A stretch of 64,000 bases of DNA from Syntrophobacteraceae bacterium (GTDB lineage: Bacteria > Desulfobacterota > Syntrophobacteria > Syntrophobacterales > Syntrophobacteraceae), in contig JBEKQE010000017.1 of the NCBI GenBank assembly GCA_049520035.1, positions 3,289 through 67,288 on the forward strand. The letters run 5' to 3'. Under the pieces are notes generated by a model. That model saw only the letters and a list, made by a program, of their open reading frames with translations, was not told the DNA's origin and searched no databases. Below, one piece after another: positions 1 to 64,000 of this stretch. Within the stretch, counting starts at the first letter, position 1. The number at the start of each line of letters is the position of its first letter. The translations under genes and the position numbers were made by a program.

Positions 1-76
1 GATGGAAGGTCCTCATCCCCCTGGCCCTTATAAATATCCTGGTTACGGGCGCGGTTGGAGCAGTTTTTAGTTTTTA
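1..76 (+). CDS. nuoH: NADH-quinone oxidoreductase subunit H, C-terminal fragment (5' end outside window)
   Basis: Frame 2 reads WKVLIPLALINILVTGAVGAVFSF then TAG at 74-76. The hydrophobic tail resembles NuoH and it lies directly upstream of nuoI-N. Confidence 0.55.
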
Positions 77-173
77 GTTTTGAGTTTATAGTTTGAAAAA
101 CTCAAAACTCATAACCAACTCATGAGGTTGTTAGTGCAAGAACTCAAAACCAAGAACTCAAAACTAAAAACTC
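63..173. repeat. Heptamer-periodic dyad element in the nuoH-nuoI spacer
   Basis: The left arm is (GTTTTTA/GTTTTGA)n. The right arm (GAACTCA AAACTAA AAACTC) is its reverse complement, and there is an inner hairpin GTTTTGAGTT/AACTCAAAAC. Confidence 0.8.
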
Positions 174-706
174 CCGAGGCCTGGGAAGCTGCAAAAGCGT
201 TGTGTTCGGGTTTGGCGACAACATTTATTCATCTTTTCCGAAGACCGATAACCGAGCAGTATCCTGAATACAAGCGGCCCCTGCCCATCAGGGCGCGTGG
301 AAGAATAATCCTGACGCTGGACCCGGATGGCGGGGAGCGCTGTGTCTCCTGCTATCTGTGTTCGGCGGTATGCCCCGTAAACTGCATTTCGATGGAGGGC
401 GCTGAAAGGCCGGATGGACGGCGCTACGCGGCATGGTTTCGAATCAACTTCGCCCGCTGCATCCTCTGCGGGTTCTGCGAAGAGGCCTGCCCGACCTCCG
501 CAATTCAACTCACTACAGATTACGAATTCTCGAAAAAAGACATCCTCTCTTTTGTTTACGAAAAGGAGGACCTCCTGGTTGATCATCAGGGAAAGGACAA
601 GGACTACAACTTCTACAGGTACGCCGGTGTGGCCACCGATTATGGCGGCAAGGGCGAACACGTCGGCGAGAAAAAGCCGGTGGATATCAAAAGCAATATG
701 CCTTAG
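122..706 (+). CDS. nuoI: NADH-quinone oxidoreductase subunit I (2x[4Fe-4S] ferredoxin)
   Basis: Two CxxCxxCxxxCP motifs (CVSCYLCSAVCP, CILCGFCEEACP) plus the ITEQYPE motif. The start is uncertain because the first ~18 codons lie in a repeat element. Confidence 0.9.
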   Translation: MRLLVQELKTKNSKLKTPEAWEAAKALCSGLATTFIHLFRRPITEQYPEYKRPLPIRARGRIILTLDPDGGERCVSCYLCSAVCPVNCISMEGAERPDGRRYAAWFRINFARCILCGFCEEACPTSAIQLTTDYEFSKKDILSFVYEKEDLLVDHQGKDKDYNFYRYAGVATDYGGKGEHVGEKKPVDIKSNMP

Positions 707-808
707 CGGAAGACAGAAGACGGATGACGGATGACGGAAGACGGAAGGTGGAAGGCGGAAGGCGGAAATCCGATTTCTGTTCTCCGTCCTCCGTTCTCCG
801 TCCTCCGT
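707..808. repeat. Heptamer-periodic purine/pyrimidine dyad in the nuoI-nuoJ spacer
   Basis: (GAAGACGG/ATGACGG/AAGGCGG)n is followed by the palindrome GAAATC-C-GATTTC and then (TTCTCCG/TCCTCCG)n. Together they form a long imperfect hairpin. Confidence 0.8.
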
Positions 809-821
809 ATGCGAGTGCTTC

Positions 822-1397
822 ATGACGCTTTATGGATTTTTCTTTTATCTGATATCGGCGGTGGTTATCGGGGCTACTGCTATCGCGATCACTCGGAGAA
901 ACCTGGTGCATGCGGTGGTTTACCTGATAGTCTCTTATTTTGGGACCGCCATGCTTTTCTACCTTTTCGGGGCGCCTCTTCTGGCTGCCCTGGAGATTAT
1001 CATTTACGCGGGCGCGATAATGGTGCTGTTCCTGTTCGTGGTCATGATGATCAGGGTAGAGTCGTACGAAGAGGTCATGTTTCCCCTGAGCCAGTGGCTC
1101 CCGGCGGCCATTTTTGGACTGATCTATATGGTTGCTGCCGTAGCGATGATAATTGAAACACCGGGTACGGAAATCTCTCTGCGCATGTTGACCGCCACAC
1201 CAAGACAGTTCGCTCTGTATGTTTTCGAGCATCACTGGTTTTCAATAGAGGTCATCTCGCTTTTGCTTCTGCTCGCACTGGTCGGGGCGCTGCATCTCGG
1301 GACCCGCAAAGGCGCCGCCCAAGGTTTGAGCGCTCATGATGCAGACACTCGCCTTGAAGGCGGGCGCTCGGGCGGACCCGATCTCGACGCCCCGTGA
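822..1397 (+). CDS. nuoJ: NADH-quinone oxidoreductase subunit J
   Basis: Membrane protein with a NuoJ-like N-terminus (AVVYLIVSYFGTAMLFYLFGAPLLAALEIIIYAGAIMVLFLFVVMM) and matching operon position. Confidence 0.85.
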   Translation: MTLYGFFFYLISAVVIGATAIAITRRNLVHAVVYLIVSYFGTAMLFYLFGAPLLAALEIIIYAGAIMVLFLFVVMMIRVESYEEVMFPLSQWLPAAIFGLIYMVAAVAMIIETPGTEISLRMLTATPRQFALYVFEHHWFSIEVISLLLLLALVGALHLGTRKGAAQGLSAHDADTRLEGGRSGGPDLDAP

Positions 1398-1427
1398 GGC
1401 GGCCTCCGCCGCCGTTGAGGAAGAAAT

Positions 1428-1730
1428 ATGATCGTGCCCTTTGGTCATGTTCTACTGGTTGCCGGGATTTTATTCGCGCTGGGGGTATTTTGCGCTGTGG
1501 TCCGGCGGAACCTGATCATGATAGTGCTCGGAATCGAGATTATGCTGAACGCGGTGTCCATTGTTTTTGCCGGGGCTGCGTTGCGCTGGAACAACCTCGA
1601 GGGCCAGACATTCGTGCTCTTCATCCTGGCGGTAGCCGCAACCGAGGTCTCGGTCGGCCTGGCGATAATCGTTTACGCCTTCAGGCGGACAGGTTCATTC
1701 GATCCGAGCAAGTTTAACCTTCTGAGGTAG
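1428..1730 (+). CDS. nuoK: NADH-quinone oxidoreductase subunit K
   Basis: 100-aa protein with 3 TM segments (LGIEIMLNAVSIVF, ILAVAATEVSVGLAIIV), typical of NuoK, and matching operon position. Confidence 0.9.
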   Translation: MIVPFGHVLLVAGILFALGVFCAVVRRNLIMIVLGIEIMLNAVSIVFAGAALRWNNLEGQTFVLFILAVAATEVSVGLAIIVYAFRRTGSFDPSKFNLLR

Positions 1731-1810
1731 CAGGGAGCGAGAAGCGGGAAGCGAGGAGCAAAAACACAGATGTTTTTCCACTCAGTCCTCAGTCCTCAGT
1801 CCTCAGTCCT
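1731..1810. repeat. Purine tract plus (CTCAGTC)n heptamer tract in the nuoK-nuoL spacer
   Basis: GGGAGCGAGAAGCGGGAAGCGAGGAGC, then about 30 nt, then almost 3 copies of CTCAGTC running into the nuoL 5' end. Confidence 0.75.
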
Positions 1811-3731
1811 ATTGCTGATTCCGGCGACGATGCTGCCGCTTGTAGCCTTCCTGGTGATATTTGTCTTCACGCGGAGGCGCCCCCGGCTTTCCGCAGGGCT
1901 GTCGATCGGGTCGGTTGCGGTCTCCCTGGTATGTTCTTTTGTGCTGTTTGGGCTGAATCTTAAAATGACGGGGCCGATTCAGTATTCGGTGAGGCTGCTG
2001 GCTTCGAGCGGTTTGGATATTCCATTCGGCTTTTTACTCGATCCGCTAAACCTTCTGATGATAGTGGTCGTGTCTGCCGTCTGCTTTCTGGTGCAGGTCT
2101 ATTCGCTGGGGTACATGGCAGGCGATCCCGGCTTTTCACGCTATTACTCGTTCATGTCGCTTTTCGCCTGGGCCATGTTGAACCTGACCCTGTCGCTTAC
2201 CATACTCCAGCTTTATATCTTCTGGGAACTGGTCGGGCTTACGTCCTATCTGCTCATCGGCTTCTGGTACGAGAAGTTCAGCGCCACCCAGGCAGGCAAG
2301 AAGGCGTTCGTAATGACCCGCGCGGGAGATGCGGCCTTCTTTATCGGGTTCCTGCTTCTCTTTTTACATACGGGCAATCTAAGCATTACGGACCTGAACG
2401 GCCCTGCCGTATCGGCGGCCTTGCCGCCCCCGGTCCTTACCCTCTCGGCCCTCCTGATCTTTGGCGGAATAGTCGGCAAGAGTGCGCAGTTTCCGCTGCT
2501 TACCTGGCTGCCCGACGCAATGGAAGGCCCAACTCCAGTGAGCGCGCTGTTGCATTCCGCGACGATGGTTGCGGCCGGAGTGTATCTGTTCGCACGGCTT
2601 TTCCCCTTCTTGAGAATGTCGCCGGCGGCGATGGAGGTCTTTCTCGCAATCGGTACGATCAGCATGCTCCTGTCCTCAACTATGGCCATCGTCAGCCGGG
2701 ACATAAAGAAAGTGTGGGCCTATTCCACCATCAGCCAGCTTGGGTTTATGATAATGGCGCTCGGCGCGGGAGGCTATTTTGCCGGGGTCTTTCATCTCAC
2801 GGCGCACGCCGGATTCAAGTCGCTGCTCTTTCTTTGTTCCGGGGTCTTCATTCACCGGTACGGGACTAACGACGTCTATGAATTAGGCCGTCTTGGGTCC
2901 AGGCGGATGATAGTCCCAACCGTTACGATAATTCTGGCGGCGGCTGCGCTTTCCGGTTTTCCGCCTCTCTCCGGGTACTTCAGCAAGGAGGCTGTAGTGG
3001 CGTCTCTTGCCGAATTACCCAATCCCGCCTGGCTGCTGGCCGGTCTGGCAGGGGTTTTTCTTACGGCCTATTATTCGTTCCGGTTGATTTTTATCCTGGT
3101 GCTGCCGCGGGCTTTGGAACCGGGACCGCCGGCCGGACTTGACCCCACTCAAACCTCCGCCGGCGGGCCGAATTCCCCGATCCCGCATGCCGGCGTAGAA
3201 ACCGGGCATGAATCTCACTACTGGGTTATGGCATGGCCGCTGCTCATTTTGACGGCTATTACGGTCATTTTGGGCTTTTTTCGAAATCCGTTGAAAGATT
3301 TTCTCCAGGCCGGGCTCATGGCCGGCGGCGCGGCTGAAGGGGGACCTTTCGCCTGGTCTCATGTGGCGGCGTTGGGTCTTGCAGTTGCCGGAGCGGTCCT
3401 GGCGTGGGTGGAATTCGGCCGGAGCGGCGCAAAGCAAATCGGTTTTGTAGAGAGGATCCCGCCTCTGTTCAGGTTGTTCTCCGAGCGATGGTACATCGAT
3501 CATTTTTATGGGCTGCTCGTGAACCTGGTCATTGACAGGGGCATATCCTATCTCTGCTATCAGAATGACAACAAGGTAATTGACCGAGGTATCGATGAAC
3601 TCGCTGAAGGAACGGTCGATGGCGGCCGGATAGTCGCCTTTTTGCAGTCGGGAATGATTCAGTACAGACTGTTGGTAATATTCGCGGTCATGGTCCTGCT
3701 TGCGATTTACTTTTTCTTCCCGGTAATCTGA
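1770..3731 (+). CDS. nuoL: NADH-quinone oxidoreductase subunit L
   Basis: 653-aa polytopic antiporter-like subunit (WELVGLTSYLLIGFWY, GKSAQFPLLTWLPDAMEGPTPVSALLHSATMV). The first codons overlap a heptamer repeat, so the start is uncertain. Confidence 0.9.
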   Translation: MFFHSVLSPQSSVLLLIPATMLPLVAFLVIFVFTRRRPRLSAGLSIGSVAVSLVCSFVLFGLNLKMTGPIQYSVRLLASSGLDIPFGFLLDPLNLLMIVVVSAVCFLVQVYSLGYMAGDPGFSRYYSFMSLFAWAMLNLTLSLTILQLYIFWELVGLTSYLLIGFWYEKFSATQAGKKAFVMTRAGDAAFFIGFLLLFLHTGNLSITDLNGPAVSAALPPPVLTLSALLIFGGIVGKSAQFPLLTWLPDAMEGPTPVSALLHSATMVAAGVYLFARLFPFLRMSPAAMEVFLAIGTISMLLSSTMAIVSRDIKKVWAYSTISQLGFMIMALGAGGYFAGVFHLTAHAGFKSLLFLCSGVFIHRYGTNDVYELGRLGSRRMIVPTVTIILAAAALSGFPPLSGYFSKEAVVASLAELPNPAWLLAGLAGVFLTAYYSFRLIFILVLPRALEPGPPAGLDPTQTSAGGPNSPIPHAGVETGHESHYWVMAWPLLILTAITVILGFFRNPLKDFLQAGLMAGGAAEGGPFAWSHVAALGLAVAGAVLAWVEFGRSGAKQIGFVERIPPLFRLFSERWYIDHFYGLLVNLVIDRGISYLCYQNDNKVIDRGIDELAEGTVDGGRIVAFLQSGMIQYRLLVIFAVMVLLAIYFFFPVI

Positions 3732-3739
3732 GGAAAAAT

Positions 3740-5227
3740 TTGCCGATGCACATAGACCCCGCCAGATTCCCTTGCCTTTCCGCCATTCTGGTAAGCTGCG
3801 CCGTCGGTATGCTGACAATTATGCTGATCCCGCAGGAGCGAAAGCGCCTCATGAAGCAGGTGAGCGTCTTTTTCTCCGGGATTACGCTCCTTTTGACCCT
3901 GTACGTTTTTTTTGCCTATGACAAGGGCCTGGGCGGTCTCCAGTTCGTGGAAAACGTTCAGTGGATTCCCTCTCTTGGCATCAGCTATTTCAATGGAGTT
4001 GACGGATTCAGCGTCCCCAATCTGCTGCTCACGGGCATCGTCTTCTTCACGGGCGTGCTCACGATGTGGGAACTGGAGACGAGGGTAAAAGAGTACTTTG
4101 CCCTCTACTTCCTGCTGGTAACCGGGGTGTTCGGGCTTTTCATGAGCATGGACCTCTTCTTTATATTCGTCTGGTACGACGTCTCCCTTTTCCCCATGTA
4201 CCTGCTGATAGCGGTCTGGGGCACGACCCGAAAAGAATACGGGGCCATGAAGCTGACCCTGTATCTTCTGGCGGGGAGCGCCCTGATTCTGCCTGCCATC
4301 ATTTTTCTCTGGGCAAAGTCGGGCCTTGACACGTTTTCCTTCGTTTCGCTGATGCAGCCGGGACTATTCACTCCACAAGCGCAAAAATTCGCCTTTCTGC
4401 TGCTGTTTTTGGGATTCGGGATCCTGGCGGGCGTCTGGCCTTTGCATACCTGGTCGCCGGTCGGACATGTGGCTGCTCCAACTGGAGTAAGCATGGTGCA
4501 CGCCGGAGTCCTGATGAAAATCGGCGCTTTCGGGGTGCTTCGGGTGGCCATTATGCTCTGCCCCCTGGGGTGGGTTTACTGGGCGCAGCTCATGGCCGTG
4601 CTTGCCGCCACGGGAATAATCTACGGGGCGCTTGCCGGTTTGAGGCAAACCGATCTAAAGTACGTGATCGGATACTCCAGCGTGTCTCACATGGGGGTAG
4701 TGGGCCTGGGCCTGTCGACGGTCACAGTCGAAGGTTTGAACGGCGCGGTGTTCCAGATGTTTGCTCATGGCGTTATGACCGCCCTGCTTTTTTCTTCTGT
4801 CGGCTATATCTACGACCGGACCCATACGAAGCTTATCCCGGAACTTGGCGGCCTCAGCCGGATCATGCCGGTGGCCTCGGCGTTTTTCATAGTAGCCGCC
4901 TTCGCGGGTATGGGCGTTCCCGGACTGGCGAATTTCTGGGGTGAGCTTCTGGTCTTTGTGGCGGCTTTTAGAACTTATCCCGTGCTTGGCGTAATTGCCG
5001 TTTTGGCGCTGGTTGTGACCGCTCTTTTCATGCTGCGCGTCGTTCAGAAGACCTTTTACGGCCCTGAAAACGAGCGCTACGCTCGATTGCCGGATATGTC
5101 TCTGTCGCTGGGGATTCCCCGGATAATACTGGCTGCGGTCCTGCTGATCCTGGGACTTTACCCCTCTGTTCTTTTCGACGTCATCCGGACCGCATCGGTT
5201 CCTTTCATGAGTGGATTGCTAAGATGA
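3740..5227 (+). CDS. nuoM: NADH-quinone oxidoreductase subunit M
   Basis: Antiporter-like membrane subunit (HTWSPVGHVAAPTGVSMVHAGVLMKIGAFG) at the expected operon position. Its stop overlaps the nuoN start. Confidence 0.9.
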   Translation: MPMHIDPARFPCLSAILVSCAVGMLTIMLIPQERKRLMKQVSVFFSGITLLLTLYVFFAYDKGLGGLQFVENVQWIPSLGISYFNGVDGFSVPNLLLTGIVFFTGVLTMWELETRVKEYFALYFLLVTGVFGLFMSMDLFFIFVWYDVSLFPMYLLIAVWGTTRKEYGAMKLTLYLLAGSALILPAIIFLWAKSGLDTFSFVSLMQPGLFTPQAQKFAFLLLFLGFGILAGVWPLHTWSPVGHVAAPTGVSMVHAGVLMKIGAFGVLRVAIMLCPLGWVYWAQLMAVLAATGIIYGALAGLRQTDLKYVIGYSSVSHMGVVGLGLSTVTVEGLNGAVFQMFAHGVMTALLFSSVGYIYDRTHTKLIPELGGLSRIMPVASAFFIVAAFAGMGVPGLANFWGELLVFVAAFRTYPVLGVIAVLALVVTALFMLRVVQKTFYGPENERYARLPDMSLSLGIPRIILAAVLLILGLYPSVLFDVIRTASVPFMSGLLR

Positions 5228-6666
5228 ACTGGATGGTTGCCGGCCCTGAAATATTCTATTTTGCCGCAGGCTTGTTTTTCCTGCTGCTCTCTTTTACGGC
5301 CGAACAGAATCCGGATGCGGCGGCTCGCCGCCGCGTGCATCTGACGGCTCTTTTGATTGCCTCTGTGGGAATACTGGTTTGCCTGGTTTCGGTCGGCATG
5401 GAGGGCCGTCTTTTCATCAGGGCGTACAGGGTGGATATTTTTTCGCAGGTCTTCAAGACGCTGATCTCGCTGGGGCTTTTTCTCATTATCTGCATATGCG
5501 GCGGCATAACCGATATCAGCGAACGCCGCCATCACGAGTTCTATTTCCTGCTCTTTACCTGCACACTGGCGCTGATGCTGCTGGTAAGCGCCGATCATTT
5601 GCTCTCCATCTACATTTCGCTCGAGGTCTCCAGCTACTCGCTTTACATCCTGGTTGCGCTGAGGAAAAACCAGAGTCTCGGGCTGGAAGCCGGAATAAAA
5701 TATTTCCTCGTGGGGACCTTCGCCTCGGCAGTGATGCTTTTGGGAATGGCGCTTCTATATTCCACCTCCGGTACAACCTACCTTACCGATATGGCCGTGG
5801 TGCTGCCGGGGATAATCAACCGGCCGGGCGTAGTAATCGGTTTGCTGTTTACCCTTGGCGGGTTTTTCTTCAAACTGGCGATATTTCCTTTTCATTTCTG
5901 GGCGCCCGATACATACCAGGGGGCTTCGAACCAGGTCGCAGCCTACATCGCTACGGCCTCCAAAGTCGCCGCCATTGCCGTTATTCTGCGGGTGTTGGCC
6001 TTTGCGGGACAGGGCAGCGTTTACCTCGTTCACGCACTGGTGGTCCTGTCCGTTGTCTCGATGACCCTGGGGAACCTTGCGGCCATCGTGCAAAAAGACC
6101 TCAAGAGGCTGCTCGCGTTTTCGACGATAGCGCATTCCGGCTATGTGCTCCTCGGGATACTGGTTTTAAGTCCGGCGGGGTATTCAGGCGCCATATTCTA
6201 TGCGCTTGCTCTGTTGGTAATGGAATTCACCGCCTTTATGGTGATTGTGGAACTTGCTTCCGACGGCCGCAACCTGCAGATAAAAGAACTGGCGGGGCTT
6301 CACCGGCGCTCCCCGATCCTTGCCCTGGCCCTTATGGTGTCGCTTTTCAGCCTCGCCGGCATTCCCCCGACAATAGGGTTTGCGGGAAAATTCCTCGTTT
6401 TTGTGGCGGCCATTCAAAAAGGTTATATAGCGCTGGTTATCATCGCAATGATAAACGTGGTTGTATCGCTCTATTATTACCTGCTGGTGATCAAGGCCGC
6501 CTACCTGCTCGAACCAGCCGAACCGCTTCCGCCCATCGGCGTGTCTTTGCCCAAGAAGCTGCTTGCGGGGGTATCGGCGGCAGTGATTGTGTCAGGCGGT
6601 TTTTTCCCCTACTGGCTGGTGCAACTCGCCCAGACCGCCGCTCGGGCCCTGGTGTGGAAAGGATGA
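5224..6666 (+). CDS. nuoN: NADH-quinone oxidoreductase subunit N
   Basis: 480-aa antiporter-like subunit (FPFHFWAPDTYQGASNQVAAYIATASKVAA) and the last gene of the nuo block. Confidence 0.9.
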   Translation: MNWMVAGPEIFYFAAGLFFLLLSFTAEQNPDAAARRRVHLTALLIASVGILVCLVSVGMEGRLFIRAYRVDIFSQVFKTLISLGLFLIICICGGITDISERRHHEFYFLLFTCTLALMLLVSADHLLSIYISLEVSSYSLYILVALRKNQSLGLEAGIKYFLVGTFASAVMLLGMALLYSTSGTTYLTDMAVVLPGIINRPGVVIGLLFTLGGFFFKLAIFPFHFWAPDTYQGASNQVAAYIATASKVAAIAVILRVLAFAGQGSVYLVHALVVLSVVSMTLGNLAAIVQKDLKRLLAFSTIAHSGYVLLGILVLSPAGYSGAIFYALALLVMEFTAFMVIVELASDGRNLQIKELAGLHRRSPILALALMVSLFSLAGIPPTIGFAGKFLVFVAAIQKGYIALVIIAMINVVVSLYYYLLVIKAAYLLEPAEPLPPIGVSLPKKLLAGVSAAVIVSGGFFPYWLVQLAQTAARALVWKG

Positions 6667-6772
6667 ACGGAAAAAGACTCTCCACCCTAGGAACCGGCTG
6701 CCAGGTAAAGCTCACTAACGAGGAGCTTCTGCTCGAAGAGCCTGGCACCACGTTACTCTTATGTCTTCGCGT

Positions 6773-6797
6773 CTCTCCCTGACCTGTCTATGATCAG
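6773..6797 (+). repeat. 25-nt dispersed motif CTCTCCCTGACCTGTCYATGAYCAG, copy 1
   Basis: It matches 7524-7548 at 23/25 and the reverse complement of 40810-40834. Confidence 0.8.
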
Positions 6798-6954
6798 GCT
6801 TCGCGTGAGATCCTGCGTAGCCATTAACTCCACGCTCCGCGAGGCGTTTGTAGTTTTCACGCGAAGCCGCGAAACAGACAATAAGTCAAATAAGTATAAT
6901 TAAATCCATATTGCGTCGCGCGGACAGGCAGAAGGATGAATGCGTCAAGGCATC

Positions 6955-7131
6955 TCAATCGGAGAGCATTTTGATTATGTGTTTTGCGAGACGCTCGTTA
7001 ATTTCTCGATGGCGGGGTATGGGTTGGCAAATATGGGTTACCGGGTTTTGATACCAATCGTGTCTGCTGCCATGCCGAATCAGAGTACAACCCCGCTCTT
7101 CAAGGGTTCTAACGAGGTCTTTTCTATTCAT
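6955..7131 (-). CDS. hicA: HicA-family mRNA interferase toxin (58 aa, below the ORF-track cutoff)
   Basis: Manual translation gives MNRKDLVRTLEERGCTLIRHGSRHDWYQNPVTHICQPIPRHREINERLAKHIIKMLSD, with an HGSRHD core typical of HicA/YcfA. Its ATG overlaps the hicB TGA (TGATG). Confidence 0.8.
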   Translation of the reverse strand: MNRKDLVRTLEERGCTLIRHGSRHDWYQNPVTHICQPIPRHREINERLAKHIIKMLSD

Positions 7132-7337
7132 CAGACCGCCATGTCTTCATGAGTTCGCACGAGCGGAATCTGCTTGCTCTCCAGATCGCCGAGGATGTCT
7201 TTGAGGTTTTCTTTCAGCTCATCAAGGGATTGACCCTGGGTCATATAATCCGGGTACGCTTCGAGGTGGCCCACCCACATACCATCTATTTCTTGCCAGT
7301 AAACGATTTTGACCGTTTTCATTTCTTGTTCCCTCAC
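7131..7337 (-). CDS. hicB: HicB-like antitoxin (UPF0150 fold)
   Basis: KIVYWQEIDGMWVGHLEAYPDYMTQGQSLDELKENLKDIL matches the HicB N-domain pattern, and the gene is translationally coupled to hicA. The start may be the internal Met at 7322. Confidence 0.7.
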   Translation of the reverse strand: MREQEMKTVKIVYWQEIDGMWVGHLEAYPDYMTQGQSLDELKENLKDILGDLESKQIPLVRTHEDMAV

Positions 7338-7523
7338 TACTCATATCTATCCGCATTTTAATCGTCCGGTCAACGAATAAAAACAGAGAATACAAGAAAT
7401 CGTACCGGCGCGGAGCGGTCCGTAACCGGCTTCACCTTTGGGTTTATCGCTTTGGGGAACTCAAGAGGGGCAGAATAAAAGAAGGGCAAAGCCAAAAAGG
7501 GCCTGCCCCTCGGAATCTCGACG

Positions 7524-7548
7524 CTCTCCCTGACCTGTCCATGACCAG
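7524..7548 (+). repeat. 25-nt dispersed motif, copy 2
   Basis: CTCTCCCTGACCTGTCCATGACCAG, a direct repeat of 6773-6797. The two copies bracket hicBA. Confidence 0.8.
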
Positions 7549-8010
7549 AGGCGGCTCGGCTCGCTCCCCAGTGTTGCCCTATCCTCGGGGCGGGCAAAAT
7601 AACTCTAGCACAGAAAGATTCCCATCGGATATACTGATTACTGAGAAAAGATAAAAGAGTCTGCCGAGATGGAAAATCAGATAGATATGACGAATCCAAT
7701 AGCTGGAAACAGACTCCCCCTAAGACCCTATCATAACTAGAACACCTCGCTTTTATTACGTACAGTGTTGTAAATTGTCCCTATTCTGAAAACCGCCCCG
7801 CCCCACGCCTTACAGAGCGGGCCGACCTATCGCCGGTAACTGGACAAAAAGGCTTTTGTCGCCTGGCAGAAAACACCACCGAGACAGGGCGCGGCTTCGC
7901 GTGGTGTCCGGAGAGGCAAACATTGGACGAAATGATGGAAGACTGGGAAAAACTGGCCTTCGGAAAAAATATGTCTTTGAATGCATATTGAAAGGTGCTA
8001 AACTTCTTCA

Positions 8011-8370
8011 ATGAGCTGGGTTGTTCTCTTTCATGAGGCGTTTGACGCCGAATTTTCAGCATTCCGGCGTGACGTGCAAACGGCGTTGCTCGCTAAGGCG
8101 CGGCTACTCGAATCTTTCGGGCCCCAGCTTGGGCGGCCTCATGTGGACATGCTGAAGGATTCTAAGCACGCTAACATGAAAGAGTTACGCTTTGACGCCG
8201 CTGACGGTGTGTGGCGAGCGGCATTTGCCTTCGATACTCACAGACAGGCCATCATTCTTGTTGCCCGTGACAAATCCGGCGGAAGTGAAAAACGGTTCTA
8301 CCGCTCATTGATTGCAACGGCGGACAAGCGGTTTGACGAGCACCTGGCGCAGCAAGAGAAGGAGTCGTGA
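8011..8370 (+). CDS. RelE/ParE-superfamily toxin (HigB / Gp49-like)
   Basis: 119 aa. KELRFDAADGVWRAAFAFDTHRQAIILVARDKSG fits the Gp49/HigB-type toxin pattern, and an XRE antitoxin gene follows after a 1-nt gap. Confidence 0.7.
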   Translation: MSWVVLFHEAFDAEFSAFRRDVQTALLAKARLLESFGPQLGRPHVDMLKDSKHANMKELRFDAADGVWRAAFAFDTHRQAIILVARDKSGGSEKRFYRSLIATADKRFDEHLAQQEKES

Positions 8371-8371
8371 C

Positions 8372-8785
8372 ATGACGAGAACATTGAATGAGGTCATCAA
8401 AGGGCTTCCTCTCGATCAGCAACAGGAGATCGAAGCGCAAGCAAAACGCCTCATTGAAGAGGAAATGACGCTGCGCGATTTGCGCAAGGCGCACGAGCTT
8501 ACGCAAGAGCGTATGGCCGAGACGCTGCACATCTCACAAGACGGTGTTTCGAGGATAGAAAAGCGCAGTGATTTTTTGCTTTCAACTCTGCGTTCCTATG
8601 TCGAAGCAATGGGCGGCAAGCTACGCCTCATCGCTGAATTTCCCGATCGTAAACCCGTTACGCTTTCCGACTTCAATAGCCTCGACACACACGCTCGACG
8701 AGACAGAAAACCCGCCCCCTCGCGGACAAACGGCAAGCAGAGCGGACGGCCAAAGAAAAAAACAAACACTGCCGATGTCGCATAG
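8372..8785 (+). CDS. XRE-family HTH antitoxin / transcriptional regulator
   Basis: The internal Met of ORF 8312-8785 was chosen as start. The HTH is LRDLRKAHELTQERMAETLHISQDGVSRIEK, followed by a basic C-terminal tail. Confidence 0.75.
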   Translation: MTRTLNEVIKGLPLDQQQEIEAQAKRLIEEEMTLRDLRKAHELTQERMAETLHISQDGVSRIEKRSDFLLSTLRSYVEAMGGKLRLIAEFPDRKPVTLSDFNSLDTHARRDRKPAPSRTNGKQSGRPKKKTNTADVA

Positions 8786-8791
8786 AAGCCG

Positions 8792-9346
8792 TTAGAAGCG
8801 GAGTGCGCTTAAGGGCCTGTAAAGCGTTCGCCGCGAGACGCCGAGCGATTGAGCCACATTGTCAGGGCCTTCCCCCTGCTCTATCAGCTTGCGGGCGTGG
8901 GCGACCTGTTGCGCGGATAGCAGCCGCTTGCGGCCCATCCGCACCCCGCGAGCCACAGCCGCCGCCCTGCCCGCCCTTGTCCGCTCCTGTATCAACGACC
9001 GTTCAAGCTCCGCGAGAATGCCGACCATTTGCCACATGGCGCGGCCCGTGGGTGTTTCCGTGTCGATAGCTTCCGTCAGCGACTGGAAGGCCACGCCCTG
9101 CGCTTTCAGATCATCTAGCAGGGTTATAAGGTCACGCAATGACCGGCCCAGCCGGTCAAGTTTCCAGACCGTCAGCGCGTCGCCAGCCTTGAGGGCCTTC
9201 AGGCACTTTGCCAGCGCTGGCCGCTTGGCGTTCGTGCCGGTGGCTTTGTCGGTAAATATTTTGCCGCACCCTGCCTGCTTTAGAGCAGTCAGTTGCAAGT
9301 CGGGGTTTTGGTCATCATTTGAGACTCGCGCATACCCTATTTTCAT
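8792..9346 (-). CDS. Small serine recombinase (resolvase/invertase family)
   Basis: MKIGYARVSNDDQNPDLQ (catalytic Ser motif), LDRLGRS, and a C-terminal HTH_7 (LGVSRRTLYR). 184 aa counted from the Met at 9346. The 105-codon upstream extension in the ORF track covers a palindromic element and is likely not coding. Confidence 0.9.
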   Translation of the reverse strand: MKIGYARVSNDDQNPDLQLTALKQAGCGKIFTDKATGTNAKRPALAKCLKALKAGDALTVWKLDRLGRSLRDLITLLDDLKAQGVAFQSLTEAIDTETPTGRAMWQMVGILAELERSLIQERTRAGRAAAVARGVRMGRKRLLSAQQVAHARKLIEQGEGPDNVAQSLGVSRRTLYRPLSALRF

Positions 9347-9431
9347 AGCCTCTTTTGTCCCTGATTCTAGTTGGTCGGGGTAAACCTCCGGCTGTGCCGG
9401 TGGACTCCCAAAAGTTTGACATTTGCGGGAG

Positions 9432-9615
9432 CCGTCATTCCGGCAGTCCCGGCGGCGCTCTTGAGCCGGGATCAAGAGCCGGAATCCAGAGTCTTGAAGC
9501 ACGCCCAGACCGTCAGGCTGCTTCCCTTGGCTGTTCGAGCTAACTGGGTCATGCGTGATAAGTCCCGAAAACCCGCTGGATTCCGGCTCAAAAACACTCA
9601 AACACGGAATGACGG
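9432..9615. repeat. Nested inverted repeat upstream of the recombinase gene
   Basis: The outer arms CCGTCATTCCG (9432-9442) and CGGAATGACGG (9605-9615) are perfect. The inner arms GAGCCGGAATCCAG (9476-9489) and CTGGATTCCGGCTC (9576-9589) are also perfect, and the core between them is 86 bp. Confidence 0.8.
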
Positions 9616-9844
9616 GGGTGCGGTAGTCATCTCCTTTGCGGATAGTGTCGGAAGCGAACAAATACCCACAGTCGCTTTGAGCGGTCCATGGTTTTCTGGG
9701 CCTCCGGCTTGGCCGGAGGTAACTGACTCAAGGTTTTTCCTGCATAGCCCGGAGGTCTTTCACCAATCGGTAGAGCACAAGGGGTTCGTCCGGGAAGGGA
9801 TCGAATCCAAAATCAACCGGAAGGCGGGCAGGAAGATAAACGTT

Positions 9845-9976
<132 letters not shown>

Positions 9977-10014
9977 AGAACTTTTTGTCCGAGTGTCTGC
10001 GGTGAACGCTCCTC

Positions 10015-11514
10015 CTATATCCTCCCGTAAACCCTTGTCAAATCAGCGATCTTCCCGGAAAGTTCAGGGGTCAACTGCTTGGCGGCGACTCTCCATTCCC
10101 AGTTGCCGAATGCGACAGAGGGCGTGTTCATGCGGGCCTCAGCCCCAAGCCCGAGAAAGTCCTGCATCGGGATTATCGCGGTTGAGGCGACAGACATCAT
10201 GGCAGTCCGCACCAGTTGCCCCGCGATGGTATTTTCGTCGAACTCGCGGCCGAAGTATGCGAGAAGATTCTCTTTTTCGCTTTCAGTGGCGTCGTGCTCA
10301 AACCATCCTTTTACCGTATTGTTGTCGTGCGTGCCGGTGTAAACGACGCAGTTCTTCACATGATTATGGGGAACGTAGGGGTTTGTGGACAGGCTGCCTC
10401 CAAAAGCAAACAGCAAGATCTTCATTCCGGGGAAAGCGTAGGTGCTCATGATTTCCCTGACCTCAGGAGTGATAACACCGAGGTCTTCGGCAATTAATGA
10501 AATCGAGGGAAAGCGCATCAGCAGCGTATGGAAGAACTCCGCGGCCGGAGTTTCCACCCATTTGCCGTTTATGGCTGTTTTTTCCGCCGCAGGCACTTCC
10601 CAGTAGGCGACGAACCCCCGGAAGTGATCGAGCCGAACCGTGTCCAGATATTTCAGGTTGTGCTCCATTCGGCTGATCCACCACGCATAGAAAGTTTCCT
10701 TGAGCTTGTCCCAGGAATAGACGGGATTGCCCCACAACTGCCCGGTTTCACTGAAGTAGTCGGGAGGCACTCCGGCGACGAATGCAGGCCTTTTGTCGCT
10801 GTCGAGCTTAAAGTACTCGGAATTTGTCCAAACGTCCGAGCTGTCGTAGCTCACGTAAATCGGGATGTCGCCTATTACCTGGATTTGCTTTTGGTTGCAG
10901 TAGCTCTTAAGGGCTGACCATTGCCGAAAAAAAAGGAATTGAGTGAATTTCTCCAGTTTGATCTTTTCAGCGAGTTTTTCCGTCCATTCATTGAGCGCAG
11001 GTTGTGTCCTGTCCCTGATCTCCTGGGGCCATTCGTTCCAGGGAGCGCCCGAGAAGCTCTCCTTGAGGCCCATGAAAAGGGCGTAGTCGTCAAGCCAGTG
11101 CGCGTTGGCATTTACGAAATTCTCATACCTGCATCCTTCATCCGGCATTTGCCTGAATTTTTCATAAGCTATTCCCAGGACTCGGTCCTTGAACGCGGCG
11201 ACCTTGTCGTAATCGACTTTGGCCGCATCGAAAGAAGGGGCCCGGTTGAGGTCGTTCAATGAAATATATCCATCCTTGACGAGCAGGTCCGGGGCAATCA
11301 GAAGAGGGTTTCCCGCGAAGGCCGAAAAACTGCAGTATGGAGAGCTTCCGCAGGTGGGAGAAGAGGGATTGAAAGGAAGCACCTGCCATAAGGTCTGGCT
11401 GGAATCTGCAAGAAAATCGGCGAAGGCGTAGGCCCCCCTCCCCAGGTCTCCTATGCCGAATTCGGAAGGCAGTGAGGTAATATGCAGCAGAATGCCGTTT
11501 CTTCGCGATTTCAA
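10015..11514 (-). CDS. malQ: 4-alpha-glucanotransferase (amylomaltase, GH77)
   Basis: N-terminus RRNGILLHITSLPSEFGIGDLG, plus DHFRGF and GDIPIYV motifs. 499 aa. Confidence 0.9.
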   Translation of the reverse strand: MKSRRNGILLHITSLPSEFGIGDLGRGAYAFADFLADSSQTLWQVLPFNPSSPTCGSSPYCSFSAFAGNPLLIAPDLLVKDGYISLNDLNRAPSFDAAKVDYDKVAAFKDRVLGIAYEKFRQMPDEGCRYENFVNANAHWLDDYALFMGLKESFSGAPWNEWPQEIRDRTQPALNEWTEKLAEKIKLEKFTQFLFFRQWSALKSYCNQKQIQVIGDIPIYVSYDSSDVWTNSEYFKLDSDKRPAFVAGVPPDYFSETGQLWGNPVYSWDKLKETFYAWWISRMEHNLKYLDTVRLDHFRGFVAYWEVPAAEKTAINGKWVETPAAEFFHTLLMRFPSISLIAEDLGVITPEVREIMSTYAFPGMKILLFAFGGSLSTNPYVPHNHVKNCVVYTGTHDNNTVKGWFEHDATESEKENLLAYFGREFDENTIAGQLVRTAMMSVASTAIIPMQDFLGLGAEARMNTPSVAFGNWEWRVAAKQLTPELSGKIADLTRVYGRI

Positions 11515-11615
11515 CTTGCGCTCCTGTGATCGGGTTGAGTTGCTTGTCCGTACACCTCAACAGGCTATCACAATTCGATATACAATGATATAAGCAGCCG
11601 AAAAAGGGGAAGGTT

Positions 11616-12869
11616 ATGATCACAAAAGGTCTGCTTGACAGGATTTATGAGGCGGCCAGCATCCAGAGGTGGAACGATCACGTTCGCCCGGTCGAGTTCA
11701 CCGAACTGGACAAACAGGCGCACAAAATGATTCTCGCCTACGTGCTCGGAAAGCTCGAAGAATCCGAAGGCCACGCCCAGATCGACTGGCTGAAACTGAT
11801 CGAAGGCGGGATTTTCGAATTCTTCCCCCGGGTCATTCTGACCGACATCAAGGCCCCGGTTTTTCACAAACTGATGAGCAAAAAAGGGCGGGAGATCAAT
11901 ACGCTGGTACTCCAGAAGATAGATGAAGATATCAAGGGTCTTGGGGGAGATTTCGCAGAGAATTTCAGAAAATATCTTTTTGACAGCGATTACGCCCGGT
12001 TTGAAAAAAGGATACTGAAAGCAGCCCATTATCTTGCGACCAACTGGGAATTCCAAATAATTTACAACATAGCCCCATTCGTCTATGGAATAGATAAAAC
12101 CAAAGAGGAAATCGAAAACCAGATAGAAGACCACTATGACCTTATCGGCGTGCAGAAACTCGCGCTGCGAAAGAAATCCTTCGGCTTTATAGATCTTTGC
12201 GCACAGCTTCGATTTCAGCAGAGGTGGGCGCATTCGCCCCGCGTACCCAAAACCTCAGTCCTGGGACACATGCTGATAGTGGCCATGATGTCCTATTTTT
12301 GTTCGGTGGAAATGGGCGCCTGCCGTAAACGCACCTATAACAATTTTTTCAGCGGACTTTTCCACGATCTGCCCGAAGTGCTGACCCGGGACATAGTCTC
12401 GCCTGTGAAAACTTCGGTTGAGGGGCTGGAGGAAATAATAAAAGATTATGAAAGAATGCAGTTTGAGGAGCGCATCCTGCCGCTTCTTCCTTCCTCGATG
12501 CGCAACGAGGTGCTCTATTTTATCCAGGACGAATTCTCAAACAAGATAATGGAGGGCGATGCGGTCAGAAAAGATATTCCCGGACCGCAGATGGAGCGCT
12601 ACAACCATGAGCGCTTCTCCCCCGTTGACGGCGAAGTGATCCGGGCCTGCGACAAGCTCGCGGCCTTTATCGAAGCCTCGCTCTCAATCAGGCACGGCAT
12701 CCGCTCCCAGCACCTTAAGGACGGCAGAGCGAAAATATACCGGGAGTACAGCAATCAGGAGTCCGGCGGCATCAACTTCGCTGAATTGTTCAATTACTAC
12801 TGGTGGCCTCAAGCCTCGATGGGAGACGGCATCGATGCGGCCGCCGGTCCGTTGCCGGAGCTGGAATAG
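11616..12869 (+). CDS. HD-domain phosphohydrolase family protein
   Basis: The H...HD signature (VLGHMLIVAMM ... GLFHDLPEVLTRDI). No more specific family was recognised. Confidence 0.7.
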   Translation: MITKGLLDRIYEAASIQRWNDHVRPVEFTELDKQAHKMILAYVLGKLEESEGHAQIDWLKLIEGGIFEFFPRVILTDIKAPVFHKLMSKKGREINTLVLQKIDEDIKGLGGDFAENFRKYLFDSDYARFEKRILKAAHYLATNWEFQIIYNIAPFVYGIDKTKEEIENQIEDHYDLIGVQKLALRKKSFGFIDLCAQLRFQQRWAHSPRVPKTSVLGHMLIVAMMSYFCSVEMGACRKRTYNNFFSGLFHDLPEVLTRDIVSPVKTSVEGLEEIIKDYERMQFEERILPLLPSSMRNEVLYFIQDEFSNKIMEGDAVRKDIPGPQMERYNHERFSPVDGEVIRACDKLAAFIEASLSIRHGIRSQHLKDGRAKIYREYSNQESGGINFAELFNYYWWPQASMGDGIDAAAGPLPELE

Positions 12870-13319
12870 ATGAGAGCGGTAATCCAGCGCGTCCTGGAGG
12901 CGAGCGTCAAAACAGGGGGTGTGGAAATTGCGCGGATCGGCAGGGGCGCGCTGGTCCTGCTCGGGGTCAGCAGCGCAGACTCTGAGGAGGACGCCCGCTA
13001 TCTTGCCGAGAAGACCGTTTATCTTCGAATATTTCCCGATGGAGCAGACAAAATGAATCTCTCGGTTCTGGACATCGAAGGGGAGGTCCTCGTCGTATCG
13101 CAGTTCACTCTATATGGCGACTGCCGCAAAGGCAGGAGACCTTCCTACGCCTCGGCTGCCCGGCCCGATATCGCCCAGGCCCTCTATGAATCTTACGTAA
13201 AAGAGCTTCTCAAATTTACTCCGAAAGTGGGTACAGGGCACTTTCAGGAAATGATGGATGTCTTTCTGGTAAACGACGGGCCGGTCACCCTGCTTCTGGA
13301 CAGCAGGAAAAATTTCTAA
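12870..13319 (+). CDS. dtd: D-aminoacyl-tRNA deacylase
   Basis: MRAVIQRV N-terminus, SQFTLYGD and NDGPVT motifs. 149 aa. Confidence 0.9.
   Translation: MRAVIQRVLEASVKTGGVEIARIGRGALVLLGVSSADSEEDARYLAEKTVYLRIFPDGADKMNLSVLDIEGEVLVVSQFTLYGDCRKGRRPSYASAARPDIAQALYESYVKELLKFTPKVGTGHFQEMMDVFLVNDGPVTLLLDSRKNF
13251..13316 (+). repeat. Direct repeat copy 1 (authentic dtd 3' end)
   Basis: Matches 13538-13603 at 61/66. Confidence 0.9.
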
Positions 13320-13329
13320 ATGACGCCGG

Positions 13330-13467
13330 CTAAAGCACGCTGATCTTGTTGGTTTTCTCCCATGTTCCGTCTTTACAGATCATGCAGATCTCGGAAAGGC
13401 AGATCATCTCCCCGGAAACAGTTCTATTGCCGTCGAAATAACATTCGCTCTCATGAACATTGCTCAT
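13330..13467 (-). CDS. Small Cys-rich hypothetical protein (45 aa from the internal Met)
   Basis: MSNVHESECYFDGNRTVSGEMICLSEICMICKDGTWEKTNKISVL. It lies between the two dtd-end repeats. No family was recognised. Confidence 0.3.
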   Translation of the reverse strand: MSNVHESECYFDGNRTVSGEMICLSEICMICKDGTWEKTNKISVL

Positions 13468-13537
13468 ATTTATTCTCCTTTGACCGGAAACGGCCGATAA
13501 TTCATCTTTTAAGATAATCATTCTTATACGCATCGCA

Positions 13538-13603
13538 ATGATGGAAGTCTTTATGGTAAACGACGGGCCGGTAACGTTGCTTCTGGACAGCAGGAAAAAT
13601 TTC
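13538..13603 (+). repeat. Direct repeat copy 2 (orphan dtd 3' fragment, stop codon lost)
   Basis: It encodes MMEVFMVNDGPVTLLLDSRKNF, against MMDVFLVNDGPVTLLLDSRKNF* in dtd. Confidence 0.9.
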
Positions 13604-13627
13604 AGAACAGGTCTTCAACAGTGGGCT

Positions 13628-14134
13628 TCACACTACCGCCCATGGAACACCTCTCATCTGCCGCATTTCGAGCACGCTCGGGTGTGCGTCGACGGCCTTG
13701 AGGAGCTGCTTCAACTTCTGCTTCACGGTTGCTGGATCGATAGCACGCGGAAACAATATCGAGTGCTTTGCCGGTTGTTCCAGGTGCAATACGACTCCAA
13801 GAGATTTCGATTTCAGTGCTTGCCCAGCGAAATCCTTCTCACCTGAATCATTTGCATTCACTCGAGCGCAAAGCAGCGCGGCCAGGGTATCCCGAACTTT
13901 GCACGCCACCTCTACCGGTAATTCTGTAGGCTTTGTGCGGGGGTTGACACGGTAATCCTTAACTTCGATAAGCCACGCGCATCGTTCCGGTGATAGAGCA
14001 AGCACATCGATCGCCTTTGCGCCGCCGCAGACACTCTGAAATTGATTGCGATAGAAGCTCCAGTCATCGTATTTGGAGGCTTTCCATTCAGCCGGAAATT
14101 GAAACGTGAGTCCGTCTACATTTATGGCAGGCAT
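13628..14134 (-). CDS. Hypothetical protein with a PD-(D/E)xK nuclease-like motif, partner of the AAA ATPase
   Basis: 168 aa. AIDVLAL-x-AWLIEVKDY gives D-x13-E-x-K on predicted strand-like hydrophobic segments. The gene is 5 nt downstream of the ATPase stop. The function is inferred from this motif only. Confidence 0.55.
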   Translation of the reverse strand: MPAINVDGLTFQFPAEWKASKYDDWSFYRNQFQSVCGGAKAIDVLALSPERCAWLIEVKDYRVNPRTKPTELPVEVACKVRDTLAALLCARVNANDSGEKDFAGQALKSKSLGVVLHLEQPAKHSILFPRAIDPATVKQKLKQLLKAVDAHPSVLEMRQMRGVPWAVV

Positions 14135-14139
14135 AGCGG

Positions 14140-15189
14140 CTACTCCATATGCAAATACCGGTCGGACTGACCTAGTTGCTCGTCAAGAGACGTGATCGGC
14201 CCAATATCGTCGACTCCCTTGCCCTGCTTCACAACGACGCCGTCCTCCTCGAGTCGTAGCCCGAAAAACTTGGTGGAGACTTTCCTAAATGCTTTCGTCT
14301 GCAGTAAGATTTCGAACTCTCGCAAAAGAAATAGACTATGTGTGGCGGTGAAGACTTGGATACCACTTTTGCAAAGTTCCATAATAGTAAATGCAACCTT
14401 CTTGATCAACTTTGGGTTGAGATTAGCCTCCGGTTCGTCCCAGAATAGATAACCTTTATCCAGAAGCGATCCTGTGGAAATCAGCCGTGCAATCATGGCA
14501 AGCTTACTCAGCCCCTCTGCAACGAGAGGCATCTCCATCCTGCCTTGGCCGGGTATTCGGAGATAGAACCGGCCGTTCTTATCCAAGTCGATCCTGCCGT
14601 CCATTACCTCTTCGATTGGAGACAGCAGTTTTCTAACCACCTTCTCTTTCGGGCCGCGCAAAGCCGGTGCTCCCAGCAATACGCATGTGTCACGCCAGGT
14701 TTCATCAAACTCCAAATAGTGGTTGTCATAGACTGAAACAAAGTTGGGGAAAATGGTCAGCAACTCCCTGGTAGGCAAAAATACAGGAGATTTTTCCAGC
14801 CAAATCCTGGGTAGCTTTTCTATACCGACCTCAGACTTGCTCGTCGTGGCAAAATTGAAATCAATGTCCAATTTTCGGTCATCGAACACAAAATTCATTT
14901 CGCAACGCTCTCGACCCTGCTTTCGACGGGCGAGCCGCCCCAGTGATTCCGGCCTAAGCACCGCTAATAGCTTGTCTGCCAGCCGGACTTGGAGCACCGT
15001 CTTGGTAGGAGGGCCTGCTTTGGGTTTCCGTCCCTCCTCAGCGCTTACTGCAAGCACTGAATACACCACTCTAAGAAGATGAGACTTGCCTGTACTGTTT
15101 TCTCCTATCACTACATTCAACTGTGGACTGAAGTGAAAGGAAGCCTTGGGGAAAACAGTCAAATTTTTTAAGCCTACAGATTTAAGCAT
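14140..15189 (-). CDS. ABC/OLD-type AAA ATPase (AAA_15/AAA_21-like)
   Basis: Walker [12 protein letters not shown], signature-like AEGLSKLAM, Walker [14 protein letters not shown] and H-loop FTATHS. The start is set at [13 protein letters not shown] (15189), which is preceded by GAGGAG. The ORF-track start at 15291 adds 34 unlikely codons. Confidence 0.8.
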
Positions 15190-15455
15190 CAAGGTCTCCT
15201 CAGAAGTCCATCCGGAGTTGAAGTCCGGATTTAATTCCGATCTCTTGTGATGCGGACTCAATTGCATGCCAACATAGACAATCTGGCACAAAAACCACGG
15301 GAAAGCAAGTGCAGCACCTTTTTATAGGGGCCGCTCACAATCGCCGCACCAATGAGGAAGATGACGATTCGAGCCGGAGTTGCTATGATGGGGAGAAGTG
15401 ATGACGCGATCGAGTCGATCGGGCAAAGATTCTGTTTATCGGGGAAGGCGAGGAT

Positions 15456-15623
15456 ATGTTGTGTGAGATGTGTAAGGGTAGAGGGATAATTTATTGTATT
15501 AGTTGCAAACAGGGGAATATATCTCCGCCATGGCTCTCCGGGCTGGCCAAGGAGAAGTGTTCCGTGTGCAAGGGCAAAAAGGAAATGAAGTGCCCGGTCT
15601 GTGATGGAAAAGGCGAAGTCTGA
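15456..15623 (+). CDS. DnaJ-type zinc-ribbon mini-protein (55 aa, below the ORF-track cutoff)
   Basis: Manual translation gives MLCEMCKGRGIIYCISCKQGNISPPWLSGLAKEKCSVCKGKKEMKCPVCDGKGEV, with four CxxC(x)G motifs. It ends 18 nt before the next gene. Confidence 0.5.
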   Translation: MLCEMCKGRGIIYCISCKQGNISPPWLSGLAKEKCSVCKGKKEMKCPVCDGKGEV

Positions 15624-15641
15624 TACAGTGGAGGAAACCGG

Positions 15642-16832
15642 ATGAAAGAGGCCGAAGACCGTTTCGAACAGATCCTGGAGCTGGCGCAGCGTCTGGAAAA
15701 TAGAAAATCCGACCTTCAGGCTGCCGCCGCCGCCGATGCCGGGTTTCCGGTAAGTGTCACCGGGATGGAAGTGGATTTGGCGGTTCGCCACCTTCGCACC
15801 ATGGAAGAAGAAATTCCCTGGATTGAAAACGGGAGGCCCTATGGTGTAGTTGCGGCTATTTTACCTTACGATGGGCATGCCGTTATGCTGGCTCGTCTTG
15901 GAGGTGCCGCCCTTATTACGGGAAATCGCCTGCGCTTCAGTTTTTCATCTCAGACTCCCCGTTTGGCCGGTCTTATGGCAGAAATCTGTAATTCCGTTCG
16001 CGCTCTTGATCCAGTTGCCGGAATGGACAATCGCGAATTCGGAGACCAATGCGTTAAAGACCATGCCGTGCGGGTCCTTTTCATGTCCGGAGGCTCCGAG
16101 GTTGGACAGGCATATAGCGGGCGCCGCGAGGCCTTTGACAAGCTATTCTTCGCAGGCCCGGGCGGAATGCCTGCCGCTGTTGTTTTTCAGGACGCCGATG
16201 TCGAAAAAGCAAGCCGGTTCATTGTACGCCGCGCCTTCATCAACGGGGGCCAGTACTGCACCACCCTCAAGAAGGCCCTCATTCATACGTCACTATACGA
16301 TGCAGTACGTGACAGAGTGCTGGAGATGACGGCGCAACTGCGCGTAGGAGACCCTTTCGACCCTGACACCAATATCGGCCCGATTCGAGTCCAGCGAACC
16401 CGGCTGATTCTCGAGAGGGCCATCCAGAGATGTTCCCAGGCCCGTTTGCTTTGCGGCAAAGTAGATTCAGAGACTGTCCACCCTGTCATTCTCGAAGCTC
16501 AAAGCTACTGGACGATCCCGGACCTGGAGCTGTTCGGGCCTTTTCTTCTGCTCAAACCTTTCGACGATCCGGATAGGGCCGTTCATGAGCTTATAGGGAC
16601 CAGGTACGGCTTTCTTCTTTCCTTCTTCGGCTCAGCCGCCGGGGATTATCTCAGGCTCTTTCGTGAAAATTTCGGAATGGTTTATGACAATCCGGATTAT
16701 TTTTTCACTCCGCTTCGCGCTCCTTTCGGCGGCAAGAAGGAAAGCGGCTGGATCGTCGAGCGCCTCGACGACGGGTGGATCACCCGCGACGGCGGCTTTC
16801 ATTACAGCAGGGAATTGGTCCGGCCGCAGTAA
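15642..16832 (+). CDS. Aldehyde dehydrogenase superfamily protein (short form)
   Basis: Catalytic-Cys region FINGGQYCTTLKKALI, a DADVEKA motif and an ALDH-like overall layout. 396 aa. Confidence 0.75.
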   Translation: MKEAEDRFEQILELAQRLENRKSDLQAAAAADAGFPVSVTGMEVDLAVRHLRTMEEEIPWIENGRPYGVVAAILPYDGHAVMLARLGGAALITGNRLRFSFSSQTPRLAGLMAEICNSVRALDPVAGMDNREFGDQCVKDHAVRVLFMSGGSEVGQAYSGRREAFDKLFFAGPGGMPAAVVFQDADVEKASRFIVRRAFINGGQYCTTLKKALIHTSLYDAVRDRVLEMTAQLRVGDPFDPDTNIGPIRVQRTRLILERAIQRCSQARLLCGKVDSETVHPVILEAQSYWTIPDLELFGPFLLLKPFDDPDRAVHELIGTRYGFLLSFFGSAAGDYLRLFRENFGMVYDNPDYFFTPLRAPFGGKKESGWIVERLDDGWITRDGGFHYSRELVRPQ

Positions 16833-16883
16833 GAACCGGCGCATATACCCTGAAAGTATCAAAATACCGGCGGGGCCTCGAGA

Positions 16884-17223
16884 TTAAGGCTTAACTCCAT
16901 CACTGCTCTGAGCGCAGCTCGAAATGAGGGCTGAACGCTCGACGAGTAACGCCTCTATTGACGCGGCACCCGTTTTTTCGCCCAAACCCTGTAAAGTGCC
17001 GCAGACGCCCCCGCAGCCATACAACCATGCGCTCGATGAATTGATGAGAGCATGGTGGAAATCGTTGTGTCCGCGTGATATCTTCAAATGCGCACCTTGG
17101 AACTATCCCGTTGTCAAGGGCAATGCGTACCACCCGCAAGTATCGCTCGGCTATCTTTTTTCGGGTCGAGCCAAGTTTCAAGTAAATGTGGTCGTCCGAG
17201 GCAGAAGTCAGGATTCCGGGCAT
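16884..17223 (-). pseudogene. Remnant of an HMGL-like (homocitrate / citramalate / Re-citrate synthase family) gene
   Basis: Two frames carry family-typical segments: SASDDHIYLKLGSTRKKIAERYLRVVRIALDNGIVPRCAFEDITR and HNDFHHALINSSSAWLYGCGGVCGTLQGLGEKTGAASIEALL. Together they span about 110 codons, against about 380 expected. Confidence 0.6.
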
Positions 17224-17224
17224 C

Positions 17225-18760
17225 TTAGGCGCCTCTCCTGTAATTTCTCAACAGCTCATCCAATCCGAATTTTCTGACCCGGTACGAAATCTGCCTGAGT
17301 GTAATGCCGAGTTCTTTTGCGGTGCGGGTCTGATTCCATTTGTTGCGCTCCAGGGCCGTCAGAACTTCCTTGCGTTCGATCTCCTCGATTCGCGAAAGGG
17401 GCTGTTCGGGGCTCCGATCTCTGCCCTGTTCGCTCAGGAAAGAAGGCAGCAGGCTTGAATCGATCTCATCACCGTCGGCCATGATAACCAGACGCTCTAT
17501 CAGATTTTCCATCTCCCGTACGTTTCCGGGCCAATCGTATTGTGTCAGCGTGGCCATTGCCGTTTTCGATAGAGCGATATTACGGCCGTACTCCTGAGAT
17601 ATCTTTTCAACGAAGTGGCGCAAAAGGTCCGGGATGTCTTGCTTTCTCTCCCTCAGGGGCGGAACATGAATGGGGAAGACGTTCAGCCTGTAGTAAAGAT
17701 CTTCCCGGAATGCGCCTTCCGCCACTGCAGCGGCAAGGTCCCTGTTGGTGGCCGCCAGGACCCGTACATCGACTTTCCTTGTACTGGCGCTGCCCAGCCT
17801 CTCGAACTCTTTTTCCTGCAGGAAACGAAGCAGCTTCGCCTGGAGCGGCAAAGTGAGTTCGCCGATTTCATCCAGAAATATGGTCCCGCCATCGGCCTCC
17901 TCAACCCTGCCTGCCTTCGATTTCACCGCTCCTGTGAAGGCCCCTTTTTCATAGCCGAAAAGCTCCGACTCGAGCAGGTTCTCGGGAAGGGAAGCGCAAT
18001 TGATTTTCACGAACGGCGATCCGGACCTTGTGCTCAGCTCATGCAGGATTCTGGCAACCAGGGTTTTGCCCGTTCCGGACTCTCCGAGGAGAAGAACCGA
18101 CGCCTTGCTCGGCGCAACCTTTTCGATCTGACGCTGCACCACCACCATGGATGGGCTTTTCCCGACCATGAAGAATCGGTTCGGAGTCTCTGAGGAGCTC
18201 TTGGCCGTATAAGAACAATCCTGCAGAAGCTTCATTTCGCGCAGCCTGACCTGGAGGTTCAGGCTTACGAATTGCGCTATCAGGGTCGCAATGATTGACA
18301 GCAGCCGGATGTCTTCATCGAAAGGGATTTCGTCCCCGAACAGCCTGTCCACATGGAGCACCCCTATGGGTTTGCCGTGCAGCATAATGGGCACACCGAG
18401 GAAGCTTATTGACTCCTTCTGAATGTGCCTGGATCGTGTCTTGTTCAAAAACAGGGGCTCTTTGCTTATGTCCGGTACTATGTATGCTTCGGCGGTCTGG
18501 AAAATCAGGCCGGTTATTCCCTCGTCCTGGCGATAGACCCCCCGCTTTCTTTCGGCTTGTGTCAGGCCGTGAGACGCCCGGATGACCAGGTACCCGGTTT
18601 CTTCATCTTTGAGAGTGACCGTTGCGCGCTTCATCGCAAGCGACGATGAAAGGATCGCAAGAATAGTGTCCAGGGCCTGGTCGAGTTTCAGGGCCTGCCC
18701 GATGACACGGCAAGTTTCGAATATAACGTTGAGTACCGTTTCCCTTATCCTTTTCTTCAT
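17225..18760 (-). CDS. Sigma54-dependent transcriptional activator with N-terminal GAF domain (NifA-like architecture)
   Basis: GAF-like N-terminus, Walker A GESGTGKT, the GAFTGA loop (EKGAFTGA) and a C-terminal Fis-type HTH ([22 protein letters not shown]). Confidence 0.9.
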
Positions 18761-19142
18761 AATGATAAAATAGTCACAACATTCATGCCAAACATGGCGA
18801 CGGAAAACTTTTTGCAGGGCGCCGGCTTCGTGTTTCCTCTGCCGATTGGCCTCTGAATTGAGAAGAAAAGCAATAACTACAAGTTAGTTGAGGCGGTATG
18901 CGGCGCCTGGGTTTTTCTAAAAGCATTCAGAATTGAAACAATTATGTACATATAGCCCGGATGCGGGCGAAAATTTTGCCTGGAGTTGAACGTTTTCGTT
19001 TCAAAATAGAGTTTATTTCGTCCCCGCATGTGCATATCTTGTAACTGGATGCCGGATTCCCAAAAAATGGACACTAGATGTTGGATGCGACTGTGCTGCG
19101 CGTTGAGCGCTTATCCAATATCCGGAACGGAGGACAAAGCTG

Positions 19143-19742
19143 ATGCTGCATGAGGAAGGAAAACTGACCCGATTGAATCCTAAGATCCCAATCACCACTC
19201 TCCAACCGGAGAAAAGGGTCGGCCTCGTGGTCGTTCTCACCGGGTATGGAAAAGGCAAGACTTCCTCGGCCCTGGGCATGGTCGTCCGCGCCTGCGGCCA
19301 CGGCATGAAGGTCTGCATGCTCCAGTTCATGAAGGGCGATATCTTCACCGGGGAATGGGAAGCGGTAAAAAAAATGGACTGCGACGTGGAAATAGCCGCT
19401 ACGGGCATGGGGTTTTGCGGAATCCAGGGAAACCCTTATTCGCACCCCCAGCATCGCGAAGCCGCCCAACGCGCCCTGCTTATGGCAAAAGAACGGATCG
19501 CTTCAGGAAAATATGACCTGATAGTCCTCGATGAGATCAATAACGCCGTCCATCTCAAGCTGGTGGACCTGGAACAGGTGATCGATCTGGTTCGCAGCAA
19601 GCCCCCACTTCTGCACCTCGTTCTGACGGGCCGCGACGCAGCCCCGGAGGTTATCTCGCTGGCCGATACGGCGAGCGAGGTCAGGGAACTCACCCATGCC
19701 TACCGCAAAGGCATAGAGCCGCAGCCCGGGGTGGACTTTTGA
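19143..19742 (+). CDS. cobO: Cob(I)yrinic acid a,c-diamide adenosyltransferase
   Basis: TGYGKGKTSSALGMVVRACGHGMKVCMLQFMKG and DLIVLDEINNAV motifs typical of CobO/BtuR. Confidence 0.85.
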   Translation: MLHEEGKLTRLNPKIPITTLQPEKRVGLVVVLTGYGKGKTSSALGMVVRACGHGMKVCMLQFMKGDIFTGEWEAVKKMDCDVEIAATGMGFCGIQGNPYSHPQHREAAQRALLMAKERIASGKYDLIVLDEINNAVHLKLVDLEQVIDLVRSKPPLLHLVLTGRDAAPEVISLADTASEVRELTHAYRKGIEPQPGVDF

Positions 19743-19827
19743 TAAATAAGGCCGCTTCTTTCCGCTCACCGTTCCTCGCGTAGCGATAGAACCGCAAGGA
19801 ATTATTTTTTCTTTTTCTGCTCACTGC

Positions 19828-20481
19828 TCACTGCTTCTGCGGATATCCCACTGATTGGGCGAGAATGATCTTCTGCTCCGGCCTCAGCTTCAATTCTTTT
19901 GCCAGCGCATCTCTGTCGATATTAGCCCGCACCACTGTAGCCAGACCCTCCGAGGCGCAGAAGAGATAGACATTTTCACTGATGAAACCAGTGTCGGCGC
20001 CTACGAGCATTTGCTTGTCATATCCGCCCGCGTTGACCTTTGAGTCATCCGATACATAGATAAGATTGACTGATGCGTCTTTTACATATGCCTGCGTACC
20101 CGTCATCGCCCTGATGTCCCTGGTCGCAATCGTGTCCAGGGTGTTTTTCTTCGCATCGTAGAGATAGACGCCATCAGCGGTTGCCACATAAATGTCTGTT
20201 TCCTGCCAATTTTTTGCCGATGGAGCGGTTCGCCTGCCATCCGGACGGTTTATTCCAAAAGCGGCCCAAAGAAGGTTCGACAGGGTTTGCATTGGGAGCT
20301 TTTCCCCGCTGAACGTGCGCATCGACATCCTCTCATTTAACGCCGACATGAGGGGCTTTCCGCCCTCCTTTTGAGGATTGGGAAGCTGAATGGTGGCAGA
20401 TTCGGCGGCAAAACTCAAAAGAGAACAGCCGAGCATGAAGACAAGCAAGATGGCGGCGAAAGATACTGATCTAACTTTCAT
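19828..20481 (-). CDS. Nitroreductase-family lipoprotein
   Basis: Signal peptide with a lipobox (LVFMLGCS) and a nitroreductase-like core (LSNLLWAAFGINRPDGRRTAPSA...). Confidence 0.7.
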   Translation of the reverse strand: MKVRSVSFAAILLVFMLGCSLLSFAAESATIQLPNPQKEGGKPLMSALNERMSMRTFSGEKLPMQTLSNLLWAAFGINRPDGRRTAPSAKNWQETDIYVATADGVYLYDAKKNTLDTIATRDIRAMTGTQAYVKDASVNLIYVSDDSKVNAGGYDKQMLVGADTGFISENVYLFCASEGLATVVRANIDRDALAKELKLRPEQKIILAQSVGYPQKQ

Positions 20482-20870
20482 GTGAATCTCCTATCGAAGT
20501 CATGTAGGGTGAACACAGTTTTATCGTGCCCCGCCTCGCGGAGCGTCGAAACCAAATGATATTTTGGTGGGCAGATAAGGCTTTGCCCACCCATTAGTCT
20601 TCTACTCATAGTAAGACTCAGCCGCCGGAATATCCACGAATTAACGAGCAGGCCAAGGTGATCAGCGACGATTATAATTTCCGGCCGGGGGAATAGTTGT
20701 CGCTGAACGGGAATTTTGATTATCGTCATGTGGGAGAAGTAATTGTCGTTGAAAACTGGTTGGTATTCCTCTGCGATTAAATAAATATAACTTTACATGG
20801 TAATACCTGGGTTTTTGCAGTGTAGGCAAACACAGCAAAAAAAAGGCCGCAAATCTAGTGACTTGCACAG

Positions 20871-21319
20871 GGGGGTAGAATTTGTCGTGTGCCCACGTTT
20901 GCGAGGGTGCCGATTTGATGTCCAAGATAGTCTTAGGTATTGGAATCTTTGTGTTCTTTAGAGTTCCGAAGGCACGCTCGATCACGAGGAGTCCTTTATA
21001 ACCCGCAGCTGCATCCTCGACGGTGATGGTATCCTCATTGGTCTGGAGCACCCATTTACCGTCGTGCTTTGAGGCCTGTTGGATAGCCTCTCGGTTTAGT
21101 CGGATGCGATCTTGCTTATCGATTGTGAGATAGCGTTTGTACCTGCCGGATGCCAGAAGATCGATCGCCGCGGACCCTCCTCAAACTGCGGTCACACAGG
21201 CGAATCGCCAAGGCATAAAGTGCACGGTAAAAACATACAAACGGAAAGAACTGGGTGCGCACCGTCAGGCGCTGAATAAATTGCTTGAGGCGAGATTCTC
21301 GCATTTCGACTATTAACAC
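20871..21319 (-). pseudogene. Decayed IS4/IS1634-type transposase fragment
   Basis: The segment DKQDRIRLNREAIQQASKHDGKWVLQTNEDTITVEDAAAGYKGLLVIERAFGTLKNT resembles the C-terminal region of IS1634-like transposases. It is split over frames and has no intact catalytic domain. Confidence 0.6.
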
Positions 21320-21382
21320 ACCTCTTCTCAGATCATTGCCGGTAAGGCGCCCTCTGAGTGCATCAAGCCCTGTGGACTTGGA

Positions 21383-21730
21383 TCACATAATCTTTCTGAA
21401 ATCAACAATTTTGTTGTAGATCCAACCAATCAGTGCACCACACAAAGTGCCGAGAGCAAAGCCATAAAAAAAACCAATGATACTTCCAAGGAAGGATACT
21501 TTGTATCCGATAAAGAATTGACTTAGGAGCTGCAAATGTGGACCAACTACATATTCCCCATTGGGAGTAATATGACCGCCTTTTATTAAAAGCCAGTTAG
21601 TTGCTATGAATATTAAAGATCCCATAAGGATACCGAGGATTAATCCTAAAATCCTGGCATTAAGTCTGAGGATTCCAGTGAACAGCTTTTCTTCATCCGT
21701 TTCTTTATTAGCAACCATCTCACACCTCAT
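21383..21730 (-). CDS. Small membrane protein, paralog of the C-terminal module of the 23998-25821 oxidoreductase
   Basis: Hydrophobic segments. LSQFFIGYKVSFLGSIIGFFYGFALGTLCGALIGWIYN aligns with LGQYFWGYSITVKGAFIGLAYSFFWGFLFGWLFAYLRN. Confidence 0.6.
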   Translation of the reverse strand: MRCEMVANKETDEEKLFTGILRLNARILGLILGILMGSLIFIATNWLLIKGGHITPNGEYVVGPHLQLLSQFFIGYKVSFLGSIIGFFYGFALGTLCGALIGWIYNKIVDFRKIM

Positions 21731-21769
21731 CTTGGAAGACCGAAGATAAAAGGGCGCTTTGGGCGGTTG

Positions 21770-23035
21770 TCAACATTTCTCTTCGGCCACAGACCACTTT
21801 TGCTGGATCGCGCACATAACCCGGTCACGACCAGGCATGTATCCGGAAGGATAAAAGTGCTCAGCCGCTATGTCGAATTGAGTGACATCGTAAACCAAGT
21901 CTGCAGTTACGCCGCGATTGTAGACTGCCAGATCCACGCAGCAACGCCCCGGCGAGAGGTTTATCGGTTCGGTTTCACAAACAACTGTGCCACTGGAAGG
22001 CAAGGTGTCGGGGATCTCACCGGTGCACCAGGTATCCAGAATGTAAATGGCAGCGCCGTTCTGGTCCGACACAGTGACAAGAAAGCGCGGACGCAGCAAG
22101 GGTCTGTCGCTGGCGTATTCAATCGCGATTCGAAGCCGGCTCGTAGTCCTTATAACCAGCGGCTGTTCCTTAGATTCGATGCGAATGGAACGTAACCTTA
22201 CAGTCCCGTCGCCCTGACGATCGATGCGATCTGTCAACGCGGCTGAACCTCCAGACAACGCGGACTCAAGATATCCTTGCACGACCTCAGGCGTTGGCCC
22301 GATCGCCTTCACGCGGCCGGCATCGAACCAAACCGTTTTTTGACAAATGGTCTGGATTGCGTGCATATTGTGACTGACAAACAAGACAGTGCGTCCTGCC
22401 CCGGCAACATCACCCATCTTGCCCAGGCATTTCTTCTGGAACGCAGCGTCGCCCACCGCCAGCACTTCGTCCACCAGCAGGATTTCCGGGTCGAGATGGG
22501 CTGCCACAGAAAACGCCAAACGCGTGAACATTCCACTGGAGTATCGCTTAACGGGTGTGTCGAGGAATTCTTCTACACCGGAAAAGGCGACGATCTCGTC
22601 GAACTTGCGCTTTATCTCTTGCCGTTTCATCCCCAGGAGCATGCCGTTCATAAAAACATTTTCCCGGCCGGTTAGTTCCATATGAAACCCAGTGCCCACT
22701 TCCAACAGGCTCCCCACTCGTCCATAAATGTCTGCATATCCCCTGGTTGGCTCGGTGATGCCCGTCAAGACCTTCAGGAGGGTGCTCTTACCTGCGCCGT
22801 TGCGGCCGATAACTCCGAGGATCTCGCCGTGGTTCACCTCTAAATCGACGTCGCGCAGTGCCCAGATCCAGCCGGGTCCGGCGGCATGGTTCCGGCCGGA
22901 TACCCAGAATCGGGCAGCACGCAGCGATGCGGATGCAGCACGCACCAGCGCTTCGCGAAGTGTCGGATACCGCTCACGAATTCCAATCCGGTAGCGCTTG
23001 GATAACCCCGAGATTTGTATGGCTAAGTTATTCAT
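21770..23035 (-). CDS. Polysaccharide/O-antigen ABC exporter ATP-binding protein (Wzt/TagH-like) with C-terminal extra domain
   Basis: Walker A GRNGAGKST, signature YSSGM, Walker B LLVDEVLAVGD, plus a ~170-aa C-terminal beta-rich domain as in Wzt. Confidence 0.85.
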   Translation of the reverse strand: MNNLAIQISGLSKRYRIGIRERYPTLREALVRAASASLRAARFWVSGRNHAAGPGWIWALRDVDLEVNHGEILGVIGRNGAGKSTLLKVLTGITEPTRGYADIYGRVGSLLEVGTGFHMELTGRENVFMNGMLLGMKRQEIKRKFDEIVAFSGVEEFLDTPVKRYSSGMFTRLAFSVAAHLDPEILLVDEVLAVGDAAFQKKCLGKMGDVAGAGRTVLFVSHNMHAIQTICQKTVWFDAGRVKAIGPTPEVVQGYLESALSGGSAALTDRIDRQGDGTVRLRSIRIESKEQPLVIRTTSRLRIAIEYASDRPLLRPRFLVTVSDQNGAAIYILDTWCTGEIPDTLPSSGTVVCETEPINLSPGRCCVDLAVYNRGVTADLVYDVTQFDIAAEHFYPSGYMPGRDRVMCAIQQKWSVAEEKC

Positions 23036-23042
23036 TTTAATA

Positions 23043-23912
23043 TCATATGATATCGGCGAATGATTTTTCCATCCTCCGGAAATAAAAGAGCCCGCCGATC
23101 AACAACACCGCCGTCGCCGCTACAGATACAAGCAACATTGGATCTGGAGGCGTTTTACCCAACAAAGCCCAACGAAACCCATTTACCACACCTACCATTG
23201 GGTTAATCCCATATAGCGCCTGCCACTTGGGAGGCACCAGAGAGCTCGAATAGGCGACCGGTGTGACGAACAGCCAAAATTGCGCCAAGAACGGAATTGT
23301 GTAGCGCACGTCGCGATATCTGACGTTGAATGCAGACAGCCACAGCCCTACAGCCAGTGCTGCCATCAGCGCAAGTAAGGTAAATAAGGGCAGTGTCAGA
23401 ATGGCCCAACCCAGGTGGATGCCATAGTAAAGCATCATCGCTATCAACGCCCCGAAAGCGATTGTGAAATCAACCAGGCCGGCGATCACCGATGCGAGAG
23501 GAACAATCAACCTTGGAAAATACACCTTGGTTATCACCTGTGCATCTTCCACAATTCTGTTGCTTGACTGGGTAAGGGCGTAGGCGAAGAGTTGCCATGG
23601 CACCAGCCCGCAGTAGGCAAAGATTGGATAGGGAATACCGTCGGAGGGCACCCCCGCCAGGTTGCCGAAAAAGATGCTAAAGACCACCATTGTCAGCACC
23701 GGTTGGAGCACAGCCCAGGCAACACCAAGCAAAGTTTGCTTGTATCTGACCTTTACGTCGCGAAGCGCATAGAAAACAACCAACTCGCGATACCGCCAGA
23801 GCTCGGCAAAATCAATTGCTACCCAACCGGGACGTGCCTGTCGCCGAACTACGGGCTGGCTTGCGTCCCCGCCGGTTGTGTGTTGTATCGCCCAGTATAT
23901 AACGTTTAACAT
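23043..23912 (-). CDS. ABC-2 type polysaccharide exporter permease (Wzm/TagG-like)
   Basis: 289 aa and polytopic, with an ABC-2 pattern (DVKVRYKQTLLGVAWAVLQP). It is adjacent to the ATPase gene. Confidence 0.85.
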   Translation of the reverse strand: MLNVIYWAIQHTTGGDASQPVVRRQARPGWVAIDFAELWRYRELVVFYALRDVKVRYKQTLLGVAWAVLQPVLTMVVFSIFFGNLAGVPSDGIPYPIFAYCGLVPWQLFAYALTQSSNRIVEDAQVITKVYFPRLIVPLASVIAGLVDFTIAFGALIAMMLYYGIHLGWAILTLPLFTLLALMAALAVGLWLSAFNVRYRDVRYTIPFLAQFWLFVTPVAYSSSLVPPKWQALYGINPMVGVVNGFRWALLGKTPPDPMLLVSVAATAVLLIGGLFYFRRMEKSFADII

Positions 23913-23997
23913 AGAATGCCCATATTCAGATTAATTTCGGATTTCGGAATGAAAAACCAACTGACCCCTCCGAAATGGAAATTTCTACTAAACCCGG

Positions 23998-25821
23998 TCA
24001 GAAATGATCCAGGAAATCTTTAAATGTTAGCAGCTCTTCTTTTCTTTTAACTAAATAAAGAAACAAGGCGGAAAGGAGATTTCTGAGGTATGCGAAGAGC
24101 CACCCAAACAAAAATCCCCAGAAAAAGCTATAGGCCAGACCGATAAAAGCGCCTTTCACCGTTATTGAATATCCCCAAAAGTACTGCCCAAGGAGATCCA
24201 AGCCCAACCCTCGATCTTGGCCTCCTCTTATGATCAACCATACCGTTGCGGCAAAGGTGAGTAGACCGACAACCGACCCTAAAGCTGTAGCCAAGCCCAA
24301 TTGGTCGATCCTGTGTGTCAAACCTGCAAAAGCCTTTTTAAGAGCAGCCCGTTCCCCGGATTCTGCGCTGATTTCTTCATGATAGTCTTGTTCCGTATTC
24401 ACTTTCCAAAGGTCATGGTTTGACCCTAAAATGTTTTCTGCCGCAAGCATTGCAGTCAACATCGAGTGGTCTTGATTATTGTACTTATGCATCCCGTTGC
24501 GGCCTACAACCTGAAAGTTACTAATATCCTGCAAAAATGTACGTACGACACTTAGTGATTCACGGTAGGCTGAGTCGTAAATTGGATAAGCTTTGGGCAT
24601 TCTCACGACTAAACCATCTTGCACCTCGCTTGTCGTCACCAACCCTAAAACCTCAAGTTCTTTTTTCCCCAGCTCGATCAAGTCATTATCCGGCAATGTC
24701 CAGAAGCTGTCACCTTCGAAACAGAAATATTCCAACCCCAAACAGGTTTTGCCTTCATCGGGCACCATGAAGGGGCTCCAATTTTTAAAATTTTGGATTC
24801 TGCCAACTTTAACATCAGGATCATGAATGTAGATCCAGTTATCCGGAAAGACTTCGCGTTTGTCGATAATGAGGACCGTGGTAAGAAAATCTCTGTATTT
24901 GAGATCGCTTGCGGCACGAAGCACGGCTTTTGGCACTGGAGGCTTAAACTTTTCAATGACCTCTCTAATCGGCATACTGCTGACAAAGTCGGTGCCGTCG
25001 ATTAGCTCCACTTGCCCATTCCGCTTCACTTCCAGAGTCGTCACCCTGTTTTCTGACCATAAGATGCCGGCAACTTCTGCGCCCAGCCAAACCTGGCAAC
25101 CGTTTTGTTGCACAATATTTGCAGCGGTTTGCCACATCATGCCGGGCCCGAATTTAGGGTAGTCAAATTCCTCGATCAGCGTTCTGATATCCTTGTTATT
25201 ATTCTTGCTGCGGATGAGGGCGTTTCTTAAACCGGTTAAGAGGGAAAGGCCTTTGATACGTTGCGCGGCCCATTCGGCACGGATTTCACTGCAAGGCATC
25301 TCCCAGACTTTTTCCGTATAAGTCTTAAAGAAGGTTTTGTATAGGCGGTCCCCAAAACGATTGACTACCCAGTGTTCAAAGGTTTCTTCATTTCTCCACG
25401 GAAATATCTGCGCGTAAAGGAAACTGAGTAAGACCAGGAAACTGTTCCATATCCCAAGGCTGAACAAAGCATTGAATGGGCGAAGAGGATAAGAAAAATA
25501 CTTTTTGTTGTAGTAGATTCTCGAGAGTCTTTTGCGTCGGAGGAGATCCGCGCCGAGCAATTCCTTCCACATGTCGTCAACTGCCTTGACCTTCGTGAAA
25601 AAGCGGTGCCCTCCTATATCAAAATAATAGTCCTTATAATTGACAGTTCTTGAAATCCCTCCAACCAGCCGGTCCTTTTCAAGAACAATGGATTGTACGC
25701 CGGCTTTGGAAAGGACATAAGCCGCCGTTAAACCGGCCGGACCTGCACCAACGATCATCACTTTCCTGGCATTAGACTTCTTGGCCGGTTCCATTATCAT
25801 AGTCTCAGAACTGTTTATCAA
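23998..25821 (-). CDS. NAD(P)/FAD-dependent oxidoreductase (amine-oxidase/UDP-galactopyranose-mutase-like fold) fused to a C-terminal membrane module
   Basis: Rossmann motif VMIVGAGPAGLTAAYVLSKAG...LEKDRLVGG. The C-terminal ~110 aa is hydrophobic and paralogous to 21383-21730. Confidence 0.8.
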   Translation of the reverse strand: MINSSETMIMEPAKKSNARKVMIVGAGPAGLTAAYVLSKAGVQSIVLEKDRLVGGISRTVNYKDYYFDIGGHRFFTKVKAVDDMWKELLGADLLRRKRLSRIYYNKKYFSYPLRPFNALFSLGIWNSFLVLLSFLYAQIFPWRNEETFEHWVVNRFGDRLYKTFFKTYTEKVWEMPCSEIRAEWAAQRIKGLSLLTGLRNALIRSKNNNKDIRTLIEEFDYPKFGPGMMWQTAANIVQQNGCQVWLGAEVAGILWSENRVTTLEVKRNGQVELIDGTDFVSSMPIREVIEKFKPPVPKAVLRAASDLKYRDFLTTVLIIDKREVFPDNWIYIHDPDVKVGRIQNFKNWSPFMVPDEGKTCLGLEYFCFEGDSFWTLPDNDLIELGKKELEVLGLVTTSEVQDGLVVRMPKAYPIYDSAYRESLSVVRTFLQDISNFQVVGRNGMHKYNNQDHSMLTAMLAAENILGSNHDLWKVNTEQDYHEEISAESGERAALKKAFAGLTHRIDQLGLATALGSVVGLLTFAATVWLIIRGGQDRGLGLDLLGQYFWGYSITVKGAFIGLAYSFFWGFLFGWLFAYLRNLLSALFLYLVKRKEELLTFKDFLDHF

Positions 25822-26011
25822 ACAGCTTTGGGATGATTTGGCCGCAAAACCTGATCAGTCCCGACCTCGGTGTCTTGCAACAAATCCAGGCGTCCCTTAT
25901 GGATGCTGAATTTCTCAATTTGCTCCCACCTTGTCAATGACTTGAGGATCGCCCTCCCATGCCATGCCCAACGGAAATCTCACCACCTCACTCTGTTCGT
26001 AAGCAACGATT

Positions 26012-27079
26012 TTACCGATGGGATAAGTGTTTTGCCATTCCTATCGCGAAGGCCAACCCGCTGTACAAAAAATAAAGATAGTGCCAGGCGAGCGCTCTGG
26101 CGGCAAACCACCAACCCCCTTTGCTATGGAAGAACAGGACAAGCCGTGAGTTGAGCGAAAGCAGCAACAGCGCCAACAAAACCGCGACAATAAAAAGCCA
26201 GGGCCACAGAACTGCTCCAACCAGCGCACTCAAAATGGCGTAACATATCAGTATACTGATACGGCTTGAGATTCGCAAGTTAAGATCGCTGATGAAGCGC
26301 CGATCACGCAGGATGAGCTCAGTCCAGGGGAGAGCGCGCTGGAAGAAGTCCGCTTTCAACAGAGGTAACCATCCCCAGCGCTTCAGGTGTTTAACCTGTA
26401 GAGATTTAACCAATTCGATCCGATGGCCGGCCGCGGTTAGGCGGTAGCCCAGTTCAATATCTTCGATGCAAGGTTTTCGATAGCTTTCGTCAAAACCACC
26501 CGAGGCGAGAAAGATCTCCCGCCTAATAGCGCCGCATGCCCCCCAGAAAGTCGACGCCTCGCTGTTTGCCTGTTGATGGGTGAAATGATGAAAAAGGTTT
26601 TTGTACCTCGAGAAAAAATCCCCTGCGCCGGGGTCGTCATCATAGGACCCGATGATGGCCGCCAGGTCTGGTTCCCGCCTGAAGATCTCTGTGACCTGGC
26701 CTATCAGCCCGGAAGGAACAGCCACATCCGCATCGATAAAGAGAAGGATATCTCCCGTTGCCTCTCGCGCTCCTCGATTCCGCGCCTTGGCGGGACCTCC
26801 CGAAACAGGCTCGCGGATTACCCGGACGCCCAGTTTTTGAGCCTCCCGCCAGGAATTGCCCTCATCACCGTCAGCTACGACAATGATTTCTCCCGGAGCA
26901 GGTGAGGCATCCAGGAGGCACAGCATGCACTTGACAAATTCCAGGCCACCGTTGTTGACTGGTACGATCACAGAGATGCTGGGACTAAGTTCGGACAATC
27001 TTGAACCCCCGGCAAAGGGTCGAACATTTTCGGCCGGCTGCTTTCTCGGCTCGCACCCGAAAATTCGAAAAGCTGGCAC
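26012..27079 (-). CDS. Family 2 glycosyltransferase with C-terminal TM segments
   Basis: SVIVPVNNGG..., IIVVADGDEGNS, a DADV motif and a hydrophobic C-terminus. Confidence 0.8.
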   Translation of the reverse strand: MPAFRIFGCEPRKQPAENVRPFAGGSRLSELSPSISVIVPVNNGGLEFVKCMLCLLDASPAPGEIIVVADGDEGNSWREAQKLGVRVIREPVSGGPAKARNRGAREATGDILLFIDADVAVPSGLIGQVTEIFRREPDLAAIIGSYDDDPGAGDFFSRYKNLFHHFTHQQANSEASTFWGACGAIRREIFLASGGFDESYRKPCIEDIELGYRLTAAGHRIELVKSLQVKHLKRWGWLPLLKADFFQRALPWTELILRDRRFISDLNLRISSRISILICYAILSALVGAVLWPWLFIVAVLLALLLLSLNSRLVLFFHSKGGWWFAARALAWHYLYFLYSGLAFAIGMAKHLSHR

Positions 27080-27355
27080 TCCTGCTCACAGGCAGTGCCG
27101 GACGAAAGATTACAGGCTAACAGTAAAGGCAGGTAAAGTCAAAACCCATGTTCATAGTGTTCAGGTCCTTGCATGAGTAAAAAAACACGAAAACTCTGAC
27201 TTTGGAATCCTGAGTAATCCATCAACAAGTCTTTTTTTGGTGCATTAAGGCCACGGTGGGCGAACGGCCTGCGTTGACCACTCCGAAAAAGAGAGTGACT
27301 GTAGATGCATGAAATGACAAGCGTAATTGAACGAACAGGAAGGCTCGGCAACTAC

Positions 27356-27589
27356 TTAAATCGCCTCATCAAGCTCCTGAGGGTCTGCGTCTTTAACGCT
27401 CGCCCGGATCTGCTCCGTCATTTGAAAGAATCGCCGCCCGGCCAGCTCTCGATCAACGGCAGTTTTGGGCTTGATGGTCATTCCAGCTTCGGTGAGCTTT
27501 ACCTCCAAAAGGTCCCCTTCTTCAATCCCCAAGGCCGCCCTCAGCTCTTTGGGGATGGTGATTTGTCCATTCAGGGGGTAAGGTTCTTG
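27356..27589 (-). pseudogene. AbrB/MazE/SpoVT-type antitoxin-like ORF lacking a canonical start
   Basis: Manual translation gives QEPYPLNGQITIPKELRAALGIEEGDLLEVKLTEAGMTIKPK..., a SpoVT-AbrB loop-hinge pattern. There is no ATG, GTG or TTG between the upstream TGA and the domain. Confidence 0.4.
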
Positions 27590-27723
27590 TCAGGTTTCTC
27601 AGGAAGTCCCCGGAAATCCGTTTTGGAGATAAAACTCTCTCCACACTTCCATACAATAGGCGACAAAGAGATCGCCTTCGTTTTTGGCAAAAATATTGAA
27701 AGTCATGAAAATCCCTAAATGCT

Positions 27724-28323
27724 TCAACTTTTCATGATTTGAAGAACAACATAGTTTGAACGAATCGATTTACCATCGAGCAGTCCGGCCAGGGATACCG
27801 GGGCGCGGTCCAGTTCTGCTTCCATTACTGCTTCTTGCAGCAGTTCATCCCTGTTCGAAAAAAAGTCCTCCAAATCTGACCCTTTAAGGAGTATCCCGCT
27901 GTTGAGAAGTTCGGGCCCCATTTCTTTCGCAATTGTGTTAAAGAGCTTCAGCTTGAGTATCGCCTCCTCGGTACAGTGGGGGCCCATTTCTGCGGAAGTC
28001 CTCGATCGGAGCGCGGAAATGGGGCTTCCTTTCCGAAGAATTGCGCCTGCAAGCCCCGGCATTGCGGCAGAAAGTGCGATCACGCAGCCGTCTTTGACAA
28101 TTGCCCGATCCAGGTCGTCCACAGCGCTCCCGTCGAGGAAAACTGTCTGCACCTTCTCTTCGAGGTATTTGCGTGAAAAGCCGGCCTCCTCTAAAACTCT
28201 TGCGAGGGGCAATCCCGCCAGGGTCTTTAGATAGACACCCTGCTGAAATATCGGAAAAAGCCTCGACTCCTGGCCGGGTTTCAATTTAAGGCGGAGATTC
28301 CGAATAGATTCAGAACACATCAT
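27724..28323 (-). CDS. Hypothetical protein, last gene of the aroF-tyrA transcription unit
   Basis: 199-aa ORF on the same strand, 27 nt after tyrA. No family was recognised. Confidence 0.5.
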   Translation of the reverse strand: MMCSESIRNLRLKLKPGQESRLFPIFQQGVYLKTLAGLPLARVLEEAGFSRKYLEEKVQTVFLDGSAVDDLDRAIVKDGCVIALSAAMPGLAGAILRKGSPISALRSRTSAEMGPHCTEEAILKLKLFNTIAKEMGPELLNSGILLKGSDLEDFFSNRDELLQEAVMEAELDRAPVSLAGLLDGKSIRSNYVVLQIMKS

Positions 28324-28349
28324 GATCCAATAAATCCTGTAAATCCTGT

Positions 28350-29321
28350 CTAAGGTTTTCCCCGCGTCCCTGCGTCCCTGCGTCTTCGCGTCTCCGTGTC
28401 CCCGCGTCCCCGCTTACCGCTGGAGTTCCTTTTATGATTGGCCAACTCAACCGAAAAGTCCAGGATTTCCGAACTTTCGCGGTATGCGTCCGAGCAGAAA
28501 TCCCCAAGATGCCGAGCGCTTCGCTCGAAATCCTCCATAAACCCCTTAAGGTTTCCCGAACTGTAAAATTGTTCATAGACCTCCAGGCCATCCTTCAACG
28601 CGGAAAGAATCTCTTCGGTATTGGGATTCATCTGGGTGATGGCAGCATAGAGTTCCGGACTTTGCGCGAAAATCCTCCCGACGAGGTTCATTTCGATGCG
28701 GTAGCTCGGGCTTGTATAATTCAGAGTTTCGTCTATGTCTACATCGAGCTTTCTCAAGGTCCTTCCGATGAGCATGGTCGTAAGGTGGAAAAGCACCTGG
28801 ATGATGCCCATCATCCTGTCGTGTTCCACCGGGCTGCATTCCTTGACCCGGATGCCGCTTGAGGTAAAAAGCGCGCGCAGCTTCCGCCACTGCGCCTGGC
28901 CGATGCGAACGGGACAGGCGGCAAGAGTCTGGCCGGTAAAGCTCGATATTCGGCCTCCAAACATTGGGTGAAGCCCGACGACGCAAGCGGGGGACTTAAG
29001 CATCTCTTCCACGGGGGCGGTCTTCAGGCTGGTCAGGTCCATCAGGAGCTGACCCGGCCGGGTATGGGGAACGAGTCTTCTGATTATCTCGACGGTCTTG
29101 TGAAGCGGCACGGCAAAAATGACTATATCGGATTCATGTACAGCCCGCTCGGGCGTAAGCGCCGTACCCAGGTCGGCAATATTGACGTGAAATCCATGCG
29201 AGCTGAAGAACTTTGAAAAAAGCCGGCCCATTTCGCCCTGCCCGCCGATTATCCCGATTACGGAGCGCTTATTCCACGATCGGCTTGAGTCGGTTGGGCC
29301 GCAACAGTGAGTGCCATCCAT
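28350..29321 (-). CDS. tyrA: Prephenate dehydrogenase
   Basis: Rossmann IGIIGGQGEMGRLFSKFF, HPMFG and HDRMMGIIQVL motifs. The last ~20 codons (GKRGRGDTETRRRRDAGTRGKP) are read from an octamer repeat. Confidence 0.85.
   Translation of the reverse strand: MDGTHCCGPTDSSRSWNKRSVIGIIGGQGEMGRLFSKFFSSHGFHVNIADLGTALTPERAVHESDIVIFAVPLHKTVEIIRRLVPHTRPGQLLMDLTSLKTAPVEEMLKSPACVVGLHPMFGGRISSFTGQTLAACPVRIGQAQWRKLRALFTSSGIRVKECSPVEHDRMMGIIQVLFHLTTMLIGRTLRKLDVDIDETLNYTSPSYRIEMNLVGRIFAQSPELYAAITQMNPNTEEILSALKDGLEVYEQFYSSGNLKGFMEDFERSARHLGDFCSDAYRESSEILDFSVELANHKRNSSGKRGRGDTETRRRRDAGTRGKP
28360..28413. repeat. Octamer-periodic tract (GCGTCCCT/GCGTCTTC/GCGTCTCC/GTGTCCCC/GCGTCCCC)
   Basis: Six consecutive 8-nt units, from the same octamer family as the arrays at 36825, 48727 and 54036 (opposite strand). 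Confidence 0.85.
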
Positions 29322-29355
29322 ACTTTGTTCCTTTAACCTGTACGCCCATGTCCTT

Positions 29356-30369
29356 TCAGATAAACCGGCCGACCGCTTCGGCGACCCGGCGGCATTCCTC
29401 GATCATGGCAAAAAATACTTTCGGGCGAAGAGATTGAGGACCGTCGCTCATTGCTTCCTCAGGACGCACGTGCACTTCAACGAGGAGCCCATCGGCGCCG
29501 GCCGCGATGGCCGCCCTCGAGACTGCGGGCACAAGGTCCGCCCTCCCCACCGCGTGACTCGGGTCAACGATTACCGGAAGGTGTGTGAGTAGCTTCAGAA
29601 GCGGCACCGCGCTGATATCGAGGGTATTTCGGGTTTCGGTTTCGAAGGTGCGGATTCCCCTTTCGCACAGAATTACCTTCTCGTTTCCCTGCGCCATGAT
29701 GTATTCGGCCGACATGAGAAATTCCTTTATGGTCGCGCAGAGGCCGCGTTTCAGGATGACCGGTTTATCGATGTTGCCAACCTCAGTGAGGAGCCTGAAA
29801 TTTGCCATGTTGCGAGTACCGATCTGGACGATGTCCGCATACTTGCAAACCATCACGGTGTCTCTTGGATCCATGAGTTCGGTAACTATCTTCATACCGG
29901 TTTTTTCGCGCACTCCAGCAAGGTATTTCAACCCCTTTTCGCCCCAGCCCTGGAACGCGTAGGGTGAAGTGCGTGGTTTGAAAGCGCCGCCGCGCAAAAA
30001 ATGAACCCCGGCAGGCTCGATCTCCTCGGCGATCTCCTCGAGAACTTCCCGGCTCTCGACCGCACACGGCCCTGCGATAATCTGGATCTGAAGGCCGCCG
30101 ATCTCAAGGCCGTTTATATGCACCACGCTGTTTTCAGGCTTGAACTCCCTGCTGACCAGCTTGTACGGTTTCAAGATGGGGAGCACCTTCTCCACTCCTG
30201 GAAAGGACTCCATAGGGATCTCCGCTATAACCCGTTCATCTCCAATCGCACCCACAATGGTCCGGTGCTCGCCTTTGGAGATATGTGCCCGGAGGTTCAT
30301 GTCCTCGAGGCGTCGGACTATTCTGAGCAGGTCTTCTTCCAGGTGATCCGGACGCATTACAATGATCAT
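29356..30369 (-). CDS. aroF: 3-deoxy-7-phosphoheptulonate (DAHP) synthase, class I-beta with N-terminal regulatory domain
   Basis: N-terminal ferredoxin-like domain (MIIVMRPDHLEEDLLRIVRRLEDMNLRAHISKGEHRTIVGAIGD), AGPCAVES, and KPRTSPYAFQG motifs. Confidence 0.9.
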   Translation of the reverse strand: MIIVMRPDHLEEDLLRIVRRLEDMNLRAHISKGEHRTIVGAIGDERVIAEIPMESFPGVEKVLPILKPYKLVSREFKPENSVVHINGLEIGGLQIQIIAGPCAVESREVLEEIAEEIEPAGVHFLRGGAFKPRTSPYAFQGWGEKGLKYLAGVREKTGMKIVTELMDPRDTVMVCKYADIVQIGTRNMANFRLLTEVGNIDKPVILKRGLCATIKEFLMSAEYIMAQGNEKVILCERGIRTFETETRNTLDISAVPLLKLLTHLPVIVDPSHAVGRADLVPAVSRAAIAAGADGLLVEVHVRPEEAMSDGPQSLRPKVFFAMIEECRRVAEAVGRFI

Positions 30370-30415
30370 GACGATTTTCCCCCACAGTTCTTTTCAATTC
30401 GGAACTATCGCATAC

Positions 30416-30451
30416 AAAAAAAGCCGTGGGCACTCCAGGCGCTCACGGCTT
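30416..30451 (-). terminator. Intrinsic terminator / attenuator hairpin 45 nt upstream of the aroF start
   Basis: The minus strand reads GAAGCCGUG-A-GCGC-CUGGA-GUGC-C-CACGGCUUU followed by a U7 run. Confidence 0.6.
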
Positions 30452-30472
30452 CAAAACAAACAAATTGAATTG

Positions 30473-30547
30473 TCAGGACCAGAGCATACCCGAGACCTTC
30501 CCTTCGCTGGGGTAAAAATAAGCGTAATAATAAAATCCGGTGAGCAT
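30473..30547 (-). promoter_or_regulatory. Candidate leader peptide ORF MLTGFYYYAYFYPSEGKVSGMLWS
   Basis: AGGAGAG lies 4 nt before the ATG. Seven of eight consecutive codons (5-12) encode Tyr or Phe. The ORF ends 22 nt before the terminator hairpin. Confidence 0.55.
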
Positions 30548-30675
30548 TATTCTCTCCTACCCGGTTCAGAATAGACTTCATTGCGGGCATTTTGTCAAGA
30601 TAAATTCCAGACAAATTCCAAGACAGGAAACCTTCGAAAACCGTGCTTTCCGCCGATACGCCATTGCCTGAGGAC

Positions 30676-30951
30676 CTACACGTATTCCAGTTTCCGCATC
30701 AGCACGGATTCGTATCCGACCTCCAGCTCGCCGCAGCCAAAAACCCTTTCTCCATCCCTCGTTTTTGCCCGAACGCAGACATCCTCCACCTTCTCGTTGA
30801 TTCCGGCTGAATCGCCGGAAAAGTACAGAATCAGGTCCGGTATGCCGTCATCATTTAAATCCCTCAGACTGCGGGCATAAATCTCGGGGTCGGTCATATC
30901 GTCAGCAGGCCCGACGTTGCCAGGTCCGATTCTCACCCAACAAGGATCCAC
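30676..30951 (-). CDS. Hypothetical protein with an FG-GAP/VCBS-like Asp-rich segment (DLNDDGIPDLILYF)
   Basis: ORF with a GTG start. The same frame continues upstream through a TAG (30988-30990) to an SD-preceded ATG at 31017. Confidence 0.35.
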   Translation of the reverse strand: MDPCWVRIGPGNVGPADDMTDPEIYARSLRDLNDDGIPDLILYFSGDSAGINEKVEDVCVRAKTRDGERVFGCGELEVGYESVLMRKLEYV

Positions 30952-31171
30952 CCGCCCGGGGTCGAAGTCGAAACCGTGTGTTAAAACCTACCCATGCTCT
31001 TTTTTTATTTTGTCCATGATCTTCCTCCAGAATTAAAAAACGGAACTCTAAAAAATAATTTAAGAGGAGAGAAAGAATGTTGTCAATCGAGGTAAATTCT
31101 TTGATGTCTTCAATCCGCCGACTCCTGTCAGTCCTTTGACTCGGCGCCTGGGCGCCTGACCCGCGAACCGG

Positions 31172-31885
31172 CTATTCGAGTTTTCGCAGAAAATCATGGA
31201 GGATATCCTCGGCGCGATAGCCTTTAAGGCGTGCGATATTAACCAGTCGAGCAAGGAGGCGGCCCAGATCGTCCGGAGAATCGAGCCGGTCGGACTCGAT
31301 CTTGCTCGCCAGTTCGCCACTTTCCCTGGCAAATTCACGCCCCTGTTTCCGGATGTCGTTCCAATTCACATCTTCTTTTTGCGAGAGGCGCGAAAGGATT
31401 CTATGCGCGCGAATAAGGGCCGGGAGCGAGTCCGGGACTGGTTCGGCTGCCTTGCCGCTTGCGCGCTTCTCCCCGGCTTTTATCATTTCCCAGTTATCTT
31501 TAACCTCCTCGGCCGAATTGACGCTCGTTCCACCGAAAACGTGCGGATGCCTGCGGATCATTTTTTCGCTGATTCTGCGGCAAACTTCTTCCAGGCTGAA
31601 ATCTCCCCGTTGCTCGTATAAATAAACGAGGAAAAACGCCATAAAGAGAACGTCCCCGAGTTCTTCGGCTACCTCTTCCACTTTTTTCGCCCGCACTGCC
31701 GCAGCGGCTTCGTGGGATTCTTCAACCAGGTAGGTCTGGATTGTTTCAGGGGTCTGCTTCCGGTCCCAGGGGCAACCGGTTTCACTTCGTAGGCGCTCGA
31801 TTATCCGGAGGATTTCCTCTATCGCATTCCATCGGTCAGTTTTTGTTTCTTTCACCTTTTTCCTTTGAATCAGAACCGTGTCCAA
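31172..31885 (-). CDS. mazG: Nucleoside triphosphate pyrophosphohydrolase MazG
   Basis: GCPWDRKQTPETIQTYLVEESHEAAAAV and the second half-domain. It overlaps the cvpA 3' end by 50 nt, so the true start may be the GTG at 31855. Confidence 0.85.
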   Translation of the reverse strand: MDTVLIQRKKVKETKTDRWNAIEEILRIIERLRSETGCPWDRKQTPETIQTYLVEESHEAAAAVRAKKVEEVAEELGDVLFMAFFLVYLYEQRGDFSLEEVCRRISEKMIRRHPHVFGGTSVNSAEEVKDNWEMIKAGEKRASGKAAEPVPDSLPALIRAHRILSRLSQKEDVNWNDIRKQGREFARESGELASKIESDRLDSPDDLGRLLARLVNIARLKGYRAEDILHDFLRKLE

Positions 31886-32441
31886 AGAAGGAGTCCAGCA
31901 GAGTCGATGTTCGGTCGGTCAGCAGCTTTTCGACCTCCTTCTGCTTTTTGGAAAGCTCCTGCTGCACCTTTACGGGCGCCAATTTGAAGAGGAATTGGGA
32001 TGCCTCCCTGACTCTGGGCGCAAGCGTTGACTGTGCGATGAGCGGCGGGTTGCCGCCGAAAGAAAACAACGTCAAAAAAGAGATCGCCACAATCGCAAAA
32101 AGGAACGCTTTGCAGAATCCGATTATCGCGCCACAGAGCCGGTCAAGAAACCCAAGACCGGCGCTGTGTAAGATCCTGGCAACCCAGAAACCCGCCACCG
32201 CAATACTGAACCAGGTTAACAGAAACAGCAGGATGAAGCCGAGGGGTCCGGCGGCAGTAGCCGAAATAGTAGGGAACTGCCTGGTTATAAAAAATCCCAC
32301 GGGCTGATACTGGTGAGAGGCTACAAGGAAACCTGTTAAAATGCCGGCGATTCCGATTATCTGAGAAATGGCGCCGCGCATAAGGCCTCTGAGCACCCAG
32401 AAAGCTCCTGCAAAGATCAGAATCCAGTCGAGAATGTTCAT
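31836..32441 (-). CDS. cvpA: CvpA-family membrane protein
   Basis: MNILDWILIFAGAFWVLRGLMRGAISQIIGIAGILTGF, 4 TM segments. The start is set at the internal Met. Confidence 0.8.
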   Translation of the reverse strand: MNILDWILIFAGAFWVLRGLMRGAISQIIGIAGILTGFLVASHQYQPVGFFITRQFPTISATAAGPLGFILLFLLTWFSIAVAGFWVARILHSAGLGFLDRLCGAIIGFCKAFLFAIVAISFLTLFSFGGNPPLIAQSTLAPRVREASQFLFKLAPVKVQQELSKKQKEVEKLLTDRTSTLLDSFFGHGSDSKEKGERNKN

Positions 32442-32629
32442 AGTCGGCCCCCATTTGGAGGGAGTAAAAGCCGCCACATAGCGAGGAGCAACAAACAGGG
32501 AGCAGAGTTTGGCATCGGCTCCTTGCTTCTTGCTTGCCGGTACCCCTTTTTATCTTGGCAGCATTCTTGCACGGTTGCAAGAGCAAATGCCGGTTATTAT
32601 AAAGTGGCTGTTGTCATAGCAAAAATTGC

Positions 32630-33721
32630 GTGATAATAATGTTGGTTCCGTTTACCACGGTAACCACATATTTTTTTAGAGGTAAAATAATTTTGGCTCA
32701 GGCAGTCTACAACCACAGAAACGAACCTCAGAGTACCTCTATACAGGTTATTTTTGACGATAACAGATTGCTTCAGTTGCTTGTAGGAGAACGAAACGCC
32801 AATCTGAAGACAATCGAAACGCGTCTTGATGTCCAGGTTCACTTGCGCGGGAATCAGCTTACCGTTTCCGGGGCTCGAGCCGACGTGGAAGTTGGCGAGC
32901 GCCTTCTCAATGAACTGGCCGACCTGGTCCGAGGCGGTTACCCGCTCTACGAAAACGATATCCTGTTTGCGATTCAGATCCTGAGTGATAATATCAGCCG
33001 CCGTCTAAGAGATATTTTTCTCGACCAGGTTTTTATAGCTTCCAATAAAAAGGCTATCAGCCCCAAGAGCATCAAGCAGAAAGAATACATAGAAGCTATT
33101 CGCAGCTATGATATCGTGTTCGGGGTAGGTCCGGCCGGGACCGGAAAGACATACCTTGCGATGGCGATGGCGGTAGCCGCAATGTCAAAGGATGGTGTCC
33201 GGCGCATAGTGCTTGTCCGCCCTGCTGTTGAAGCCGGCGAAAAACTGGGGTTTCTGCCGGGTGATCTTGCTGAGAAGGTCAACCCTTACCTGCGGCCGCT
33301 CTATGACGCTCTACACGACATGATGGACTTCGAGCGCACAAGCAATTTGATCCAGAGAGGGGTAATCGAGGTAGCGCCTCTTGCCTTCATGCGGGGCCGC
33401 ACGTTAAACGATTCTTTCGTCATTCTGGACGAAGCGCAGAATACGACCGCCGAGCAGATGAAAATGTTTCTGACGCGGCTTGGTCTTGGTTCCAAGGCGG
33501 TCATAACCGGCGATATAACTCAAATAGATCTACCCGAGAACAAGCCTTCGGGGCTGGTGGAAGCAATCGAACTGCTACAGGGAGTTCAGGGAATTCGAAT
33601 GGTCTATTTCACAAAACGAGACGTGGTCAGGCACAAACTCGTGCAGGACATAATCGACGCCTATGAGAGAGCCGAGAGCAAAAAAGGCCCGACCACCTTC
33701 AGGGACGCCGAGAGAAGCTGA
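32630..33721 (+). CDS. phoH: PhoH-family ATPase
   Basis: Walker A GPAGTGKTYLAMAMAV, plus VLVRPAVEAGEKLGFLPGD. The start is uncertain (candidates are ATG 32639 and TTG 32693). Confidence 0.85.
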   Translation: MIIMLVPFTTVTTYFFRGKIILAQAVYNHRNEPQSTSIQVIFDDNRLLQLLVGERNANLKTIETRLDVQVHLRGNQLTVSGARADVEVGERLLNELADLVRGGYPLYENDILFAIQILSDNISRRLRDIFLDQVFIASNKKAISPKSIKQKEYIEAIRSYDIVFGVGPAGTGKTYLAMAMAVAAMSKDGVRRIVLVRPAVEAGEKLGFLPGDLAEKVNPYLRPLYDALHDMMDFERTSNLIQRGVIEVAPLAFMRGRTLNDSFVILDEAQNTTAEQMKMFLTRLGLGSKAVITGDITQIDLPENKPSGLVEAIELLQGVQGIRMVYFTKRDVVRHKLVQDIIDAYERAESKKGPTTFRDAERS

Positions 33722-33723
33722 AC

Positions 33724-36219
33724 ATGGAGAAGGACAAGCGCGAGCCCGAAAAGGGCAGGAGCAAACCCAGGCCGAAACTCCTGGCCAGGCTGATTCCCTG
33801 TAATGTTCAAAACATTTATTGCCGGAAGTGGGTGCTACTGGCGGGCTTAAGTGTTGTCGTAGCTACCCTGGTGAGTCCTTCATTCATAGTCGAGAATCCT
33901 CGCTACCGGCTGGGCGAAATTGCGGATCGCAATATAAAGGCGCAACATGATTTTTTGATAGAAGATGAAGAGGCGACAGCAAAGAAACGTGAAGAGGCGA
34001 TCCGTCAGTCGCCTGTTGTCTATGTTTTTGACGAGACGATCACCAGAAATCTTATCGACAAACTCGAGGGATCGTTCAAGACCATGCGTGAGGCTCAGAC
34101 CAGCCTCGAATCGGAACCCCTCCCTGCCACTTCCGGCCAGCAACCGCTTAAATCAATAGATCGGCAACCCGGTAAAACCGTTACAGATTCGGGTAAGGTT
34201 TCCTCCGTTGCCCCCACTGATGTGGACCGGCTCCAGGGCAAGAAAAAGGATTTCGAAGAGTTTCTCGGCTGCTCGCTCAACGGTGACATCTTTAAGTGTC
34301 TTATCGAGCAGCAGTTTAGCCTGGAAGTTCAAGAAAAGATTCAAAATCTCGTAAAGACCACAATGGACGGCGGCATTGTCGCCAGCAAGGCATGGGATCA
34401 CGACGAGCAACGCGGAAACCTTCTGCTCCGCAAATCGGAGACGGGTGAAGAGAGCCTGATCCCCCCGCCGTTTCCCTATCCGGATATCGATGAAGCCCGC
34501 AGGATGATCGTCATGAAGGCGCTGGAACCAGGCCGGGACGTCAGAGAACTGATGCTGATATCTTCGGTTGTATCCTCCCTTCTACAGCCCAATCTTACGT
34601 TCAATCTGGAAGCCACCGAAAAAAAACGTCAGGAAGCATACGCTTCGGTTAAGCCTGTTTTTATTAAAATTGCTCGAAACGAAATGCTGGTGAGGGAGGG
34701 GCAAAGCATCGGCCGTGAGGAGATGCTCAAGCTTAGGTACTATTTAAGGAACTCATCCGCCAGATCCTGGTTTTTTACGTTCCTGGCGATTTTCACGTTC
34801 AGCATGGTCTGCATCGGTGTTGTGTTGCATGTTGCAAAGCAGAGCCTTCCCCATATACGAATGGACTTGCACGACTGCCTGTTTCTGGGCATGCTTTTAG
34901 TCTTCCTGCTGATGCTGTCCAGGTCGGGGCTTTGGGTTGGAGACAGCATAGGCGACAGCTCTGGAATAATTTCCACAAAGACCTTTATCTATGCTGTCCC
35001 CTTGAGCGCCGGTGCGATGATAGCCTGCATCTTTTTCGGGGTTACGGTTTCGCTCATTTTCTCGCTGGTGGTCACGCTCTTTTCCGGGATGATTTTCGGC
35101 AAAGAGTTCGCAATGTTCTTTTATTTTATGATCGGCGCCTTCGTTGCCGCACATGGCGTTTCGCAGTGCAGAAACCGGATGGTCTCCATAAAGACCGGAT
35201 TGCTCGTGGGCTCTACAAACGTCATTCTGATCGTGTTAAGCGCCTTCCTCCAGGACCAGTGGGTATTATGGAAGGTCCTGTGCGACTCATTTTTCGGTCT
35301 GTCCGGGGGTATTTTCGCAGGAATTCTCGCAACCGGCCTGACCCCCCTTGCCGAGATGCTCTTCGGCTACACGACCGATATCAAGCTGCTCGAACTCGCC
35401 ACAATGGATCAGCCGCTCCTGCGGGAGCTTATGGTGGAAGCGCCCGGGACTTACCATCACAGCGTCATAGTGGGCAACATGGTCGAGGCGTCGGCAAAGT
35501 CGATCGGGGCAAATTCCCTTCTGGCCAAAGTGGCGGCCTATTACCATGACATAGGCAAGATAAAAAAGCCTCTCTACTTCATCGAGAACCAGTTCGAGTG
35601 CGAAAACCGGCATGAGAAGCTTGCTCCGTCAATGAGCAGCCTCATTCTCATTTCCCACGTGAAGGACGGGATAGAACTTGCCAAGCAGCACCATCTGGGC
35701 AAGGAAATCATAAACATTATCAGCCAACACCACGGAAAGAGCTTCATATCCTTTTTCTACAACAAAGCGGTGGAAACGCGTGAAAAAGCCCAGAGCGCGA
35801 AGCCTTCACCCCTTCCTCCCATCGACGCTGACGACTACCGCTATCCCGGTCCCAAACCCCAGACCAAAGAAGCCGGACTGGTATTGCTGGCAGACGTCGT
35901 AGAAGCGGCCTGCCGCTCCCTCACAGAACCTACTCCCGCCAGGATTCAGGGTCTTGTAAACAGGTTGATAAACGGTATATTCAGTGATGGGCAGCTTGAC
36001 GAATGCGAGCTTACCCTCAAGGACATCCACCAGATAGCCAAGCACTTCAACCAGATACTGGCGACGATACATCATAAGCGAATTGAATATCCGGTTGCAA
36101 ACGGAAAGGCAAAAATGGATGGCCCTGATCCAAGTCGCGAACCAAAGCAGGATAAAGATAAATCCGGGGCCAATAGAGAACGCGGCAAAACGGATCTTAA
36201 ACGCCTTGGGATACACTGA
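33724..36219 (+). CDS. 7TM-receptor-HD phosphohydrolase (PgpH/YqfF-like)
   Basis: Large extracytoplasmic N-domain, a 7-TM block and an HD domain (HHSVIVGNMVE...YYHDIGK). The phoH, this gene, ybeY order is conserved. Confidence 0.85.
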   Translation: MEKDKREPEKGRSKPRPKLLARLIPCNVQNIYCRKWVLLAGLSVVVATLVSPSFIVENPRYRLGEIADRNIKAQHDFLIEDEEATAKKREEAIRQSPVVYVFDETITRNLIDKLEGSFKTMREAQTSLESEPLPATSGQQPLKSIDRQPGKTVTDSGKVSSVAPTDVDRLQGKKKDFEEFLGCSLNGDIFKCLIEQQFSLEVQEKIQNLVKTTMDGGIVASKAWDHDEQRGNLLLRKSETGEESLIPPPFPYPDIDEARRMIVMKALEPGRDVRELMLISSVVSSLLQPNLTFNLEATEKKRQEAYASVKPVFIKIARNEMLVREGQSIGREEMLKLRYYLRNSSARSWFFTFLAIFTFSMVCIGVVLHVAKQSLPHIRMDLHDCLFLGMLLVFLLMLSRSGLWVGDSIGDSSGIISTKTFIYAVPLSAGAMIACIFFGVTVSLIFSLVVTLFSGMIFGKEFAMFFYFMIGAFVAAHGVSQCRNRMVSIKTGLLVGSTNVILIVLSAFLQDQWVLWKVLCDSFFGLSGGIFAGILATGLTPLAEMLFGYTTDIKLLELATMDQPLLRELMVEAPGTYHHSVIVGNMVEASAKSIGANSLLAKVAAYYHDIGKIKKPLYFIENQFECENRHEKLAPSMSSLILISHVKDGIELAKQHHLGKEIINIISQHHGKSFISFFYNKAVETREKAQSAKPSPLPPIDADDYRYPGPKPQTKEAGLVLLADVVEAACRSLTEPTPARIQGLVNRLINGIFSDGQLDECELTLKDIHQIAKHFNQILATIHHKRIEYPVANGKAKMDGPDPSREPKQDKDKSGANRERGKTDLKRLGIH

Positions 36220-36592
36220 ATCCGAACTGAGCGTCCTGATCGTCGATGACGGCGAAATGGCCGGACTTAACCAGCAATACCGCCAGGTCGGCCGTACTAC
36301 CGACGTGCTCTGCTTTCCGATGCTCGAGGGTGAATTTAGCGATATCGCCCCCGAAATGCTGGGCGACGTAGTCATTTCAGCGGAGACCGCCAGGGCCGTG
36401 AGCGATGAGACTGGAGCAGCGCTCGAATCGGTGCTGGACCTCCTTCTGGTTCATGGCATTTTGCACCTGCTCGGCCTTGACCATGAGGCGGGTCCGGTCG
36501 GGGCCAGGGAGATGAAATTGAAAACCGAAGAACTCCTTGCGATGCTTGGCCATTGCGGCGAGGAATTCGAGTGGTTCTTCGATACGGATTAG
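36119..36592 (+). CDS. ybeY: rRNA maturation endoribonuclease YbeY
   Basis: HGILHLLGLDH zinc motif and ELSVLIVDDGEMAGLNQQYR. The start is set at the internal Met, and the gene overlaps the upstream gene by about 100 nt. Confidence 0.85.
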   Translation: MALIQVANQSRIKINPGPIENAAKRILNALGYTESELSVLIVDDGEMAGLNQQYRQVGRTTDVLCFPMLEGEFSDIAPEMLGDVVISAETARAVSDETGAALESVLDLLLVHGILHLLGLDHEAGPVGAREMKLKTEELLAMLGHCGEEFEWFFDTD

Positions 36593-36597
36593 GTTCC

Positions 36598-36855
36598 ACG
36601 CGAAGACGCGAAGGCGCGAAGAAAGAAGATACGGATGGAGATTGAGGAAATCGCCAGGCTGGTGGTGGACTCCAGATCTGCCGATGGGCCTCCTCATGAA
36701 CTTCGGAGCTTCTATTTTTAAGAACGGCATCAAACGGATTGTATTTAAGCAACCATTCGAACTTCACGGCTTCGAGGCTTCGTATGCACAAAACCCCTGA
36801 GGTTGTTCAATAACCCATTCAGATTTCGCGTCTTCGCATCTTCGCGTCTTCGCGT
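36598..36855. repeat. Octamer-periodic inverted repeat arms separated by about 195 bp
   Basis: The left arm is ACGCGAAGACGCGAAGGCGCGAAGAAAGAAG. The right arm, TTCGCGTCTTCGCATCTTCGCGTCTTCGCGT, is its near-complement. Confidence 0.85.
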
Positions 36856-36878
36856 AAGCAAGTTTAGGGGGAGCAAAA

Positions 36879-37592
36879 TTGGCAAGACTCGCTATCAATG
36901 TAGACCATGTAGCCACACTTCGACAAGCCCGCCTCGCCTCCGAGCCGGACCCGGTTGCCGCCGCAATGTTTGCCGAGCTTGCGGGAGCGCACGGGATAGT
37001 GGTTCATCTTAGGGAAGACCGCCGCCATATCCAGGACAGGGATGTCGCCGTCCTGCGAAAGACCATCAAAACTAAAATGAACCTGGAGATGTCGGCAACA
37101 AAGGAGATGGTCGAAATCGCCCGGAAGACAAAACCCGACGTGGTGACCCTGGTCCCTGAAAAGCGCCAGGAATTGACGACCGAAGGGGGCCTCGACGTCG
37201 TCCTTTTCGAAACCCCCCTGGTGAGTGTTATAAAGACTCTGCACGGCAGTGGCATTGCGGTCAGCCTTTTTATAGAACCGGATGCCAAACACATCGAAGC
37301 GGCCAAAAGGCTTGAAGCCGACTACATTGAAGTCCACACCGGGGCTTTTGCGGAAGCCCAATCTCCTGCGAACCGCCAGGAGCAGTATGAAAGGATCATT
37401 ACCGCAGCAAGGCTGGCAAAGAAACTGGAGATAGGAGTGCATGCCGGACACGGGGTCGATTACCAGAATATTCTCTGGCTCAGGAACATAACGGAGATAG
37501 AGGAGTTCAGCATCGGCCACTCGATAATCGCACGGGCTGTGTTGATCGGTATGGATCGGGCCGTTCGCGAAATGCTCCAACTGATGGGCTGA
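36879..37592 (+). CDS. pdxJ: Pyridoxine 5'-phosphate synthase
   Basis: LAINVDHVATLRQAR and HLREDRRHIQDRDV motifs. 237 aa. Confidence 0.9.
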   Translation: MARLAINVDHVATLRQARLASEPDPVAAAMFAELAGAHGIVVHLREDRRHIQDRDVAVLRKTIKTKMNLEMSATKEMVEIARKTKPDVVTLVPEKRQELTTEGGLDVVLFETPLVSVIKTLHGSGIAVSLFIEPDAKHIEAAKRLEADYIEVHTGAFAEAQSPANRQEQYERIITAARLAKKLEIGVHAGHGVDYQNILWLRNITEIEEFSIGHSIIARAVLIGMDRAVREMLQLMG

Positions 37593-37594
37593 CC

Positions 37595-37978
37595 ATGCCG
37601 ATTTACGGTGTCGGTGTAGACTTGGTGCGGGTGGACCGGCTCGAAAAGCTGCTTGAGCGCTGGGGCGAGCGGTTTGAGACGCGGGTGTTCACTGAATTCG
37701 AAAGACAATTCTGTTCGGGAAGAAAAAAGCGCGCCGCTTGCCTGGCATTGCGGTTTGCTGCCAAAGAGGCTTTCGTAAAAGCCCTCGGGCTGGGGGTGAG
37801 AAGCCCGGTGCTCTGGCAGGATATCGAAATCAGGCATAACACGCTCGGCAAACCGGAGATTTCCCTGACCCCGCGCGCCCTCCAATATTGCAGGGACAAA
37901 GGCGTCCGCTCCTGGCACCTCAGCCTCACCGACGACGGGCAGTACGGAGCGGCGGTGGTGGTTATAGAGACCTGGTAA
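37595..37978 (+). CDS. acpS: Holo-[acyl-carrier-protein] synthase
   Basis: IYGVGVDLVRVDR, AKEAFVKALG and SLTDDGQYAAAVVV-type motifs. 127 aa. Confidence 0.9.
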   Translation: MPIYGVGVDLVRVDRLEKLLERWGERFETRVFTEFERQFCSGRKKRAACLALRFAAKEAFVKALGLGVRSPVLWQDIEIRHNTLGKPEISLTPRALQYCRDKGVRSWHLSLTDDGQYGAAVVVIETW

Positions 37979-38579
37979 GATAGACTGGTTCCCGTCCGAA
38001 AAGTCTTCTTTTCCGCCCTGGGTCGGTGGGACCCGCCCCGCGGAGCGTAGAGATCGACCCTTCGGCGGTGGCCGCAGAGGCTTTGTGGAGCTTGATCACC
38101 GATCTCGACAGCCCGCCCACCCACCCGCGAGGCGGTACTCCTCGTATGACAGACTTATATACAACCCTTCACCATGTACTAATACATTGCTACTTATAAA
38201 TATTTTTCTTGGCATGGCAGCAGATATTAGCTGGTGTTTATCTGGAAACACAGTATGATACGCTAACAGGTCCCGATTCGGCTGGGAGGGTTTTCCGTCT
38301 TTTATATTCGCTGGACCTATGCGGCGGATATTTATAAGGCCCAATTAGCGGATCAATACTATCCAACATTGGATTGACAATAGGATCATATGTCAATTTT
38401 CTCACGGTCGTGGTGTAAGGGAAGTCTTTTGCAGCAAAGATCGTCCCCAAGAGGTTTATGAAACGGTTGATTGTCTTCGAAGGGAAAGCGGCAAGGGTTA
38501 ATGTTGATTGGTCGAAATGAACGCTGGACTTGGATCCGGGTGTCAGGCAAGACCCCGGACATCATCGCAGGAGGGGACA

Positions 38580-39746
38580 ATGCAGTATGAGCTTACAGAA
38601 GAGCAGATGTTGCTACAGACAACAGTGAGGCGCCTTGCAAAGGACAAAGTAAGCCCGGGGGCCGCCGGCCGCGATGAAGCAGAAGAATTCGCCTGGGATA
38701 TGGTGGAACTTCTTCGTGAAAATGGCCTCTATGGAACCGACTTTCCCGAAATCTACGGGGGCTCCGACGCCGGAATGCTGGCCCTTTGCATGGCGATAGA
38801 AGAACTGTCCAGAGCGGAGGCCGCTTGCGGCCTGCTCCTTGCGGACCAGGAACTCGGCGCCCTGCCAATCCTTCTTGCAGGAAACGAGTCGCAAAAACAA
38901 AGGTATCTGCCGCAACTGGCCTCGGGAGAGCATCTTGCAGCTTTTGCCCTGACCGAACCCGCCGCAGGCTCCGATGTCGCTCAGCTACGCTGCCGGGCAA
39001 AAAAAGATGGTGATTCCTATGTGCTGAACGGGAATAAGAACTTCATCACCAACGGCGGAGTGGCTGACATAATCACAGTTTATACCGTGATCGATCCTGA
39101 GAAACCCACCCATAGAAATGCCGGGGTCTTTATTGTGGAAAAAGGGACCCCCGGTTTTTCGATTGGCCGGAAAGAAAAGAAAATGGGTATCCGCTGGTCG
39201 GACACGGTTGAACTGATTTTCGATGAGTGCAGGGTGCCGGGGGAAAACCTTCTTGGAGAAGCAGGGCTGGGGTTCCAGGTTATGATGAAGACACTGGATT
39301 TTTCCAGGCCCGCGGTGGCTGCGCAAGCCCTGGGCATTGCCGCCGGGGCCCTTGAATATGCGGTAGCATATGCAAAAGAGCGTCAGTCGTTTGGGAAACC
39401 GATTATCGAACATCAGGGCATAGCGTTCAAGCTGGCGGATATGGCAATGCGTACCGAGGCGGCGAGGCAGTTGCTCTACAAAACCTGCGCCCTGTTCCAG
39501 GAACAGCCTAAGGACATGAGCCGGCTCAGTGCCGAACTGCTCCGCATGAGTTCCATGTCCAAGTGCGTATGCTCCGATGTGGCCATGTGGGTGACTACCG
39601 AGGCGGTGCAGGTGCTGGGCGGCTATGGGTACATCAGGGAATTCCCGGTGGAGAGGATGATGCGCGACGCCAAAATTACCCAGATTTACGAGGGGACCAA
39701 TGAGATTCAACGTCTGGTCATAGCAAGGACCCTGGTCAGCCCTTGA
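38580..39746 (+). CDS. Acyl-CoA dehydrogenase
   Basis: The start is set at MQYELTEEQ. Motifs include ALTEPAAGSD, QIYEGTNEIQRLVIAR and an ACAD-like layout. Confidence 0.9.
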   Translation: MQYELTEEQMLLQTTVRRLAKDKVSPGAAGRDEAEEFAWDMVELLRENGLYGTDFPEIYGGSDAGMLALCMAIEELSRAEAACGLLLADQELGALPILLAGNESQKQRYLPQLASGEHLAAFALTEPAAGSDVAQLRCRAKKDGDSYVLNGNKNFITNGGVADIITVYTVIDPEKPTHRNAGVFIVEKGTPGFSIGRKEKKMGIRWSDTVELIFDECRVPGENLLGEAGLGFQVMMKTLDFSRPAVAAQALGIAAGALEYAVAYAKERQSFGKPIIEHQGIAFKLADMAMRTEAARQLLYKTCALFQEQPKDMSRLSAELLRMSSMSKCVCSDVAMWVTTEAVQVLGGYGYIREFPVERMMRDAKITQIYEGTNEIQRLVIARTLVSP

Positions 39747-39804
39747 AATTAGAAAGTTATAGTAGTTAATAAGGGGGTCGGCCATTGAAATTAGGAAGTT
39801 ATAG
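39743..39804 (+). repeat. 20-nt direct repeat TTGAAATTAGRAAGTTATAG x2 within a hairpin, just after the ACAD stop
   Basis: The copies at 39743-39762 and 39785-39804 match at 19/20. The flanking stem is AAGGGGGTC / GATCCCCCTT. Confidence 0.6.
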
Positions 39805-40089
39805 AATGATCCCCCTTCCACTTTCTTGTTAATTTCCATTTTCAAGGGCTGAACCCACTTTTTCCTGCTGCGAAAATGCCGATGGGTTACGCTTCGCTCC
39901 ACCCATCCTGATATGGGTCTTTTCATGGTTTGGGGTGTCCGGCGGGGACATGATGAACTGCGGTGAGATCCCTGCCGGTAATGCTTGACAGGATGGCTCT
40001 TTGACATTCTGTGTCATTTAATATAGAGTGTCGGAAAATTTCATCGCGAACGTCTGAGACGAAATATTTACCGGCAGTGGTATAGAAAT

Positions 40090-40908
40090 ATGCACAGGAC
40101 TATATGCCGCCTGCTCTCGTTGGCAGCGGGCGTTTTTATCATTTTATTTCCATGGCCCGGCGACTGGCCGTACCGATCAGAGAGAACCCTTCTGAGGCCC
40201 CTTCCGTCCCGCCCGCAGGCAAGGCAGGGCAATCTGCCCAGCGATGCTTTCAGCAAAGCCGTCGGGTTCCTGAGGGCGCATTGGTCTCAATTCAGCAACA
40301 GGCGCTTCATAACCATCATAGACTATACGAAGCCATCCACCAGCAGGAGGCTTTTTCTTATCAACATGGAATCCGGGGAGGTGCAGAGGTTTCCGGTATC
40401 TCACGGGAAGAACTCAGGGTGGCTCTATGCGACGAGGTTTTCCAACCGGCCGGAATCGCACCAAAGCCCGCTCGGTTTTTTCCGGACCGGGCGCAAATAC
40501 TATGGCGGTCATGGCCCCAGCCTGGAACTCAACGGACTGCAAAAGGCCATAAACGATAATACGTTCTGCCGCGGAATCGTGATGCACGGCGCTCATTACG
40601 CCGGCTGGGGGGCCGTTGCCGCGAGCCGCGCCTATGGCCCGGGGAGACTCGGGCGCAGCCTGGGGTGCCCGGCCATTCCCGTGGAAGTTGCCGAAAATGT
40701 GATCGACAGGATCAAGGGCGGAAGCCTGCTCTATATGTATGCAAAAAACGCGGAAACAGGACTTCCCCGCAGTGATGCAGAGGTAAAGACCGACGCGGAG
40801 AGGGAGGGACTGGTCATAGACAGGTCAGGGAGGGACACGGAGACAAGACCCTCGCCGCGTTCCCGCTTCTCCCCATCTTCATGCCGGCCCTTGCTTTCCT
40901 CTCCTTGA
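40090..40908 (+). CDS. L,D-transpeptidase catalytic-domain family protein (YkuD_2-like)
   Basis: N-terminal TM or signal, FITIIDYTKPSTSRRLFLINMESG, IVMHGAHYAG and GRSLGCPAIP (catalytic Cys). The C-terminal ~35 codons run through dispersed repeat motifs. Confidence 0.75.
   Translation: MHRTICRLLSLAAGVFIILFPWPGDWPYRSERTLLRPLPSRPQARQGNLPSDAFSKAVGFLRAHWSQFSNRRFITIIDYTKPSTSRRLFLINMESGEVQRFPVSHGKNSGWLYATRFSNRPESHQSPLGFFRTGRKYYGGHGPSLELNGLQKAINDNTFCRGIVMHGAHYAGWGAVAASRAYGPGRLGRSLGCPAIPVEVAENVIDRIKGGSLLYMYAKNAETGLPRSDAEVKTDAEREGLVIDRSGRDTETRPSPRSRFSPSSCRPLLSSP
40810..40834 (-). repeat. 25-nt dispersed motif, copy 3 (reverse orientation)
   Basis: The reverse complement reads CCCTCCCTGACCTGTCTATGACCAG. 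It is followed by GGAGACAAGACCCTCGCCGCGT, the hairpin core also seen at 48763 and 54196. Confidence 0.75.
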
Positions 40909-40949
40909 CCGGACTATGCCCCGTCTCTGCGGTGAAATCCTGCCTTCGC

Positions 40950-42785
40950 TTATTCAACCGTCACGCTCTTGGCCAGGTTTCTTGGCTGATCCACGTCGGT
41001 ACCGCGGAGCACCGCCACATGATAGGCCAGCAGTTGCAGCGGAAGGCTGAACAGTACCGGCGAGAGCCACTCGGATGAAGGATGGATGATGAACTGGTTT
41101 TGAGCCGGCCCGATGATCTCGCTCGGTTCGCCTTCGATCAGGGCAAGAATAATGCCGTCTCTGGCCTTGACCTCCTGGATGTTGGAGATCATTTTTTCGA
41201 AAAGCGGCCCCTGCCTTAGCAGGACCATGACCGGCATCTCGACATCGATAAGCGCTATGGGACCGTGTTTCATCTCGCCCGCCGCATAGCCTTCGGCGTG
41301 GATATAAGAGATTTCCTTGAGCTTGAGCGCGCCTTCCAGGGCGATTGGGTAGAGCGGGCCGCGGGCAAGATAGAGGAAGTCTTTGAAGTCTTTATATTTT
41401 CTGGCCCAGGCGCTGATCATGCTCGTATCGGAGAGAATTTTTTCCATCTTGCCGGGAAGTTCGACAAGATCCTGAATATATTGCTGGATCGATTCTGTGG
41501 ACAGTCTGCCGGTTTCGGCGGCCCAGTAGACCGCGAAGAGATAGAGGGCGACCAGTTGAGTGGTGAATGCCTTGGTTGAAGCCACTCCGATCTCGGGTCC
41601 CGCATGCGTATAGATCACCCCATGGGCCATCCGAGCTATGCTGCTTCCGACCACGTTCACGATTGCCCGGCAATGAGCACCCTTGTCCAGCCCTTCCTTC
41701 AGGGCCGCCCTGGTATCGGCGGTTTCTCCGGACTGGCTTATAACCAGCAGAAGGACTTTGTCGTCGAGAACGGGGTCCCTGGAGCGGAATTCGGATGCAA
41801 GGTCCACCTCGACCGGGATTCGGCACAGGCCTTCGAGCATGTACTTGGCCACCAGTGCGGCATGGTAGGAGGTACCGCACGCAACGAGGAAGACTCGTTG
41901 GATTTTGTTCAGCAGGGTCTTATCCAGGTTGAGCTCAGGAAAATCGATCTCCTTGCGCTCAAGGTCGACCACGCTGCGGAAAGTATCGATGACGGCCCGC
42001 GGCTGTTCATAGATTTCCTTCAGCATGAAATGCTTGTAGCCGGCCTTTTCGGCCATTAGCGGGTTCCAGTCCACCTGGTGAGGCTTTGGGTGGCGCTGTG
42101 TCCCATCGGCAAGCGACTCGATCCGGTAGTTTTGCCGGGAAATGAAGACGACCTCCTCGTCATTCAAGTAAACCACCTGGCGTGTATAGGGCAGTATGGC
42201 CGGAACATCGGACGCCAGAAAGAAGGCGCTCTCGGTGAGCCCCAGAATGAGCGGGCTTTCCTTTCTGGCGGCAACGAGGCTGTCGGGTTCCAGTTCATTT
42301 ACGATTACCAGCGCGTAAGAGCCTTTTAGCTTCTTGAGGGTATTGCGCACCGCCTGCTGATATTCATTTACTCTCTGCCACTCACGGTAAAGGAGCGCCA
42401 CTATGACTTCGGTATCCGTCTGGGACGAAAAGTGATGCCCTTCCTTTTCGAGTTCGTCCTTGAGAACGGCGTAATTTTCGATTATCCCGTTATGAACCAG
42501 GGCAAAGGGGCCTGAGCGATGCGGGTGGGCGTTTTGCTCAGAGGGCCTGCCATGAGTTGCCCACCGGGTATGCGCCACGCCGACCGTGCCACTTACCGGG
42601 TGATCTTTGAGCTTGCTCACCAGTCCGCTCAGTTTGCCTTCGCACCGAACGATCTGAAGCCGGCTGTCTGGCCCGACCATTGCGATTCCTGCGCTGTCGT
42701 AGCCTCTGTATTCCAGTCTGGCAAGCCCGTTTAACAGGATGTCCCGGCCTTCATCGGGGCCGATGTATCCCACTATTCCGCACAT
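40950..42785 (-). CDS. glmS: Glutamine--fructose-6-phosphate aminotransferase
   Basis: MCGIVGYIG N-terminus, two SIS domains and a C-terminal AKSVTVE. 611 aa. Confidence 0.95.
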   Translation of the reverse strand: MCGIVGYIGPDEGRDILLNGLARLEYRGYDSAGIAMVGPDSRLQIVRCEGKLSGLVSKLKDHPVSGTVGVAHTRWATHGRPSEQNAHPHRSGPFALVHNGIIENYAVLKDELEKEGHHFSSQTDTEVIVALLYREWQRVNEYQQAVRNTLKKLKGSYALVIVNELEPDSLVAARKESPLILGLTESAFFLASDVPAILPYTRQVVYLNDEEVVFISRQNYRIESLADGTQRHPKPHQVDWNPLMAEKAGYKHFMLKEIYEQPRAVIDTFRSVVDLERKEIDFPELNLDKTLLNKIQRVFLVACGTSYHAALVAKYMLEGLCRIPVEVDLASEFRSRDPVLDDKVLLLVISQSGETADTRAALKEGLDKGAHCRAIVNVVGSSIARMAHGVIYTHAGPEIGVASTKAFTTQLVALYLFAVYWAAETGRLSTESIQQYIQDLVELPGKMEKILSDTSMISAWARKYKDFKDFLYLARGPLYPIALEGALKLKEISYIHAEGYAAGEMKHGPIALIDVEMPVMVLLRQGPLFEKMISNIQEVKARDGIILALIEGEPSEIIGPAQNQFIIHPSSEWLSPVLFSLPLQLLAYHVAVLRGTDVDQPRNLAKSVTVE

Positions 42786-42946
42786 GGTTTTATACCTGCC
42801 TTGTTGGGTTAGAGAAAATCTGTCCAGTTCAGGAGGTGCTCTTTGAACGAATTGCGTTCAATCTTAATCGCATTGCCCGTGCGGGAGCAAGGTGAAAATT
42901 TACTATCTGCGCGTCCGCCAAGGATGCCGGAACTCACCCCGGGTTC

Positions 42947-43147
42947 TTATCTTTGTAAAAATGCCCCTTCGGCGATTTGCTTCATGAGGTCTTTCATCCT
43001 TGAGCGCAGCCTGAGCCCTTTGCGATCGTTAAGGGATGCTTTGGCCGCGTTTCCGGGCGCCTGAATAAGCCTCAGGTATTCGGAAGCATGGGCCTTTGCC
43101 TGCTCGTCCAGATCGATCAGTCTTGAAATCAGTTGTTCCTTGTGCAT
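42947..43147 (-). CDS. Small hypothetical protein (66 aa)
   Basis: Helical, charged ORF between glmS and the dnaE promoter region. No family was recognised. Confidence 0.3.
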   Translation of the reverse strand: MHKEQLISRLIDLDEQAKAHASEYLRLIQAPGNAAKASLNDRKGLRLRSRMKDLMKQIAEGAFLQR

Positions 43148-43442
43148 CTTTAGAGACCTTTCTTGCTTGCAGCACCCGGCTGCGTGCTTTTTTAGTGCCG
43201 TATTCGATAGATCGGCTCATTTTAGTAATGCTTTAAATTTTTTTTGAAACGGCGCAATACGGAGATCCCACGCCGAAAATCGGAAGGGGGAAGGCAGATG
43301 GCGGCTTTGGCTTCGTACGGTTCTGACGCCCTCCGTGGCAGCGGCGGCTTGCGGCTTATTTTGCGGGAACGGGTTCGCCAAATGTGTTAGGATTGCATTC
43401 CATGGTTCACCGATTCACCGATAATGAGGAGAAAAGCCCCGA

Positions 43443-46400
43443 ATGTCTTTTGTCCATCTGCATGTCCATACCCAATACAGCCTTCTTGACGGCGCCATCC
43501 GGCTAAAGGACCTTTTCGAAACCGCCGGCGCCTACAGGATGCCCGCAGCGGCCATCACCGATCATGGCAACATGTTCGGCGCTCTGGAATTCTACGAGCA
43601 GGCAAAAAAATACGGGATCAGGCCAATAATCGGATGCGAGGTCTACATTGCGCCCAAGAGCCGTCACGATCGGGGCTGGAAAGCTGAGGGGGAAGCAAAC
43701 GGGGATGAGGACCGAAGTTTTCACCTGACGCTTCTGGCCCGCAACCGGGCCGGTTATCAGAACCTGTTGAAGCTGGTCTCAGCCGGTTACACGGAAGGGT
43801 TCTATTACAAGCCGCGCATGGACAAGGAAATCCTCAGACGGTGCAGCGAGGGGCTGATAGCCCTTTCGGGCTGCCTTAAGGGGGAAATTTCCTCGCTTTT
43901 GATCAGAAATCAGCATGAGAGTGCAAAAAGGACGGCTCAGGAGTATGCGCAAATATTTGAGCCGGGTAGTTTTTACCTGGAAATCCAGGCAAACGGGATC
44001 CCGGAACAGGCTGTAGCAAATGAGGGGCTGGTGCGCCTGGGCCGGGACCTCTCGCTACCGCTGGTGGCCACAAACGACTGCCACTATCTGCGCAAAAGCG
44101 ACGCCCGTGCACACGAGATCCTGCTGTGCATTCAGACGGGCAAAACGATTTCGGACGAAAAAAGGCTGAAGTTTCAGACCGATCAGCTCTACTTCAAGTC
44201 CCCGGAAGAGATGGCAAAAGAGTTTGCCTATGTTCCAGAGGCACTCAAAAATACGCTTGAGATCGCCGAGAAATGCGACCTGGAACTGGAGTTTGGCAAT
44301 TATCACTTCCCGGTATTTCCGCTCGAGGAAGGCGAGAGCCTGGAGGAGCGGCTCGAGCGCGAGGTAAGGGAGGGGTTCGAGCATAGGATCGAGGCTATAC
44401 GCCGCAAGCGCGCATCCTTTGGCGAGGAGCAGCTCCGGGAGTATCGCCAAAGGCTTGACTACGAACTCGGCGTCATAAAGCAGATGGGATTTGCCACCTA
44501 CTTTTTGATCGTGGCGGACTTCATAAACTATGCGAAAAAGAGCGGCATTCCGGTCGGACCGGGCCGGGGGTCCGCGGCCGGCAGCCTTATAGCATATGTT
44601 ATGCGCATAACCGACTTGGACCCGATCGAACACGGGCTGATATTCGAGCGTTTCCTCAACCTTGAACGCATCAGCATGCCGGACATCGACGTTGACTTTT
44701 GCGTGAACGGCCGCGACAAGGTCCTGGAATACGTTACCAATAAGTACGGCAAGGACCGGGTCGCACAGATCGCCACATTCGGCACGATGCAGGCGCGCGC
44801 GGTGATCCGCGACGTCGGCCGGGCGCTCGCCATGCCTTACAACGAGGTGGACCGTATCGCCAAGCTCATCCCGCCCACCCTGGGGATCGACCTGAAAAGG
44901 GCCATGGCCGTCGAGCCCCGCCTTACCGAGATGCAGTTGGAAAACCCGCAGATAAAGGAGTTGTTCGAAGTCGCCCTGGCCCTTGAGGGACTCACCCGCC
45001 ATGCCTCCACTCACGCCGCCGGAGTGGTGATATCCGACAGGCCGGTTGTCGAATACATGCCCCTGTGCGTTGGTCAGGAAGGTGAAATCGTTACGCAGTA
45101 TCCCATGAAATACGTCGAAAAGGCAGGGCTCATCAAGTTCGACTTCCTGGGCCTGAGAAACCTTACGGTGATCAGCGACGCGGTCAATCTCATAGCGGAA
45201 AATCATGGAACACAAATAACTATCGAAGACCTGCCGCTCGACGATCCGGACACCTACGCCCTGTTGGCCCGCGCCGACACTACCGGGGTGTTCCAGCTCG
45301 AAAGTTCCGGAATGCGGGACATGATGGTAAGGCTGCGTCCGGAAAATTTCGCCGACATAGTGGCCCTGGTCGCACTCTACCGCCCCGGCCCACTGGAAAG
45401 CGGCATGGTGGAACACTACATCCAGGGCAAACACGGGGGGCAGGTTGTCTACGATCTCGACATCCTCAAGCCGATACTGGAATCGACCTACGGGGTGATC
45501 CTCTACCAGGAGCAGGTGATGAAAATTGCCAGCGCCCTGGCCAACTACTCCCTAGGGGAAGCCGATATTCTGCGCAGGGCCATGGGGAAAAAGATCGGCG
45601 CGCTGATGAACGCTCAGAGGGACCGGTTCGTAAAGGGCGCCGTGGAAAACAGTATCGATTCTGTGAAAGCGAACCGCATTTTCGACCTCATGGCCAAATT
45701 CGCCGAGTATGGCTTCAACAAGTCTCACAGCGCAGCCTACGCCCTGATCGCATACCAGACCGCCTGGCTCAAGTCTCATTATCCGGTCGAGTTCATGGCA
45801 GCCCTCATGAACAGCTTCCTTGGCAGCTCCGATCAGATCGTAAGGCTGATAAACCAGTGCGCCCAGATGGATATCCGCATTCTGCCGCCCGATGTAAACC
45901 AAAGCGGCAGGGCCTTCCAGGTCGTTGGGCGCATGATACGGTTCGGGCTCGGGGCGGTGAAAAACGTCGGTGAGACGGCCGTAGAGGTCATTTTGCAGGG
46001 CCGCCGGGAGCAGGGGCCGTATACGGGGATCCATGACTTTTGCAAGCGGATCGATTCGCAGAAAGTTAACCGGCGCGTGGTCGAACAGCTCATTCGATGC
46101 GGCGCTTTCGACTCCCTGCATCAAAATCGCGCCCAGCTCATGGCGGGCCTTGACGAGGTGCTGGAGCGGGCCGCTGCCGTCCAGAGAGACCGCCAGGCCG
46201 GGCAGATGAACTTATTTGAAATGTTGCGTTCACAAAAAAAGATCAAGGCCCCCTCACTTCCCGATGTTCCGGACTGGGACAGCCGAATTCGGCTCCAGTT
46301 CGAAAAAGAGTCCCTGGGGTTCTTTATTTCCGGCCATCCTCTTGATTTTTACTCGGAACAGATCCGCTCGGTGTGCACCGCCGACACTCAATCGGTAAAA

Positions 46401-46922
46401 GAGAAACGGGAAGGCGCCGAAGTGGTGCTCTGTGGGCTGTTCTCAATCATAAAGGAAATCACCACAAAGCGCGGGGACCGGATGGCGTTCCTTAACCTCG
46501 AAGACAGGCAGGGCACAATCGAGGTAGTGGCCTTCGCCGAGCCTTTCACTCAGGCTCGAGGGCTGATCGCAGGCGATGAACCCCTTGCGCTGTGGGCCAG
46601 GGTCCAGCATGACGACAAATCGACAAAGCTGATCGCCAACCGCATCCTGAGTATGGAAGAGGCCGGACTGCAGGCGGTGGACTCGGTCCGTATAACGCTC
46701 GATGCGGCCAGGATGGACAGCGACGCTTTCGGCCGGCTAAGACACCTGCTCATGACCCACCCCGGAGAGTGCCGGGCCGTCCTGCACCTGGCAGTCAAGG
46801 ACAAGGGGGAAGCCGTACTAGATTTGAGCAAACTGCCGGTCAATCCGACCCACTCGTTTTTTGAGGACATGCGGCTCTATTTCGGCCCCGATTGCGCTGA
46901 GCCGATTTATAAAAATGGTTGA
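43443..46922 (+). CDS. dnaE: DNA polymerase III alpha subunit
   Basis: PHP domain start MSFVHLHVHTQYSLLDGA, the PDIDVDF catalytic motif, and an OB domain. 1159 aa. Confidence 0.95.
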   Translation: MSFVHLHVHTQYSLLDGAIRLKDLFETAGAYRMPAAAITDHGNMFGALEFYEQAKKYGIRPIIGCEVYIAPKSRHDRGWKAEGEANGDEDRSFHLTLLARNRAGYQNLLKLVSAGYTEGFYYKPRMDKEILRRCSEGLIALSGCLKGEISSLLIRNQHESAKRTAQEYAQIFEPGSFYLEIQANGIPEQAVANEGLVRLGRDLSLPLVATNDCHYLRKSDARAHEILLCIQTGKTISDEKRLKFQTDQLYFKSPEEMAKEFAYVPEALKNTLEIAEKCDLELEFGNYHFPVFPLEEGESLEERLEREVREGFEHRIEAIRRKRASFGEEQLREYRQRLDYELGVIKQMGFATYFLIVADFINYAKKSGIPVGPGRGSAAGSLIAYVMRITDLDPIEHGLIFERFLNLERISMPDIDVDFCVNGRDKVLEYVTNKYGKDRVAQIATFGTMQARAVIRDVGRALAMPYNEVDRIAKLIPPTLGIDLKRAMAVEPRLTEMQLENPQIKELFEVALALEGLTRHASTHAAGVVISDRPVVEYMPLCVGQEGEIVTQYPMKYVEKAGLIKFDFLGLRNLTVISDAVNLIAENHGTQITIEDLPLDDPDTYALLARADTTGVFQLESSGMRDMMVRLRPENFADIVALVALYRPGPLESGMVEHYIQGKHGGQVVYDLDILKPILESTYGVILYQEQVMKIASALANYSLGEADILRRAMGKKIGALMNAQRDRFVKGAVENSIDSVKANRIFDLMAKFAEYGFNKSHSAAYALIAYQTAWLKSHYPVEFMAALMNSFLGSSDQIVRLINQCAQMDIRILPPDVNQSGRAFQVVGRMIRFGLGAVKNVGETAVEVILQGRREQGPYTGIHDFCKRIDSQKVNRRVVEQLIRCGAFDSLHQNRAQLMAGLDEVLERAAAVQRDRQAGQMNLFEMLRSQKKIKAPSLPDVPDWDSRIRLQFEKESLGFFISGHPLDFYSEQIRSVCTADTQSVKEKREGAEVVLCGLFSIIKEITTKRGDRMAFLNLEDRQGTIEVVAFAEPFTQARGLIAGDEPLALWARVQHDDKSTKLIANRILSMEEAGLQAVDSVRITLDAARMDSDAFGRLRHLLMTHPGECRAVLHLAVKDKGEAVLDLSKLPVNPTHSFFEDMRLYFGPDCAEPIYKNG

Positions 46923-46931
46923 GAGGTTCAC

Positions 46932-47279
46932 ATGGCTGATATAGGTCAATACCAGTTCGGCGAAATAGAGGTGGACGGCAAACGGTACACCGGCGATATA
47001 AAAATTATCGGCGGTTCGGTAATCTCTGACTGGTGGCGCGCCCAAGGACATGAACTCGCCAGCTCCGACATAGAGGACATGCTGTCCGAATCGCCGGAAA
47101 TTATTGTCGTTGGGATGGGCCTGCCGGGGCGTATGAAGGTCGCCGATGAATTGCGCGAACGCCTCGCCGCAGGCGGGACATCCCTGATCGATGAGCCTAC
47201 TCCCAAGGCGGTCGCCACGTTCAACAGGTTGAATAAATCAGGCAAAAAGGTGGCCGGTGCTTTTCACCTTACCTGCTGA
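46932..47279 (+). CDS. Mth938-like (DUF498) domain protein
   Basis: 115 aa with the pattern FGEIEVDGKRYTGDIKII...EIIVVGMG. Confidence 0.65.
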   Translation: MADIGQYQFGEIEVDGKRYTGDIKIIGGSVISDWWRAQGHELASSDIEDMLSESPEIIVVGMGLPGRMKVADELRERLAAGGTSLIDEPTPKAVATFNRLNKSGKKVAGAFHLTC

Positions 47280-47345
47280 ACGTCTCTGCCGCCCAGCAAC
47301 GAATTTATAACGAGCGTAAGCGCCAAAAGCAAATGACGGTGTCAA

Positions 47346-47759
47346 TCACTCTTGGGGGGTAACGCTGTTTGAAGGACTTGAGTCCAGTCCGGTCCCGACG
47401 GAACTGGTGGCGGTTACCGTAAATCTGTAGGCTCTTCCGTTCCTTAGTCTTATTACGGTTATAGGGCTCTTGGCGCCTTCGGCCGTGATGCCCCCGGGAT
47501 GCGATGTCACAGTATAGCCGGTTATGGGGCTCCCGCCGTCTGATTCCGGTGGATCGAAGCTCACAATCGCCATGCCGTTGTCGGGGGCAGCTGTTACGTT
47601 TCTCGGCGGATGGGGCATGAGAAGCTCCACGGGCGAGCCGGTACCGGGCGCACCACCACCCGCCCCGCCTCCGCCGCCGCCGCCCCCGCCCATTGCCCAG
47701 CATGGGAAAGTCACGAGGAAGATGGCCAAAACTGCGATTGTCATAGCTTTGCCGGTCAT
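47346..47759 (-). CDS. Secreted fibronectin type III domain protein with poly-Gly linker
   Basis: Signal peptide, a G9-rich linker, and an FN3 pattern (PRNVTAAPDNGMAIVSFDPPESDGGSPITGYTV...YRFTVTATSSVG). Confidence 0.65.
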   Translation of the reverse strand: MTGKAMTIAVLAIFLVTFPCWAMGGGGGGGGGAGGGAPGTGSPVELLMPHPPRNVTAAPDNGMAIVSFDPPESDGGSPITGYTVTSHPGGITAEGAKSPITVIRLRNGRAYRFTVTATSSVGTGLDSSPSNSVTPQE

Positions 47760-47821
47760 GAAATTACCTCCTGCTCAGTACCTTTTATTCTGGATTTACC
47801 ACATATCAAATTAACCACGAG

Positions 47822-48703
47822 TCAATCCCTCTGCACGCAGGGCGACGCATCACGCAGGTTGATCTGGACCTCGGAGCGGCCACAAACGAGAAAGTTTTTC
47901 AGGGCGGCGGCGACCTCCCTGGGCTTTTCCCAGTGAAGCGCGTGGCCGGCATCGAATTCCTCCAGCCTTGAATGGGGTATTGCCGACAGCAGCGCCTCCT
48001 GGTCCCGCCGCGTGAATATCCGGTCCTGATTTCCCCAGACGATCAGCGTTGGAGCGTTAATGTCGCGCAGAATCGGCCCTTGGTTTACCTGGAGCAGTCC
48101 CGAAAAGGCCGACCGCCAAACGTGGGCGGGAACTTTCATGGTCTCGGAAACGATCATTTCCATGAAGCCGGCCGAAACAGGATTGGATGGCGCTTGGAAT
48201 TCGGCTGCGAAATTCCGGTCTATGGGGTCCCGAAGCGCATCGATACGAGGTTTGATTTCCCGAAGCATAGCGTTTCCAGCCGTGCCCGGCGAAGAACTGA
48301 TGAGGATGAGCCGCTCCACCCGGCCGGGGCATCGGGCGGCAAACGACTGGGCGATAAAGCTGCCCATGGAATGCCCGACCAGGTTCGCCTTATCCAGCTC
48401 CAAGGCGTCCATGAATAAGAGCAGGTCCTGGGCAAAATCCTCCGCAGCGTAGCAGCATTCGGGCTTGTCCGAATCTCCGTGGCCCCTTAGATCGAGCGCA
48501 ACAGCCCGGTACTCCCGTGGGAGGGCATCGAGCACCCCGGTGAACGATCTCCACGAATCAACGTAACCATGCAGGAACAAGACAGGGGGCCCCGCTTTTT
48601 CGCCCTTCTCCGCGTAATGGATCGTAGCGCCGGTCCCAAGCGGTATACGGCCGAAACGGAACTCATCGGCCCCGCGCGATGCGGGGCTTGCCGTGCTTGA
48701 CAA
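47822..48703 (-). CDS. Alpha/beta hydrolase
   Basis: HG oxyanion motif (LFLHGYVDSW), nucleophile elbow GHSMGS, and a C-terminal His region (DAGHALHWEKP). Confidence 0.8.
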   Translation of the reverse strand: MSSTASPASRGADEFRFGRIPLGTGATIHYAEKGEKAGPPVLFLHGYVDSWRSFTGVLDALPREYRAVALDLRGHGDSDKPECCYAAEDFAQDLLLFMDALELDKANLVGHSMGSFIAQSFAARCPGRVERLILISSSPGTAGNAMLREIKPRIDALRDPIDRNFAAEFQAPSNPVSAGFMEMIVSETMKVPAHVWRSAFSGLLQVNQGPILRDINAPTLIVWGNQDRIFTRRDQEALLSAIPHSRLEEFDAGHALHWEKPREVAAALKNFLVCGRSEVQINLRDASPCVQRD

Positions 48704-48726
48704 GACACCCTCCTTTCAAAGACTGA

Positions 48727-48828
48727 CACGGTGACGCGGAGACGCGGGGACATGGAGACGCGGAGACAAAATCCTAACCGCGTCACCCTATCACCGCGTC
48801 ACCGCGTCATCCCATCACTCCCTCACCA
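48727..48828. repeat. Octamer-periodic dyad element (GTGACGCG GAGACGCG GGGACATG GAGACGCG GAGAC / loop / CCGCGTCACC...)
   Basis: GACGCGG/CCGCGTC stems around the loop AGACAAAATCCTAA. The right arm is (GCGTCACC)n-like. Confidence 0.8.
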
Positions 48829-48984
48829 CGGCCCAGCTTTCCTGAGGCTCGGCAAGATATCCTGCTCATTAGGATAACATACCGATTACATTAATTATAA
48901 CTATCATACAACTGATTTTTCTAAAATAAAAGCGCCTTTTGAAAAGGCAAAAATTTTCCTGAAGACCAGACGGTTAAAGTAAAC

Positions 48985-49013
48985 TTGACGGGCGCCGGCA
49001 CTCAGACTTATAA
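48985..49013 (+). promoter_or_regulatory. Candidate sigma70 promoter for holC (TTGACG-17-TTATAA)
   Basis: Hexamers at 48985-48990 and 49008-49013 with a 17-nt spacer, about 50 nt upstream of the holC ATG. Confidence 0.3.
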
Positions 49014-49065
49014 GACTAAGAACTCCGGCTGCTGCGAATTCCAATTCGATGGAGCAGATGGAAAC

Positions 49066-49497
49066 ATGAGCATCTATTTCGCCGAGACAACTGTAGCTGA
49101 GCAAAGCGAGCTTGTTTGCCGCTGGACCGAGCGGTTTTATTTGGAGAAAAAGTGCGTCCAGATCGTGGTCGATTCGATGGCTGCGGCCCAGTTTATCGAC
49201 CAGTTGCTGTGGACATTTTCTCAAGCAAGCTTCATTCCACACACGATCTTCAGCCCAGGCGGGACGCCCCCCGCCGAGCCCGTTCTAATCACCCCCGGAG
49301 AGTTCCAGGTAGCCGGGTTTGGGGCGCTTGTATGTGAGCGGCCGGCAGGTCTTGAATTTATGACCAGGTTCGAAACCGCTGTCCATTTCATCCTCAGAGA
49401 CGACACGGAACGGCTGCAGCAAAGCCGCATCCTGTGGCAGAGGGCGCGCGACTCAGGGACCAATCCGGTCCATGTTTCATACGGGCGTAAGGCCTGA
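49066..49497 (+). CDS. holC: DNA polymerase III chi subunit
   Basis: The start is set at MSIYFAE. The pattern QFIDQLLWTFSQASFIPH is typical of HolC. About 143 aa. Confidence 0.7.
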   Translation: MSIYFAETTVAEQSELVCRWTERFYLEKKCVQIVVDSMAAAQFIDQLLWTFSQASFIPHTIFSPGGTPPAEPVLITPGEFQVAGFGALVCERPAGLEFMTRFETAVHFILRDDTERLQQSRILWQRARDSGTNPVHVSYGRKA

Positions 49498-49963
49498 TGC
49501 CCTGCGGTATCAACACCTCGCGGGGTGTGGAATATGGCAATCCGCGCGCTCCGCCGGGTGTGGATTTCTTTCTTGTCCTGCCGTGAGATCGCTGGAAAAA
49601 ATATTGGCAAAAATTGAAATTTGGTTTAGAAGGTGAAAGATACGGTGAGTTAGTTTCAAGGTGCGGCATCGAGGATCGAGTGCGTATTTTCGGGGGTGCG
49701 TTGGGCAATTGTTGCATGCCAAATGTAAATACTTGGGCGGGTCTGGCGGGCAAAGACCTTGACATAGCCAGGCGGGCGGCTGGTACATTGTAACGTGGAT
49801 TATTTCGCATTGGTGCAGGGTGGGCAAGATGAAACCTTCCCCACCCTATAGTAGTGTTATACGAAGTTACAAGAGTCACGTGGTGCTGGAATGGTCGGGC
49901 TGTTTGTCGAGTGGCGGTGAATCTTGCGTTCTGTTTGAAAGTTGACATGGAGGAGTAGCTGAT

Positions 49964-51517
49964 ATGGGAATAGTTGCGGACAAACTCAAAGAACTTCGTG
50001 AGAAAGAAGCCAAGATCAGGGAAATGGGCGGCTCCAAAGCCGTGGCCCAGCAACTGGAACGCGGGAAGATGACCGCCCGAGATCGTTTGAATTATTTCTT
50101 TGATCCCGGGACCTTCCGTGAACTTGACATGTTTGTGAAACACCGGGGAATTCTTTTCGGGATCGATAAAATTGATGTTCCTGCGGACGGAGTCATCACC
50201 GGTTTTGGAAATGTGAACGGACGCGAGGTTTTCGCGTTTGCGCAGGATTTCACTGCGCGCGCGGGCAGCCTTGGCGAAATGCACGCCAAAAAGATCTGCA
50301 AGGTAATGGACCTCTCGCTTCGCGCCGGCAAGCCAAACGTTGGCTTCTGCGATTCGGGCGGCGCGCGTATCCAGGAAGGCGTCGATTCGCTCTCCGGCTA
50401 CGGCCAGATATTCTACCGCAATGCAATCTCCTCGGGGGTCGTTCCCCAGATTTCTGCCATCATGGGTCCATGCGCCGGGGGCGCGGTCTATTCGCCCGCG
50501 ATGACCGACTTCGTTTTCATGGTCAAGGGGACAGGGCTGATGTTCATCACCGGTCCCGACGTCATAAAGTCGGTTTTAGGCGAAATTATTACACAGGAAG
50601 AGCTTGGCGGGGCCATGACTCACAACTCCAGAAGCGGCGTGGCCCAGTTCGCTGCCGAAAGCGACGCCGATTGTATCGACCAGATCAAGCGGCTGCTCTC
50701 CTATTTTCCTGACAACAACATGGAGGACCCTCCCTACCTCGATACCGGGGACGATCCCAACCGTCCGTGCCCTGAACTCGACTTCATCATCCCTGAAGCT
50801 ACAATGGGCGCATACGATATGAAGGATGTGATCCGCTCAATCGTTGACAACATGGAGTTCCTGGAGGTGCACCAGTATTTCGCCCAGAACATGATTGTCG
50901 GCTACGCCCGCCTGGACGGAAGGACTATCGGTATAATCGCCAACCAGCCCAAGGTGCTGGCCGGATGTCTCGACATCGATTCATCTGACAAGGCAACCCG
51001 TTTCATCCGCACATGCGACTGCTTCAATATCCCGATGCTGACCATTGCCGATGTTCCCGGCTATCTGCCCGGCAGGCAGCAGGAATGGGGCGGCATCATT
51101 CGCCATGGCGCAAAGCTGCTCTGGTGCTACTCGGAATCGACCGTTCCCAAAATTACCCTGACCACCCGCAAGGATTACGGGGGATCGTATCTGGCAATGT
51201 GCTCGAGCGACCTTCGGGCCGACTTCTCCTTTGCGTGGCCAACGGCCGAGATCGCGGTCATGGGCGCCCAGGGCGCGGCAAACGTCATTTTCCGCCGCGA
51301 GATCCAGGAAGCCGCCGACCCGGTGGCCAAGCGCCAGGAGGTTATCGACAACTACAGCAAGGCGCTCTATAACCCCTATATTGCGGCCTCCCGCGGCTAT
51401 ATCGACGGCGTGATAATGCCTTCCGAGAGCAGGGCGCGCCTGATCGAGGCCTTCAGGGTCATCAGCAACAAACGCACGTCGCTTCCGCCCAAGAAGCACG
51501 GCAACATTCCTCAATAA
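49964..51517 (+). CDS. Acyl-CoA carboxylase carboxyltransferase subunit (methylmalonyl-CoA carboxyltransferase / propionyl-CoA carboxylase beta-like)
   Basis: ARDRLNYFFDPGTF, GGARIQEG, MGPCAGGAVYSPA and GIIRHGAKLL motifs. 517 aa. Confidence 0.9.
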   Translation: MGIVADKLKELREKEAKIREMGGSKAVAQQLERGKMTARDRLNYFFDPGTFRELDMFVKHRGILFGIDKIDVPADGVITGFGNVNGREVFAFAQDFTARAGSLGEMHAKKICKVMDLSLRAGKPNVGFCDSGGARIQEGVDSLSGYGQIFYRNAISSGVVPQISAIMGPCAGGAVYSPAMTDFVFMVKGTGLMFITGPDVIKSVLGEIITQEELGGAMTHNSRSGVAQFAAESDADCIDQIKRLLSYFPDNNMEDPPYLDTGDDPNRPCPELDFIIPEATMGAYDMKDVIRSIVDNMEFLEVHQYFAQNMIVGYARLDGRTIGIIANQPKVLAGCLDIDSSDKATRFIRTCDCFNIPMLTIADVPGYLPGRQQEWGGIIRHGAKLLWCYSESTVPKITLTTRKDYGGSYLAMCSSDLRADFSFAWPTAEIAVMGAQGAANVIFRREIQEAADPVAKRQEVIDNYSKALYNPYIAASRGYIDGVIMPSESRARLIEAFRVISNKRTSLPPKKHGNIPQ

Positions 51518-51530
51518 CAGTGGGGTGGAC

Positions 51531-51565
51531 AGGCGCCGTCCCGAACGCGATCCGGGGCGGCGCCT
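51531..51565. terminator. GC-rich 13-bp hairpin between convergent genes (no U-tract)
   Basis: AGGCGCCGTCCCG-AACGCGATC-CGGGGCGGCGCCT. Confidence 0.35.
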
Positions 51566-51622
51566 CCGCCGCCTGCGTCCCCGCCGCGAATCCTGCTTAC
51601 CGCACTTTGCTCATTATCAATT

Positions 51623-53740
51623 CTACTTGGATGTCTGAGACTCTATTCCCTGCCAATCATTTTCGGGAGGATTAATTTGAAAGTGTTCGCTACGGGAAAG
51701 GTAAAAGTTTGTTGGGGCATCTTGAGGAAATTTGACTGACAGGTCCATGAAAATCTCGCAGGCCTTGTTCCAATTTTTAGCCTGATAGGCTTCGAGTCCC
51801 AGAGTGAAATTTTCGCACAACTCGCCGGCATGATTGGAACCTGCTTCACTCCTTCTGCCCACCAGCTCGTAAATCGCCATTCCCTTGCTTTTTCCTTTCA
51901 AAGCGACAATACCAAGCGGCCTGAACAGGAACTTCCTGGACGCGGCCTCATAAGTCCTTCCGGAAACAATCACTTGCGTGCCATACATTTTATTTGCCCC
52001 TTCCAGGCGGCTGGCCATGTTGACATTGTCGCCCATCACCGTATAGTTCATCCGTTCGTGGGACCCTACATTGCCGACCACGGTTGGGCCGGAGCTTATG
52101 CCGATTCTGGTGGTCAGGGCGCTCTTGCCTTCCATTATCCATTTTCGATTCAGTTCGGCGATTTTTTCCTGACAGGCCAGACCGGCTTCACAGGCGTTCA
52201 CCGCATGATCCTCGTCACGGACCGGCGCTCCCCAGAAAGCCATAATAGCGTCTCCAATATACTTATCTACCGTTCCTCTGTGACGGGTCAAGATTTTGGT
52301 GAGTTCGTCAAAGTATTCGGACAGGTGCAGCATCAGTTGTTCGGGGGTCATGAGTTCAGCGATGGATGTGAACCCCGTGATATCGGAAAACAGTACGGTC
52401 AGTTCTCTTTGTCGCCCGCCCAACTGTGCCCCTTCTCCTGTGCTTATAAGTTGACGCACCAGTTCTGAGGGCACATACTTGCTGAACGCATGGAGTCCCC
52501 TCTGCATCGATGAAACGGCGTCTCTCATCAATTGGATTTCTTTCATTCGAGAGGGGATGACGATTTTTTCGTCCAGGTTGAAGCTCTTTATTTTCACGGT
52601 TGCTTCGGCTATGAGCCGAAAAGGACTGGTAATGCTTCGGGAGACCAAAAACGCCAGAAAAACGGCAAGCGCGAGCATGACCGTAGAGATGAGAAGCATT
52701 ATTATCATCGACTGCCTTGCCTCGCCCACAAAATCGTTTTCAGGAACCAACACCGCAATTTTCCATCGCACTGGAAAAGGTTCGGGAATTTCCGTAAATG
52801 AAGCGAGATATCTCATCCCTTTGCACTCAACCACAGCCCTGGTCTTCCCGGTGTTCACATGTTCCCGGTATGCGGCGCTCAGGGGCTCCAGCCCGAGTTC
52901 TTCTACCTTGACCGGGCGCAAGGCCCCGTTTTCTTCCCTTGCGATCAGTGAATGGTCAGGGTAGGCGACAATTTCGCCCTTTTCGTTTATGATCAGCTCT
53001 ATGCCGCTCTTGCCGATTTTTTGTGTTTTCAGGAAGTTGGATATCTCATCCAACTCGATGTCCATTGCCCAAACGCCCGCAAACTTTCCATCACGGTCAA
53101 ACAGGGGGTGGGAAGAGGTAATTGCCGGTTCCTGGCTGCTAAAGGATATATACACATCTGTCCAAAAGTTTGCCCTTGTCTTCTTTGCTCCCACATACCA
53201 CGGACGCACCCTGGGGTCGTAATCGATGTGATTGGACTCCATGGTTCGGGCCACTTTCAATGCAGTATCCCGAAATATAAGACAACTCGTCGGCGGCGAG
53301 GCGGAGGCTTTGATGATCCAGCTTTCCGTAGTTCCATCAGCTAGTCTCCACGCATGCACGTAATTCCCCTGCTCATCTGCGAGATAAAACATCGAGATCT
53401 GCGGATAAGATTTGAGGACCCCGAGGGTGTACATTTCCATCTGCTTGAAATCTGTGAATGAAATAGCCCCAAGTTCGGTCAGCCTTGAACTCATTTCGAC
53501 CGCAACGGACGCGGGCAAGAAATGATTGGCTGTTTTTTCAATTACTGTTTTGGAAGTTTGCTCTATTAAGTCGTTGGCAAGGTCTGAAATGATAGTTTTG
53601 TTCCGATAGTAGCCAAAAAGGATGATAGGCAAAGCTGTTGTCACAAGCAAACAGACAAAAGCAACAACCATGGTGACGTAAAAACTTACGCTTTTGAAAT
53701 CAAACGACTTTCGATTCAGTTGTTCAGCAGATGCCGACAT
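51623..53740 (-). CDS. Class III adenylate/guanylate cyclase with periplasmic Cache sensor, HAMP domain and C-terminal helical-repeat region
   Basis: TM, Cache-like ectodomain, TM, HAMP, then a cyclase core (LTVLFSDITGFTSIAE...DKYIGDAIMAFWGAP...GPTVVGNVGS). Confidence 0.85.
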   Translation of the reverse strand: MSASAEQLNRKSFDFKSVSFYVTMVVAFVCLLVTTALPIILFGYYRNKTIISDLANDLIEQTSKTVIEKTANHFLPASVAVEMSSRLTELGAISFTDFKQMEMYTLGVLKSYPQISMFYLADEQGNYVHAWRLADGTTESWIIKASASPPTSCLIFRDTALKVARTMESNHIDYDPRVRPWYVGAKKTRANFWTDVYISFSSQEPAITSSHPLFDRDGKFAGVWAMDIELDEISNFLKTQKIGKSGIELIINEKGEIVAYPDHSLIAREENGALRPVKVEELGLEPLSAAYREHVNTGKTRAVVECKGMRYLASFTEIPEPFPVRWKIAVLVPENDFVGEARQSMIIMLLISTVMLALAVFLAFLVSRSITSPFRLIAEATVKIKSFNLDEKIVIPSRMKEIQLMRDAVSSMQRGLHAFSKYVPSELVRQLISTGEGAQLGGRQRELTVLFSDITGFTSIAELMTPEQLMLHLSEYFDELTKILTRHRGTVDKYIGDAIMAFWGAPVRDEDHAVNACEAGLACQEKIAELNRKWIMEGKSALTTRIGISSGPTVVGNVGSHERMNYTVMGDNVNMASRLEGANKMYGTQVIVSGRTYEAASRKFLFRPLGIVALKGKSKGMAIYELVGRRSEAGSNHAGELCENFTLGLEAYQAKNWNKACEIFMDLSVKFPQDAPTNFYLSRSEHFQINPPENDWQGIESQTSK

Positions 53741-54000
53741 TTATCACCTCAGCATAAAGAGCGGTGACCCGGTAAGTGGGCGAAACAGGCAAAAAGGCAG
53801 CGGAAGCCGGCAGCGAGAATAACGAAACGGCAAACGGGAAGCAAAATCATGTTTCCTACCCGGTGTTTATTGCTTCACGCCTCGGCCTTCTTAGTCCGCT
53901 CTGCAATTCACCAGCTCAGCCAGCTTGTTGCACACTCTATGCCGTACATTTTCTAAAACAGATGATCGGAATTCCTCTGTCCAACCTTGAATCCCAAACA

Positions 54001-54202
54001 CGCGGGGAGACGGGGATGCGGGGAGAAGGGGACGCGGAGACGCGGGGACGCGGAGACGCGGGGACACGGAGACGTGGGGACACGGAGACGTGGGGATGCG
54101 GAGACGTGGGGATGCGGAGACGCGGGGATGCGGAGACGCGGGGATGCGAAGACGCGGGGATGCGGAGACGTGGGGATGCGGAGACGTGGCGACCCGGAGA
54201 CA
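54001..54202 (+). repeat. Tandem array of a 16-bp unit GGAGACGYGGGGAYRC (10 full units at 54036-54195 plus degenerate flanks)
   Basis: Units counted directly. The array ends in the core GGAGACAAAACCCTCTCCGCGTC. Confidence 0.95.
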
Positions 54203-54299
54203 AAACCCTCTCCGCGTCTGCTAAAGGGGAGAGGGAGACGGGATACGGTCAGCATTCGACGCTTTCGCTTTCCGGCTCACCGCCTCTTAGGCGCGTGGT

Positions 54300-54764
54300 T
54301 CACACACCCGCATTAACATGTTCAATACTGGAGAAGTTTCTTTTCCCGGCCATCAGACTATTTTTTCGGCCGGTCTTTTCTCTGTTTAACGCCGAAGCGA
54401 TACACGGGTTGTTTATGAAGTGTTGTTTCGCCGATTCGAAACTTGCGGGGTCCATTTCGATGAGTTGTCGAACTTCCTCATCCAATGGCTCGTTTGAGTT
54501 TTCGGATTCAAAGAGCAAAGCGGCCACAATTATTCTGAACGAGTCGTCCGGTATGCTCAGGGATTGGCAATCGACGATCAGTTCGCACAATCTGAAGAAG
54601 AAATCCGAGGCATGCTCGGCTTCCTGAAGCTCCCTCGAATAATTCTGCACCTCGGCAAAAACCCAGCTTTTGAAATGGCCCCCTGGGCTCAAAGGGAGGC
54701 CGTTGAGCAGCATTTCCCTGATCTTGTCCCTGAAAGTATCATGAGTGCGTAGACCCGTTTTCAT
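54300..54764 (-). CDS. Hypothetical protein (154 aa)
   Basis: Uninterrupted ORF with ordinary composition. No family was recognised. Confidence 0.45.
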   Translation of the reverse strand: MKTGLRTHDTFRDKIREMLLNGLPLSPGGHFKSWVFAEVQNYSRELQEAEHASDFFFRLCELIVDCQSLSIPDDSFRIIVAALLFESENSNEPLDEEVRQLIEMDPASFESAKQHFINNPCIASALNREKTGRKNSLMAGKRNFSSIEHVNAGV

Positions 54765-55054
54765 TATTCCTCCATAGCCCCTTTTGCACGCAACCGCTCG
54801 ACTGGAAACTCCGGATTAGGTTGTGTGTTCTCACTCAAATCCTTAAAATAAAAAACTCACCGCAGGGACGGTCTAAAATTCCGCTTTCCGGCATCCTACA
54901 GGGTGCCTAACGCAGTCAAGGTAATACCCAGGGGTATTGATGTCTACGGGACGAAGCCTTCGAAGTAACGGACACATACCGGGGAGTTGATTTTATTTCC
55001 TCACCGTATGCGGGCGCCCGACTTTTCGCGATGATTCAATACAGGCGCAAATCC

Positions 55055-56314
55055 ATGGAAATTGACGTACTCTGTGTCGGACTTGCCTCATACGATCTCG
55101 TCTACTCGGTTGACCGCCATCCGGAAGCCGACGGGCGGTGGGACCGCCAGCCAGAGTTGCCACTCAAATCTTCGGCGGCGGCCGAAGAGACGAAGTGCTT
55201 TGCGACCGGCCTTCTCATGGGTGGAGGAGGTCCGGCGGCAAATGCTGCGGTCACTGTTGCAAGACTCGGCGGGATAGCCGCCTTCGCCGGATACCTGGGC
55301 AGGGATATCTTCGGGGATATGCACTTGGAAGAGCTGCCCTCCGAAGGCGTGATAACGAGCCTGGTGGTCCGCGATGAGAAGCGCGCTGCAAGTCGTTAAC
55401 CAGGCGCCGCCAGAGGTTTGAGCGCCCAATCCGGCTGCGGCGCCTTGCCGTCCACCCCGCTATCCTCGATCATCGTCAAGCCTGACGGAAAAAGGAGCGT
55501 TGTAACCCATAAAGGCTCAACACCGGTCCTTGAGCCGGACCAGGTGGATTTTACTCCGGTGAGGCCGCGCGCAATTTTATTCGACGGACACCAGCCGGCC
55601 ATCGCTGTTCCCCTGGCCAAAAAAGCGAGGGAGCAAAACATCCCGACCGTTCTGGACGCTGGATCGGTCCACGAGGGGACCTTGGAGCATGCGCCCCTTT
55701 GCGGCTATCTGGCGGCCTCGGAGAAATTCGCGCGCGATCCGAGCGGGGAAAAAGACCCCGCCAGGGCTTTAGGTTTCCTTGCCCAAATAGCCCCGGTGGC
55801 AATCATTTCCCTGGGCGGGGCCGGGCTTATATGGGCCGCCGGGGCTGAGGGACCCGCCTTGCGGGTGGGCGGGCGGGCTGTCGCGATCACTCAAACCTTC
55901 GGCGGCGGACGGAGAGACACCGAGAATCCGGCTGCGGCGACAAGGCCGCCGGAAACAAACGGGATGGAGTGCGGCCCACCGCTTCGGCGGCGGGGGGAAC
56001 AGGAAGGCGGAAGCATCGAAGCCTTTCCGGTCGATGCAGTCGGTACAACGGGGGCCGGTGAGATTTTTCACGGCGCATTGCCCTTGCGGATAGCCGGTGG
56101 AGAGGACCTTTTGTGCGCCCTGCGATACGCTAGCGCAGCCGCCGCCCTTGGGTGCGCTAAAATGGGCGCTCGGGCGGCCATCCCCACCAAGGCTGAAGTT
56201 GAAGAGTTTCTTATTCAGTACGTGTGCGGCCGAGTATCGGGTATCAGGCAGGCTTGCGCACATCCGGGGCGATTTCCGGCTCTGCGGAGCCGATCAGCCA
56301 CTCTTCCAGGGTAG
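55055..56314 (+). pseudogene. PfkB-family carbohydrate kinase, disrupted
   Basis: PfkB segments MEIDVLCVGLASYDLVYSVDRHPEADG / GGGGPAANAAVTVARLGG / IIVKPDGKRSVVTH / VDAVGTTGAGEIFHGA are split by a TAA at 55397-55399, a frame change, and three insertions carrying shared short repeats. Confidence 0.6.
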
Positions 56315-57716
56315 GCGGTTGAACGAGCGACTGCGAGATGGGCCTCCAGTCGGGTGAGGCGTTAAGATCTATTCCCCTGTGTATTACCGAAACAGGCCGG
56401 TCGGCCGAAACGACGACTACGATCAGGTTCTCGTGTTCCGCAGTAAACCTGAGGGCCGAGTTGAACCGTGCTCCCCGCGCGCGGTTTTCGCCGACAATCG
56501 TCCTTCCGTCCAGCAGGCAGGCGAATCCATGCAGGCGCAGGTCTGCCCCGATATGGAGCGCCCCGTCGACCTTTGAGAGGGATTTTGCCAGATCGAGCAT
56601 CGTTTCGTTGGTTAGATCGACGGGAGATGCAAGCTGCTGGCCCGAGATGGAAATGGGGACGGGGTTAAGGTCGATTACCAGCGTGGCCCCGTGCCGCTGC
56701 TCGCCCGCCCTGTCCACGATGCCCGATGCGATATTGAAAAGAGCGTCACGTTTGGACTCGTCAAGAGCCGACTCCAGAAGGAGTTCTTCAAGATGCACCA
56801 GGTTGGGCTTGCGGTTGGATGAATGGAAGCTGCCGCCCGAAAAGCTGCAGACCAGGTTGCCCGAAAAACGCAAAAATCCGTGTCCGCCTCGGAAATCGGC
56901 GGTTATGCGGCAATCGGGCATAATTCCCTGCGCTACCCCAATTATCCTGAGTCCATCGGAGACAAGTCTTCTGTCCGAATTTTCAACCGCGAGGATAAGC
57001 TTGCGAACGTGCTTGTAGTTGGTCAGTCTGAGTTTTTCCGGGTGAGGGAACCTCACCAGGAAAGGCACTGCCCCAATCATGGCAGGATCGACGAATACCA
57101 GGGTCCCACGTGGCCAGGCGCCTTCCTCCCTGGTCTTGGAAATGCCCAGTACCGCGTCAAGAATAGGGTAGACTTCGATGCGGCTGTCCAGAGCGAACTT
57201 AACGTCAAGCCGGTCCCGGATGTAATCCCTGATCGCATGGGTGGCATATTCGCGGATAACGTAGGACGAGTTCCGCGTATAAAACCATTCCTCATTGGCC
57301 CAGTCATGCGCCAGGAGGCATGCTGCGTGCTCGAGCCACCTCTCGATGGGGCCGGTCGAGCACATGGTCGGGTGCTGTTCGGTAAACCACATCTGGTAGA
57401 ATACGGTCTTGGCCCTGCCGCCCCTGGATACGAGTCCTGCAAGGTCCGGCCCTTTTTGCGGCAGGATTTGCCCGAAAGGCTTCACCTGCGTCGTCTTGGT
57501 ATCATGCTCCCGCCACGCGCCGGACTTCAGGTAGATTTTCTCAATAAGCGGCTCCCAGCATTCCATTAGATCTTGAGGGTCGTAAAGGCGGAGCGGGTCG
57601 TCCGGCTTCTCGGCGTAAATCAGCGCAGCGCGGCTCGGACCGGAAAAGTGGGTCAAACCGTCGCAAAGCCCGTCATGAATGTGGAAAATGCTTTGGAATT
57701 GAGACGAAGGGTCCAT
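56244..57716 (-). CDS. Protein with a C-terminal DisA_N/DAC-like (diadenylate cyclase fold) domain and an unrecognised ~300-aa N-terminal region
   Basis: HGATLVI ... KVDGALHIGADLRLHGFACLL ... RARGARFNSALRF ... VVVVSADRPVSVI parallels the DAC landmarks GALIVI / HDGA / GTRHRAA / VSEETG, with RHR replaced by RFN. Confidence 0.6.
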   Translation of the reverse strand: MDPSSQFQSIFHIHDGLCDGLTHFSGPSRAALIYAEKPDDPLRLYDPQDLMECWEPLIEKIYLKSGAWREHDTKTTQVKPFGQILPQKGPDLAGLVSRGGRAKTVFYQMWFTEQHPTMCSTGPIERWLEHAACLLAHDWANEEWFYTRNSSYVIREYATHAIRDYIRDRLDVKFALDSRIEVYPILDAVLGISKTREEGAWPRGTLVFVDPAMIGAVPFLVRFPHPEKLRLTNYKHVRKLILAVENSDRRLVSDGLRIIGVAQGIMPDCRITADFRGGHGFLRFSGNLVCSFSGGSFHSSNRKPNLVHLEELLLESALDESKRDALFNIASGIVDRAGEQRHGATLVIDLNPVPISISGQQLASPVDLTNETMLDLAKSLSKVDGALHIGADLRLHGFACLLDGRTIVGENRARGARFNSALRFTAEHENLIVVVVSADRPVSVIHRGIDLNASPDWRPISQSLVQPPTLEEWLIGSAEPEIAPDVRKPA

Positions 57717-57789
57717 ATTTTTATAAAGAGCAAGCAGTTAGCGCCAATTAAGAAGTCATCTTGAATGCATAAGTACAATTTCCGGCATA

Positions 57790-59040
57790 TTATTTCAAGT
57801 CTAAATATATGTTGGACCCCGCTTCACTCCGTTGCCCGGTCCGTGGTTCACAACTGAAGGCGTCGATGCCGGTGATGTCACGCCCGATAGCCAGAATATG
57901 GATGTCCTCTGTGCCCTCGTAGGTATTTACGGTTTCGAGATTGAGCATGTGGCGGATCGGCGCATATCCGAGGCTGATCCCGTTTGCGCCCAGAATGTCT
58001 CTGGCGCTCCTTGCGATCTTCAGGGCTTCGGACGCATTGTTCATTTTGGCCATAGATATGTGCGTGTGGCGAGCGCGGCCTTCGTCCTTGAGTCTGCCCA
58101 GGCGAATGCACAAAAGCTGGGCTTTGGTAATCTCCGTCAACATCAGGGCGAGCTTACGCTGCACGAGTTGAAAGGATGCAATTGGGGCTTGAAACTGAAT
58201 TCTAGACTTTGCGTAGCCAAGGGCAGTCTCATAGCAGGCAATAGCGGCGCCGACGCAGCCCCAGGCTATGCCATAGCGAGCTTCGTTGAGGCACATCAGG
58301 GCTGATTTCAGACCCCGAGCGCCGGACAGAAGATTGTCCTGCGGGACAGCCACGTTATCGAAGTTGAGAACAGAGGTGACCGATGCGCGCAGTGAGAATT
58401 TGCGCTCTATTGGGCGTGCCGAAAAGCCCGGCATGCCCTTTTCGACCAGAAAGCCCCGGATTTCACCGTCCTCGGTTTTTGCCCACACTACCGCCACGTC
58501 GGCGATGGACCCGTTTGTTATCCACATTTTGCGGCCGTTAAGAACATAGCCCCCCCGGTTTCTTACAGCAGTGGTCCGCATGCTCTGTGGATCGGACCCT
58601 GCTTCGGGCTCCGTCAAGCCGAAGCAGCCGATTTCCTTGCCGCTCACCAGCTCCGGGAGCCACCGTTGCTTCTGCATATCGGTCCCAAACGTATGGATGG
58701 GGTAAATTACAAGGGCGTTTATGACGGAAACAAACGAACGCAGGCCGGAATCTCCCCGTTCCAGTTCCTGGCAAACGAGGCCGAAAGAGACGTTGCTTTT
58801 TCCACGCCCGCCGTATTCATTCAACTTGAACCCGAGCAGACCCATTTGCGCCATTTCGGGAATCAGTTCGACCGGAAAAACCCCTTGCTCGAAATAATCG
58901 GCCGCCTTGGGGAGGTATCGCCTGTCAACCCAGGTTCGCACTTCATCGCGGATTTGCTTTTCATCAGGTGAAAGAAGGTCTTCACAGAAGTAATAGTCGG
59001 TATGCGGCGAGTTCATAACGTCCTCAAATCGGTCTTTCAT
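57790..59040 (-). CDS. Acyl-CoA dehydrogenase, glutaryl-CoA dehydrogenase-like
   Basis: DYYFCEDLLSPDEKQIRDEVRTWVDRRYLP resembles the N-terminus of GcdH-type enzymes, and the core is ACAD-like (GLTEPEAGSDP, TYEGTEDIH). The start is set at the internal Met; 59016 is also possible. Confidence 0.8.
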   Translation of the reverse strand: MKDRFEDVMNSPHTDYYFCEDLLSPDEKQIRDEVRTWVDRRYLPKAADYFEQGVFPVELIPEMAQMGLLGFKLNEYGGRGKSNVSFGLVCQELERGDSGLRSFVSVINALVIYPIHTFGTDMQKQRWLPELVSGKEIGCFGLTEPEAGSDPQSMRTTAVRNRGGYVLNGRKMWITNGSIADVAVVWAKTEDGEIRGFLVEKGMPGFSARPIERKFSLRASVTSVLNFDNVAVPQDNLLSGARGLKSALMCLNEARYGIAWGCVGAAIACYETALGYAKSRIQFQAPIASFQLVQRKLALMLTEITKAQLLCIRLGRLKDEGRARHTHISMAKMNNASEALKIARSARDILGANGISLGYAPIRHMLNLETVNTYEGTEDIHILAIGRDITGIDAFSCEPRTGQRSEAGSNIYLDLK

Positions 59041-59377
59041 TCCCAATTGCACAATTCTGTGTCGTATCGGTGCGGCGTCCTCACCGTCAAGGCCTCCCGC
59101 GCCCGCCCAACGCGCATGATAGACCATCCCGCGGTCGGCCTTCGCGCTACGCGGCGGACCTTCCGCCTAACTTCGTATCCGGCTCTCTCGTATGATAGGC
59201 TTATATAGTACCCTGCCAAAAAAAATAACCACTCTGCGTCGTGCGAGCGCGTAGCGTGCAATCCGACCGCCGCCATTCTCGACGCTCCGCGAGACGGGGC
59301 GTTCGCGGGAGGCCTGGTGCTAACTTTCTCTATCCGAGATAAAATTCAACGCTGTTTCTCACCTTATTCAACAAAAG

Positions 59378-59412
59378 TACCATATTTAACTAAAATATAC
59401 CATATTTAGTTA
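59378..59412. promoter_or_regulatory. Operator/UAS-like dyad with a 20-nt spaced direct repeat
   Basis: TACCATATTTA occurs at 59378 and 59398. The inverted repeat is TTAACTAAA-ATATACCATAT-TTTAGTTAG. Confidence 0.4.
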
Positions 59413-59465
59413 GCTTTGGTCCCGGCAATTTTGCTATATACCCGCAATTAAAGCACAAAATGCCT

Positions 59466-59481
59466 TGGCATGAGTTTGGCT
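59466..59481 (+). promoter_or_regulatory. Candidate sigma54 (-24/-12) promoter TGGCATGAGTTTGGCT
   Basis: The GG and GC dinucleotides have the canonical spacing (consensus TGGCACG-N4-TTGCW). It lies about 425 nt upstream of hpnJ on the same strand. Confidence 0.4.
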
Positions 59482-59904
59482 CTATTTCAGGATGGAGGTC
59501 GTGTGCATCGGCCGCTCCTTAAGCCCCTTCCTGCCCCTCTAACTCACCGCCCTGCCAGTTGTCCTGTCGGCTTAAGAGCTAAGGCCGGTTCGCGCGGTCT
59601 CCAAACTTCGGGAGTTCAGGCGCTGGAGTCCGGTTGAGGACGGGGAAGAACGGCATGATCCGGCTCGAGATGATAAGCATTCGCGCGGCTGGGATTATGG
59701 AAGCCGGAAAGGTCTTCGAGATCTCCGGACATGGGAATGGCGCGCTCCTCTGTCGCAGAGTCTGATTGATATCATGGAGTATCGTCGCGGGTAAAGTCTT
59801 CTGTTCGACTTGACAATCATCCGCCGATTCGGTAAACGAAAGAAGCGACTTTATCAATAAGGGGCTGAATCATTAGGGTAATTTCTAGGCGGGGACACCG
59901 GCAG

Positions 59905-61347
59905 GTGAAAAAAACACTGTTTTTGAACCCTCCCTCCTTCGAGGGCTTCGATGGGGGAGCGGGTGCTCGTTATCCCGCCAGACGCGAGATAACTTCATTC
60001 TGGTACCCCACATGGCTGGCTCAACCGGCGGCAATGGTCCCCGGGAGCAAACTGCTGGATGCCCCGCCTCATGAGATCACCTTTCAGGATGTAACCCGAA
60101 TCGCGAGCGAGTACGAACTGGTGATCATGCCCGCGAGCGCGCCTTCGCTCCGAAACGACATCAAGTGCGTGGAGGCCATCAAGGCCCTGGACCCGAGAGT
60201 GAAAATCGGATTCGTCGGTCCGCACGTCACGGTGCTCCCGGAGGAAACACTCCATCTATCACCCGATCTTGATTTTGTCTGCCGAAATGAATTTGATTAT
60301 ACCTGCCTCGATCTTGCGCGGGGCAAGGTTTACGATCGGATAAAGGGCCTGAGCTACCGCGCGAATGACGGCGCCATCCGTCACACACCGGATCGCGAAC
60401 CACTCCAGGATCTCGATGGACTGCCAAGCGTTCTGCCGGTTTACAGGCGCGCTCTGAATATAGAGAAGTACTTCGTGGGCTATCTCTTGCATCCCTACAT
60501 CTCTTTCTATACGGGCCGAGGCTGCTCGGCAAGGTGCACATTCTGCCTTTGGCCTCAAACCATCGGTGGCCACAGTTACAGGACCAGGTCAGCGGAAGTG
60601 GTCGTCCGCGAGATCGAGGAGGGAAAAGACCTTTTCCCGCAGGCTTTGGAATGGTTCATCGACGACGATACTTTCACTCAGGATCGTGTCCGCGCAACCG
60701 CAATCGGCAAGGGCTTCAAGCGGCTGAATCTCACCTGGTCGTGCAATGCCAGAGTCAATATCGACTATGACACGTTAAAGCAACTCAAGGCGAACGGGCT
60801 GCGCCTGCTGGTGGTCGGCTTCGAGTCCGGCAACCAAACGATTCTCAATCGAATCAAAAAGGGCGCTACGCTCGAAATGGCCCGTGAGTTCATGAAGAAC
60901 TGCCGGCGCCTCGGTATCAAAGTGCACGGAACGTTCATACTGGGTCTGCCGATAGAGAGCCGGGAAACCATCGAAAATACCATCCGGTTCGCTCAGGAGC
61001 TCGACCCCTATACGATCCAGGTCTCGATAGCGGCGCCCTTTGCAGGGACCGAATTGTACCGGCAGGCGATTCAGAACGGCTGGCTCGAAAATGGTTATTT
61101 CTGCTACGATAGCGGAATTCAGACCGCCGCCCTTCGCTACCCCGGCCTTAGCTTCGACCAGATTGAAGAGGCTGTGGCGAAGATGTATCGGCGTTTCTAC
61201 TTTCGGATGAAGCCGCTCTTGCGCATGCTCCTCGAGATGTCGGCCGACCGAAGGGTGCTCATCCGCCGTTTGCGGGAGGGCAGGGAGTTCCTGCAGTATC
61301 TTCGGATGCGGAAGGAGAGCGGACGTAACCAATCGGCGCCGCATTGA
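59905..61347 (+). CDS. hpnJ: B12-binding radical SAM protein, HpnJ family (hopanoid-biosynthesis associated)
   Basis: GTG start. The N-terminus KKTLFLNPPSFEGFDGGAGARYPARREITSFWYPTWLAQPAAMVPGSKLLDAPP matches my recollection of HpnJ, and the radical SAM cluster motif is CSARCTFC. Confidence 0.75.
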   Translation: MKKTLFLNPPSFEGFDGGAGARYPARREITSFWYPTWLAQPAAMVPGSKLLDAPPHEITFQDVTRIASEYELVIMPASAPSLRNDIKCVEAIKALDPRVKIGFVGPHVTVLPEETLHLSPDLDFVCRNEFDYTCLDLARGKVYDRIKGLSYRANDGAIRHTPDREPLQDLDGLPSVLPVYRRALNIEKYFVGYLLHPYISFYTGRGCSARCTFCLWPQTIGGHSYRTRSAEVVVREIEEGKDLFPQALEWFIDDDTFTQDRVRATAIGKGFKRLNLTWSCNARVNIDYDTLKQLKANGLRLLVVGFESGNQTILNRIKKGATLEMAREFMKNCRRLGIKVHGTFILGLPIESRETIENTIRFAQELDPYTIQVSIAAPFAGTELYRQAIQNGWLENGYFCYDSGIQTAALRYPGLSFDQIEEAVAKMYRRFYFRMKPLLRMLLEMSADRRVLIRRLREGREFLQYLRMRKESGRNQSAPH

Positions 61348-62048
61348 CCATAATGGAAGATAAGTTCCGAAAATGCAGGGCTATTCTCCTCGATTTCGGC
61401 GGTACGCTGGACTCGGATGGAGAGCACTGGCTGGATCGTTTTTTCGAACTCTATCAACAGGCCGGCCTGGATTGTCCCCGAGACGAGATCGAGCGTGTTT
61501 TTTACCTTGCGGACCGAATCTGCTGCAAGAATCCCCTGGTGGATAGGCTGGGACTGAGAGAACTGATGAAATATCATGTCCGTCTGCAGTTTGAAGCCCT
61601 GAAGCTGCGGGACCGGACGAGAGAAGATAGTCTTGTGGAGGGGTTTTGTTCGAAGACTGAAAAGATCCTTCAGCGTAACTCCCTCTTGCTCGGCCGGCTG
61701 AAAAACCGCTACCGGCTGGGCGTGGTTTCCAATTTTTACGGAAATGTTGAGACCCTTTGTGACGAGGCCGGGTTGTCTGAGCATCTGGACGTGATCCTTG
61801 ATTCTACCCGCGTCGGTTTGAGCAAACCCGATCCGGAAATCTTTCTGCTTGCAGCAAAAAAAATGAACGTCGAGCCGGCCGAAATCATATTCGTCGGAGA
61901 TTCCCACGAACGGGACATTATGCCCGCCCGCGGCCTGGGGATGAAGACTGTCTGGTTAAAGGGCGCCAATATGCGGCTGCCCGAAAATCCCGGACCGGTC
62001 GATTGCCGGATCTCCAGCCTGCCCGAATTGGAGCTATTTCTTTCATGA
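61344..62048 (+). CDS. HAD-superfamily hydrolase
   Basis: The ILLDFGGTL (DxG variant of motif I), SN, and VGDSHERD motifs. It overlaps the hpnJ stop by 4 nt. Confidence 0.75.
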   Translation: MTIMEDKFRKCRAILLDFGGTLDSDGEHWLDRFFELYQQAGLDCPRDEIERVFYLADRICCKNPLVDRLGLRELMKYHVRLQFEALKLRDRTREDSLVEGFCSKTEKILQRNSLLLGRLKNRYRLGVVSNFYGNVETLCDEAGLSEHLDVILDSTRVGLSKPDPEIFLLAAKKMNVEPAEIIFVGDSHERDIMPARGLGMKTVWLKGANMRLPENPGPVDCRISSLPELELFLS

Positions 62049-62752
62049 AAGCTGGAATCATCGCAGCAGGTCTTGGAGAACGCATGGCGAAAGGAGGAAT
62101 CACAACTCCCAAGCCGCTGATCCCCGTTGCGGGCCACCCTCTCATTTCACGCGTAATACATACGGCCGCAAAACTGCGGGCAAGCTCCGTAGCATGTATC
62201 GTGAACGCGGAAAATCCCGCTGTCGTTCGCTACCTGGAGGAGAGTTCATGGCCTCTCCCGCTTGAAATTATCGTGAGGACGACGCCAAATTCTATGGAGA
62301 GCCTCTTTTCTCTGGCGCCCCTGCTCTCGGATGAGCCGTTTATCCTTTTTACAGTCGATGTGGTTACGGGTGACCAAACCGTGGAAAGGTTCCTCGATCG
62401 AGCGCGGGGTCTCGGGGATGGACAGGGGGCCCTCGCCCTTACCGATTTTATCGATGATGAAAAACCCCTTTGGGTTTCCGTGGACGGAGGGAGCAGGATA
62501 GTCGCCATCGGGGGAGCCGCCAGGGGAAGCCGTTATGTTACCGCAGGGTTCTACTACTTTTCTCCCGAAATTTTCGCCATGGTCGACGCGGCCCGGGCAA
62601 AACACCTCAGCGCTCTGCGGCAGTTTCTCGGGTTTCTCATCGACCACGGCTATCCGCTTCACGGCATTCCCGTATCGAAGACCCTGGATGTGGATTTTCC
62701 GGGGGACATCCGGAAGGCGGAGGCCCTGCTGATGGAGATAGGCGAGATATGA
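62045..62752 (+). CDS. Sugar-phosphate nucleotidyltransferase family protein
   Basis: The start is set at MKAGIIAAGLGERM (G-rich NTP loop). ATGA overlap with the HAD gene. Confidence 0.75.
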   Translation: MKAGIIAAGLGERMAKGGITTPKPLIPVAGHPLISRVIHTAAKLRASSVACIVNAENPAVVRYLEESSWPLPLEIIVRTTPNSMESLFSLAPLLSDEPFILFTVDVVTGDQTVERFLDRARGLGDGQGALALTDFIDDEKPLWVSVDGGSRIVAIGGAARGSRYVTAGFYYFSPEIFAMVDAARAKHLSALRQFLGFLIDHGYPLHGIPVSKTLDVDFPGDIRKAEALLMEIGEI

Positions 62753-63594
62753 GCCGTCCGGTATTGCTCGGTATCTACAGGGAACATGTCTACTCACCCG
62801 GCAAGGTCCAGGCCGATGCCGCCGTTCTCGACGCCGCGCTTTCAGCGTTGTCCGGCATTGGATTCAAGATCGAATCCTGCGGGGCTGAGTCTCTCGACAT
62901 CTCTGCGCCTCGGCCTGAGGTAGCATTGTCCATGGCGCAGTCGGATCGGGTATTGAGCATCATGGATCGGTGGAGCGGCAACGGAAGCAGGGTGGTCAAT
63001 TCCGCGCAATCGATTCGAAATTGTTATAGAAAGCCCTTAATGCGAAGGCTCTTTCAGGCCGGGGTTCCCGTGCCGCCAGGCTATCTGATCGAGCTTGACA
63101 ATGCGGGAGCGGATAAGTTGGGCGGATTTCCGAATCGTTTGTGGTTGAAGCGCGGGGACGTCCATGCCGTCCAGGAGGGAGACGTTGCCTCCGTGGCGTC
63201 GGCGGAATGTCTTTCTGCAGCGCTGAAACATTTCCGGAAGATCGGAGTTAGGGACCTGCTCGTTCAGGATCACATCGAAGGTCCCGTGGTCAAGTTTTAT
63301 GGCGTCGGCCAACAGCGCTTCTTCAGGGCCTACATGGAATCCTCCGGCGAAGAGGTCACATCGCGGATCGGCCCCCTAATGGCTGTTGCGGCGCGTGCGG
63401 CGGCAGTAATCGGCGTGGAGGTCTATGGAGGCGACGCGGTCTTGACGGAGGGTGACGGCGTCGTCCTGATCGATTTCAACGATTGGCCGAGCTTTTCGAG
63501 ATGCTCCCGGTCAGCGGGCCGCGCCATTGCCGAGTGCATCATTGACTCTCTGGACAGTCCCATTGCTATTGAGCCTCACTCCAGGGTCCTTTGA
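62749..63594 (+). CDS. ATP-grasp-like protein
   Basis: The start is set at MSRPVLLG (ATGA overlap). LWLKRGDVHA, LVQDHIEGPVVKFYGVG and GGDAVLTEGDGVVLIDFNDWPS resemble an ATP-grasp core. Confidence 0.6.
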   Translation: MSRPVLLGIYREHVYSPGKVQADAAVLDAALSALSGIGFKIESCGAESLDISAPRPEVALSMAQSDRVLSIMDRWSGNGSRVVNSAQSIRNCYRKPLMRRLFQAGVPVPPGYLIELDNAGADKLGGFPNRLWLKRGDVHAVQEGDVASVASAECLSAALKHFRKIGVRDLLVQDHIEGPVVKFYGVGQQRFFRAYMESSGEEVTSRIGPLMAVAARAAAVIGVEVYGGDAVLTEGDGVVLIDFNDWPSFSRCSRSAGRAIAECIIDSLDSPIAIEPHSRVL

Positions 63595-63742
63595 TTTTAT
63601 GCCGGTGGGAACTTGCGTTTTCCGCTCTCTGCCAGGTTGAGCCTTTACGAAGGTGGGGTGATATTGCTGCGGCTGTTCCAGACTACCCGTTCTGATATGT
63701 GGCTTAAACCCAAGCCCCAGAATATTAACGAAAGGTTTCCCA

Positions 63743-64000
63743 GTGCGCCGGATCTCGCTCGAACAAAACGCTGAAACGGTTTCATCACGGTTGTATGCTG
63801 AAGAACAACGCTATATCGCCCCGGGATTGCAGGAGGTTAGCCAGCTCTCGCGGCTGGTTGTAAAGGAGGCGAACGGCTGCCGCTTGACCGATATGGAGGG
63901 CAAACACTATCTGGATTTCATGGCGGGAGTCGCCGTCTGCAGTCTTGGTCATAAACATCCGCGGTATGTAGCCGCATTGAAGGAACAACTGGACAAAGTT
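63743..64000 (+). CDS. Class III (acetylornithine/ornithine-type) aminotransferase, N-terminal part (3' end outside window)
   Basis: The GCRLTDMEGKHYLDFMAGVAVCSLGHKHP pattern. The GTG start is tentative. Confidence 0.7.
   Translation, partial: MRRISLEQNAETVSSRLYAEEQRYIAPGLQEVSQLSRLVVKEANGCRLTDMEGKHYLDFMAGVAVCSLGHKHPRYVAALKEQLDKV

Follow-up and report, generated by a model that had tools for sequence, protein, structure and literature searches.

The two tightly coupled minus-strand genes at positions 13628 to 15189 of the window, i.e., the whole 64-kb stretch of DNA analyzed here, are most probably (at roughly 85%) a chromosomal copy of HEC-02, a two-gene anti-phage system, in an uncultured Syntrophobacteraceae bacterium. 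HEC-02, for Hma-embedded candidate 02, is one of nine such candidates described by Payne et al. (2024, bioRxiv 10.1101/2024.01.29.577857) and comprises an ABC ATPase (HEC-02A) and a NERD, PD-(D/E)xK-type protein with a (D/E/Q)xK motif. In E. coli assays, BASEL phages plaqued orders of magnitude less efficiently with HEC-02 present, an effect that depended on both genes (10.1101/2024.01.29.577857). The features of the locus are as follows.

14140-15189, minus strand: HEC-02 ABC ATPase gene (HEC-02A of Payne et al.), 349 aa
13628-14134, minus strand: HEC-02 small effector gene (HEC-02B of Payne et al.), 168 aa, putative NERD-like PD-(D/E)xK nuclease
15196-15201, minus strand: Shine-Dalgarno sequence GAGGAG, 6 nt before the ATPase ATG, read directly from the sequence
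14135-14146, minus strand: HEC-02A/HEC-02B junction, as seen in the sequence itself: GGAG at 14143-14146, then the stop codon TAG, 5 intergenic nt and the start codon ATG of HEC-02B
15190-15353, minus strand: leader and probable promoter region, which arrived with the gene pair according to nucleotide homology
13537-13603, plus strand: non-functional remnant of the dtd 3′ end, lacking a stop codon, a direct repeat
13537-15353, no strand assigned: whole accessory block of ~1.8 kb, made up of the dtd remnant, both genes and the leader

Identification of the gene pair as HEC-02

The identification relies on full-length matches of both predicted proteins. PADLOC-DB v2.0.0 (2023) carries HEC-02 models for each of them, and the ATPase matched PDLC04146 (E 2.9e-166, residues 1-348 of 349) and PDLC04213 (E 4e-79), while the small protein matched PDLC04145 (E 5.3e-65, residues 3-167 of 168) and, within its N-terminal core, PDLC04228 (E 7e-15). 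The HEC-02 pair that was tested experimentally comes from Dickeya dianthicola NCPPB 3534 (WP_024108366 and WP_024108365). Aligned end to end with their Dickeya counterparts, the ATPase is 53% identical (E 2e-137) and the small protein 46% identical (E 1e-47). The two pairs belong to the same families and share gene order, tight coupling, the ATPase motifs and the D...ExK motif, with proteins of 349 and 168 aa here versus 342 and 169 aa in Dickeya; the hosts, however, are an uncultured Syntrophobacteraceae bacterium on one side and an enterobacterium on the other. A small protein identical to that of the window is already in the databases, annotated as hypothetical, from a Syntrophobacteraceae metagenome-assembled genome (MAG). 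The window copy is an ordinary member of the known HEC-02 family. The initial annotation had presented the pair as undescribed and unnamed, which is contradicted by the full-length HEC-02 models in PADLOC-DB and by the antiphage test of Payne et al. (2024), and the PADLOC check that it recommended for the locus returned this named system for both proteins. Its broader proposal of a defence-type, accessory module joining an ATPase to a protein with a nuclease motif nevertheless holds.

Embedding in Hma (helicase, methylase, ATPase) was the route by which HEC-02 was discovered and is not a requirement, and HEC cassettes are widespread irrespective of Hma (Payne et al., Fig. S1 legend; 10.1101/2024.01.29.577857). 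The window copy is not Hma-embedded, and no homologue of HmaA, HmaB, or HmaC was found in the window.

The layout of the genes was then read directly from the DNA. The start of the ATPase gene was set at ATG 15189, although the mechanical ORF reaches TTG 15291, because the homologues are 347 to 354 aa long and begin with MLK. The gap between the two genes is exactly 5 nt (14135-14139), and the GGAG that serves gene 2 lies inside the last codons of gene 1 (14143-14146), a junction with a translational-coupling layout. Two coupled minus-strand genes, a 5-nt gap and GAGGAG ahead of the first ATG, all reported previously, were each seen in the sequence. The leader contains TCCGGA-N7-TCCGGA at 15213-15239, and these palindromes are kept at two related loci (L001 and L161). 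A consensus promoter scan of the minus strand upstream of the ATPase gene called no promoter.

Motifs and predicted folds of the two proteins

The ATPase displays a Walker A motif, GENSTGKS, at residues 29-36 (K35), a signature-like AEGLSKLAM at residues 224-232, a Walker B motif, LFWDEPE, with D251 and E252, and an H-loop, ATHS, with H284; R141 is the equivalent of the Q-loop. Among 47 sequences of the ATPase family, K35, D251, E252, and H284 are invariant, as is every ABC motif. All the motifs quoted earlier in favor of an ABC/OLD-type ATPase with a full motif set were therefore found. Pfam returned only the generic AAA_21 and AAA_15 families for this protein, and NCBIfam has no specific model. 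The predicted model of the ATPase (pLDDT 75, pTM 0.80) matched 568 PDB chains at E ≤0.001 in Foldseek searches, the best of which were PtuA, SMC, and Rad50 heads (E 1e-11 to 1e-9, TM ~0.5), and HEC-02A is an ABC ATPase of the SMC/Rad50/PtuA-like kind, in agreement with Payne et al. No additional domain follows, the protein stopping at residue 349, and it has no coiled-coil insertion. Residues 141-173 form the most conserved stretch of the ATPase in the family, yet they are modeled with a pLDDT below 50, for which a shallow alignment may be the cause. This stretch may be an interaction surface, binding the partner or the trigger, and is treated here as a candidate only.

The SMC and Rad50 heads among the Foldseek matches, together with weak matches to Pfam SMC_N and to NCBIfam RecF and Rad50 in the first ~50 residues, would also suit a housekeeping module for DNA repair or chromosome maintenance, in which a RecF/RecN/SbcC-like ABC ATPase works with a partner nuclease. 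We regard this as extremely unlikely. The profile matches are confined to the P-loop region and score far too low (18.4 bits versus 172 for RecF TIGR00611; 27.2 versus 40 for SMC_N), and the missing coiled-coil insertion also argues against such a role, as does the genomic distribution of the pair described below.

The small protein carries the motif D43-x13-E57-V-K59. Across 103 diverse HEC-02B homologues, the two acidic residues never vary, and the lysine is retained in more than 90%. Its model is confident (AF2, pLDDT 90.8) and comprises a helix (residues 26-35), a strand with D43 at its start (44-47), a strand bearing E57 and K59 (52-60), and a second helix (69-93), an order of predicted elements that fits the PD-(D/E)xK core. 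A Foldseek search with this model returned no match at E <0.001 (best E 0.09 in the PDB and 0.0075 in BFVD, TM ≤0.33), and sequence and profile searches of HEC-02B against PDB chains found nothing. The weak Foldseek lists include MUS81, McrC, OkrAI, ERCC4, VRR-NUC, and Mrr.

Pfam NERD (PF08378), a branch of the PD-(D/E)xK superfamily, matched HEC-02B below threshold (13.4 bits versus a cut-off of 22.1, E 0.11) over residues 23-62, so that the likeness is weak and limited to the N-terminal core, the stretch that contains D43 and E57-x-K59. Similar sub-threshold NERD matches occur in 14 of 44 and in 19 of 103 HEC-02B family members (best E 5e-04), and the Pfam threshold was reached by no member of either set. 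Other families of the PD-(D/E)xK type with weak matches among the relatives of HEC-02B are pPIWI_RE_REase and DUF234. Payne et al. had aligned HEC-02B to a predicted NERD model (10.1101/2024.01.29.577857). Taken together, the motif, the weak NERD matches and the literature make a nuclease fold plausible for HEC-02B. Of the initial suggestion that gene 2 is PD-(D/E)xK-like, the conserved D43...E57-x-K59 motif is upheld, whereas the Foldseek search of the confident model lends it no significant structural match. The accompanying statement that this partner is neither an HNH nor a TOPRIM protein agrees with PADLOC and Pfam, in which no PtuB, HNH, TOPRIM, or DUF4435 match was obtained.

An accessory block among housekeeping genes

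On one side, the pair is flanked by genes for a 4-alpha-glucanotransferase, an HD-domain protein and Dtd (D-Tyr-tRNA deacylase), and on the other by a 55-aa zinc-finger ORF, an aldehyde dehydrogenase gene and a sigma-54 activator gene. The description of housekeeping genes on either side (glucanotransferase, HD, and dtd versus aldehyde dehydrogenase and sigma-54 activator) is accordingly correct. The pair had also been described as richer in AT than its neighbors; the direction is right, with a GC content of 0.502 versus a window mean of 0.537 (standard deviation 0.028; 9.6th percentile) and a GC3 of ~0.55 versus 0.59 to 0.66 for the neighbors, but the deviation is weak and marginal. PADLOC identified no other system in the 64-kb window, and this HEC-02 copy lies outside any defence island. 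A PADLOC mad3 match at 21770-23035, considered as a second defence ATPase in the window, was rejected, as the gene encodes a Wzt-type ABC exporter ATPase.

The relatives found through the neighboring HD-domain gene include L083 and L084. Both of these lack HEC-02 and have dtd and a small Cys-rich ORF, then the zinc-finger ORF and the aldehyde dehydrogenase gene. Identity between L083 and the window amounts to 95% for the HD protein, 89% for dtd and 84% for aldehyde dehydrogenase. The homology between them breaks at 13539 and is back at 15354, such that ~1.8 kb in the window replaces ~29 nt in L083. The HEC-02 block is hence accessory, as the closest relatives lack it at this position. Upstream of the ATPase gene, nucleotide homology of the leader extends up to 15315 in L001 and up to 15247 in L161, while with the empty-site locus L083 it does not begin again before 15354.

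The duplicated dtd 3′ end beside the pair, which the initial annotation had pointed out, is a 67-nt repeat (13250-13316 and 13537-13603; 93% identity). The genuine dtd 3′ end lies immediately next to the stop codon of HEC-02B in L162 (GCA_027403595.1), as it does in L001, and L162 is collinear with the window over 13537-15193 at 75% nucleotide identity. This collinearity indicates that the remnant is the scar of a former dtd/HEC-02 junction that was carried along with the pair. The idea that this repeat marks the att sites of an integrated island was discarded, since it has just two copies, 287 nt apart, with nothing but a 45-aa ORF between them, and since the second copy is collinear with the real L162 junction. 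The most similar cassette, in L161 (87% nucleotide identity over 13612-15247), sits in an unrelated context. No recombinase is present in the 13537-15353 block. A defence hot spot downstream of dtd was not supported by inspection of the ORFs of relatives, which carry unrelated genes there with no look of defence about them, such as those for radical-SAM-like and membrane proteins.

Decayed copies do exist in the family: an internal deletion in L061 fuses ATPase residues 1-104 to the nuclease, and the ATPase of L161 is split into two ORFs. As the window copy also stands alone among housekeeping genes, it could in principle be an inactive or decaying relic of HEC-02. This is very unlikely in view of its two intact, full-length reading frames, which retain all catalytic residues, and its good ribosome-binding sites. 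Moreover, dN/dS for both genes against three relatives (L001, L161, and L162) ranges from 0.06 to 0.23, like the values for dtd and the HD gene, indicating that the window HEC-02 copy is kept by purifying selection. These values and the large numbers of homologue clusters (4476 and 2065, see below) also establish that HEC-02A and HEC-02B are not chance ORFs.

The family is large and its two genes are tightly linked. HEC-02B homologues fall into 2065 clusters when grouped at 90% identity. In a profile search of 1.84 billion representatives, 1549 (at 50% identity) matched HEC-02B at E ≤0.001; the 150 matches listed all had E ≤1e-38, too close to bridge the family to NERD. The ATPase has at least 4476 homologue clusters. 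A pattern-limited scan with one genome per species gave 439 loci. Retrieval of 80 loci showed the ATPase gene immediately ahead of the small gene, on the same strand, in every one, so the co-occurrence of both families outside the source genome, which had been put forward as a check, was found in 80 of 80. The linked loci, at 51 to 74% identity, belong to Planctomycetota, Cyanobacteria, Gammaproteobacteria, Chlorobiota, Chloroflexota, Myxococcota, Nitrospinota, and other groups, and this occurrence in many phyla at such identities indicates horizontal spread. As in the original discovery, HmaB and/or HmaC flank a portion of the loci (17 of 80), and in L079 the order is HmaA, PtuA, PtuB, HmaB, HEC-02, HmaC, and then a CBASS cyclase. 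Few homologues occur on plasmids (7 of 72,556 records) or in phage records (2).

This distribution bears further on the housekeeping role considered above. Although the genes flanking the window copy are housekeeping genes, the pair itself is absent at the same site in the closest relatives, is patchy across phyla at 55 to 70% identity, and is often embedded in the Hma defence system. The presence or absence of the ATPase among close relatives likewise shows that it is not a RecF/RecN-type core paralogue, a relationship that the initial annotation had listed as arguing against defence.

Proposed mechanism and comparison with known systems

By analogy with PARIS, Septu, and WonAB, from which we infer a split into sensor and effector, a complex of the two proteins, a trigger, a nucleic acid substrate (DNA or RNA) and an abortive outcome, HEC-02 might operate as follows. 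The ATPase would dimerize via its ATP sites and hold or control the nuclease. A cue from phage infection would change the nucleotide or conformational state of the ATPase, and this changed state would license the nuclease to cut nucleic acid. The cutting would then keep the phage from multiplying, probably to the detriment of the infected cell. The direct observations on the window copy itself are that it belongs to the family, retains its catalytic motifs, has two obligately linked genes, is under purifying selection, and is accessory, and phage protection requiring both genes is established for the 46 to 53% identical Dickeya homologue only.

No nuclease activity has been reported for any HEC-02B, as far as the accessible texts go. 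A tentative, rather doubtful possibility is that HEC-02B represents a structurally distinct branch of the restriction-endonuclease-like superfamily whose substrate would be host or phage RNA (tRNA or rRNA) and not phage DNA, in which case HEC-02 would abort infection by stopping translation. An RNA target has been proposed for WonB and shown for PARIS. The lack of a significant structural neighbor of the confident model in the PDB or BFVD, the lack of a reported substrate and the poorly modeled ATPase stretch 141-173 may be compatible with such an idea.

Since HEC-02 is already named, searchable with PADLOC and experimentally supported, the discovery value of the locus is small. Its value is that of an example: a solitary 1.8-kb HEC-02 accessory block, with clean empty-site relatives, in a lineage of anaerobic syntrophs that is remote from the enterobacterial test case. 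In addition, the dtd scar records the passage of such cassettes between related genomes without a recombinase.

Among known systems, WonAB, from the WASA-1 prophage of Vibrio cholerae (Nat Microbiol 2025, PMC12137116), resembles HEC-02 in pairing an OLD-type ABC ATPase with a small PD-(D/E)xK protein (WonB, 16 kDa) and in needing both. The ATPase motifs and the nuclease lysine of WonAB are essential, and infection is aborted by a translation shut-down without DNA degradation (PMC12137116). WonB is unstable and dependent on active WonA, and it is toxic only with an active ATPase (PMC12137116). WonA homologues exceed HEC-02A in length and differ from it in their N-terminal sequence. Comparison of the HEC-02B profile with two WonB sequences by hhalign was not significant (E 0.019, at a probability of 2.4%, and E 0.54), and the E 0.019 comparison aligned only the D...ExK stretch. 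In the absence of a significant profile match, WonAB is best viewed as an analogue from a separate family and not as a relative.

The toxicity of excess nuclease in the analogous WonAB (PMC12137116) brings up a toxin-antitoxin or addiction module, in which the nuclease would be the toxin and the ATPase the antitoxin, and which would mainly stabilize the carrier DNA instead of defending against phages. The pair is indeed a small, tightly coupled cassette that passes from genome to genome with no recombinase of its own, and Pfam AAA_21 bears the name "putative AbiEii toxin, type IV TA system". We nonetheless judge this improbable: the tested HEC-02 homologue cuts phage plaquing by orders of magnitude, and for WonAB a sequestration model was ruled out, as the toxicity of WonB requires active WonA (PMC12137116). 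Defence and toxin-antitoxin-like behavior are in any case compatible, which makes this more of a nuance than a true alternative to HEC-02 as an anti-phage system.

Other systems share parts of this architecture. PD-T4-4 (Vassallo et al. 2022, as represented in PADLOC) is likewise a two-gene system with a related ABC ATPase; its model PDLC04033 matches the window ATPase over residues 186-297 (E 1.8e-14), in the C-terminal half only, and no PD-T4-4_B match was obtained for the small protein in PADLOC. PD-T4-4 is listed with a PD-(D/E)xK partner in the WonAB paper (PMC12137116). PARIS (AriA/AriB), Gabija (GajA), and OLD possess an ABC ATPase of the same broad class, with partial PADLOC matches to the window ATPase (AriA E 3e-18, GajA ~1e-07, Old ~1e-08), but the effector in these systems is a TOPRIM protein or domain, of which the window pair has none. 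Septu and the retron-associated PtuAB also combine an ATPase and a nuclease in two genes, and the ATPase model finds its best structural match in PtuA (8eea, 8sux, and 8ee4; E 2.6e-11, TM ~0.5), with the PADLOC PtuA models covering the P-loop region only (E 5e-09); however, PtuB is an HNH nuclease, whereas the partner encoded in the window, without an HNH motif, is the putative NERD-like protein of HEC-02.

Flanks, ends and leader of the inserted block

The inserted block that carries the HEC-02 (Hma-embedded candidate 02) pair at 13537-15353 is flanked by two small ORFs, and short similar sequences lie at its ends.

Features in and beside the inserted block (window coordinates)
13330-13467 (-): 45-aa Cys-rich ORF, MSNVHESECYFDGN...CMICKDGTWEK; its ribosome-binding site, AGGAG, is good
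13530-13547 and 15347-15361: short similar sequences at the block ends, GCATCGCAATGATGGAAG and GCACCAATGAGGAAG
15213-15239: TCCGGA-N7-TCCGGA, within the ATPase gene leader
15456-15623 (+): 55-aa ORF with CxxCxGxG zinc-finger repeats, directly 5′ of the aldehyde dehydrogenase gene

The Cys-rich ORF, for which no family was found in Pfam, is kept beside dtd in L083 (70%) and L084 (74%), two close relatives lacking HEC-02 at this site, as well as in L087 and L089. The zinc-finger ORF shows 78 to 89% identity across L083, L084, and L092, and its score against BSD2_CRD (26.3 bits) is slightly below the cut-off of 27. The likeness between the two end sequences could reflect a candidate microhomology exploited during insertion. 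In the leader, the paired hexamers can be read as a hairpin or as a pair of palindromic sites. Each hexamer is retained in L001 and L161, which carry related HEC-02 cassettes, with a divergent 7-nt spacer in L001, and the arrangement is not present in loci more distant than these two.

Other genes of the window

A separate accessory patch is present about 4 kb away from the pair, immediately after the NADH dehydrogenase genes, and a transporter locus adjoined by glycosyltransferase genes is found at 21770-23912.

Accessory patch (8011-9661) and transporter locus
8011-8370: Gp49/HigB-like toxin ORF
8312-8785: HTH_3 antitoxin-like ORF, overlapping the Gp49/HigB-like ORF
8792-9661 (-): serine recombinase/resolvase
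21770-23912 (-): Wzt-type ABC exporter ATPase (ABC_tran and Wzt_C) with an ABC-2 permease

A PADLOC match to "mad3" within the last of these (E 1.6e-17) is misleading, as the gene encodes the Wzt-type exporter ATPase.

A conserved segment of the HEC-02 ATPase

Conservation within the ATPase family is highest in one segment, where many residues are invariant.

14671-14769: ATPase residues 141-173

This is also the sole long segment of the ATPase with a pLDDT below 50 in the structure model. It may be an interface for a partner or a trigger; alternatively, the low pLDDT may be an artefact of a shallow alignment.

HEC-02 in other genomes and in PADLOC-DB

Damaged copies of HEC-02 occur elsewhere. 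At L061:1377-2099, an internal deletion joins ATPase residues 1-104 directly to the nuclease from about residue 24, and at L161:4942-5995 ORF calling splits the ATPase in two (96 and 242 aa). In Marinomonas polaris DSM 16579 (L079:43-12404), Septu (PtuA, PtuB) and HEC-02 are embedded together within one Hma system, which is followed by a CBASS-type cyclase.

The A and B labels of the HEC-02 models are contradictory among PADLOC-DB entries. The label "HEC-02B" is given to PDLC04146, which models the ATPase, and "HEC-02A" to PDLC04145, which models the small protein, whereas the labels are reversed in PDLC04213/4214 and PDLC04228/4229. In the paper describing HEC-02 (Payne et al., bioRxiv 10.1101/2024.01.29.577857), A is the ATPase, i.e., the reverse of the PDLC04145/PDLC04146 labels.

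Follow-up and report, generated by a model that had tools for sequence, protein, structure and literature searches.

We examined the DNA upstream of the aroF-tyrA gene pair on contig JBEKQE010000017.1 of a Syntrophobacteraceae genome (GenBank assembly GCA_049520035.1), within a stretch of 64,000 nucleotides that is referred to below as the window. Two enzyme genes adjoin each other on the minus strand: aroF encodes DAHP synthase, the first enzyme of the shikimate pathway, and a tyrA-like gene for prephenate dehydrogenase begins 34 nt past it. The initial annotation, made from the sequence alone, had named these two enzymes as the products of the operon, and the Pfam domains agree. Between aroF and an upstream ORF of 91 amino acids (aa) lie a putative promoter, a short ORF rich in aromatic codons and an intrinsic terminator. 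The features discussed here are as follows.

28350..29321, minus strand: tyrA-like prephenate dehydrogenase (Pfam PDH_N, 3.2e-14; PDH_C, 1.2e-12)
29356..30369, minus strand: aroF, DAHP synthase with an N-terminal ferredoxin-like (FXD) regulatory domain (Pfam DAHP_synth_1, 1.7e-77; DAHP_snth_FXD, 1.3e-21)
30416..30452, minus strand: intrinsic terminator (5' arm 30452-30439, loop 30438-30434, 3' arm 30433-30420, U7 30422-30416)
30435..30449, minus strand: region 3, the predicted 3' strand of the antiterminator, made up of the terminator 5' arm and loop nucleotides
30473..30475, minus strand: leader stop codon UGA, 3 nt past region 2
30473..30547, minus strand: leader ORF, 24 codons plus TGA, with the ATG at 30547 and the product MLTGFYYYAYFYPSEGKVSGMLWS
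30479..30492, minus strand: region 2, the predicted 5' strand of the antiterminator, CGGGUAUGCUCUGG, containing a near-invariant GGUAUG
30492..30505, minus strand: small hairpin GARG-N6-CYUC, adjoining region 2 on its 5' side
30512..30535, minus strand: regulatory codon run TTT TAT TAT TAC GCT TAT TTT TAC (5 Tyr, 2 Phe)
30552..30558, minus strand: Shine-Dalgarno sequence (SD) AGGAGAG of the leader ORF (AGGAGAG-N4-ATG), read from the sequence
30568..30573, minus strand: -10-like hexamer TATTCT, with a 19-nt spacer to TTGACA
30593..30598, minus strand: -35 hexamer TTGACA of the leader promoter, read from the sequence
30951-30676, minus strand: upstream 91-aa ORF, 5' of the leader promoter

The TTGACA/TATTCT promoter with its 19-nt spacer, proposed in the initial annotation, was found on the minus strand exactly where it had been placed, and transcription would start near 30561, ~14 nt 5' of the leader ATG. 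The spacer is of unusual length. A simple promoter/terminator scanner listed neither this promoter nor the hairpin; it missed the promoter because a 19-nt spacer is outside its range of 16-18, and the hairpin probably owing to an interior mismatch. The scanner result is therefore uninformative on both and is no argument against either.

The 24-codon ORF, the AGGAGAG in front of it and the seven Tyr or Phe codons in a row of eight were all read as previously described. Codons 5-12 spell F Y Y Y A Y F Y, and this run is the proposed site at which a ribosome would stall. The leader ORF is not a chance reading frame: no other of the 1336 window ORFs with 10 aa or more places 7 aromatic residues within 8 consecutive positions, and only 1 of the 127,954 eight-codon windows, counted in six frames over the whole window, contains 7 Phe or Tyr codons. 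A second aromatic-rich ORF (5357-5464, plus strand) was rejected as an off-frame artefact within a membrane-protein gene.

The terminator hairpin (30452-30420) consists of 9 + 4 bp flanking one A/C mismatch, with a 5-nt loop and a folding energy of -19.6 kcal/mol. Its structure as a 13-bp hairpin followed by U7 agrees with the earlier description, and its position (30452-30416) does so to within one nucleotide (30451-30416 there); two of the distances given there do not, as the stem begins 20-21 nt past the leader stop rather than 22 nt, and the end of the U-run is 46 nt, not 45 nt, from the aroF ATG (30369). The stability of the whole-leader fold was not above that of shuffled sequence (z = -0.61). 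Rfam covariance models, including those for the Trp, His, Leu, Thr and Phe leaders, T-boxes and riboswitches, gave no relevant match in 29000-32000 at E-values up to 10 and no match at gathering thresholds anywhere in the window, with the T-box of a Pectinatus aroF locus (L067) as the positive control.

Conservation of the leader and its codon content

We scanned for AroF proteins with one genome per species and obtained 80 loci. The closest ones (83-96% identity) belonged to Syntrophobacteraceae and to 'delta proteobacterium' metagenome-assembled genomes from peat and soil. A Tyr-rich mini-ORF with an SD, followed by a terminator, precedes aroF in 42 of the 42 Syntrophobacteraceae loci with sufficient upstream DNA; the leader peptides of relatives include MPGKFYYYAYFYPGEGNASGMLGS, MHTGFYYYYYFYPL and MVAKYYRYYYCSGP. 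In every Syntrophobacteraceae locus that extends far enough, aroF and tyrA are adjacent. The more distant AroF loci among the 80 (Omnitrophota, Acidimicrobiia and others) did not have the leader element.

Most parts of the leader peptide vary, and a few parts of the transcript do not. In an alignment of 43 sequences (A1), the peptide ranges from 14 to 28 aa and solely the aromatic run is conserved as protein. The Tyr run, region 2 (CGGGUAUGCUCNGG) and the terminator persist while the length and sequence of the peptide change, and the ~20-56 nt from the leader stop to the terminator are poorly conserved and free to vary. Upstream of the ORF, TTGACA is present in 42 of the 43 sequences at a near-constant spacing to the leader ATG (~44 nt in group A, ~54 nt in group B). 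The -10 region is conserved as T-A-T-T-(C/T)-T at matching spacing in group A and reads TAnnGT at 18 nt in group B; one relative (L031) has a perfect TATAAT at the group A spacing. GGAG is kept 4-8 nt 5' of the leader ATG in A1. All 66 distinct family members have a start codon, an intact leader ORF and an aromatic run, and most have an SD.

Furthermore, we scanned metagenomes with a pattern built solely from region 2 and the terminator. Among the 85 stretches retrieved, ~35 were true members, of which 23 had new sequences, and all true members had aromatic-rich leaders. The aromatic codon run and the hairpin are conserved at the 42 of 42 loci and on these ~35 metagenome contigs, which supports the reading in the initial annotation, where conservation upstream of aroF orthologs had been named as a check.

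Most metagenome members precede aroF-tyrA, including some from lineages with an AroF identity of only 76-83% (for example, MSRNTWQPVYLYYYYYYCSYHRGGGAPGMR). Matching scaffolds also precede other operons: aroK-aroC-DAHP synthase-aroB with a mixed leader (...SWQGYYFYF...), aroK with a mixed F/W/Y leader (...CFFWYYFGG...) and a lone aroF with a Phe-rich leader (...SSYFAFITFNFWCGFNF...). The leaders of aroF-tyrA operons contain 341 Tyr, 90 Phe and 13 Trp codons in total, and the remaining leaders, three of which are on contigs too short to show the operon, contain 21 Tyr, 21 Phe and 7 Trp codons. Such a match of leader codons to pathway products is predicted by translational amino-acid sensing, but not by an RNA that binds a protein or a ligand.

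Competing helices in the leader RNA

The terminator was found in all relatives, and its stem is paired in 93% of the alignment cells, with five pairs changed on both sides. By eye, no antiterminator pairing had been identified in the initial annotation; our analysis now points to region 2 (30492-30479), which is predicted to pair with the terminator 5' arm and loop. In the window, this helix has 14 bp (about 30493-30478 with 30449-30435) and an energy of -18.3 kcal/mol, nearly equal to the -19.6 kcal/mol of the terminator. Nucleotides 30449-30435 are common to both, and the two predicted helices are mutually exclusive.

When the RNAs were folded at equilibrium with ribosome positions masked, the terminator was nearly always favored (P ~1 in most sequences), so the choice between the helices would have to be kinetic, as in classical attenuators. 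Since masked equilibrium folding could not tell the states apart, we folded transcripts that lacked the terminator 3' arm. On these, RNAalifold pairs region 2 with the terminator 5' arm and loop independently in two diverged subgroups, the main group and one of eight loci; the latter uses different sequences, with GGGAUAUGUGAGGCU paired to AGCCGUGGGUAUCCC. RNAfold on truncated RNA likewise predicts the pairing of region 2 with 30449-30435.

Pair counts in A1 support this helix: 88.3% of the cells are paired, versus 30-56% when the partner is slid. Individual pairs change on both sides, as in columns 87-156 (CG 24, GC 9, UG 3, AU 2), 88-155 (AU 17, GU 12, GC 11) and 90-153 (GC 32, AU 6, GU 5). 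Columns 154-156 belong to the terminator loop, so pairing within the terminator stem does not explain this covariation. Across 65 sequences, the duplex of region 2 with the arm has a mean energy of -16.2 kcal/mol, compared with about -6 to -15 kcal/mol for shuffled region 2. The summed energy of the cognate duplexes was -1050.8 kcal/mol versus -956.8 +/- 16.3 kcal/mol after permutation, and none of 5000 permutations reached the observed value, although relatedness among the sequences inflates this test. In a class matrix, classes B and C each show a preference of region 2 for the arm of the same class. The initial annotation had suggested looking for alternative folds that compete with the terminator, and the RNAalifold predictions, the covariation and the outcome of all 5000 permutations support region 2 as the competitor for the 5' arm.

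A count in which every upstream partner of the 5' arm was taken as an antiterminator was rejected as unspecific, as minimum free energy (MFE) folds take long-range partners, and this counting was superseded by the duplex energies of region 2 with the arm. In the MFE fold of the window, the long-range partner of the 5' arm is the GCUCAC of the leader's first codons.

Region 2 is kept as nucleotides (GCUUCGGGUAUGCUCGGGUCCUGA) in lineages where the leader stops early. That it persists there though untranslated indicates selection on region 2 as RNA. GGUAUG is near-invariant even though its pairing partner varies among lineages, and pairing does not account for its constancy. Its AUG was considered as a universal start codon and rejected, since three long-form relatives have ACG. 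The small hairpin adjoining region 2, with a possible role in pausing or as a spacer, is weak in the window, where it has 2 Watson-Crick pairs and 1 wobble, and in the alignment its four pairs (columns 74-77 with 84-87) have all changed on both sides, with 81% of the cells paired.

Position of the stop codon and the proposed mechanism

Region 2 begins 19 nt past the last Tyr codon, which ends at 30512, and is followed after 3 nt by the stop codon. A ribosome usually covers ~12-15 nt on each side of its A site. With these distances, a ribosome stalled anywhere in the codon run should leave region 2 free, and one at the stop codon should cover it. In the frame of the AUG in GGUAUG, a stop codon follows after 1-5 codons in 66 of the 66 members (TGA 47, TAG 10, TAA 9), whereas the two remaining frames reach their first stop after GGUAUG at scattered positions or have none. 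Conservation therefore extends to where the stop lies, just past region 2.

We consider the element to be, very probably, a ribosome-mediated (leader-peptide) transcription attenuator of aroF-tyrA. Most likely, it ties the expression of the operon to how much charged tRNA-Tyr is available and, less strongly, to the availability of charged tRNA-Phe. The Tyr/Phe-sensing attenuator put forward in the initial annotation gains support from the conservation, the mutually exclusive predicted helices, the covariation and the stop position. The scheme would operate as follows. A ribosome would load on the leader at once after transcription starts. With plentiful Tyr-tRNA, it would pass the eight-codon run, reach the UGA (30475-30473) and cover region 2; the 5' arm, left without an upstream partner, would pair with the 3' arm, and RNA polymerase would release the transcript at 30422-30416. 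With scarce Tyr-tRNA, it would stall on a UAU or UAC codon (30532-30512) with its front edge reaching ~30500, and the naked region 2 would pair with the emerging 5' arm and loop ahead of the 3' arm, so that polymerase would continue into aroF-tyrA. In this scheme, we infer the stalling, the extent of the ribosome footprints, the kinetic competition between the helices and the direction of the response.

No convincing 1:2 anti-antiterminator was found in the window, where the best duplex of the leader start with region 2 has -11.2 kcal/mol versus a shuffled mean of -12.9 kcal/mol. An untranslated leader would therefore probably read through, unlike that of the E. coli trp attenuator, and termination would appear to rely on a ribosome covering region 2 at the stop. 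A subset of relatives has an SD spacer and start (GAGCRUAUG) complementary to region 2 (GUAUGCUC): 17 of 65 sequences beat 95% of their shuffles, and the best duplexes in this subset reach -20 to -25 kcal/mol. Alignment-wide, 68% of the cells of this helix are paired, with covariation that is weak and not above that of shuffles. As a general anti-antiterminator, the helix was therefore rejected, being backed by the subset only. Pairing of CCCC (the Pro codon after the run) with region 2 was also rejected as the 1:2 helix, as RNAalifold prefers a local CCCC:GGGG hairpin and the motif is absent in group B.

The simple attenuator model does not account for ~16 relatives in which the leader ends 10-30 nt 5' of region 2. 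In some of these, the Tyr-rich ORF is in a different frame from the AUG of GGUAUG, and in one subgroup this AUG forms a bare start-stop (AUG-UGA, AUG-UAA or AUG-UAG). Such short-form leaders fit the simple model only if ribosomes re-initiate at the AUG of GGUAUG. It is conceivable, though we think it rather unlikely, that the element works as a two-step relay, in which a ribosome that has finished the Tyr-rich ORF would start again at this AUG and then remain on region 2. Termination might then depend on the coupling of translation termination to re-initiation, and GGUAUG may in addition pair, in some lineages, with the ribosome-binding site of the leader itself. If true, such a relay would have no described counterpart among classical attenuators.

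Alternative readings and known attenuators

It is improbable that a protein, a tRNA or a small ligand switches the RNA in trans by binding to region 2, with leader translation secondary or modulatory. Such a trans-acting factor would accommodate an almost invariant GGUAUG opposite a lineage-specific partner, which points to a constraint beyond base pairing, and the retention of an untranslated region 2 in short-form leaders, but against it stand the start codon, intact ORF and aromatic run in 66 of 66 members (and the SD in most), and it does not predict that the composition of the run tracks operon content. Neither a T-box nor any other Rfam model matched, the predicted transcript start leaves no upstream space for an aptamer, and the stretch from the stop to the terminator is both short (merely ~20-56 nt) and poorly conserved.

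We regard as very improbable a constitutive partial terminator, or a peptide or terminated leader RNA with a function of its own, that does not sense the tyrosine supply. A covarying antiterminator would be purposeless in a constitutive terminator, the codon content agrees with the pathway, and the peptide is unconserved outside the Tyr run and can be as short as 14 aa; in favor of this reading are the dominance of the terminator at equilibrium whatever the ribosome position and the precedent of trans-acting leader products in Sinorhizobium (rnTrpL and peTrpL). Finally, we practically dismiss the possibility that the hairpin terminates the 91-aa ORF, raised in the initial annotation as a refutation of its own reading, and that the aromatic ORF is a chance frame: the hairpin does lie downstream on the same strand with no other terminator between, but a conserved promoter, SD and ATG intervene, about half of the loci have no 91-aa ORF and still keep the leader and the terminator before aroF-tyrA, and the leader ORF is both the extreme of the 1336 window ORFs and conserved in 66 sequences. 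This possibility is contradicted by the comparative data, from which we assign the hairpin to a unit of promoter, leader and terminator that accompanies aroF-tyrA, and not to the upstream gene.

The reading that we favor, a ribosome-mediated attenuator, resembles the trpL, pheL-pheA and hisL systems of enterobacteria, whose attenuation logic is summarized in PMC11802643: a short translated leader carries a run of end-product codons, an intrinsic terminator lies ahead of the first structural gene, the antiterminator uses the terminator 5' arm, and the position of the ribosome selects the helix. It differs from them in that it would sense mainly Tyr, shows no sequence or Rfam similarity, has no clear 1:2 anti-antiterminator in the window and is hosted by Desulfobacterota rather than Gammaproteobacteria.

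One precedent for aroF is the aroR leader (Phe-Tyr-Phe) upstream of aroF in Corynebacterium glutamicum (Neshat et al. 2014), which, according to the account in PMC11802643, responds to Phe limitation and not to Tyr. It is likewise a leader-peptide attenuator with aromatic codons in front of a DAHP synthase operon, but, compared by description only, it has three aromatic codons versus 5-9 Tyr codons plus tyrA here, and the phylum differs. The uORFC-13-1 motif of Acholeplasma is a computational proposal, described in PMC8632094 as an upstream ORF with a terminator that occurs exclusively upstream of aroF and that would sense an aromatic amino acid via translation speed. This Phe-based motif occurs in Acholeplasma (Mollicutes) and in environmental sequences of unidentified origin, on an RNA scaffold unlike that of Syntrophobacteraceae.

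Firmicutes T-boxes upstream of aroF, such as that before the Pectinatus ortholog (RF00230, 136 bits), also report tRNA charging through a terminator/antiterminator choice. However, T-boxes bind uncharged tRNA directly, without translation, and no T-box match was found in the Syntrophobacteraceae window. The aroF-tyrA operon of E. coli is mainly repressed by TyrR. Attenuation has also been proposed for it, with an operon pair and a proposed signal (charged tRNA-Tyr) identical to those considered here; the proposal is reportedly physiological and, to our knowledge, never rested on an identified Tyr-rich leader peptide. This Tyr-tRNA-dependent attenuation was put forward by Camakaris et al. 1980, as cited in PMC8632094 and PMC2659441.

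Our literature search, which did not extend to the broad attenuator survey of Lopatovskaya et al. 2010 with its possible coverage of Deltaproteobacteria, found no paper that links Syntrophobacter or Deltaproteobacteria to such a leader and no established leader with a run of tyrosine codons. The remark in the initial annotation that leader-peptide attenuation had not been described for this lineage is consistent with the literature searched, in which attenuation of aroF is known in Corynebacterium and proposed in Acholeplasma. A Tyr-specific attenuator in this understudied lineage is probably undescribed. The mechanism itself is canonical, and the concept of attenuation would be unchanged unless the hint of start-stop codons and re-initiation proves real.

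The Syntrophobacteraceae considered here are uncultured syntrophs of peat and sediment, of whose gene regulation we know almost nothing. The element would place the attenuation mechanism in this family of Desulfobacterota and would extend the few amino acids sensed by leader-peptide attenuators to include tyrosine. With 66 distinct sequences and no entry in Rfam, it is in effect a new RNA family that can be used for annotation. Its small ORF may be missed by gene callers, and a premature 3' end at the terminator would be open to misreading in transcriptomes. In addition, the shift of codon content with operon content would offer a comparative test of how the specificity of attenuators evolves.

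Region 2 and the scaffold before other shikimate operons

Within region 2, the 5′ antiterminator strand, one hexamer was nearly invariant and held the same position throughout the relatives:

window 30485-30490 (−): GGUAUG

This near-invariance spans 66 sequences despite the differing pairing partner. In short-leader relatives, in which the leader stops ahead of region 2, the AUG of the hexamer begins a mini-ORF of 1-5 codons, which in one subgroup is reduced to a bare start-stop.

The scaffold of region 2 plus terminator, carrying mixed Phe/Trp/Tyr leaders, was also present at the following collected loci:

L113:12380-12552
L130:6160-6300 (−)
L152:13975-14145 (−)
L082
L090:2902-3080

The operons behind it were aroK-aroC-DAHP synthase-aroB, aroK alone, or a lone aroF, the last of these being the one preceded by a Phe-rich leader.

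Additional hairpins, spacing, and gene copies

In the diverged subgroup (eight loci with their own region 2 and arm sequences), a second hairpin, conserved as GGGCCGYGGGA...UCCC.RCGGCCC, occupies the interval between the first terminator and aroF:

L035:2876-3003, and also L036, L038, L039, L041, L047, and L061: second hairpin, then a U-run

A third hairpin adjoins the aroF Shine-Dalgarno site. The stems show compensatory changes from locus to locus, and neither hairpin occurs in the window. They may represent further regulatory layers.

Insertions of roughly 90-160 nt lie between the terminator and aroF in L004, L005, L007, and L040, compared with a spacing of 46 nt in the window. One MAG (CAWEHK01) contains three aroF(-tyrA) copies on separate contigs (L035, L041, and L047), each with its own Tyr-rich leader; these could be paralogs or reflect mixed strains within the bin.

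Other ORFs in the window

Two ORFs flank the unit, and neither had a match in Pfam:

30676-30951 (−): 91-aa ORF upstream of the unit, kept in about half of the relatives
27724-28323 (−): 199-aa ORF starting 26 nt past tyrA, also in L004, L008, L011, L030, and L040

Elsewhere, the second most aromatic small ORF of the window was rejected as a leader, being an off-frame artefact within a long ORF (5224-6666) whose sequence looks like that of a hydrophobic membrane protein:

5357-5464 (+): rejected aromatic ORF

Different arrangements before aroF

Candidate leaders with terminators on RNA scaffolds differing from that of the window precede aroF in Planctomycetota MAGs, and a T-box leader lies upstream of the Pectinatus cerevisiiphilus ortholog:

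L071:2780-3000 and L076:15-208: Planctomycetota candidates
L067:2697-2928: T-box (RF00230, 136 bits)

The anammox MAG candidate combines a leader containing ...SYYYPFNYFPGGGRS with a terminator of −26.7 kcal/mol, and the Phycisphaerae MAG candidate a leader containing ...SFFGFFWF... with one of −19.3 kcal/mol. The T-box before the Pectinatus cerevisiiphilus aroF is the same regulatory problem solved differently.
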